This document shows, one piece after another, positions 1 through 42,447 of a DNA stretch of 42,447 bases (position 1 is its first letter; every line of letters starts with the position of its first letter). The notes beneath the pieces are model-generated. The model was given only the letters and a program-made list of their open reading frames with translations, did not search any database and was not told where the DNA came from. The stretch is taken from the NCBI RefSeq assembly GCF_001194135.2, contig NC_068989.1, positions 75,469,132 through 75,511,578 of the forward strand, written 5' to 3'. Both the position numbers and the translations under genes were made by a program. The stretch comes from Octopus bimaculoides. Taxonomy: Eukaryota.

Positions 1-360
1 GGGGGGAACATCATAGCCATGTGTTGAGAGGAATTCTTTGGGGTTTGGATAATTCACCTTTGGAAACATGGGTGTTTTGCTCAACATCCTTAAACAAACC
101 TTATTCAAGGACCTTTTGAGCTGGATGGGCTACTCGACTTGAAGAAAATTCTAACTGGGCCCCACCTGCAAGGTCATGCGCTGTTTATCTTGATATGAGA
201 TCACCATGTCGCGTACATATGGTTGTGATGCATGTGCCTGGTGTACCCTTATCAGACGGGTAGTCATGATGGGTATATTGGGCTTTGTATATTTTACCCC
301 AGTGTCACTTTGATGGCATGCACTGCTCTCTCACTCAATAATAATAATAATAATAATAAT
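1..360 (+). mobile_element. 3' end of a non-LTR retroposon ending in (AAT)n
   Basis: Higher-GC segment running into an aataataat tail at about 338-360; 5' part lies outside the window. Confidence 0.6.
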
Positions 361-536
361 ACACCCCCCCACCAACAACAACAACAAACAAGAGTTCTGG
401 TGTTTATGTAGGGGCCTCCATTGAATGCCTGGGCACTGAGAGGGGTTTGTTTTTGTTGATGCTCTTGTGGATTCCATGGTTAGAGTTGGTTCAAAAAGCT
501 CCATATAAACTCTGACATTGATACAAGTGAGCTTAT

Positions 537-590
537 GAAAGAGTACATAATGTTATAAAGAGTACATAATGTTATAAAGAGTACTTAATG
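537..590. repeat. 19-bp tandem repeat, about 3 copies (aaagagtacataatgttat)
   Basis: Read directly. Confidence 0.85.
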
Positions 591-743
591 CTGTTTAACT
601 TCCTAGTATGCATGGAAAAACCTTTGTTGTTAGTGTGGATGATACATTTAATGTTTGCTGAGATTGAGATGTTATTGCAAATTGATTCAACTCTTTGAAA
701 TTATGTTGTTCCACTTATCTAAAACTGTTTGTTTCTTTTACAG

Positions 744-837
744 CCCTTTCTATGGTGAAGAATTCCATGCAGAAATACCAAAGCGCTTTAGGTATTTGTC
801 ATGCTACATTGTCGATACAGGTTATAAAGCTGAGAAG
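744..837 (+). CDS. RASA3: RASA3-like exon (C2A)
   Basis: ttttacag|c PFYGEEFHAEIPKRFRYLSCYIVDTGYKAEK |gtagat; phase 2 to 0. Confidence 0.93.
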
Positions 838-985
838 GTAGATTTTTTTTCCTGATATTTTTACCTTATTTTTATTTGTACTGCTCTATAGTATCCCCCC
901 CCTTCTCTCTCCACGCACACATACACACAAAATCAGTCAGTTGTTTGTTTCTGTTTCTCTCAAGCAAAAATTATTTTCATTATTA

Positions 986-1432
986 GTGACGAAAGCTGGC
1001 AGAATTGTTAAAACACCAAACAGAATGTTTAGCAGCATTTCCTCCGTTTTTACCTTCTGTGTTCAAATTCCACCGAGGTCATATTTGCCTTTTATTCTTT
1101 CCGGGTCGATGAAATAAGTACCAGTTGAACACTGAGGTCGACGTAATTGACTTAATCCCTTCCCTAAAATTGCTGGCCTTGTGCCTAAATCTTCAAACTA
1201 TTATTAGAGATGGAAGCCGGCAGAATTGTTTGCACACCAGTCAAAATGCTTAGTGGCATTTCGTTTGTCTTTACGTTCTGAGTTCAGATACTGTCAAGGT
1301 CGACATAGCCTTGCATTCTTTTGGGATCGATGGAATAAATACCAGTTTATCTCTGGGGGTCGATGTAATCAATTAGCTCTCTCTCTCCCCACAAAACTTC
1401 AGGCATTGTCCCTATAATAGAAAGGTTTATTA
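986..1432 (+). mobile_element. Two tandem tRNA-headed SINEs (family C)
   Basis: Both copies read gctggcagaatt..gttc(aa)a..ccgaggtc.ac.ttgcctt...ggggtcgat..aataagtaccag..ggggtcgatgtaat. Confidence 0.8.
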
Positions 1433-3114
1433 CTGATGGAAGCAGTATGATTTCAAAATAGCATTCTGTATATCTTAACGTGGATTTACTGAAGAAAGCT
1501 ACATGGCTGTGGTTTTCATCCAGCAACGCATCTCATATAAATATATAGTACTAAAAAACAGGCAAATATCATTCAGAAGTAGTGGTGGAATTTCTGGATG
1601 AATTTTGTCTGCTGTTGATATTCTTCTGTGCTTTATGTGTCTCTACAAGATGCTTTCTCAAGCCAAGTACTGCAGTTTTATGGCTTCCTACAGTATATCT
1701 ATGTTAAGTATGATTTACAGAATGCTATAAATTATTTTTATTCTACCTGCTAGGTCTTGAATGAAGGTTTAGTTTCCATGGCTTCTACAGGCCCACCTAG
1801 ATAACTGAGATTACTGCCACTAATATTCCTCTTGTATCTTTGTAAACCAATGCCTGCGGTAGGAAAGGTGTGAACTGGGAGAGAATCCCAGAGGTTTAAT
1901 ATTCAGGGAAGGAAGCACTGGGTGTAGAGGTTAGTGCAGGACTTGGGGAGTGGGGTTGGACACAGAATGGGTGATCAAATGAGGTGAAATAAGTGGGTCA
2001 AGAATGCTCAAGTGGGTATAGTATTGAGGGGAAGGTTTAAAGAATTATCTTTTCATGAACTTTAAGGTGTTATTGAGTTAACACTTAACTCTGATTTTCA
2101 TTGTCTTAAGTGGATTTAAAACAGATATCTCTTTTGGGTAGTGGATTAGAGCTAACTTGGATTAGTAATCTGTTTCTCTTGGGATTGTCATATGGCTCAG
2201 ACTTGGTTATGTGATTAAGAAACTTACTTCCTAACCATGTGGCTTTGGGTTCTGTCCCTCAGTGCAGTACCTTGGGCACATGTCTTTTAGTAATATATAA
2301 CCTTGGGCTGACAAAAGCATTGCGAGCAGATTTGGTTGATGGATACTGAAAGAAGCCTCTCACATACATACACGTGAGTGACGGGTTGTGTGTGTGTTCG
2401 TTTGTGTGTGTTTGTGTATACCTTTGTGTAGACATCATGTGATAATTGAAATCATTGTCATAAAAGCGAGATTGTTTGTTTTCAGTCTTTCATGGAAAAC
2501 ATGTCTAGCTATGAGAAAATATTACTGTGCTTAGAAACATTTGGTTAGGAAACAGACTTCTTCACCACACAGCCATGCATGTGACTAGCCATATATTATA
2601 TACTGTGTATATTATTTTGTCTTTTTGTATAAATAGGACGACATTGATCAGTTTGTTTTTTTTCGAACTCTTTAGAGAAAGATCGAATAAGTATGAAAAA
2701 GAAACAAAAATTTAGTGCAATAATTTTCAAGCATTTATAAAGCAGATGGAAATAGTAATATGACTTCAACTCTTTTAATAACTTTTAAGTGTTTACTTTA
2801 AAAAAAAAATGCAAGTTATGAAATATTGAAATGTTGAAGTACTTTAATTTGTTATCCTTATTATATGAGAACAATATTTCCTTCCTTATTTTGTTTAAAA
2901 AATTATAATTGCTATAACAATATTGTCTCAACAGCGGAAGTATTAAAGAAATGATTCTAAATTTAAGGATAGATACAGGAAGAATGAGAAGAGGTGATTG
3001 CAGTGAATGAAAGCTGTTGGTAGAGAGTTGTAGGATTTTATCGTTCATTTTGAACAATAAAAGTAACATTTTTTCTGTTTAAATTTTAATATTTTGGAAG
3101 ATCTATCCTTATTA

Positions 3115-3603
3115 GTTTGTCTGTCATTGTTGATGATGACCAAGGATGGTAGTTGAAGATGGGTCACAGTGTATCTGGCTGTGGCTAAGCAGTCTGATGT
3201 GTACTTGGAAGGCTCTGCTGCAGATTGGCACTGGTGGTCTACTGGATGTTTATAGGAGTTGAGACCTCTATTGGTGTGGCTTTTCCAGGCAGGGAGGTTT
3301 TGTGCTTCTGTCTTCCAGGTGTCAGGGTTGATCTCATAGCCCTTCAGTGAGGTTTTGAGTGTATCCTTTAAGTGCTTTTTCTATCCACTTTGAATGCACT
3401 TGCCTTCTTCCAATTCACTGTAAAACAGTCTTGTGGGAGTTGCATTTCAGGTATATGAACAAGGTGGCCTGCCCACTTGACTTACACTCTTCTCAACATT
3501 GTGTAGATGCTTGGCAGATCAGCTCAAGAGAGGACCTCTGTGTCTGGGGCCTTGCCTTGCCATGTGATTTCCAACAGCTTTCAAGGGTAGACTCTTGTCA
3601 TTT
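3115..3603 (-). pseudogene. RTE-clade (BovB-like) LINE, decayed ORF C-terminus and 3' end
   Basis: Minus strand reads LLEITWQGKAPDTEVLS*ADLPSIYTMLRRV*VKWAGHL..LKDTLKTSLKGYEINPDTW, matching the RTE I.WQD..P..EVL / RWAGHV / KRFKD.LK pattern; stops and a frameshift. Confidence 0.8.
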
Positions 3604-3859
3604 AATCAGTAACATTCAAAACACAGGTGTGGCTGTATAGTAAGAAATTTACTTCTCAGAAAAATGGTTCTGCATTCTGTCCCACTGTATTGCACGTTGG
3701 ACAAGTGTCTTCTACTATAGCCCAGTGCTGAACAAGGCCTTGCGAGTGGTTTTATAGATGGAAACTGAAAGAAGCCTGTCATGTGTGTGTGTTTATATGT
3801 TACTGTCACCTTGCCTTGATATTACATGATAGTTGTAAGCGAGTGTCAACAAATAGCAA

Positions 3860-4090
3860 CTAACATCCAAGTGGTGTTCTTTATTTGCAACCATGGCCAG
3901 ACATGAAAGACATGTCTGGTCATGGAGATATTTTACCCTGCTTGGAAACAGGTAAGGGCTGACAACAGGAAGGGCATCAAGCTGTAGAAAATCTGCTGCA
4001 ATGAATTCTGTCCCACCTATCATCATCATCATCGTTTAACGTCCGCTTTCCATGCTAGCATGGGTTGGACGATTTGACTGAGGACTGGTG
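3860..4090. mobile_element. Family B retroposon fragments tail-to-tail (+ 3860-4015, - 4018-4090)
   Basis: aggaagggcatc.agctgtagaaa block, then the reverse (cat)n-cgtttaacgtccgctttccatgctagc tail. Confidence 0.75.
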
Positions 4091-4287
4091 GACCAGGAGG
4101 CGGTGAGCTGGAAAAATATTACATGAGATGTTAACATTTTTCATCACACATAATTGTGACTTGGTCACTAAAACTATTTCACTGCAACTGTTTGAAAGTT
4201 TAATACAGACAATACCCAAGATTTATACTTTCAATTTTTGTCACTTCTTGTTCTGTCTGTCTAAAATGAAATATTTTTGCAGTCGTA

Positions 4288-4662
4288 AGAGTGACTGTGT
4301 GGTAAGAAGCTTGCTTCCCAACCACATGGTCCCGGGTTCAGTCCCACTGCTTGGCACCTTGGGCACATGTTGTCTACTATAGCCTCGGACTGATCAAAGC
4401 CTTGTGAGCGGATTTGGTAGACGAAAACTGAAAGAAGCTTGTTGTATATATATGTGTGTGTGTTTGTTTGTTCCTCTATCATTGCTTGACAACCCATGTT
4501 GGTGTGTTTATGTTCCTGTATCTTAGCTGTTCAGCAAAAGTGAGTGATAGAATAAGTACTAGGCTTACAAAGAATAAGTCCTGGGGTCGATTTGTTTGAC
4601 TAAAGGCAGTGCTCCAGCATGGCTGCAGTCAAATGATTGAAACAAGTAAAAGAATAAAGAGA
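4288..4662 (+). mobile_element. tRNA-headed SINE family A (internal TA/TG microsatellite, GAGTAAAA tail)
   Basis: gtgtggtaagaagcttgcttcccaaccacatggtcccgggttcagtccc head; aaactgaaagaagc before the microsatellite; ctggggtcgatttg tail. Confidence 0.85.
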
Positions 4663-5289
4663 ATGTAGAGAAGCAGCTCTCCAGATTCATCTTTTTACAT
4701 TTCCTATGACCCTGACTTTTCAAATATCTAAAAAGTACAAAAACCAAATGTATGAATCTTAAAGACTTGATATAGCCAACTGACTACTCAAAATGTTTCA
4801 AACAGTTTCAGTTAAACTATGTCATTGAGCAGGTTATTTCTTTGTTACTTTTGCTGTTATGACATATTAATGAAAATTTTGACATCTCATGAAGTAAATT
4901 TAAACTGCTTTTGTGGGTTGTTAAATTACTAGAGTAACTCTTTCCACGACGTAACAGCTTCTGAAATTTTAGCATCTCTTCTGTAGCAAGATACTTGTAC
5001 GTCTCCTCTATCACATGGCATAAACGATCACTTGAGTGAGTGTTGTGGATTGTCACTCAAATCCACGACACTCACCCTCTTGAGTATCAGCTAATATTTA
5101 TGCCATGTTCAATACTCAATTCCAACAATATTGAATTGTTGTGAACTCTTGTAGCTAGAATGAAAGATTAGTCAGTATAAATTTTAAGTCGTAATTCTCT
5201 ACGACAAAATGACTTTATTTCTAATGGTTCTATAAATGCTAAATGTTCATAATAAACTAATGTAGAAATTTAATTCCTTTTACTTCTTG

Positions 5290-5600
5290 TTTCCTCCTAT
5301 CACTTGGCATAAAGTCACCTTCTCCTCCCTAATAACCTCTTCCACCTACTCATAGGGACTTTTTGCTCCCCCTCCCACTCTTCTTTTTATGCCTTGCACC
5401 TTACTTGGCAACCTCACTAGTGTAGGTTGCATGAAAAAAAAGCACCCAGTACACATCGTAAAGTGGTTGGTGTTAGGAAGGATATCCAGCCATAGAAAAC
5501 ATGCTAAAGCTGACACTGGAGCTTGATGCAGCTCTGTGGCTCACCGGGTCTTATCCAATCATCCAACCTATGTCATCATGGAAAGCACATTAAATGATGG
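5290..5600 (+). mobile_element. Family B retroposon ((GAT)n-tailed), variant with a longer 5' part
   Basis: aaaaagcacccagtacac..gtggttggtgttaggaagg..catccagcc; also at 32250-32600. Confidence 0.75.
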
Positions 5601-5934
5601 TGATTAAAATAGCATTTGTAAGACATTTTTTTTCATCATTTTAGATTCTTCCAAACATTTTTTTAGAAGTTTAGTTACAGCCAGCTGCTTAAACTATTCT
5701 AGGTTCTGACCATGCTGGAGCTCTTCATCCTTTAATTTTGTGTTTTCATTTCATGTTTTTTGTCATTTTTATATTTTTTTATTTTATACTTTAATCTGTG
5801 AATAATAGAGTTGTAGGGTATATGCTCCCAACAGACCAGTCACTGGTTTGATGCATTTCTAATAGTAGCTACACTTGATAAGGGATTGTTTGTGCAACTT
5901 GGGTGGAGCAAAATATCACAACATATTTTTGTTC

Positions 5935-6356
5935 TGTAGCTGATGCCAGTGCCGCCTGACTGGCACCCTTGCTGGTGGCATGTAAAAAGCACCATTCGTA
6001 CGTATATGATGCCAGTGTTGCCTGAGTGGCTTCTGTGCTGATGGCACATAAAAAGCACCATTTGAGTGTCGTCAATGCCAGTGCCACCTGACTGGCTCCC
6101 GTACCGGTGGCAAGTAAAAACACCATTCGAGCATGGCTGATGCCAGTGCTGCATGACTGGCCCCCTGTGCTGGTGGCACGTAAAAAGCACTCACTACACT
6201 CTCAGAGTGATTGGCATTAGGAAGGACATCCAGCTGTAGAAACCTTGCCAGAGCAGATTGGAGCCTGGTGCAACCCCCTGTCTTGCCAGTCCTCAGTCAA
6301 ATCGTCCAACCCATACCAGCATGGAAAGCAGATGTTAAACGACAACGATGACGATG
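5935..6356 (+). mobile_element. Family B retroposon with four tandem 65-66-nt modules
   Basis: (gatgccagtg..tgactggc..gtgctggtggcacgtaaaaagcacc)x4, then cactacactctcagagtg..gttaaacgac. Confidence 0.85.
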
Positions 6357-6534
6357 TACTGGGTTATTGTTTGTTGCTGATGTTTACATTTTTGGTGACA
6401 TATTATTGCCAAAAGACACACATGCATGTACACACATGTGCATATACACACACGTGCATGTACACACACACACATGCAATGAATAACTAAATGACATATT
6501 TTTTAAAACAGTTTCTTTATTGTTTTCATTGAAG

Positions 6535-6636
6535 GTTATTGGAAAAGTTTCCCTAAGGAGAGAAGAACTTCACAAATACCATGGCAAAGACCATTGGTTT
6601 CCCTTGTCACATGTTGGCTCAAATCCAGAAGTACAG
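6535..6636 (+). CDS. RASA3: RASA3-like exon (C2A end)
   Basis: ttgaag| VIGKVSLRREELHKYHGKDHWFPLSHVGSNPEVQ |gtaatt; phase 0 to 0. Confidence 0.93.
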
Positions 6637-7525
6637 GTAATTTAATAATCTTTTTTATGAAGTTCATTATCATCATCATCATCACCACCATCACGGCCAC
6701 ATCATTGTCATCCTCCTCCTCTTCCTCATTCCCTTCCTCCTCTTTTTTCTTCTCTCCCTCCTATTGTGAGTGTATCTGGTAGACAGAAACTGTGTGGAAG
6801 CTTGTTTTGTGTGTTTGTTTGTGTATGTATTTGAGCATGTCTTTGTGCTTGTGTCCCCCCCACCCCCAACTGATTGGCAAAAGATATTGGTTTGATTATG
6901 TCCCTGTAACTTAGCAGTTCAACACATGTGGTCGATAGAATGTCTGGCATCGGCCCACATCTTCTGTAAACATGACAGATGTTCTACCAAAGCAATCTTT
7001 TGAATTTCACCATCCATTTTTGTATTTAGCAGTTATTACTGTGTTGAGTCAAAAGTTTTGCAATATTTTGGCTCATTTCCTGCACTCGCATTTCATTAAC
7101 CAAGATGACATAGAAGCTTCAGTGAAGAAGTTTTTCACCTCAAAGGACAAGAACTAGTATCGGTGTGGAATCAAAGAACTGTCAGATAAATGATTTCAGA
7201 TGGTACAACACAATGGCCTCTATTTTGAATGCTAGGCTGCTTTTGTTGTAACGTGACGAATGAAGCAAATAAATGACCAAAATATTGCAAAACTTTTGAC
7301 TCAACAAAATACTTATGGTTTTTATCTACTGTTCTGCTATTAAAAATGTTATATTTCATTTCTCTCAAAGTTTAAAAAATCATATGATGTAAACTTATAT
7401 TTATGTTTTATTTAAATGGAGATTGACTTTTCTTAGCAAATTTTAAAAGGAACGTTACATTTCCTCCTTAAAACAACCTTCTTTCCTCTAAATATTCATA
7501 GTAAAACTCCATTTGTCTTTTATAG

Positions 7526-7608
7526 GGAAAGGTTCACCTGGAGATCAGGTTTGATGAGTACCTCAATACTGAACCAGAATCCTTCTCCTCTCACCGCATG
7601 GTTGTCAG
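7526..7608 (+). CDS. RASA3: RASA3-like exon (C2A/C2B linker)
   Basis: tttatag| GKVHLEIRFDEYLNTEPESFSSHRMVV(R) |gtaagc; phase 0 to 2. Confidence 0.94.
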
Positions 7609-7663
7609 GTAAGCCAGAACTTTTGTTTTTTAAACTACCAGTTGTGAAAATCCTACACTTGTT

Positions 7664-7715
7664 CACATAATCACTGTCATCATCATCATCATCATCTCCA
7701 CAACTGTTATCATCG

Positions 7716-7748
<33 letters not shown>

Positions 7749-7940
7749 CAACTGTTATCATCATCATCATCATCACAACTGTTATCATCATCATCATCAT
7801 CATCATCATCACAACTGTCATCATCATCGTCATCATCATCATCATCATCATCATCACAACTGTCATCATCATCATCACAACTGTCATCATCATCATCACA
7901 ACTGTCATCATCATTGTCATCATCATTATCTCATCATCAA
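7664..7940. repeat. Compound (ATC)n minisatellite with 7 CACAACTGT spacers
   Basis: Read directly; produces the spurious poly-Met ORF 7663..8013. Confidence 0.95.
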
Positions 7941-8018
7941 TGTCTTTACTCTCAGTCTCTTCCTGTATTGTTTTTTTTTTTGCTGTTGTTGATATATTGT
8001 TGTTTTCCTTCATGACAG

Positions 8019-8181
8019 AGTTATTGAATGCTTGGACTTGACCGTGGTCAATGGTGCGTGCAATCCTTATGCTGTCATCACGTTAACTTTTGGAAAATCT
8101 CGGCACAGAGAAGAAGTGAAGCGAACGAGCGTCAAGAAGAAGACAATTTGTCCACAGTTTGAAGAAACGTTTTTCTTTGAT
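8019..8181 (+). CDS. RASA3: RASA3-like exon (C2B)
   Basis: tgacag| VIECLDLTVVNGACNPYAVITLTFGKSRHREEVKRTSVKKKTICPQFEETFFFD |gtaagt; phase 2 to 0. Confidence 0.94.
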
Positions 8182-8677
8182 GTAAGTAGGAGATTTTTGA
8201 GGGTGGTGGCAGTGGCGGCGGCGGCGGTGGTGGTGGTAGGGGTTTGCTTTGAAATGTGCAGAAGGGTGATGCACAGTGACAAACCTCTCCAGCAGGTTTG
8301 ATCCCCAACTGGGTTATTTTACTTGATCCCCTTCTCATACCACCTGTTAGGCACTAATAATGGTCCCTACCAAGGTCCCAGCTATGGGTGAGCCCTTTTT
8401 GCACTCTTGCTGTGTCCTACTCTCACTCTCTCTCCCCTCTTTCCTCTGGCTGGTTTGAACATAAAACAAGGTAGAATATTTGGGCTGGACATGGCCAGTT
8501 TAAATGCTGAAGAGTTAATTAGCAGGTCATTGTGGTCACCCCTTATGGACCCAGAATAGATGAAGCCCTTCAGTTCTTTAGCTTCTCATCTAAGAGAAGG
8601 TAACTCCATACAAATTCTGCATCCTGATAAATACCGAGTTCATGGCACTTGTACCACAAGATCAATACAAGACCCAT

Positions 8678-8748
8678 GGGCATATGGTGTAGTGGTTAAG
8701 AGCGCAGCCTACTAACCCCAAGATTCCGAGTTCGATTCCAAGCAGTGA

Positions 8749-8791
<43 letters not shown>
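8678..8791 (+). mobile_element. Very short tRNA-derived SINE or tRNA pseudogene with an (AAT)n tail
   Basis: A box tggtgtagtgg, B box gagttcgattcc, acceptor stem does not pair, directly followed by about 13 AAT units. Confidence 0.72.
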
Positions 8792-9080
8792 TATAGTAAC
8801 AACATCTAAAACTGTGTGATTGGGAAGTGAACTTCTTAGTAACCACACAGCCATCTCTGCCCCTGTCATACAGCCATGTCTGCAAATGGTTAAAGGTTTT
8901 TATTATTATTTCTTTTTATTTTAAATACAAGATATTGTTGTTAGTACCTTGTAATTTTTTCAAATGTCTGCTAATATCTCTCATTTTTGAAACAAATTTG
9001 TTGAGAATTCCTTTTAGAAATATCTTCACCTTAAAAAGAATAAAAAAAAAATCCTTTTTCTTTTTTTCTTTTTCTCTCAG

Positions 9081-9151
9081 CTTGACAAAAGGAATCAAAA
9101 TGGAGACAGAAACCAATACATTTTTGAAGATTTTCTCAGTGGAGATGTATG
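9081..9151 (+). CDS. RASA3: RASA3-like exon (C2B variable loop)
   Basis: long pyrimidine tract ending ctctcag| LDKRNQNGDRNQYIFEDFLSGDV(C) |gtgagt; phase 0 to 2, required to bridge the neighbouring phases. Confidence 0.85.
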
Positions 9152-9807
9152 GTGAGTCCATAAAATTGTTGTTACTGTTACCCTCAACCCCTACCCATAA
9201 ATATCAGGGACATTTATATTAGCATCATTGTTGTTGTTGTTGCTACTGGTGTCTACTCTTTCATGTTGGTAGAAGCTTGCAGTACCATTATCATCAGCAC
9301 CACTTAATGTCTACTTTCCTATGTTTGTATGGGTCAAATGAAATTTGTTGTCAGACGGAGTTTCTACTACCACCAGATGCCCTTTCCTATTGCCAACCCT
9401 CACCTGTTTCCAAGCAAGGTAGTAATTTCCCATGGCTAGATACGGGTTTCCATGGAAGACTGGAAACCAATGACATCACTTGCATTATAGTGATGCTTGT
9501 TAACAGCCATCACGTGATGTGAGGACAAGAAAGAACACACACACACACACACACGCAATCAACTCCTTTCAGTGATCATCTGCCAAATACGCTTTCAAGG
9601 TTTTGGCTGTCTTAGGGCTATAGTAGACTCTTGTCCATGGTGTTGCACAGTGGGACTGAACCAGAGACCACATGATTGGGTAAGCAACCTGTTCCATGTT
9701 AATTTTCTTTCAATCCGTATTTTGTAATGAAAAGAATGTTCAAGAAATAATTATTTCTACTGGGATTTTTAAACACCAACTAATGTTGTACACAATTGTT
9801 TTTTCAG

Positions 9808-9936
9808 TATATCATTGTGGCATGATGATACCAAAGTGTCTCGAGAAGTCTTAGGTGGTATCTTTCCTGGTGCTTTTCTCGGAGAGGTGAAAATTCCATT
9901 ACGAGATTTAGATCCAAAATCGGTACATAAAGCATG
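9808..9936 (+). CDS. RASA3: RASA3-like exon (C2B)
   Basis: ttttcag| ISLWHDDTKVSREVLGGIFPGAFLGEVKIPLRDLDPKSVHKA(W) |gtatgt; phase 2 to 2. Confidence 0.92.
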
Positions 9937-10419
9937 GTATGTATTACGCTTTGTCTTGTTTTTTTCTCTTTGACTTTTGAACCCTTCTGATATCAGCCCT
10001 TTGGAGATCTCCCTTGGTTCTGTGATACAAACTTCCCCTTTTTTAAAGTGATCAAGATTAAAACCTTTGATCAAAATTTTGTCTTAATTCTGTTCCAAAC
10101 ATCTGCATAATTCTCTTGGTACAAACCCATTTGAGACTACTCCTTGTTTTATGATACAAACTTCCTGTTTTAACCTTTTAGCATTTAAACTGACCATATT
10201 TGGCCCAAAAATTCTACTTGTTTTATGTTCAAACCAGTCAGACCCAGCCTATCACACCTACCCTACAATGTCATTTGAAAAAAAAAAAATCATAACATTT
10301 GAAATCTTGAAGCTACAAAATAATGCATAATTAAAGAATAAAAAGTTTTGAATGGTACAACAATACACTATAATACAAAAAATGGACTATATACCTGTTG
10401 TAATTTAGTTATCTATAGT

Positions 10420-10460
10420 CCGATGATATTTCGGAATACAATTCCTTCTTCAGATATTCT
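10420..10460 (-). ncRNA. Minimal (Penelope-type) hammerhead-like motif
   Basis: Minus strand reads AT CTGAAGA A GGAAT-TGT-ATTCC GAAA TATC AT; palindromic ATAT stem III, AUC triplet, stem I only 2 bp. Confidence 0.5.
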
Positions 10461-10648
10461 TAGATGGAGTCTACTCTCCTAATGCATAATTAATTCAAAA
10501 GAGTGTAAATAAAGAAACATTTTATTTGAAGGGGTTACCTAAATGCTAAAAAGTTTCAAATGTATCAAAATTTTGGGTTATGTTCCAAACATCAGCTTCA
10601 TTATAACAAAGCTGTTTCCCTAAACTCTTCATCATTTTCAAAGTTATA

Positions 10649-10819
10649 GGCACAGGAATGGCTGTGTGGTAAGTAGCTTGCTTACCAGCCACATGGTTCC
10701 GGGTTCAGTCCCACTGCGTGGCACCTTGGGCAAGTGTCTTCTACTATAGCCTCGGGCTGACCAAAGCCTTGTAAGTGGATTTGGTAGACGGAAACTAAAA
10801 GAAGCCTGTCGTATATATG

Positions 10820-10850
<31 letters not shown>

Positions 10851-11050
10851 CTGTGTTTGTCCCCCCAACATCGCGTGACAACCGATGGTGGTGTGTTTAT
10901 GTCCCCGTAACTTAGTGGTTCGGCAAAAGAGACTGATAGAATAAGTACTAGGCTTACAAAGAATAAGTCCTGGGGTCGATTTGCTCGACTAAAAGTGTTG
11001 CACCAGCATGGCCACAGTCAAAATGACTGAAACAAGTAAAAGAGTAAAGA
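10649..11050 (+). mobile_element. SINE family A, full length, inserted in a MITE
   Basis: Near-identical to 11918-12384. Confidence 0.9.
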
Positions 11051-11534
11051 CAACGTAGTTTGGCAAAAATATGGTAACAAAAGGGTTAAAGTGATCTGAA
11101 TGACAACTTTACATCAAAATTTCTTGTTAATTTATGTTCCGAACACCAGCTTAATGGCGACAGAGTTATTTTACTAATTTCTGCATAATTTTCAAAATCA
11201 ATTGAAACAAAGGCAGCGAATTTCAGCAGAAATATGATAACAAAAGGGATTAAGCATATGACTTTATTCACTTGGATAGGTTTCAAATGAAGAAAACAAA
11301 GCTGCTTGTACATATTAATTTGTTTTCAGATTATGCTTGAAAAGCTTTAAATGCAATAGCTGTCTTCACTGATAAAAAAATCTATGTTTTAACACTTGTG
11401 CGTTTTAACCCAAGGTGCCATGCAGTGGGATTGAACCCTAAAATCATGTGGTTGGAAAGCAAATTTCTTAACCTGATGGTCATACCTGCACCTATATAAA
11501 ACTAGTTATTAGTCAGTATTATATTGTAGCATAA

Positions 11535-11755
11535 AGGCAGTGAGCTGACAGAATCTTTAGCATGCCAGGCGATATGCTTAGTGGTATTTCACTCATCGCT
11601 ACGTTCTGAGTTCAAATTCTGCCGAGGTTGACTTTCCCTTTCATCCTATTAGGGTTGATAAATTAAGTACCAGTGAAATTCTGGGGTCAATGTAATCGAC
11701 TAGTCCCCTCCCCGCAAATACTTCAGGCTTTGTGTCTATAACAGAAAGGATTACA
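11535..11755 (+). mobile_element. SINE family C
   Basis: Same head and central block as 986-1432. Confidence 0.85.
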
Positions 11756-11917
11756 TTGTAGCACATGTGACTTACTAAATATCCTTTACTGTGTTTTTAA
11801 GGCCAAAAATGACCCTGATTTCATCTGATTTCTCCTCCCTTCTCCCATTTTCTTCTTTTGCTTTTGTAATTTGCATAGCTTTAGCAGTTGTTATATGGAA
11901 CACTTGAATTGGATAAA

Positions 11918-12078
11918 CAGGAGTGGCTGTGTGGTAAGTAGCTTGCTTACCAACCACATGGTTCCGGGTTCATTCCCACTGCGTGGTACCTTGGGCAATT
12001 GTCTTCTACTATAGCCTCGGGCCGACCAAAGCCTTGTGAATGGATTTGGTAGACGGAAACTGAAAGAAGCCTGTCGTA

Positions 12079-12158
<80 letters not shown>

Positions 12159-12384
12159 TGTATGTGTGTGTGTATGTGTTTGTCCTCCCCAACATCGCTT
12201 GACAACCGATGGTGGTGTGTTTACGTCCCCGTAACATTAGCGGTTCGGTAAAAGAGACTGATAGAATAAGTACTAGGCATCCAAAGAATAAGTCCTGGGG
12301 TCGGTTTTCTCGACTAAAAAGGCGGTGCTCCAGCATGGCTTCAGTCAAATGACTGAAACAAGTAAAAGAGAGTAAAAGAGTAAA
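11918..12384 (+). mobile_element. SINE family A, full length
   Basis: A/B-box-like head, ccttgggcaa block, (TA)n(TG)n core, agtaaaagag tail. Confidence 0.92.
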
Positions 12385-13357
12385 GGGCTGAACCTGAAAC
12401 TATGTGGTTGGGAAGCCAACTTCTTAACCACACAGCCATGGAAAGGAAAAAAAAAAACAGAAAATACAAACCAAAACAGAACCATGGTTTTCTTTGAAAC
12501 AGTGAACTGTGGTTGTACTTGGAAAGAATGAAAATAAACTAAATAGGATTCTACTCAATCTTGAATGATTTCCAAGTTCTTGGAACAATGGCTAAGATAT
12601 TCAGGTGCAAGTCAATTAAGAATTCATAAATAATTTATTCCAACTTTTGTTTCCTTATTCTAAAGATTTCCTTATTTTTCTTTATGTATTATATCTGATG
12701 TGGCCTGGTGGTTAGGCTGTTGCACTCACAATTGCTAGATAATGGGTTCAATTCCCACACCAAGTGGTGCAGTGGTGCATTCTGTTCTTGAGCAAACACT
12801 TCATTTCACATTGCTCCTGCACCCTGCTTTTGATCAGTGAGTGCAGGGCGGAATGTTAGCTTGCTTGCCTAGCCAGCAGGGCGAGATCATCTGAAGGCTA
12901 AAATGCTGCAAAGTTCATCGTGACTAGCGATGTGTGACAATATCCAATAGTTTGGTTGGTCATATGATTATGTGATTATATCTGATGTGAAGTCAATAAC
13001 TTGATAATACTGATTAGGCTGTTATTAATATTAGCCATATATGGAGTTGGTGGTAGTGGTGTATGCATTGGAGAACCGCTATAGTCATTTGACATACTAG
13101 AAATAACTGCTGAATGTCCCTCATGTTACACATCACAGTCTTAAATAAACTATACATTAAATCAGTGGTTTTTTTCATGGTAGAGGCTAGATCCCCTAAA
13201 AGTGTGGTTGTGAAAATTGAAAAGCAAATAAGCAAATTGCTGTTTTTAATGCAATTAGATGATGTTGAGCTTTTAGAAACTTATCCTACACCATGGAAAA
13301 GAAAGAAGAATCACATGGGTGCAAACTCAGTTTTGTTTTTCGTCATTATTAAAGGGT

Positions 13358-13585
13358 AGAAGGCAGTGAACTGGCAGAACTGTTAAGCATGCCAAACAAA
13401 ATGCTTAGTGGCATTTTGCCTGTCATCATGTTCTAAGTTCAAATTCTGCTGAGGTTGACTTTGCCTTTCATCCTTTCAGAGTTGATAAAATAAGTACCAG
13501 TTGAGCACTGGGTTGATGTAATTGACTACCCGTCCTCCCCGCAAATTGTTGGCCTTGTGCCAGAATTTCTAACCATTATTAAAGA
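13358..13585 (+). mobile_element. SINE family C
   Basis: Same head and central block. Confidence 0.85.
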
Positions 13586-13822
13586 AAGGTAGGGTCAGAA
13601 ATTTTCTGGTTTCTTGATTATGGTGGTGGTAGTGGCCTTGGTGGTGGATCTGGTCTTTGTCAGTTTCAGAACCACTGTATTAGATGATGTAGACATTAAA
13701 GATGTGATGGTGATAATTTGGAATACCTTTAATCGTAGTGAGGGTTGATTTAGTGTTAAACTACAAGAACAACAACAAAGCCTGATTGAGTATTCATAAT
13801 TTCTACATTCAGTTATGTTGAT

Positions 13823-14141
13823 TTATTTATTTATTTATGCGCCCTTTTTAAAGCTTAACCAGGCTCATGGGCCCGGTTTCCTGGTTTTTATGGCATATGT
13901 GTTCCCCTCCAGCTGGATGGGAAGCCAGTCCATCGCAGCTTTGCTCAAGAAACAGGAAGAAAGAGTCAGAGAAAGTTGGAGCGAAAGAGTACAACAGGGG
14001 TCGCCACCACCCCTTGTCAGAGCCTCGTGGAGCTTTTAGGTGTTTTTGCTCAATAAACACACACAATGCCTGGTCTGGGAATCAAAACCACAATCCTGCG
14101 ACTGCGAGTCCACTGCCCTAACCACTGGGTCATTGTGCCTC
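13823..14141 (-). mobile_element. tRNA-headed SINE family E with a 13-bp TSD
   Basis: CAGTTATGTTGAT at 13810-13822 and 14142-14154; (TAAA)n tail; tRNA-like head. Confidence 0.92.
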
Positions 14142-14665
14142 CAGTTATGTTGATAGAATAGATATTTTTACTTCAGTGTTGTGGATTCTGAAAAACAACA
14201 AGATAACCTTTTACCATTTTCAGTTTTTGTTAATGACAGCTATATCATATAAAAGTGGAGGTGCATAGCCTAGTGGTTGGGGTGTTGAACTTGTGATCAT
14301 AAGAGAAATGAAAACAGAGAATGTGGAAAAATTCTTTTTCAAATAGGGAAAAAGAAAGAGCTCTATTTGATTATTCTCTTTCTTCTGTTTGAAAAGGGAA
14401 ATTTTTCCTGAAATATTTTTGGATCATTAAGCAATCTATATAAGGTAATATTTTCCTTTTGTTTTTGATTTATTGACATCATCTTACATACTTTGTCTAA
14501 TGTCTCACCTGCATTACTCAAGAGTTTATATAATTTATATACATTGCACTGCTTCAAGCAAATTCCTTTTGAAATATCTTTTAAAAAATAAACATGTTCA
14601 AATACTTTTCATAAAGCTTACACCTTTCAAAATTCAGTGAGACAAAGTATTTATTTTTCTTACAG

Positions 14666-14816
14666 GTACTTCCTCCATGCTCGAGAAAATGGTAAACAGA
14701 CGCGACAAGAACTGGGTTCATTACGGCTCCGAATCTCATATACCTCTGATTATGTTTTCTCTTCCCACTACTACGATGAACTCAGGAATTTATTGTTGAA
14801 TTCAGAAAGTTGTACT
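14666..14816 (+). CDS. RASA3: RASA3-like exon (C2B end)
   Basis: cttacag| YFLHARENGKQTRQELGSLRLRISYTSDYVFSSHYYDELRNLLLNSESCT |gtaagt; phase 2 to 0. Confidence 0.95.
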
Positions 14817-14879
14817 GTAAGTTAATCAATTAATATTGTGATTGCTAATTTCTTAAAGAGTGGTGGATATATTTTTATT

Positions 14880-15253
14880 ATTAGGGCAGCAGACTCGTGG
14901 TCATAGGATCGCAGTTTCGATTCCCAGACCGGGGGGTTGTGAGTGTTTATTAAGCGAAAACACCTAAAAGCTCCACAAGGCTCCGGCAGGGGATGGTGAC
15001 GAACCCTACTGTACTCTTTCACCACAACTTTCTCCCACTCTTACTTCCTGTTTCTGTTGTGCCTGTAATTCAAAGGGTCAGCCTTGTCACACACTGTGTC
15101 ACGCTGAATATCCCCAAGAACTACGTTAAGGGTACACGTGTCTGTGGAGTGCTCAGCCACTTGCATGTTAATTTCACGAGCAGGCTGTTCTGTAGATCGG
15201 ATCAACTGGAACCCTTGATGTCGTAAGCGACGGAGTGCCAACAACAACAACAA
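14880..15253 (+). mobile_element. SINE family E head with a different 3' half and a (CAA)n tail
   Basis: First 170 nt or so homologous to 13960-14130; diverges after cttcctgtttc. Confidence 0.85.
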
Positions 15254-15327
15254 TTGTTAAATGAAGTTTAAACAGTTTGCTTTTAAGTCTCAACATAATC
15301 ACCGTTTCCTTGTCTTTATAATTGCAG

Positions 15328-15476
15328 CCAATAACATCATCAGCAGCCTTTATTTTGGGGGAAATTGTTGAAAATCCACAAAATGCAGCTCAACCTCTGA
15401 TGAAAGTTTTTTTACACTATGGAAAATTAGTGCCTTTAATTAAAGCTTTAGCTGAAAATGAACTTTCCAAAACCTC
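15328..15476 (+). CDS. RASA3: RASA3-like exon (RasGAP start)
   Basis: attgcag| PITSSAAFILGEIVENPQNAAQPLMKVFLHYGKLVPLIKALAENELSKT(S) |gtgagt; phase 0 to 2. Confidence 0.95.
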
Positions 15477-15637
15477 GTGAGTAATTCATTTTTATGTAAT
15501 AAAGGAAGTTTTCAGTTTTACATGTAAATGATAGAAAGATACTGAATATAATGAATATAAATAAATTTCATTGTTGAATGTGAAAAATGTTAGTTGAGTG
15601 ATATGATCTGATTTATTTGAATGATTGTAAAATAGTA

Positions 15638-15869
15638 TTAACTCTTTTGGTATTAATCCACCTGAGACTGTCCTTGGTTCTGTGATAGAAACTTCTTGTT
15701 TAAAGCAACCTAGATTTAAGCCTTTCATAAAAATTTCATGTTAATCTATGTTCCAAATACCAGCTGAATAATGAATGACAGGTTATTTTATTAAATTTGC
15801 CATCGTTTTCAAAATTAATTGAAAGAAAGGCAATGCATTTCTAGAGAGGTATAGTGACAAAAGGGTTAA
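15638..15869 (+). mobile_element. TTAA-flanked MITE family 1 (piggyBac-like ends)
   Basis: TTAActctttt...aaaagggTTAA; no ORF; homologous copies elsewhere in the window. Confidence 0.8.
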
Positions 15870-15973
15870 AAGTGATTGAAAAAAGAAAAAGCAAAAGCCA
15901 CAACAATGCAGTTACAAATAAAACAGTAAGAATAAATACTTATACTATATTTATTTCAATATTTTGGCTATGA

Positions 15974-16429
15974 AAGGCCTTAGGGATCTCTTCAGTTTAA
16001 CTCACAGATTTTTAAAATTATTTTTTTTAAACTAAACAGTTTGAAACTTCGTATACTGGTGTAATTTCTTACTCTGAACATAGTTTACTTTCAACATTTT
16101 TGACCAAATTTCGTATTTTAGAAGTTATTTTTCAACTATGTATAGATTATTAAAAGTAGAGATGACCTGCAAGTTGCTGCTCTTTGATTACTACCGCAAA
16201 CAGCAGTAGGTTTATTCAGCTGAATACATGATGTTGGTAGGTTAAAATTACCCAAATACGACAACTTTGACATGAAATAACTTCTAAAATATGAAATTTG
16301 GTCAAAAGTGTTGAAAGTAAACCATGTTCAGTGTGAGAAATTTCACCAGTATACGAAGTTTCAAACAGTTTAGTTAAAAAAAAAAAATACTAAAAAATAT
16401 CTGAGCCAAACTGAAGAGATCTGGCCTTA
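15974..16429. mobile_element. Foldback element / MITE with about 160-bp terminal inverted repeats
   Basis: 15974-16134 is the reverse complement of 16273-16428 (e.g. tttgaaacttcgtatactggtg / caccagtatacgaagtttcaaa); spacer about 138 bp. Confidence 0.9.
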
Positions 16430-16925
16430 GTCATGAATGCTTTTTTGTCATGTCTAAATAGGTGAGTTGGTAGAGCGGTATGACATATTGGTGGTATCAA
16501 GTCATCTAACAAGTATTATACCAATGCTGTTGGTTGTTAAAAGTGGGTTTTTCTTCAGATCACCAATGTTGTTATCTATGGCTTTGATGGTGTCTTTGCT
16601 TAAGGCATTTTTCAGGTGGTTTTTAACCAGTGGAGTGTTTGCTTGCTTGCAAAAGAGTACAGCCATACAAATAAATACCTTGTGTAGCTGTGTAGATGGT
16701 ACCGTAATGTGTAAAATTTGCTTTGTTTAACACACCTACATTACATCATCGCTCTTTTCACATCTAATTTTCCATGTTCGCATGGGTTAGACACAATTCA
16801 ATAAGGCAGGTTTTACTATGGTCAGATGCCCTTCTTGTCATCATCTTTTATCCAAGTAAGATAATATTTCCCTATGGCTGGACATGTTTCCATGGAAGAT
16901 TGGAAATAAAGGATACCCCTATATG

Positions 16926-17030
16926 AGTACTAGTTTTACTATGCATGCGCACTCGAGGGGCTTCCGGAAAGGCAAGTCCCTTGCGCATGTGCAGATAGTA
17001 CTTCCTCAATGGCGGCTATAATTTCGCGCT
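16926..17030. promoter_or_regulatory. Candidate intronic promoter/enhancer motif cluster
   Basis: GCATGCGCA and TGCGCATGTGCA (NRF1-like), TTCCGGAA (ETS-like), AATGGCGGC (YY1-like), TTTCGCGC (E2F-like) within 105 bp. Confidence 0.35.
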
Positions 17031-17596
17031 ACTACACATCTACTAAATCCTGGTCAGCCAGGGTCTATTACTCTATTATGCTATTATTATAGATGCTTTT
17101 GTGAAGGTGCCATTCAGTGAGACTGGGTATGAAACCACATGGTTGTGAAGCAAGCTTCTCAAACACACAACCATGTCTGTGCACATGAGATATATCATAA
17201 CTCTATGAGATATGTCACGTAAGCCAGCTAACAAATGAATACATTTTTAATAGAACAATTATTGTTACTTGACAAGAGGGAAGGAAGTTATTGGTGCTTA
17301 ACTACTGTGTCACTTTTCATTGCTTACCTCACACCCTTCCTCCGAACCTGTCTGTGGCTTTGTTGTAAGTAAACAATAATATCTGAGGTTATTTCTCTCT
17401 TAAGTGCATATACTATACAATAAAACACACTCATGTATTATGATGTCACTGGCTCTGACACTTTTTGTTCTTGTCTTTATGCAGTGCAGTGATCACTGCA
17501 TGCATTTGTTTTATGTGGTTTTAAATAAAAATATCAAAATAACAAGAAACAAAAAAGACAAAAAAAAGCAACAACCATGGGAATATTTTTTTCTGT

Positions 17597-17733
17597 TTGA
17601 AAACTGCTTCCCAACCACATGGCTTCAAGTTCAGTACTACCGTGTAAGATCTTGAGCAAGTGTCTTCTAATATAACCTTGGACTGGTCAAAACCTTGTGT
17701 GTGGGTTTGGTAGATGGAAACTGAAAGAAGCCT

Positions 17734-17779
<46 letters not shown>

Positions 17780-17975
17780 TTTGTCTTTGAATTTGTCCTT
17801 TGCCACTGCTTGACAACTGGTGTTGGTTTGTTTATGTCTTTGTAACTTGGCAGTTCAGCAAAAGAGAACAAGAGAATAAGTACCAGACTTTAAAGAAAAG
17901 AAAATTGGGGGTGATTTGTTTTTCTAAACTCTTCAAGGCAGTGCACCCACATGACCACAGACCAGTGACCGAAAC
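17597..17975 (+). mobile_element. SINE family A (older), abutting a family B copy
   Basis: Same blocks with a (TG)n core. Confidence 0.8.
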
Positions 17976-18350
17976 ATCGTCATCATCATCATCATCATTT
18001 AATATCCATTGTCCATGCTGGCATGGGTTGGACAGTTTGACTGGGCTGGCCTGCTGGAAGGCTGTGCCAGGCTCCAGTCTGATTTGGCATGGTCTTCTAT
18101 AGCCGGATGCCCTTCCTAACGCCAACTACTTCAAGAGTATAATGAGTGCTTTTATGTGCTACTGGCACAGGTGCCATTTGCATGACACCTGTATCTGCCA
18201 CTGCTGCTGTTTTGCTTGGCTTGATGGGTCTTCTTCTCAAGCACGACATAATGCCAAAGGTCTTGGTCATTGCCTCTGTGAGACCCAACTCTTGAAAGGA
18301 ACTCGACCACTTTGCCTCCATGAGGCCCAGCGCTCGAAAGGAACTCCGCC
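17975..18350 (-). mobile_element. Family B retroposon
   Basis: (cat)n tail, ccatgctggcatgggttggac, gcccttcctaacgccaac. Confidence 0.82.
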
Positions 18351-19522
18351 ATGTAGAATATATCTGCTATCCTGTTTGTAATAAATATATTATCATTTTC
18401 ATAATTTTTATGCTTGTTTTATCGATGCTAGCATAGGTTAGATGAGACTTGTTGAAGTGAGTTTTTTTGAGGCTGGACACTTTCTCTGTTGCCAGCCCTT
18501 ACTTGTTTCTCAAGTAAGGTGTTTTCAGAATATTCTGTTCCACTGGTCCTCACATGTTGAAATTCAAGTGATGCTGTTAAACAACAGAGATTTTGTTTAT
18601 TGGGGAATGCTAATGATGTCATTGTTTTCATTTGCTCAAACAGTGTTAATGAAGATACATGTAATCAATATTTCTCTCCCCCACCACCCTCTAAACACAC
18701 ACACATTGATAAATGTTGACAGTATGGGAAGAGTGTCTTTCATGCATGAATAACTACTAGTCTACCACGAAAAATAAACCAACACCTGTCTTAGGCCTTC
18801 TTATAGAAATATATATAGATATATGGCTATGTCTGACAGACAAAAGTCCTAGATAGATAAATAATGATTTTTAACATAGGCACTAGGACAGAAATTAGTG
18901 AGGGCATGGGTCTGTGGTTAAGAAGTTCATTTCCTAACCATGTGGTTGTGGGTTCAATTCTAGTGACACCTTAAGCAAGCGTTTTCCATAATATACCTAG
19001 GTTGACCAAAACCTTGTGAGTGGGTTTGAAAAATGGAAACTGAAAGAAACCCATCATATATATATATTTGTGTATGAGTGAGAGTTTGTGTGAGTGAATT
19101 TGTATTTCCTTTCCCTACTTGTATGTTCGCTCATTGGTTGTAAGCAATGGATTTGCTGTTGTTTGCTTGTGGTCCATTGCAAAAGCAGATCTAAGCTTCT
19201 TGGCTTGTCTTGACATGTTGCACAATTTTTGTTAGCAAAAAGCTCATTCATATAGTGTCATTTATTTCCAGTTCTCTATGTAAACATGTCTGCACAATTT
19301 GCCTGATAGACTGGGAGATTGTATCCTCACTTGGACACAAGCAGAGTCTCTAGATCAGTGGTTCTCAATCGGGGTCCATATGGCCCTTGTGGGGCGGTGG
19401 GGTCCATATGAGATTTTGTTGTTAAAATTTACATGCAATAAATACATGGCCTTGCTTTTACAATACACAAAATGTTTTAATGTTTTTTTTAATACAGTTT
19501 TTAATAATATTTACTAATATTA

Positions 19523-19915
19523 GGCATAGGAGCGGCTGTGTGGTAATTAGCTTGCTTATGAACCACATGCTTCCGGGTTCAGTCCCACTGCGTGGCACTT
19601 TGGGCAAGTGTCTTCTACTATAGCCTCGGGCTCACCAAAGCCTTGTGAGTGGATTTGGTAGATGGAAACTGAAAGAAGCCTGTTGTATATATGCATGTGT
19701 GTATATGTTTGTGTGTCTGTGTTTGCCTCAACATTGCTTGACAACTGATGCTGGTGTGTTTACGTCCCTGTAACTTAGTGGTTCGGCAAAAGAGACTAAT
19801 AGTATAAGTACTAGGCTTCCAAATAATAAGTCCTGGGGTCAATTTGCTCGACTAAAAGCGGTGCTCCAGCATGGCCACAGTCAAATGACTAAAACAAGTA
19901 AAAGAGTAAAAAAGT
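19523..19915 (+). mobile_element. SINE family A, full length
   Basis: Same blocks. Confidence 0.9.
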
Positions 19916-20442
19916 AATAGAAATGATAGGAGTTTTTAGACATCAAATGGCTGTCTATAAGGTTCCCACCCTCTGAGTAAAATAGCAACCAAAGGGGTCT
20001 GTAGGCAAAAAATGGTTGAGAATCACTGCAGTTGACAGAAAGGACATTTGGCTATGGAAAATTATGCCCCAACATACTAATGTAACCTTGAAAAATTGAC
20101 ATTAAAACAACAATGTGTATGATGTTGATTTAGTCAATTTGATTCCGGTACTTGGCTGCTACTTGAGTTTTATCAATGTAGATGTAAATGCTTTGTTTTT
20201 CATTTTATAAATGGTTTATCTCTAATGATGTTGCTAACTGGCCCAAAAATGTTATAATATGAACAAAGAGGGTACTTGAAATATCTTTCCTGGTGTGTAG
20301 GAAATTCATTGTTATCACTGTTAAATTTATGTTTATTTATTCATTCATTCATTTATTTTTTTTAAAAGCTTTTGTTTTCAGTTCCAGTGTTTTTTTCCAC
20401 TTCTAAATTAGTGCAATATTATTTTTGTTTATTCTTTTGCAG

Positions 20443-20557
20443 TGACCCCAACACCATATTTCGGGGTAATACTCTAGTCACTAAATTAATTGATGAGTTA
20501 ATGAAGCTAGTCGGATTACCATATTTACAAGACACAATAAAGTCAATAATTGATGAG
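20443..20557 (+). CDS. RASA3: RASA3-like exon (arginine finger)
   Basis: ttttgcag| [38 protein letters not shown] |gtaagg; phase 2 to 0. Confidence 0.96.
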
Positions 20558-20697
20558 GTAAGGACTTTTAATCAGAAAGCAGCCTTAGAAAAGTGCAGTT
20601 TGCTGTTATTTTTTTTTTTTTGGAATATCTCTTCCTGGTGCAAGTTTTGTTTTTTGATTTAAAAAAAAAATTTTTTTTTTCACATTTTAGAAATTAA

Positions 20698-21060
20698 AAT
20701 CCAACAGTGAAACCTATATTCACATTCATGTGTGCTGGAATGTGTTAAGAATAAAGATGCCCATCATTTTGATTCTCACCCTTTTGCATGCTCATGATAA
20801 TTAATTATCAACTCACCAAACTTTAACATACATCTGCAAATACTTTGTTAGCTGAATGCTATAAAGAAGAATGGTTGTTCTTGTTTAGCTTCAGATATCT
20901 AGGCAGTGTCTCTGACTGAGGAGGCACAATTATATCAAAACACACTGGTGTCTTAGAGTCTGCTGTGTATTGTCAATATGCATAACTCTAAAAGAAGTTA
21001 TTCTCTGTTATTCTCTGAAGATGGAATCCAACAGTGAAAAAAGCACATACACATCCAAGT
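20698..21060 (+). mobile_element. Retrozyme-like element F2, 327-nt unit with terminal redundancy
   Basis: AATCCAACAGTGAAA at 20698-20712 and again at 21025-21039, with weaker similarity for about 20 nt more; contains the hammerhead at 20902-20964 and several hairpins. Confidence 0.6.
20902..20964 (+). ncRNA. Degenerate type I hammerhead ribozyme motif (family F2), G12A
   Basis: GGCAG-TGT-CTCTGA CTGAGGA GGCAC-AATT-ATATC AAAA CAC-ACTG-GTG TC | TTAGAG-T-CTGCT. Stems I and III and the GUC triplet are well formed; stem II and G12 are decayed. Confidence 0.7.
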
Positions 21061-21253
21061 CTACTACAGTGGCTTGATGCTTGTGGCATCTCCAATTAAA
21101 ACCAGAAGATTTTTATAAAGGAATCATTTTTAGTTTGCTTTTATATAGATGTCTTCTCTATACTTGATACCAGCGTTTTGTTTTGTTTTTAACTGAATTC
21201 TTTAACAATCTCCGATGCATGTATCATAATCTGTGTACCTTTCCTATTTGTAG

Positions 21254-21328
21254 ATTTGTACAGATCACCGATCGTGTGAGATTGATCCAACCAAATTAAA
21301 GGATGGTGAAAACATTATCACAAACATG
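21254..21328 (+). CDS. RASA3: RASA3-like exon (RasGAP)
   Basis: tttgtag| ICTDHRSCEIDPTKLKDGENIITNM |gtaaaa; phase 0 to 0. Confidence 0.94.
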
Positions 21329-21385
21329 GTAAAAATCATCCTTCTTTCTTTTTTTTTTATCCCCCCCNNNNNNNNNNNNNNNNNN

Positions 21386-21604
21386 CCCTTCGACTGGCCC
21401 CTGTGCCGGTGGCACGTAAAAAGCACCCACTACGCTCTCGGAGTGGTTGGCGTTAGGAAGGGCATCCAGCTGTAGAAACCATGCCAAACCGGATTGGAGC
21501 CTGGTGCAGCCTACTGGCTTGCCAGTCCTCAGTTGAACCGTCCAACCCATCCCAACGTGGAAAACAGATGTTAAACAATGATGATGATGATGATGATGAT
21601 GATG
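21386..21604 (+). mobile_element. Family B retroposon, young
   Basis: gtgccggtggcacgtaaaaagcacccactac..gttaaacaat(gat)n. Confidence 0.88.
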
Positions 21605-22066
21605 TTAATATATCATTATTCAGCAATGCTTGTATGATGGTTAAAGTTTCTCCTCTTACATGGACCACATCACTAGTGTGTTACAATGACATTGCACTTA
21701 TCCTATCTCATAGGTTTCCTGTATCAACATCTCTAATTATACCACATGGTTTACATGTAGCACGTGTAGTAATGTACGTGTAGTGGTGCACATGTAGTGA
21801 TGTACCTACGTACATGCAGGCATGTTTGTAGATGAGATTGTCACCATTATCATTTAATGTCCACTTTCCATGCAAATGGAGAGTTAAAAAGTAGACACCA
21901 GTGGGATATAGATAAATATATAATTAAAACATCCTTTTTTGTTAAGTGAAAGGGTTACGATTCTGCGTACCAATTCACACTAGTGTACACACACTAGAGA
22001 CATATATACATATATATGTATATGAGTGTGTGTGTGAGCATGTGTATGCACACACAAACATGCACA

Positions 22067-22101
<35 letters not shown>

Positions 22102-22162
22102 ATTTATAAATAAATGTGCACAGATAATGGATATTTATACATTTTATTCTAGTTAGCTTACA

Positions 22163-22589
22163 CATCATCATCATCATCATCATCGTTTAACGTCCGCTTT
22201 CCATGCTAGCATGGGTTGGACGATTTGACTGAGGACTGGTGAAACCGGATGGCAACACCAGGCTCCAGTCTGATTTGGCAGAGTTTCTACAGCTGGATGC
22301 CCTTCCTAACGCCAACCACTCAGAGAGTGTAGTGGGTGCTTTTACGTGTCACCTGCACGAAAACGGCCACGCTCGAAATGGTGTCTTTTATGTGCCACCC
22401 TCACAAGCCAGTCCAGGGGCACTGGCAACGATCTCGCTCAAAAATCCTACAGGAGCCAGTCAGGCGGTACTGGCAACGGCCACGCTCAAAATGGTGCATC
22501 TCATGTGCCACCCGCACAAGAACCAGTCCAGGGGCACTTGCAACGATCTTACTTGGCTTGCCGGGTCTTCTCACGCACAGCACATTTCC
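22163..22589 (-). mobile_element. Family B retroposon with tandem modules, young
   Basis: Reverse complement of family B, runs into an N-gap. Confidence 0.88.
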
Positions 22590-22691
22590 NNNNNNNNNNN
22601 NNNNNNNNNNNNNNNNNNNNNNNNNNNNNNNNNNNNNNNNNNNNNNNNNNNNNNNNNNNNNNNNNNNNNNNNNNNNNNNNNNNNNNNNNNN
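22590..22691. other. Assembly gap (others at 21368-21385, 27941-27952, 33334-33529, 37984-38020)
   Basis: Runs of N, all inside or next to repeats; spliced phases are continuous across them, so no exon appears to be missing. Confidence 1.
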
Positions 22692-23120
22692 GACCCAGTA
22701 CCCTATTACAATAACCATGTTTATCAATTGATTGAACAAAGTAGAGAATGGACTTGCTTCCTTATCTTCTTCAGACCCCCCCCCCCTTTATCATTATCAT
22801 TATCATCATTTAACATGCACCTTCCCATGCTTACATCCATGAGATGGAGTTTATTGGATAGATTTTCCATGGCCAGATCCCCTTCCTTGCCAGTCTTTGC
22901 CTCTTTCCAAGCAAGGTAATATTTCACCACAGAAATCAGAAAATGATCAACACCGCTTATATGACAGTAGTGCTCATTTACAGTCATTACATGGTGTCAA
23001 GACAAAGGTACTCTCTAATTATATACACACATACATTTATGTTACAGGCTTTACTTCTGGGACATTTGATGTTTGAGTGTGTGTGTGTGTGTGCTTTTCT
23101 ATTTACTCATAGTATGCTTT

Positions 23121-23546
23121 TTAACCCCTTTTCATACTAAATCACCAAAGATCCCCCTGGTTTTGTATACAAACTCTCTATTTTAAAGTGATCTAAATTA
23201 AAACCTTCAATCAAAGTTTCCCGTTAATTTATGCTCTAAATATCTGCTTCATAATGACAAAGTTATTTTATTGAATTCTTCATCATTATCAATATTAATT
23301 GAAGCAAAAACAGCTTATTTCAACAGAAATACGGTAACAGAAGTGTTAAAGTGATTTAAATGAAAACCTCTGAACACTGGCTTAATGATCCTTTCTATTC
23401 TAGGCACAAGGCTTGAAATTTAGTGAGAAGGTTAACACTGGCTTAATAATGACACTTATTTTACTAAATTACATCTCTGTTTTTTAAAATTAATTGAAAC
23501 AAACAAAGTTTATTTCAACAGAAATATGATAGCGAAAGGGATTTAA
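23121..23546 (+). mobile_element. MITE family 1 full copy plus a second 3' portion
   Basis: TTAAcccctttt at 23121 to aagtgTTAA at 23349, then an internal segment starting agtgat and ending aaagggatttaa. Confidence 0.75.
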
Positions 23547-23619
23547 AAAAAAATGTATTTATCACTGTAATAATCAATATATTGCTTCTTTTTAAGGGAA
23601 TATTTCTTTTTATCAACAG

Positions 23620-23743
23620 GAGCATCTAAAGTCATATGTAGATAAAATGTTTCAAGCAATAACAACATCTGGTTTTGCCTGTCCACAAGTGATGTGTGAA
23701 GTTTTTTACACATTAAAAGAAGCAGCCAGAAAACACTTCCCAG
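23620..23743 (+). CDS. RASA3: RASA3-like exon (RasGAP)
   Basis: tcaacag| EHLKSYVDKMFQAITTSGFACPQVMCEVFYTLKEAARKHFP(D) |gtatgt; phase 0 to 1. Confidence 0.95.
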
Positions 23744-23864
23744 GTATGTGGAACTTTGTAGACATTCTCTCCTGAGCTTATCAAATCTTTGCTTTGCATA
23801 GTTACTTCTCTTTCTCTTGAAATGCACAATAGATGTGATCTTAAAACTGGGGGTTAATTGTTCA

Positions 23865-24275
23865 TACTCTTTACTCTTACTCTTTTACTTGTTTCATTCA
23901 TTTGACTGTGGCCATGCTGGAGCACCGCCTTTAGTCGAGCAAATCGACCCCAGGACTTATTCTTTGTAAGCCTAGTATTTATTCTCTTGGTCTCTTTTAC
24001 AGAACCGCTAAGTTACAAGGACGTAAACACACTAGCATCGGTTGTCAAGCAATGCTGGGAGAACAAACACAGACATACAAACACAGACACACACACACAC
24101 ATATATATACATATATACGACGGGCTTCTTTCAGTTTCCATCTACCAAATCCACTCACAAGGCTTTGCTCGGCTTGAGGCTATAGTAGAAGATACTTGCC
24201 GAAGGTGCCACGCTGTGGGACTGAACCCGGGCCCATGTGGTTCGTAAGCAAACTACTTACCACACAGCCACTCCT
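23865..24275 (-). mobile_element. SINE family A, full length, reverse
   Basis: Reverse complement of the family A blocks. Confidence 0.9.
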
Positions 24276-24624
24276 ATATTAACTATTAGTTCAAATCTTA
24301 CTGTATCTCATTGTATTGTGTCCTGGGCAAGGTACATAATGCTTTTTCTCAGCCTGTTAAACTGACCACATCTCCCCACTTACTTCTAGTTGAGTGGTTT
24401 GTCACACGAAGGGTTTTTAGTTGTTTCATTGCTGAAATTATTTATAAATATCCAAATTTTTAAAATTCATCCCAATATCAAGACTTAAAATACACCACTG
24501 CCACCTCAGTGTACTGGATGCTTTTTTTTGTGGCATTAGGAAGGGCATCCAGTAGTAGGAACCATGCTAAAAGCATGGTGATGATGACTAAAAAATAATA
24601 ATTAAAAAACAAATTTAAAAATAA

Positions 24625-24897
24625 GGTGATGTTATGTTACCAACTTAATGTGGCAGTCCCATGAAAGGGAAGAATGCTACTGCTATTTAGCCCAAGGAAA
24701 CACCGTTTCCAGTTGGCCTCGACACATTTTCTATGTCTTTGTTTACAAATGGGGAGATAAGCACTTCCATCCAGCAAAGCCAGCATCCAGAGACTAGTTT
24801 CAGAGTCATTGCTCATCATCAGTTTGGAGTAGCATGGCCTGCTTGCTGTCGATGCTTATTCACTTTTGAAAACATATATATTTCAAGTGAAATCCAT
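24625..24897 (-). mobile_element. Dispersed F1 retrozyme-like copy (sub-monomer with internal hammerhead)
   Basis: Aligns by eye along its length to 36440-36720 (caacttaatgtg.cagtcccatgaa, ggcctcgacacattt, gagacaagcac.tcca, agtgaaat.catt). Confidence 0.8.
24777..24840 (-). ncRNA. Type I hammerhead ribozyme motif (family F1), catalytic core intact
   Basis: Minus strand reads AGGCCATGC-TAC-TCCAAA CTGATGA TGAG-CAATGA-CTCT GAAA CTAG TC | TCTGGA-T-GCTGGCTT. It has CUGAUGA, GAAA, a GUC triplet, stems I-III and an internal loop in stem I. Confidence 0.85.
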
Positions 24898-25214
24898 TTT
24901 TCCTTCAAACCATTTCCAGCCAGGACAAACTGGTTAGTGAACTCCTGGCTACACACTGTCTTAAAAAGAAGGAAAGGCCATAGTTGGAACAGTAGTTGGA
25001 CTATGAAAGGTCAACAGTGACTGGGCATGAAAACATTCAGATTTACATATGTATATTTAAGAAAGAAAAAGCAAAAAAACATTCATCACCATCACTTGTA
25101 AGCAAGTATACTTAGTAACATGTACCTTTTGCTAATTGTTTTAGGTCCCTATATAGTCATGAGCAGATATAGACTCTCTCTTGGCTCTCTCGGTCTTTGA
25201 CCCAGTAAAGAGCA

Positions 25215-25553
25215 AAAGGGTAAAGACCCCTGTCGGTCATGAACGACCATAGGGTTGCACCTAGAAAGTTCCCACCCACGGCACAAGTCCAGGCAAGGTT
25301 GTTTATGGAAGACCAGCAGTTGCCCATGCATACCGGACTCCCCTTTCCACGCTACTGATGTTATTCAAGGGAAAGGCAAAGGCCGATACAGCTTGGCACC
25401 TGTGACGTCGCAACTTGTTTCTACATCTGAGTGAACTGGAGCAACACAAAATAAAGTGTCTTGCTCAAGAACATAACGCACAGCTTGGTCTGGGAATCGA
25501 TCTTACTACTTCATGATTGTGAGCTTGATGCTTTAACCACTGAGCCATATACC
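25215..25553 (-). mobile_element. tRNA-headed SINE family D
   Basis: Reverse complement has a tRNA-like head (tggctcagtggttaaagc..atcgattcccagacc) then gttcttgagcaagacactttatt; tail fragment also at 26535-26692 and a related head at 12705-12985. Confidence 0.8.
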
Positions 25554-26287
25554 GTCATTGACCCTGTAGAACATCTTAAAACAATGACTGAAAACATGGT
25601 ACTTGTTTCCAAGCCATACCAGTTCATGGATGACAATTGGTTCATTAGTTACCGGCCTTAGAGCATTAATTTCACGAGCATCAATTATATTTAGTTAGAT
25701 GTCCACTGTAGTATAATCGATATGGATGTCATGCCTTGGTTTTCTGGCCTCTTCTCTTGCATTTTTACCTCTCATCTCCTTGCATAAAACTGCTTTCTCT
25801 TGGTGTTTGTCTTCTTGCAAGCTCTATGACAATCTCACTAGTGCTGATGGCACTTTAAAAAAAAAAAACATGCTATTAAGTGGTTGGTGTTTCAAAGAGC
25901 ATTCAACCTTAGAAACCATCCCAAAGTAGACACTGTAGGACAATTGTCCAACTCATGGACATTAAATGCTTATAATGATATGACACTCAGGCTTTTAAGT
26001 AAGGTTTTGCTATGCTTATTCTATATTAAAAAACTGATTGGGAGAGGTTGATATATCCATGTTCTCTTTACAAAAGAAATATCACAGAACCATAGATGCT
26101 ACATTCAAAAACAGAATACTGTAAAGGGGCCATATTCCCCCTTGTACTTTCAGCTCTTAAACCAACCCAAATATTTTAAAAGAAAATATTGATCGCATTG
26201 AAAGTATTGGTCTTAAAATTTTTTTTACCAAAATTCACTTCTGTTTTACTGATTAAATGATATTTATCTTACATTATTTTTTCCCAG

Positions 26288-26394
26288 ATAACCGAGAAGT
26301 TCGATATCAAGTTGTAAGTGGTTTTGTCTTCCTTCGGTTTTTTGCCCCAGCAATTTTAGGTCCAAAGCTTTTTGAATTACGAACCAACATGCAG
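26288..26394 (+). CDS. RASA3: RASA3-like exon (FLR signature)
   Basis: ttcccag| [35 protein letters not shown] |gtgagt; phase 1 to 0. Confidence 0.96.
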
Positions 26395-27203
26395 GTGAGT
26401 CTATCGTTAACTTACAACATTTTTTTTTTTCCACAAAAGTACATCTTAATAACATGGTTGAATGGTTAAGGTATTAGGTCACCTGTATTTAGATATCTGG
26501 TTCAAATCTATTCCAGGTGTTTCATTATAAAGGGAAAAGACCCCCTTTGGTCATGAATGACCATGAGATTGCACTTAGAAAGTTCCCCTCCAAGGCACAA
26601 GTCCAGTTAAGGTTGTTTATGGAAGACCAGCAGTCACCCATGCACACCAGTCTCCCTGCTCCACGCCACTGATGTTATCCATGTGACATCTTGAGCAAGT
26701 GTCTTCTACTATAACCCCAGCTGACCAAAGCCTTGTGAATGAAGGTGACAGAGAGAAACTGAAAGAACCATCAGGATGATATATATCTATATCTACATAT
26801 ATGTATATGGAAACTGTGGAAGCCCTGAATATGTGTTTGTGTGTATGTGTGTGTTTTGGTTTGTTGGCTACCCTGTAACAGCATTTTGGGGAAAAGAGTT
26901 TGCTAAGATAAATACCAGATGAAAGAAGTAAATACTGGGTCAGTTTGTTTGGCTAAATCTTTCTAGACAATGCTCCAGCATGACTGCAGTCCAATGACAG
27001 AAATATGTAAAAGATAAACGATATCTTTTCTACATTTTCTTATAATGGTATGTTCTTCCACAGTGATATATATATACTTGTGAACAATACTTATCTATTA
27101 CATTTGTCTCATTGTATATCTAGAACATCTAAACATACCGACGTTCAGAAATTTTGTGTCATACTGTTTTCATTCTTTCTTTCTTTCTTTCTTTTTTATT
27201 CAG

Positions 27204-27281
27204 GATGCAACGACCAATCGAGCCTTAACTCTCATCTCTAAAGCAATACAGGGACTTGGAAATCTAGTCAGTTCTCGTTCA
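27204..27281 (+). CDS. RASA3: RASA3-like exon (RasGAP)
   Basis: tattcag| DATTNRALTLISKAIQGLGNLVSSRS |gttagt; phase 0 to 0. Confidence 0.93.
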
Positions 27282-27371
27282 GTTAGTAATGTTTTTGGTT
27301 TTTATATTATTTACTTTACCTTTCACTTTTATATAAGAGGAGCAAATCAAATGGAAATTGTAGTTGTAAGC

Positions 27372-27745
27372 CCTGTGCTGGTAGCATGTAAAAAGCACCA
27401 TCTGAACGTGACCGATGCCAGTGCTGCCTTGATTGGCTTCCGTGCCGGTGGCACATAAAAAGCACCATCCAATTGTGGTTGGTGCCAGCTCCTCTGGCCC
27501 CTTGTGCTGGTGCCATGTAAAAAGCACCCACTACACTCTCGGAGTGGTTGGCATTAGGAAGGGCATTCAGCCGTGGAAACCATTCTCAAATCAGACTGGA
27601 ATCTTGTGCAACTCTCTGGTTTACCAGTTCCGGTCAAACCATCTAATCTATGCCATCATGGAATGCAGACGTTAAATGATGACGTTGATGATGGTGGTGG
27701 TGGTGGTGGTGGTGGTGGTGATGATGATGATGATGATGAGGATGT
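27372..27745 (+). mobile_element. Family B retroposon with tandem modules and a (GAT)/(GGT)n tail
   Basis: Same blocks. Confidence 0.82.
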
Positions 27746-27789
27746 CGTCATTGTCTGAACAGTGTATGTACTAATATTACTGGAATAAG

Positions 27790-28025
27790 GAGGTGGCGAA
27801 CTGGCAGAATTGTGTGCACACCAGGCAAAAAATGATTTGTGGTATTCTGGCTGTCTGTATGTTCTGGGTTCAAATGCTGCCGAGGTCGACTTTACCTCTC
27901 ATCCTTTTAGGGTCAATAAAATAAGTATCAGGTGAGCACTNNNNNNNNNNNNGATGTAATTGATTTATGCACCCCTACAAAAAAAATTGCTGACCTTCTG
28001 TCAAAATTGGAAATCAGTATTATTG
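27790..28025 (+). mobile_element. SINE family C (spans an N-gap)
   Basis: Same head and central block. Confidence 0.8.
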
Positions 28026-28051
28026 GGATAATATGGTGGTGGTGGGGGGTT

Positions 28052-28117
28052 AGCTAAGTAGTATACTATATTACACTATAGTACAGCTAAGTAGTATACT
28101 ATGATACACTATAGTAC
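28052..28117. repeat. 33-bp tandem duplication rich in short palindromes
   Basis: agctaagtagtatactat(at/ga)tacactatagtac x2. Confidence 0.85.
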
Positions 28118-28513
28118 ATTGTATAAGTATTTGTATCTGTTTCTCCCTCATCACCGCTTGACAACCTGTGCTGGTGTATTTACATCCCCCCATAACTTAA
28201 TGGTACGGTAGAAGAGACCAACAGAAAAGTGTTAAGCTTAAAAAAAAAAATAATAAATACTGGGGTCAATTCATTTGATTAGAAATCCTTCAAGCAGTGT
28301 TCCAGCATGGTCGCAGTTTATGTCTGAAAAAAGTAACGATAGAAGATGTTAATAGATTTTGTATACTAACTTTTTAACTTTTATGGTATATTTCATACAA
28401 TGAGGATTTTATCTCTATAAAAGTTTATTTGGTGGGGTAAGTAAAACTGTTGATTTGTTGTGAGGAATTGCTAAAGGTTTATGTACATTTTTTCCCCTTC
28501 TGTTTTATTTTAG

Positions 28514-28597
28514 CATTCCTTTGGGCTCAAGGAAGATTACATGGTTCCTCTTTTTCAATATTTGTCTGGAGAGAAGCATATTGACAGCGTTAAAAAG
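28514..28597 (+). CDS. RASA3: RASA3-like exon (RasGAP end)
   Basis: attttag| HSFGLKEDYMVPLFQYLSGEKHIDSVKK |gtaaca; phase 0 to 0. Confidence 0.92.
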
Positions 28598-28789
28598 GTA
28601 ACAGTTCTTCTACATTAATTCCCTGCATTTATGGTTTTTATATCAGGTGAATTTCTTTGGTGTTTGTCTTCATTGATCCGGTGCTTACATGCAGTATGAG
28701 TGTTAGGATATTTTCTCTTCTAAATCATTGTGTGTCAGTTTTCTTTCAACCACTCTCACGCACGTGCATGTGTGACAGACTTTCAGTTT

Positions 28790-28996
28790 CTTATTTCTTC
28801 ATTGCCCACAAGGGGCTACACACAAAGGGAAGTTGATTATATCGACCCCAGTGCATAACTGGTACTTATTTAATCGACCCCGAAAGGATGAAAGGCAAAG
28901 TCAACCTCGGCAGAATTTGAACTCAGAACGTAGCGGCAGACGAAATACCGCTAAGCATTTTGCCCGGCGTGCCAACGTTTCTGCCAGCTCGCCGCC
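28790..28996 (-). mobile_element. SINE family C, young CpG-rich copy
   Basis: Reverse complement reads ggcggcgagctggcagaaacgttggcacgccgggc..gttctgagttcaaattctgccgagg. Confidence 0.88.
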
Positions 28997-29149
28997 TTTC
29001 AGTTTCAGACAGACTTTCAGTTTCTGTCTACCAAATTCACAAAGCTTTTTGTCGGCCCCAAAGCTTTAGTAGAAGAAACTTGTCCATGTGGTTGGGAATC
29101 ACACACAACACACACACACACCCGTGTTCATTCACTTCACTTCACAATA

Positions 29150-29440
29150 CTAGGCAATGACAAGTGACTGAGACCTTTGGTGATATGCTGTGCTTGAGAA
29201 GACTTATCAAACCAAGTGAAATTGTAGCTGTGGCTGTTGTCAGTGTCATCTAAATGGCACCCGTGCTGGTGGCACATAAAATAGCACCCATTACACTCTT
29301 GGAGTGGTCAGCATTAGGTAGGGCATCCAGCTGTAGAAACCATGCCAAATCAGACTGGAACATGGTGCAGCCCTCCAGTTTTGAGTCAAACTGTCTAACT
29401 TATGCTTGCATGGAAAGCGGATGTTAAATGATGATAATGA
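29150..29440 (+). mobile_element. Family B retroposon
   Basis: Same blocks. Confidence 0.8.
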
Positions 29441-29489
29441 ATACTAATAAGCTATTGTTAGAACTCGATATACATCAGGTGAGTACGGA

Positions 29490-29735
29490 GTGTGTGTGTT
29501 TGTGTTTTGTGTTGTGTGAGTGTAGTGTGCGTTTGTGTTGTGAGAATGTAGTGTGCGTTTGTGTTGTGAGAATGTAGTGTGTTTATGTGTGTGTTTGTGT
29601 TTTGTGTGAATGTATTGTGTAGTGTGTGTGTTTTGTGTGAATGTATTATGTAGTGTGTGTGTGTTTTTGTTGTGTGAGTGTTCTGTGTGTGTGTTTGTGT
29701 TTTGTGAGTGTATTGTGAAGTGTATGTCTGTGTGT
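29490..29735. repeat. Degenerate (TG)n-rich low-complexity tract
   Basis: Read directly. Confidence 0.9.
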
Positions 29736-29802
29736 ATGCTCCTATACATGTGAGATAAATTTCTGTTGCAGTTCCTAGATTTGTTTGTCTTAAATTTTTC
29801 AG

Positions 29803-29876
29803 TTCTTGGACATTATATCTTCTGGATCAAGAGTATCAATAAGAGACATTGAAGCCCCAACAATATTGAAGGAAGG
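29803..29876 (+). CDS. RASA3: RASA3-like exon (GAP-PH linker)
   Basis: ttttcag| FLDIISSGSRVSIRDIEAPTILKE(G) |gtgagt; phase 0 to 2. Confidence 0.94.
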
Positions 29877-29902
29877 GTGAGTCACCAGTTATATTCACAC
29901 TG

Positions 29903-30092
29903 CCCTCCTCCTCCTCCTCCTCCTCCTTTCCCTTCTTCCTTTCCTCCACCCTTTCCCCCTCCCTTCCTTTCTTCCTTTCCTCCACCCTTTCCCCTCCCTT
30001 ACCTCCTCCCCTTCCTCCTCCCATCCTGCGTCCTCCTCCCCTTCTCCCATTCCCCTCCTTCTCTTCCACATCCTCCTCCTCTTTCTCTTCCC
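29903..30092. repeat. (CCT)n-type polypyrimidine tract
   Basis: About 190 nt almost entirely C/T, with repeated ttcctccacccttcccct units. Confidence 0.95.
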
Positions 30093-30823
30093 TGTGAGGG
30101 AAACTCAGTACGTGGAAACTGTAATGAAGCTGTTAGGGAGATGGATTTGGGTTTTGGGTGTGGTTGGATATGAAGTAGAGGTGTTGACGTAGCAGATTCA
30201 TTGAGCAGTAGAGCTTGGCTTGTGTTGGGCAAAAAAAAAAAATACTAGAGGAGGTACTGGGTAGGGTACCTCCATGCAGTACTGGCCAGCCAGATGGAGA
30301 TGTACTGTACTTAAGTGGCTGAGACCTCAATGAGATCCAGCGGGGTAGGAGATGTTTTGGCACAACTGCTTTGGTGCCATCTATTTGGCATCACCGTTTA
30401 CATATGTGAGCATCTAGTCATGTTTGTATATGTGTATAATGTCTCTTTCTCCCTATCACCCTTTCTATTTGTATGTGTGTATTTCTTTGCATTTGTGTGT
30501 GTGTGTGTGTGCATTTGCCTCCAGTATCAAAATATACTGTTGCCAAAACAGGCTGAAAGTCCAGTCATCTGGGCCAAATTGTCAGCATTCAAACAGCCAC
30601 GCCCGCTTGTCTCATCACTTGTCTCATTCCAGGTGCATGTCCAGTGTACTGCTGACAGTCATCCTGTATTTGCTGTGAGGGACTCTACTGTTGATATATT
30701 TTATTCACTGCTTCTATTGCTATCACTTTAGACTGTCAACATTTTGTCTTTTCTTTCATAACAACATATTTCTTGGTGTTTTTATCCAGCTAATAAAGTG
30801 TTTTTCTTGTTTCATGTTAAAAG

Positions 30824-30930
30824 TATGATGATCAAAAGGGCCCAAGGACGTGGTATTTTTGGTGTCAAGAACTTCAAACGTCGTTATCTCTGTTTAACAA
30901 ATCAAAGTCTATTCTACTCCCGAGAAAAGG
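30824..30930 (+). CDS. RASA3: RASA3-like exon (PH beta1-beta3)
   Basis: gttaaaag| MMIKRAQGRGIFGVKNFKRRYLCLTNQSLFYSREK(G) |gtaagt; phase 2 to 1 (weak AAG acceptor). Confidence 0.94.
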
Positions 30931-31447
30931 GTAAGTCCTTACTTAAATATGCATTTTCTTCTTCAAATTCAAAATGTCTCATTCTGCACCGTTGTGAGGG
31001 GATAGTTATCTCCCTTTTTTAACAGCCGTAGCCAAAGGACACCACATGGACTTACTTAAATAGTTTTAAAAATATGTTTCTTTTAAGTATTAGAGAATTA
31101 TTATTTCTGAATACAGTATTAGAGAAATACTGAAAATTAATCATAGAGAGCTGTTTGGTGCAATTTGAAAAGCAATTAAATGAAGGATCTATTGTGAAAC
31201 TAAATTAAAGTTCCTTAGATATTCCTCTGTACTTTAGTGTCACTAATGAGTTTTTAATTAAACATCTACCTGACTGATACAAATTATTGTTTGTCCAATT
31301 ATAATTTTCCAGACAATAGATCTAATTTTTACAGATGCAACAGTTTTCTTTCTTGTATATACATCTACTTAAATCCAGGGCTGTCTTAGCACTATTATTG
31401 GTTCCTGGGTAAATCAGTGGACTGGATGCATAATATTTATTTATTGA

Positions 31448-31605
31448 CAGGAGTGGCTGTGTGGTAAGTAGCTTGCTTACCAACCACATGGTTCCGGGTT
31501 CAATCCTACTGCATGGCACTTTAGGCAAGTGTCTTCTATTATAGCTTCGGGCTGACCAAAGCCTTGTGAGTGGATTTGGTAGACGGAAACTGAAAGAATC
31601 CTGTC

Positions 31606-31653
<48 letters not shown>

Positions 31654-31865
31654 CTATGTTTGTGTGTCTGTGTTTGTCTCCCCAACATCGCTTGACAACC
31701 GATGGTGGTGTGTTTATGTCTCCGTAACTTAGCGGTTCGGCAAAAGAGACCGATAGAATAAGTATTAGGCTTCTAAAGAATAAGTCCTGGGGTCGATTTG
31801 CTCGACTGAAGGCGGTGCTCCAGCATGGCTGCAGTCAAATGACTGAAACAAGTAAAAGAGTAAAA
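31448..31865 (+). mobile_element. SINE family A, full length
   Basis: Same blocks. Confidence 0.9.
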
Positions 31866-31994
31866 CAGTAATAAAAATAACAATAAGTGCATGAGATTAA
31901 TTGGCAAAAATATGACCATCCCGAAGCATAGCTATGTCTACAGCTTTGATTCATTTTTCTTTTTTTTCTTCCTTCCTTTCGTTTTTCTATTCAG

Positions 31995-32077
31995 GTGATG
32001 AAGTTCTGTGTGAAATCCCTATTCATAACATATGGGCTGTCGAACGGTTACAAGAGGAGTCATTCAAAATGAAATAT
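31995..32077 (+). CDS. RASA3: RASA3-like exon (PH)
   Basis: tattcag| DEVLCEIPIHNIWAVERLQEESFKMKY |gtgagt; phase 1 to 0. Confidence 0.95.
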
Positions 32078-32989
32078 GTGAGTACCTTAAAATCTCCCTA
32101 TGTTTCCAATACAAATTATCATTGTGATGATATGCAGCTGCTGTTATTGTTGTTGCTGTTGTTGTCGTTCTGTTGATTCTCTAGTGTTCACCTTTTTGTA
32201 ATCTGAGCATTCATTCTGATATCTCTGCACCATTTCTTCTTTTCTAACTGGGATAGGCATGTATCTCCTCCTCTGCAACATACCTGTAATTACCTGTAAT
32301 TGAATCTCTCGTCACCTGGCATTAAGCCACCTCCTTCAACACTACCCCCTCCCCCAGTTGAGGGCAGTCTTGTCTTGTGAGTTACTCAATGACCTCACTT
32401 AGGCTAGTACCACATAAAAAAATAAAAAAACATCCCATACACTCTGGAAGTGGTGGTATTAGGAAGGGCCTCCAGCTGTAGAAACCAATCCAATGCAGAC
32501 ATTGGAGCTTGGCATAATTCTCTGGTTTCTCATCTCCTGTCAAACTGTCCAATCCATGACAGCATGAAAAATGAGTGTTAAACAATGATGATGATAATAC
32601 TGTTGCCATAACTGTTGTTGTTTTAGATGCGACGTCAACTCCAATCTTTGGTGAAAGACATTTGGCGAAAGTCATTCCGATTATTGATCACTCTATCAAG
32701 AACTACATTATCCAGTCTATTCTCTTCTTATTTAAGATGTTAGGCAGTGATCGAGGGAGGTTTGGTTGCTAGTTCCATCCAGAAGGATAAGTGACTATGC
32801 TAATTAGCGCTAGTCTTAAAATAGGAACAGAATCCATTTGTCTGACTAAACTCTTCGTGGCAGTGCCCCAGCATGACCACAGTTCAGTGATTGAAACAAG
32901 TAAAAGAATTATTGCTCATAAGCTTACATATCCTTTTCTCCACTGTCTATCCCATTTCCTTGTTTTAATCCCTTTATTGTTTCTTCTAG

Positions 32990-33060
32990 ATGTTTCAAGT
33001 CGTACAACCAGAAAGAGCCCTGTATATACAAGCTAACAACTGTGTAGAAGAAAAGGAATG
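32990..33060 (+). CDS. RASA3: RASA3-like exon (PH)
   Basis: cttctag| MFQVVQPERALYIQANNCVEEKE(W) |gtaaag; phase 0 to 2. Confidence 0.96.
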
Positions 33061-33272
33061 GTAAAGGATTCTTAATTTTCTTTTTTATCAGCGTTTTAGT
33101 TTTGGCCTTTTGTGGAAAATGAAAATACATGATGTGGAGCAGGGTGATGCTTTAGCTCTGTGGCAGCCAAAGCCTTGTGTGTGGATTTCATTGACAGAAA
33201 CTGAAAGAAGCCTCTGTGTGTGTGTGTGTGTGTGCGTGCGCGTATATGTATAGGTGCGCGTATATATATATA

Positions 33273-33333
<61 letters not shown>

Positions 33334-33549
33334 NNNNNNNNNNNNNNNNNNNNNNNNNNNNNNNNNNNNNNNNNNNNNNNNNNNNNNNNNNNNNNNNNNN
33401 NNNNNNNNNNNNNNNNNNNNNNNNNNNNNNNNNNNNNNNNNNNNNNNNNNNNNNNNNNNNNNNNNNNNNNNNNNNNNNNNNNNNNNNNNNNNNNNNNNNN
33501 NNNNNNNNNNNNNNNNNNNNNNNNNNNNNGATGATATATATATATATAT

Positions 33550-33857
33550 AGTGCTGGTGCCAGGTAAAAAGCATCCAGTCAACGCTGCAAAGTGGTTGAC
33601 ATTTGGAAGGGCATCCAGCTGTAAAAACCATACCAAATCTGATTTCACCTATGCTTTTGCCATGTAAAAAGCACTCAGTCCACTCTGCTGGGTGGTTGGT
33701 GTTAGGAAGGGCATCCAGCACTAAAGACTATGCCAAAACAGACACAGAAGCCTGGTGCAGTCTTCTGCCTGGCTGGCTCCTGACAAACCATCCAATCCAT
33801 GCCAACATGAAAGATGGACATTAAACAATGATGATGATGATGATGATGATGATGATT
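33550..33857 (+). mobile_element. Family B retroposon
   Basis: Two aaaaagca modules, aggaagggcatccag, (GAT)n tail. Confidence 0.8.
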
Positions 33858-34461
33858 ATTATATATACAGGTGCGGGAGTGGCTGTGTGGTAAGTAGCTT
33901 GCTTACCAACCACATGGTTCCGGGTTCAGTCTCACTGCATGGCACCTTGCTTCAAAACATGTGAGTGTTGGCGACAAGAAGGGTATCAAACCATAGAAAA
34001 TCTACCTCAGTAAATTTTACCCCATCCATGCAAGCATGGAGAATAGATGTTAAGACAACAACAATAATGACAGCAACGATGATTTCCTTATGTTGTATTT
34101 CTGACGGTACCACTTTTACATGTTGACAAAGTGTATAGCAAATGTAGTCGTTTGTGCTAGATCAAGGCAAGCAAAAAGATGTAGGGCTTGTCCAAGGTCA
34201 CAACCATCAGACCAACAATAAAAACTGTGGAAACTATGAGTGTAGGAAATTTTACACTTAGTCATTAAAAAGAGTTATTCTGACTGAATTAGTCATCTGG
34301 TTAATTTGTTACCCAATATGTTGAAAAAGTATACAATTTTTTAACATTAAATTTTTTTTTTCTTTTTGTTGCTAGCATTTGTTCACAAAGGTTCTATTGT
34401 TATAATACAGAACACTTTATAAATAGATAGACTATGAAAATTCAGTTTTACACCTATACTT

Positions 34462-34945
34462 TATACTTGTTTCAGTCATGTAACTGTGGCCATACTGGAG
34501 CACTGCCTTGAAGGGTTTTTTGTCGAACAAATCAACCCCAGGAATTATTTTCTATGGCCTAGTATTTATTCTATCACCATCACTGGTTATCAAGTGGTGG
34601 TGGTGGGACAAACACAAAGACACACACATAGATACATCATCATCATCATCATCGTTTAACGTCCGTTTTCCATGCTGGCATTGGTTGGATGGTTTGACTG
34701 GGGACTGGCAAGCCAGGAGGCTGCACCAAGCTCCCATCTGATCTGGCAGTGATATATGTATATAAAAAAGAATATAAAAATGGGATAAGAATGCAACAGG
34801 TGACAAAACATCCAGACAGTTGGATGATACAAAAAGGGATCCATTCACAAGTATACATTTGCCCAAGGTGTCAGGCAGTGGGACTGAACTCGGAACCATG
34901 TGATTGGGAAGCAAGCTTCTTACCACACAAGCACGCCAGCGCCTA
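34462..34945 (-). mobile_element. SINE family A split by a family B tail fragment (34635-34750)
   Basis: Family A tail at 34462-34630 and head at 34855-34945, with a (CAT)n-tailed B fragment between them. Confidence 0.78.
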
Positions 34946-35571
34946 TATTTTTGTCACTAAATGTTAAAATATTTATCACAATTAGTGATATATTTTGTCA
35001 CTTGAAAGCTCAGGATTTTTTAAAGTGCAATTCACAGAACTCCTGGTTTCTGCGAAAAAAAAAAAAAAAAAAATCTCAGAGTTTTATGCGTTTGTTTTTT
35101 AATAATATTTAGTAAAAATCTATTTTGTAAAAAAACAATCGTTTCTATCACTTACAAAACATAATTTTTGTGTGAATTGTCTCACGGAAACAGTTTTTGT
35201 TTCATCTAGTGACTTATTAAAATTAGAGTAGTTCGGGTTGTTCGTAAGATATAGGCATGAGTTCCGCTGTTTCTTTGTAAATCGTCCAAGAGCTTCATAA
35301 CAAAAATAGCTGAAGGACTGTCGACCTGTTTTGTCGGCACGGTAATAATTTTGTTTAAGGGATGCTACTCAAGAGTTATTTCCCCTGTTATTTCTTTTGT
35401 TCAATTGTGAATTTTAAATAATGCGTTGTAAATCGAATGGGAATTGATAATAATTAACCAATAATTATACAATTATACATTGATTAATAGTGTTTGTGCA
35501 GTTGTAGTTAATAATTTGTAAAAATACAAGATAAGAAATTATTCTTTAAATATCCCCTCAATTTTCGAGCT

Positions 35572-35930
35572 GGCAGAAGTGATGGGGGAAAAAAATGGAT
35601 GTTTCTGGGTAAGAGGTAGGTGCCTCATTTGGGAAGCCACAGACAGTGACTTATTTGCTCCCTCCCACATCCTAGATGCTGCAGTAAATGGGAGGGTCAC
35701 TGCTTCTGTAGCTAAATGGAATAAAATCCTAAACTATCTGGACTTGTCAGTGAACCATTTCTTCTATCCTGTGGCATTTGAGATGTTTAGAAGAACTAGG
35801 CTATTGACAGTGAAGTTCTTGCTGTCAGTGACTTGCCTTTCCAAGGTATTAGGTGATACCCATGAAGGTACTTAGCTGTCCCAATGCCTTGCCATTGCTG
35901 GCGGTAATGTCACAAAGGATTTTGGCTTGC
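35572..35930 (+). pseudogene. Restriction-like endonuclease domain relic of a CRE-type non-LTR retrotransposon
   Basis: GRSDGGK/KNG..W.RGRCLIWEATDSDLFAPSH..K..Y.DLS..F.PVAFE..GDTHE..SQCLAIAGGN resembles R.DG.RPDG..PW..G..L.WD.T..D..APS..KY..L..PVA.ET.G..QR.S.A.QRGN. Confidence 0.65.
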
Positions 35931-36207
35931 TTCTATAAGTTCCATTGATCCATATGGTGTATGACCAATCGATGCACTTAATTTTGAGTTGATGTTCCTT
36001 TTCTTTTTCTTTTTTTCTTTCTTTGCTCATGGTTGTATTTTTTTCAATCTTTGATTTATATTCTAATGTGAAATATGTAATTCACTATGTATGTTGTAAC
36101 AATAAATTTTCACGGAAAGATAGAAAAATTAAATCAAACATGTTTCTTTTATATATTCAAAATATGATACATATAAATGTTTCTTTTTTGTTTTTGTTTT
36201 GGCCCAG

Positions 36208-36297
36208 GCTTGAACTATTAAAGCAGATCTGTAATTCCAATAAAAATAGATTAAAAAAGTACCACCCTGCTGCCTATATTGGTAACCATTGGTTATG
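36208..36297 (+). CDS. RASA3: RASA3-like exon (PH helix / Btk motif)
   Basis: ggcccag| LELLKQICNSNKNRLKKYHPAAYIGNHWL(C) |gtaagt; phase 2 to 2. Confidence 0.95.
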
Positions 36298-36362
36298 GTA
36301 AGTTTTCTTTGAGTTTTATCTAGTTCTAATAATTTCCAGTTCTATCCTGTCCAACTCAATGT

Positions 36363-36955
36363 TTTAAATTTAGAAATAATGCATTTCTAAATCTCTCAGA
36401 GAGATTTATGCAGCAGTGATACGATGAAGTAGTTGTATGCTGTCAACTTAATGTGACAGTCCCATGAAGGTAATAATACTACTGTTGGTTAGACTTAGGA
36501 AGCTGCACCGCTTCCTGTTGGCCTCGACACATTTCCTGTGTCCTTATGTTTACAAGGCGGGGGTGGGGGAGACAAGCACCTCCACCCAGCTAAGCCTGCA
36601 TCTAGAGACATGTTTCTGAGTCTTTGCTCGTCATCAATCTGGAGTAGCATGACCTGCTAGTCGAAGATGCCTGTCAAGCTCTTGTAAACATATAATAATT
36701 CTAGTGAAATACATTCACTGATTTCAAATTTAGAAATAATACATTTCTAAATCTCTGAGAGATTTATGCAGTAGTGATACGATGAAGTAGTTGTATGCTG
36801 TCAACTTAATGTGACAGTCCCATGAAGGGAATAATACTACTGTTGTTTAGACCTAGGAAACTGCACTACTTCCTGTCGGCCTTGACACATTTCCTGTGTC
36901 CTTATGTTTACAAGGGGGAGACAAGCACCTCCACCCAGCTAAGCCTGCATCCAGG
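36363..36955 (-). mobile_element. Retrozyme-like element F1, about 1.7 head-to-tail monomers (period 349-360 nt)
   Basis: 36363-36606 repeats at 36723-36955, with the hammerhead at the monomer junction and many internal hairpins. Confidence 0.8.
36592..36655 (-). ncRNA. Type I hammerhead ribozyme motif (family F1), C3U variant
   Basis: Minus strand reads GGTCATGC-TAC-TCCAGA TTGATGA CGAG-CAAAGA-CTCA GAAA CATG TC | TCTAGA-T-GCAGG. Confidence 0.82.
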
Positions 36956-37017
36956 CTTAAACATAAGGATACTTGTTGTCAGAAGTGTGTTGCTAGAAGC
37001 TTGTTAATTATTCTTTG

Positions 37018-37038
37018 TGTTTGTGTGTGTGTGTGTGT

Positions 37039-37090
<52 letters not shown>

Positions 37091-37140
37091 TAGTGTGAGA
37101 AAAATGTGAGAGAGAGAAAAAGAGAGAAAAAGAGAGAGAA
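37018..37140. repeat. (TG)n(AG)n microsatellite
   Basis: Read directly. Confidence 0.9.
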
Positions 37141-37407
37141 TGAGTGATGCAAGGGTAATGAACATGTTTGAATGTTACTTGATTTATGAGACTCCTATTT
37201 TTGTTCAGTCAATAAGAAATTAGCTTTAAGTAATGTCAAGACAAAATTAGCTGTGGTATTTCTGATGATGATGATGATGACGCCAACGCCGATGACAGTG
37301 GTTGCGGTGGTGGTGGTGATGTTAGCGATGCTATTTGAGTTTATTTATGTAATGAAACCTATTCCGTCTACCAATTTTTTGCGTCTTCATTCTCTTCCAT
37401 TTGACAG

Positions 37408-37565
37408 TTGTAAGCACACAGACTATAATGCTGAAGGCTGCAAACCCGTGTCTGGGGGACTGCAAGTGGTAGAGATCCAAGTTGATAAGATAGATGCTGA
37501 CCGAGAAGTGGAAAAGATCCATTCTTTGTACTTCACTGCCATGGACAAACTGGAAGGAATGCAAG
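37408..37565 (+). CDS. RASA3: RASA3-like exon (Btk motif and tail)
   Basis: ttgacag| CKHTDYNAEGCKPVSGGLQVVEIQVDKIDADREVEKIHSLYFTAMDKLEGMQ |gtaaga; phase 2 to 1. Confidence 0.95.
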
Positions 37566-37694
37566 GTAAGAAGAATGGTTCTTTACCCTACATTGGATGA
37601 AATAAATCTGTTATTGCTCCAGCTTTTATTTTTTGTTGCTGTTGTTGCTCTTTTACTTCCAATGAAGTAGGTTATTTTTTTCCCTTTTCTCATA

Positions 37695-38377
37695 TTCTTT
37701 TACTTGTCTCAGTAGTCATTTGACTGCGGCCATGCAGGAGCACTGCCTTAAAAGGGTTTTTTGTTTGTTTTTAGTTTAAGAAATCGATCCCAGGAACTTA
37801 TTCTTTGTAAACATAGTACTTATTCTATCAGTCTCTTTTTGATGAACTGCTAAGTTACAGGGATGTAAACACACCGACCTCAGTTGTCTACGATGGTGGC
37901 GGGACAAACACTGACACAAATACACAACCACACAAATATATATATACATACACACACACACGACAGGCTTCTCTCAGTTTCTGNNNNNNNNNNNNNNNNN
38001 NNNNNNNNNNNNNNNNNNNNTATATATGCCGGTGGCACGTAAAAAGCACCCACTACACTCTCAGAGTGGTTGGCATTAGGAAGGGCATCCAGCTGTAGAA
38101 ACTCTGCCAGATCAGATTGGAGCCTGGTGCAGCCTTCTGGCTTGCCCGTCCTCAGTCAAATCGTCCAACTCATGCTAGCATGGAAAGCAGATGTTAAACG
38201 ATGATGATGATGAATATAAATATATATATACATACACACACACACGACAGGCTTCTCTCAGTTTCTGTCTACCAAATCCACTCACAAGGCTTTGGTTGGC
38301 CCAAGGCCATTCAGTGGGATTGAGCCTGGAACCATGTGATTGGGAAGCAAGCTTCTTAGCACACAGCCATGCCTGTG
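37695..38377 (-). mobile_element. SINE family A interrupted by an N-gap and a + strand family B copy (38027-38213)
   Basis: Family A tail at 37695-37983 and head at 38221-38377. Confidence 0.78.
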
Positions 38378-38433
38378 CCTGTTGGAGAAATTAATTTTAT
38401 TGTTTAATACCATTCTCATTACCAGCAACACAT

Positions 38434-38800
38434 CTGTAATGGAGATGTTGAATATATTTCTGTTCGCTAGATGTAGGGGTTCGTCAGAGTTCTGTTTTGA
38501 CACCCACTCTGTTTAATGTCTACATGGACTGGATACCCTGCCTGGTGGTGGCTCAGTTGAACTGCAAAACACTTATTGGTGAAACTAGGACTACTGTCCT
38601 AAATTTTGCAGATGATGCAGAGTTTCTTGAAGAGCCTCTGGAAGTCTTAAGGAGTACTCTCCTTTCACTGAGTGAAGAATCGGAACCACTTGACCTCAGA
38701 GTTTCTTGGGACATGATAAGGATTCAGTCTTTTGTTGGGTTCCTGGGAGACTCCATCTCTGTTGCAGGTGAGAATGTTGAATTCACTGACTGCTTTGTCA
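38434..38800 (+). pseudogene. RTE-type LINE reverse transcriptase fragment
   Basis: GVRQSSVLTPTLFNVYMDW..LNFADD..LRVSW..I..GENVE corresponds to the RT motifs GVRQGCVLAPTLF and (Y/F)ADD; isolated fragment. Confidence 0.85.
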
Positions 38801-39109
38801 AACCCAGCTAACCAGCAGTAGAACTAAGTGTAGATCAAGAATAAGAAGGCCGGATAATATCCATAGTCTTAATGTGGTTACACTTGAAATTCCAGCTGGA
38901 AAGCTTAACGAGGCTTACTTCTGATAAGACCCTATTTGGGAGATACCTAAGGACTCTACCCCCATGCCCCACTATGGAATAGTGGTAGGGGAGGATGGAT
39001 GGATCTACATAGATCTTTAGGGGTGATGTTTAAGCTGAGTTTCTCTTGTGTTAAGCTGATGCCACAGCACCAGAACAGGAAGATAGTCTTTTGCAACCAG
39101 AATCTTTTG

Positions 39110-39290
39110 GCATGCAAAAAGCACCTATTACACTCTTGGAGTGGTTGGTGCTAGGAAGGGCATCCAGTCATAGAAACCATGCCAAATAAGATACGAACCT
39201 GGTGCAGCTCTCCAACTTACCAGTTTCAGTCAAACCATCTAACCCATGCCAGCATGGAAAGCAGACACTAAATGAAAGAGATGAATGATG
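39110..39290 (+). mobile_element. Family B retroposon
   Basis: Same blocks. Confidence 0.8.
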
Positions 39291-39600
39291 ATTCATCTCC
39301 CCCCCCCCATCTATCAAGCATTTATCCCCTATAGTAATGGCATGTAGAACTAAATTTCCTTTGTAATCAAACTATGACTCTGCTGGCAATGGAGAGCAGA
39401 CTCCTGATCCATGAGTCACTGTTCTGATACCATATCCACTTCATTATTTCACTTCCATTAAGTGTTACAAAGTTAGGAGTGTTCTGAATGTCAAATTGTT
39501 GCATTCACACTTCCCTACACACATTTAGTTGTGGCCATTAATGTTTCAATTGAGATTCTTCCTATCAAGAACTGGAACTGGGATACAAATTTCAGTCATT

Positions 39601-39826
39601 TTAAACCATATTTCTGTGGAATTACACCACCTTTGTTTCTGTGAATTTAAAAATTAGTTAAGAATCTAGTGAAATAACTTTGGCCTTAGTTAATCTGGTG
39701 TTTGGAACATAGATCATATGAAAATTTGGTGGAAGGTTGTAATTTAGATCACCATAAAACTGAAAGTTTGTATTATACAACCAGGGGCAGTCTCAGGTGG
39801 GGTTTGGTATCATAAGTGTTTTTTAA
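39601..39826 (-). mobile_element. MITE family 1, reverse
   Basis: Reverse complement of the 15638-15869 blocks, TTAA at both ends. Confidence 0.72.
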
Positions 39827-40101
39827 CTTTAAATGTGATTAATATTATATACAGTGGAGAAGATAAGTCAAATACGTAGCTGAAAGAAAAGGATGGGGAA
39901 GGTTAGCTGCAGATGTTTTTTTGTGCTGGACAATTTGGTAACGCTTTCGTGCGCGTACACACACACTCACATCACATAGCGAAAAGAGACAGACCAGAAT
40001 ACATCCGAATGTAAATCAAATAGTTGAAATACCGAGTTACTTCCCCTTTACTTCACACGTAAAAAACGGCAATTAATAGAAAACCTTTTATTGATATGTT
40101 G

Positions 40102-40145
<44 letters not shown>

Positions 40146-40801
40146 CAAAGTATTTTGTAGTCATCTGTGTATCATACTAAATATTTATAAGGCATGCTGC
40201 TGTGGTTTTTGTCTGAGAGAACACGTGTTAAAAGGACCATGTATATCAATGTGAAATTAACCATATGACAGCAGTGATTCATGGAAATGTTAGACACATT
40301 TTACTCCGCTTGGGTACATGTGATTGACAAGCCCCAGGTTGCAGGAATGGGTAAGGAAGGGAGAGGCAGGCATAGTACATGAAAGAAGTGGTTTTTTATT
40401 TCTTAAACCCCTAAGATCTGGGGCTCACCTCCTTGTCTAACTTCACCCTTCAGTTTTGGGCCCCTGAGCAAAAAATTAAATAGTTACATATATAGCTCAT
40501 GAGTAAAGATTGCAGGCAAACTAATGGACGAAATCACAAAAAAATTCCAAAGAATAACAATAATAGGCCTTTTTCTTAACTACCGTATTAACATTTAATT
40601 TTTGTGAAAGAAGTCTCAATTTGTCTCCCCACCACCACCACCTCCAGTTATCATAAGCATCATTGTCATCATTATCCTCATCATCATTTAATCAACATTT
40701 TAATGCATTATATATAAAAATAATAAAAAAACAAAAAATAAAAAACAAAAAAAAAACGATACCTCATGTTTCTGAGATATGTGCTTTTTACTTGCATGCA
40801 G

Positions 40802-40822
40802 CTAAAAGGAAGTCTGTCCTAG
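40802..40822 (+). CDS. Candidate 21-nt symmetric microexon of the RASA3-like gene
   Basis: gtgctttttacttgcatgcag|CTAAAAGGAAGTCTGTCCTAG|gtaaga; phase 1 to 1 matches the upstream exon and would encode (A)KRKSVL; no transcript evidence. Confidence 0.4.
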   Translation, partial: LKGSLS

Positions 40823-41255
40823 GTAAGAAATATCACTTGATTAAATGAAGAACCAATCAGTTCTATATTTAAATCGAAATATATTTTTACACTGATGTGT
40901 AAAATATAATTCACTGTTAATAGTTTGATTAAATAAATGTAGCAGCTTTCTGTCTTTTAGTGATACCTGCTTAGTGACTTCCCGTTTTTCCCTTTTTATT
41001 TTTTTTTTTGCGTAACTGTCTACCTGTGTTTAAGTTGTTTGTTGACTTGTAGGAAGTTTGCTGTGTGTCTTAACTCTTAGATAAAAAAAAAAAATTGCTT
41101 CTAAGCCTGGTAACTTATAAAGATGTTTATGTCCTCCAAATGAAACAATAGATTTTTTTTATACAAATAGATTTTCAAAGAAACTTTCAAATATGGTACA
41201 ATTCTATGTTTCTGACTTTGAGGAATTATGAACACCTTTTTTTCTTTTTACACAA

Positions 41256-41410
41256 GTCAGACTGGTGTTTCATCTTGATTGTTCCTATCACTATGTTTCG
41301 GCAGTTGTATGCTCCAGCCATCTTCAAGTGTCCTGTGATTAATCTTAGTGCCTTGTCTGGTATTGAACTCAGAACCTTTAGATGACTGCATTGCATTAAC
41401 CAATAACTCT
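41256..41410 (-). mobile_element. tRNA-headed repeat with a hammerhead-like 3' module
   Basis: Reverse complement: gagttattggttaatgc..ggttctgagttcaatacc..gacacttgaaga..ccgaaacatagtg..caagatgaaacaccagtctgact. Confidence 0.65.
41288..41333 (-). ncRNA. Minimal hammerhead-like motif in a tRNA-headed repeat
   Basis: Minus strand reads GACAC TTGAAGA T GGC...GCC GAAA CATA GTG; decayed from a reconstructed CTGAAGA..GAAACGTA-GTG. Confidence 0.45.
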
Positions 41411-41419
41411 TCTTCTTCT

Positions 41420-41750
41420 TCTTGATGATGATGATGCTGCTGGCATGGGTTGGATGGTTTGACCAGGGCTGCACCAGCCTCCAGTCTGATTTGACATGGT
41501 TTCTACAGCTGGACACCCTTCCTCATGCCAACCACTCCGAGAGTGTATGGATGCCAGTTGCGTGACACCAGTATCTGCCATGACTATGATTTCACTTACC
41601 TTGATGGGTCTTCTACTCGAGCACAGCATATTGCCAAAAGTCTCAGTCATTTGTCATTGCCTCTGCAAGGCCTCACACTGGAAAGATGCTTTCAATGTGC
41701 CACTGGCACAGGTGCTAGTATTGTGGCACCAGCATCGCATCCACTATGCT
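41420..41750 (-). mobile_element. Family B retroposon
   Basis: Reverse complement blocks; lies between the two hammerhead-like repeats. Confidence 0.78.
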
Positions 41751-41875
41751 AATACCTGTAGGCAGTGACAGAGTGAATTTTTAAGATATACAAGCCTCCG
41801 TTGATGTCTTATGTTGGCTCTCTACCAATTGGATAATACAGTTCTATATTTCTGAGATGTGGAATTATGTATGCT

Positions 41876-41992
41876 TGAGTTCAGTCCCAGGCAAGGCGCT
41901 AAGGCAAACCACAAGACACCTGAAGAAAGCTGGAGCACATATCATCCAAAATATAGTGAAAGCAATGACCAAGATGAGGACACCAGTCTGAC
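41876..41992 (+). mobile_element. Second copy of the hammerhead-like module, inverted relative to 41256-41410
   Basis: gagttcagtcccaggcaaggcgctaag..gacacctgaaga..caagatgaggacaccagtctgact. Confidence 0.65.
41915..41958 (+). ncRNA. Minimal hammerhead-like motif, decayed (G12A)
   Basis: GACAC CTGAAGA A AGCTG...CATCC AAAA TATA GTG; homologous to the copy at 41288-41333. Confidence 0.4.
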
Positions 41993-42447
41993 TAAATTAA
42001 GAAATGGTTTGGAATATAGGTTTTATTCTTTTACTATATTGTATTCTTTTACATGTTTCTTATTTTTAAGTCTGGTACTTATCCTATCAGACATTGAATT
42101 GCAGCCATGCTGGAGCACTACCCTGAAAAGTTTAGTGGATCAGATCGAGCCCAGTATTTGTTCTTTTTGCTTGAGTGGTTAAGTTGTGGGAGGAATGTGA
42201 ACAAACTAACACCCACTGTTGAGAAGTGAGATGCAAACACAAAAAGAACAAATGTACGCAGAGAGAGAGAGAGAGACGTGCACGAGCACACACGCACACG
42301 CACGCACACACACATACACGCACACATACACACACATACCCACCCTGGGCTTTTACACTGTTTTTATTTTACAAATTCATTCGCATGCAAGGCATTGGTC
42401 AGTTTGAACCAGTCTGGCAGAACACACTTGTTTAAAGGGCTGTTTAG

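What the first reader, a model, noticed from the sequence alone, without database searches (positions are those of the whole stretch)
36363..36969. Retrozyme-like 1.7-mer with a type I hammerhead ribozyme in an octopus-like RASA3 intron (family F1)
Seen in sequence: a 349-360-nt unit repeats head-to-tail on the minus strand, with a complete type I hammerhead fold at the junction. Stem I is TCCAGA/TCTAGA with a TAC/T internal loop and a distal helix. The core is TTGATGA, stem II is CGAG-CAAAGA-CTCA, then GAAA, a palindromic ACATGT stem III and a GUC triplet (predicted cut between 36607 and 36606). The monomer is strongly self-complementary: a perfect 12-bp CTTGTAAACATA/TATGTTTACAAG helix (36903-36914 with 36681-36692), a 10-bp GGTGCTTGTC/GACAGGCATC helix, and hairpins GACAC/GTGTC, CTGTCA/TGACAG, TAAATCTC/GAGATTTA and TTTAGAAAT/ATTTCTAAA. 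Established: non-LTR retrozymes of some metazoans (cnidarians, mussel, amphibians) are tandem monomers of roughly 150-400 nt with type I hammerheads that produce circular RNAs, and this fold resembles the Schistosoma SMalpha hammerhead. Inference: this is a cephalopod retrozyme family copied from a circular or multimeric RNA. I cannot tell whether it has already been catalogued.
Basis: partly seen in the sequence, partly recalled or inferred. Interest (0 to 1): 0.92.

Follow-up and report, generated by a model that had tools for sequence, protein, structure and literature searches.

The report
Decayed hammerhead-ribozyme retrozyme copy in an intron
This is an old, mutated genomic copy of a small non-coding mobile element (a non-LTR "retrozyme") that carries a self-cutting hammerhead RNA motif; the kind is already known in animals, and this particular copy is probably no longer able to cut itself.

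Summary
On the minus strand, 36955-36362 is a head-to-tail 1.7-mer of a ~350-nt unit, and its two copies are 94% identical. One type I hammerhead (HHR) fold lies at 36643-36601, with the predicted cut between 36607 and 36606. A second family copy, 78% identical, lies at 24909-24610 (-) and also spans the HHR.

A generic HHR descriptor hits only these two sites in the window. Dinucleotide shuffles give at most 0.007 hits per window. A covariance model built only from published, cleavage-tested coral, mussel and axolotl retrozyme HHRs ranks them first (20.7 bits, E=8e-4) and second (13.3 bits, E=0.14). The circular monomer folds far below shuffles (z=-5.6).

The reported locus is degenerate. Its core reads UUGAUGA (U3 instead of C3), helices I and II each carry a C.A mismatch, and it holds a single HHR, so it cannot release a monomer. 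Rfam's hammerhead models do not match either copy.

The upstream copy starts 0-1 nt from the predicted cleavage site. Both loci end just after the same 13-bp hairpin. This fits reverse transcription of processed retrozyme RNA.

The host is a RasGAP gene intron, with the element antisense. The species could not be identified, and no further copies could be retrieved.

Verdict: a new member of a known kind, of moderate interest.

The parts
36607..36955 (-). Locus 1, first copy in RNA sense. It is a complete 349-nt unit running from HHR position 1.1/1.2 to C17.
   Evidence: nhmmer 402 bits
36362..36606 (-). Locus 1, second and partial copy (unit positions 1 to ~235). It is 94% identical to the first copy and carries a 9-nt insertion (CCACCCCCG) and a 2-nt insertion.
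36601..36643 (-). Degenerate type I hammerhead of locus 1: helix I UCCAGA/UCUAGA (C.A mismatch), core UUGAUGA (U3), helix II CGAG-CAAAGA-CUCA (C.A at the base), GAAA, helix III A-[CAUG]-U, and C17. The predicted cut is between 36607 and 36606. The distal part of helix I extends to about 36655 and 36588.
   Evidence: (13.3 bits, E=0.14)
36366..36394 (-). 13-bp hairpin (AGAUUUAGAAAUG-CAU-UAUUUCUAAAUUU). It sits 0-4 nt before the 3' boundary of locus 1. The same hairpin in the first copy is at 36726-36754.
   Evidence: (I4)
24610..24909 (-). Locus 2, a second and diverged family copy (78% to locus 1). It is about 1.0 unit, colinear with the circularly permuted unit (positions ~228-349 then 1-231), and has a ~47-nt internal deletion.
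24786..24828 (-). Hammerhead of locus 2 with a canonical core: UCCAAA / CUGAUGA / UGAG-CAAUGA-CUCU / GAAA / A-[CUAG]-U / C | UCUGGA. The predicted cut is between 24792 and 24791.
   Evidence: only strict-descriptor hit; top hit, 20.7 bits, E=7.6e-4
36958..36972 (-). 15-nt stretch in the 5' flank that is the reverse complement (14/15) of unit positions 46-60. It may be an inverted scrap of the element. Its status is uncertain.
   Evidence: I8; 2/500 shuffles

Best explanation
Both loci are old, dead-on-arrival retrotransposed copies of a ~350-nt non-autonomous, non-coding element of the non-LTR retrozyme class. They lie antisense in introns of a RasGAP gene.

Inferred life cycle of the source family:
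1. A tandem master locus elsewhere is transcribed into multimeric RNA.
2. Type I hammerheads cut after GUC. Because helix III is a single A-U pair capped by a palindromic tetraloop, two hammerheads probably pair through ACAUGU/ACAUGU and act as a dimer.
3. The ~350-nt monomers are circularised by a host tRNA ligase and fold into a highly paired structure.
4. A reverse transcriptase from an autonomous element, most likely a Penelope-like element, copies circular or oligomeric RNA. It starts just 3' of a 13-bp hairpin, giving 1.0- to 1.7-unit cDNAs that integrate.

Locus 1 is a 1.7-mer whose 5' end is the ribozyme-generated RNA end. It has since taken C3U and helix mismatches and has only one hammerhead, so it is very probably inactive.

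Shown: the repeat anatomy, the motif and its significance, the thermodynamic stability, the dispersed copies and the boundaries. Inferred: cleavage, circularisation, and the source and start site of the reverse transcriptase.
For: - The head-to-tail unit is confirmed.
- The second dispersed copy has different ends and is colinear with the permuted unit.
- A generic type I descriptor hits only the two family copies on either strand of 42 kb. Shuffles give 0 (strict) and 0.007 (relaxed) hits per window.
- CM R1 was built only from coral, mussel and axolotl retrozyme HHRs that were shown to cleave (NAR 2020 Supplementary Table 2). It ranks locus 2 first (20.7 bits, E=7.6e-4) and locus 1 second (13.3 bits). 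Noise tops out at 12.8 bits in the window and 12.4 bits in 51 kb of unrelated DNA.
- The architecture equals the published 'canonical metazoan' type: helix I of 6 bp, helix II of 4 bp, helix III of 1-2 bp capped by a palindromic loop (PMC4209133).
- GAAACAUGUC|U is identical in the axolotl Ax330 ribozyme. A U.U pair at the base of helix II is described for axolotl HHR_Amex2.
- Loop 3 reads CAUG in locus 1 and CUAG in locus 2. This double change keeps the 6-nt palindrome.
- Each HHR-breaking base in one copy is canonical in another copy: C3, G2.2 and G1.4. 10.1/11.1 could be an ancestral U-A pair.
- Unit GC is 40%. ORFs reach at most 61 aa and have no homologues.
- The circular MFE has z=-5.6.
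- Homology of locus 1 begins at HHR position 1.1/1.2, that is 0-1 nt from the scissile bond. By my own arithmetic, the chance of this is about 2-3 in 349.
- Both loci end at ...AAAUUU(G/A), directly after the same hairpin.
- Partial tandems with 5' truncation are the hallmark of PLE-type insertion (PMC8557442). Animal retrozymes have been linked to PLEs (bioRxiv 10.64898/2026.07.22.740005).
Against: - Rfam hammerhead models do not match either copy, at gathering score or at E<=10 on 131-141-nt stretches.
- On its own, the locus 1 HHR is not distinguishable from noise with R1 (E=0.14).
- Only two loci and two HHR instances are available, so there is no family consensus and no real covariation statistics.
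- The descriptor was written after the sequences had been seen.
- Conservation of the long-range structure between the loci is about what neutral decay predicts: 62/84 pairs kept and 2 compensatory changes.
- No target-site duplication is visible.
- The 3' boundary of locus 1 is blurred. The flank weakly resembles unit sequence in two registers.
- No PLE or other autonomous partner is seen in the window.
- No expression or cleavage data exist.
Confidence: 0.8

Rival explanations
1. The repeat is a terminal piece (pseudo-LTR plus 3' end) of an autonomous Penelope-like element whose body has been truncated away. It would then not be a stand-alone retrozyme.
For: PLE insertions are typically 5'-truncated partial tandems. 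They often carry an inverted scrap at the 5' end, a 30-40-bp tail and a bias for microsatellites, and they hold hammerheads in their pLTRs. Locus 1 is a partial tandem. It has a 15-nt inverted match in its 5' flank and a possible tail. It sits 60 nt from a (CT)n(CA)n tract. Xenopus retrozymes are sister to PLE pLTRs.
Against: The units abut directly, with no RT or GIY-YIG ORF between or beside them. Locus 2 is colinear with the circularly permuted unit, so the ~350 nt are the whole element. The hammerhead has the canonical architecture, with a 6-bp helix I and a 4-bp helix II. It does not have the PLE min-HHR architecture: helix II of 7-8 bp, helix I of 4-5 bp, and an extra base between positions 9 and 10.1.
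Confidence: 0.1
2. It is an ordinary SINE or local segmental tandem duplication, and the hammerhead-like string is a chance or relic resemblance with no ribozyme history.
For: Rfam hammerhead models are silent. Locus 1 has U3 and helix mismatches. There is a box-A-like TTAGCTGGGTGG at unit positions 14-25. The window is full of SINE-like repeats.
Against: The motif recurs in the diverged copy with a perfect CUGAUGA...GAAA...UC core and scores 8 bits above noise with an independent model. Chance expectation is at most 0.007 per window. Loop 3 stays palindromic through a double change. The 5' end of locus 1 falls on the predicted scissile bond. There is no tRNA match, and the box-A-like string is not conserved in locus 2.
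Confidence: 0.07
3. Locus 1 is itself a working retrozyme locus that still yields self-cleaved and circular RNA, as in the first reader's stronger reading.
For: It is a head-to-tail arrangement with a strongly structured monomer. Rare natural core variants are still thought to work in vivo (PMC7151607).
Against: The locus holds only one hammerhead, so two cuts cannot release a unit. Its core has C3U plus C.A mismatches in helices I and II. It scores at noise level. The 5.6% divergence between its two copies, mostly transitions, points to long neutral decay.
Confidence: 0.05

Closest known systems
Metazoan non-LTR retrozymes (Cervera & de la Pena, NAR 2020, PMC7229834), especially the axolotl Rtz_331/HHR_Amex1 and Rtz_353/HHR_Amex2 families
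   Same: The unit is ~350 nt, AT-rich (40% GC), non-coding and arranged head-to-tail, and its predicted RNA is highly self-paired. It carries a type I hammerhead with a 6-bp helix I, a 4-bp helix II with hexaloop CAAAGA (Ax330 has CAAAAA), and a 1-bp helix III capped by a palindromic tetraloop. The string GAAACAUGUC|U is identical to Ax330. A non-Watson-Crick pair at the base of helix II occurs in HHR_Amex2 as well.
   Different: There is no sequence similarity outside the ribozyme. The host is an invertebrate-like genome, whereas the paper reports that most invertebrate retrozyme HHRs have a stabler helix III and cut as monomers. Only 1.7 units and one mutated HHR are present here, against arrays of 2 to more than 60 units. 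No expression data exist.
Penelope-like element pseudo-LTRs with min-HHRs (Cervera & de la Pena 2014, PMC4209133; Craig et al. 2021, PMC8557442)
   Same: Both form partial tandem insertions with 5' truncation and hold a hammerhead inside the repeated part. Locus 1 may also have an inverted scrap and a tail, and it lies near a microsatellite. PLEs are the probable source of the reverse transcriptase.
   Different: There is no RT/GIY-YIG ORF. The ribozyme has the canonical helix lengths, not the min-HHR ones.
Schistosoma SM-alpha and newt satellite 2 hammerhead repeats
   Same: Both are ~330-nt dispersed or tandem repeats with type I hammerheads. From my memory of the published SM-alpha ribozyme, the helix I internal loop (UAC opposite U) and the loop 2 (CAAAUA-like) look very similar. 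This is a lead, not a test.
   Different: SM-alpha has a G10.1-C11.1 pair and a longer helix III.

Membership tests
Hammerhead ribozyme, type I (canonical metazoan architecture) | Core C3-U4-G5-A6-N7-G8-A9 | tested here: inconclusive
   Locus 1 reads UUGAUGA, so it is not met. Locus 2 reads CUGAUGA, so it is met. The consensus definition is taken from PMC7151607.
Hammerhead ribozyme, type I (canonical metazoan architecture) | G12-A13-A14, an A15.1-U16.1 pair, and H17 at the cleavage site | tested here: met
   Locus 1 has GAAA-CAUG-U-C and locus 2 has GAAA-CUAG-U-C.
Hammerhead ribozyme, type I (canonical metazoan architecture) | Open helix I (~6 bp) and a closed helix II (~4 bp) | tested here: inconclusive
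   Helix I has 5 of 6 pairs in each copy (C.A in locus 1, A.C in locus 2). Helix II has 3 Watson-Crick pairs plus C.A (locus 1) or U.U (locus 2) at the base.
Hammerhead ribozyme, type I (canonical metazoan architecture) | Short helix III (1-2 bp) capped by a small palindromic loop, allowing a dimeric active form | tested here: met
   ACAUGU in locus 1 and ACUAGU in locus 2 are both 6-nt palindromes. The definition is taken from PMC4209133.
Hammerhead ribozyme, type I (canonical metazoan architecture) | Match to curated Rfam hammerhead covariance models | tested here: not met
   There is no hammerhead hit at gathering score or at E<=10.
Hammerhead ribozyme, type I (canonical metazoan architecture) | Match to a covariance model built only from experimentally cleaving retrozyme HHRs (coral, mussel, axolotl) | tested here: inconclusive
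   Locus 2 scores 20.7 bits with E=7.6e-4, so it is met. Locus 1 scores 13.3 bits with E=0.14, which is at the noise ceiling of 12.4-12.8 bits.
Hammerhead ribozyme, type I (canonical metazoan architecture) | Self-cleavage 3' of position 17 | not testable with these tools
   This needs in vitro transcription. The only indirect hint is that the locus 1 element begins at position 1.1/1.2.
Non-LTR retrozyme | Short head-to-tail repeats of 150-450 bp, low GC, and no LTR, PBS, PPT or ORF | tested here: met
   The unit is 349-360 nt in 1.7 copies with 40% GC. ORFs reach at most 61 aa and have no homologues.
Non-LTR retrozyme | At least two hammerheads in tandem, so that a monomer can be excised | tested here: not met
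   There is one HHR in locus 1 and one in locus 2. The upstream copy of locus 1 starts just after the cleavage site.
Non-LTR retrozyme | Multiple dispersed copies in the genome | tested here: inconclusive
   Two loci lie 12 kb apart in this window. The genome-wide count could not be obtained.
Non-LTR retrozyme | Highly self-paired monomer RNA | tested here: met
   The circular MFE is -110.2 kcal/mol, with z=-5.6 and 63% of bases paired.
Non-LTR retrozyme | Expression as linear and circular ~170-400-nt RNA | not testable with these tools
   No transcriptome data are available.
Penelope-like element (pLTR) | Repeats flank an RT plus GIY-YIG ORF | tested here: not met
   The units abut directly, and there is no such ORF within or beside either locus.
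Penelope-like element (pLTR) | min-HHR architecture: long helix II, short helix I, and an extra base between positions 9 and 10.1 | tested here: not met
   Helix I is 6 bp and helix II is 4 bp.

The most novel reading that the evidence does not exclude
The two insertions may record how animal retrozymes are copied. Both end within 0-4 nt after the same 13-bp hairpin, which would be a defined start site for reverse transcription. One is exactly one turn of the permuted unit, as expected for a circular template. The other stops 0-1 nt from the ribozyme's scissile bond, as expected for run-off on a self-cleaved linear oligomer. If the same pile-ups hold genome-wide, they would be sequence-level evidence for in vivo cleavage and for a specific priming site in non-LTR retrozyme mobilisation. 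The literature read here treats the mobilisation step as unresolved. They would also mark a family in a taxon, possibly cephalopods, where I found none reported.
Probability: 0.25. Interest if true: 0.6.

Novelty: new member of a known kind. Interest (0 to 1): 0.38.

Why it matters
Retrozymes are a genome-encoded source of small circular RNAs made by ribozymes rather than by back-splicing. How they are mobilised in animals is still unsettled. A family from another invertebrate lineage would widen the known distribution. This one has the weak, dimer-dependent helix III that the 2020 study stressed for amphibians.

The insertion boundaries seen here give a cheap genome-wide test of two open points: whether the ribozyme cuts in vivo, and where reverse transcription starts. 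The boundaries in question are a 5' end at the cleavage site and a shared 3' end after a hairpin.

For the host gene, the copies are antisense and intronic, and are probably inert.

Tried and rejected
- Rfam cmscan at gathering score on the whole window, and at E<=10 on 901-, 141- and 131-nt stretches. There was no hammerhead hit, only chance C/D-box and other sub-threshold matches.
- Retrieval of further family copies:
  - Two metagenome scans gave 0 hits.
  - Two viral-contig scans gave 0 hits and 6 chance 18-mer matches.
  - An exact look-up of 8 window ORFs found none in the collection.
  - A six-frame translation of both loci used as a protein query gave 0 hits.
- Species identification. 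The RasGAP exon peptide found only two short, unnamed relatives at 82-83% identity. The accessions appear in no paper.
- Adding axolotl Ax330 to the covariance model. MAFFT misplaced its gap twice, so the model uses three sequences.
- Target-site duplications. None was found at either locus.
- tRNA or SINE head. ARAGORN and Rfam were negative at both loci.
- Extra homology in the flanks. Only two borderline matches were found, and they are left as unexplained.
- A nearby autonomous element. There is only a short RT-like fragment with a FADD box at 38497-38811 (+), with no Pfam hit.

Full report
**1. What is in the sequence**

Read on the minus strand, 36955-36362 is a head-to-tail repeat. The repeat finder gives three blocks in register at spacings of 349, 358 and 360 nt: 167 nt at 93%, 41 nt at 98% and 41 nt at 93%. 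blastn aligns unit 36955-36601 to 36605-36362 at 90.6% over 244 nt. A global alignment gives 94.4% identity over 234 aligned bases, with 11 transitions, 2 transversions and insertions of 9 nt and 2 nt in the second copy. The locus is therefore a complete 349-nt unit (36955-36607) followed by about 0.7 of a unit (36606-36362). TRF did not list it, probably because it holds fewer than two copies.

**2. A second copy**

blastn and nhmmer find one more family member at 24909-24610, also on the minus strand. It is 78% identical. When its two halves are swapped it is colinear with the unit. It is therefore about one full turn of the unit, started at a different point (unit ~228-349, then 1-231), with a ~47-nt internal deletion. 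It crosses the same hammerhead junction. Nothing else in the 42 kb belongs to the family.

**3. The hammerhead**

Locus 1 reads UCCAGA-UUGAUGA-CGAG-CAAAGA-CUCA-GAAA-CAUG-U-C|UCUAGA. C17 is 36607 and U1.1 is 36606. Three features depart from the consensus C3U4G5A6N7G8A9 / G12A13A14 / A15.1-U16.1 / H17 (PMC7151607):
- Position 3 is U.
- Helix I has a C.A mismatch.
- The base of helix II is C.A.

Locus 2 reads UCCAAA-CUGAUGA-UGAG-CAAUGA-CUCU-GAAA-CUAG-U-C|UCUGGA. Its core is canonical. It has one A.C mismatch in helix I and a U.U pair at the base of helix II.

Three tests bear on whether this is more than chance.

(a) Descriptor scan. I used a generic type I descriptor: 6-bp helix I with at most 1 mismatch, NUGANGA, a 4-position helix II with the three distal pairs intact, GAAA, A-U plus 0-3 bp and a 4-7-nt loop, H17. 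On both strands of the window it hits only these two sites. In 300 dinucleotide shuffles it gave 0 hits with C3 and 0.007 hits per window with Y3. I wrote the descriptor after seeing the sequences.

(b) Independent covariance model. I took three retrozyme hammerheads shown to self-cleave, from Supplementary Table 2 of Cervera & de la Pena 2020: coral Amil224, mussel Mg353 and axolotl Ax353. I aligned them and built model R1 from them alone. With filters off on the whole window, the best hit is locus 2 (24828-24786, 20.7 bits, E=7.6e-4). The second is locus 1 (36643-36601, 13.3 bits, E=0.14). Both match the model end to end. Noise tops out at 12.8 bits in the window and at 12.4 bits in 51 kb of unrelated DNA. 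Locus 2 is therefore clearly a hammerhead of the retrozyme type. Locus 1 is recognisable only because it is the homologue of locus 2.

(c) Rfam. No hammerhead family matches, either at gathering score or at E<=10 on short stretches. This is a genuine negative and I could not explain it. I could not run a positive control or switch off Rfam's filters.

**4. Fit to the published architecture**

Cervera & de la Pena 2014 define canonical metazoan type I hammerheads as follows: helix I of 6 bp, helix II of 4 bp, and helix III of 1-2 bp capped by a small palindromic loop. This makes single motifs poor cutters and tandem motifs active as dimers. That is the architecture found here. It is not the min-HHR architecture of Penelope-like elements, which has a long helix II, a short helix I and an extra base after A9.

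Further points of agreement:
- GAAACAUGUC|U is letter-for-letter the axolotl Ax330 sequence.
- A U.U pair at the base of helix II is described for axolotl HHR_Amex2.
- Loop 3 differs between the two loci by a double change (CAUG versus CUAG) that preserves the 6-nt palindrome needed for a dimeric helix III.
- Each ribozyme-breaking base in one copy is canonical in another. C3 is in locus 2. G2.2 is in locus 1. G1.4 is in locus 2 and at the 5' end of locus 1.
- 10.1/11.1 (C.A and U.U) can be derived from a U-A pair by one change in each locus.

This argues for a canonical ancestor that has since decayed. With so few copies it remains an inference.

**5. The rest of the unit**

GC content is 40%. 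ORFs reach at most 61 aa and have no relatives. As a circle, the monomer folds to -110.2 kcal/mol against -78.8 +/- 5.6 for shuffles (z=-5.6). None of 300 shuffles and none of 38 other 350-nt segments of the window fold as low, and 63% of bases are paired.

Between loci 1 and 2, 62 of 84 comparable pairs survive, with two compensatory changes (G34-C283 to A-U; U142-A155 to C-G). This is close to what 78% identity predicts, so I see neutral decay and not selection on these copies.

**6. Boundaries**

Homology at the 5' end of locus 1 begins at hammerhead position 1.2, or at 1.1 if one transition is allowed. That is 0-1 nt from the predicted scissile bond. By my own arithmetic, the chance of this is about 2-3 in 349.

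Both loci end at ...UAAAUUU(G/A), directly after the same 13-bp hairpin (36394-36366 in locus 1). The locus 1 boundary is at 36366-36362 and the locus 2 boundary is at 24610.

- Locus 2 equals about one turn of the unit with an intact junction, as expected from a circular or multimeric template.
- Locus 1 equals 1.7 turns ending at a ribozyme-made 5' end, as expected from a self-cleaved oligomer.

A full copy preceded by a 5'-truncated copy is also the signature of Penelope-like element insertion. A 2026 preprint derives animal retrozymes from PLE pseudo-LTRs.

I found no target-site duplications. Two flank similarities remain unexplained:
- An inverted 15-mer at 36958-36972.
- A 24-nt unit-like stretch at 36361-36338.

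**7. Is this locus active?**

Almost certainly not. It has one hammerhead only, so a unit cannot be released. The core has C3U. From general knowledge of hammerhead mutagenesis, changes at C3 cost orders of magnitude in rate, because C3 pairs with G8 in the active fold. Two helices carry mismatches. The two copies have drifted 5.6% apart, mostly by transitions.

**8. Context**

Plus-strand exons at 20428-20562, 21248-21309, 23635-23708, 26296-26375 and 27216-27275 match a related contig. One carries a RasGAP signature (Pfam E=2.9e-5, below the curated cut-off). An ORF at 37253-37600 has a weak BTK motif. This fits a GAP1/RASA3-like gene. Both copies are intronic and antisense.

The organism could not be named. 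Only two unnamed relatives at 82-83% identity exist in the protein collection. 'Octopus' therefore stays unverified.

**9. What could not be done**

No further family copies could be fetched.

**10. Comparison and verdict**

It works like, and most probably is, a member of the non-LTR retrozyme class (PMC7229834). The ribozyme architecture is closest to the amphibian type.

At this locus, membership fails on one defining point: there are not at least two hammerheads. Two other points are inconclusive: a core with C3 (absent at this locus, present in locus 2) and Rfam recognition. I therefore file the locus as a dead copy of such a family.

In the held literature I found no report of such elements in cephalopods. 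Repbase or Dfam could not be checked.

Novelty: a new member of a known kind. Interest is moderate. The most useful lead is the pair of boundary coincidences, which can be tested genome-wide in minutes.

Noticed in passing
window 4286-4658, 10656-11058, 19527-19910, 23877-24276 (-), 31451-31864, 17605-17976 and others: An interspersed repeat family of ~400 nt, SINE-like, with at least 8 copies at 68-88% identity. It is far more abundant in the window than the retrozyme family.
   Followed up: no
window 6155-6356, 21392-21592, 38027-38213, 22169-22358 (-), 33648-33842, 5936-6190: A second repeat family of ~200 nt with many copies at 71-90% identity. It is partly built of a 66/132-nt tandem unit (GTGCCGGTGGCACGTAAAAAGCACC...).
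   Followed up: no
window 38497-38811 (+): A 104-aa ORF with a reverse-transcriptase-like FADD box, probably a fragment of a LINE-type element ~1.5 kb from locus 1. It has no Pfam hit at E<=0.1.
   Followed up: partly
window 20428-20562, 21248-21309, 23635-23708, 26296-26375, 27216-27275 (+); ORF 37253-37600 (+): Exons of a RasGAP gene, conserved at 76-82% nt with a 3.4-kb ENA metagenome contig (L001) whose introns are much shorter. There is also a downstream exon with a weak BTK motif. Both retrozyme copies lie antisense in its introns.
   Followed up: partly
window 37016-37139: A (TG)n(GA)n microsatellite, read on the plus strand, lies 60 nt from the 5' end of locus 1. PLE-type elements are reported to prefer microsatellite targets.
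   Followed up: no
window 12692-12767 (+): ARAGORN calls a tRNA-like fold with a 4-base anticodon loop (caca). It is probably a SINE head or a pseudo-tRNA.
   Followed up: no
window 36931-36942 (-): TTAGCTGGGTGG at unit positions 14-25 matches the pol III box A consensus TRGCNNAGTGG at 10 of 11 positions. It is not conserved in locus 2, and no box B was found.
   Followed up: partly
window 21368-21385, 22590-22691, 27941-27952, 33334-33529, 37984-38020: Five runs of N (assembly gaps). The window therefore comes from a scaffolded draft assembly. None of the gaps touches the two loci.
   Followed up: no
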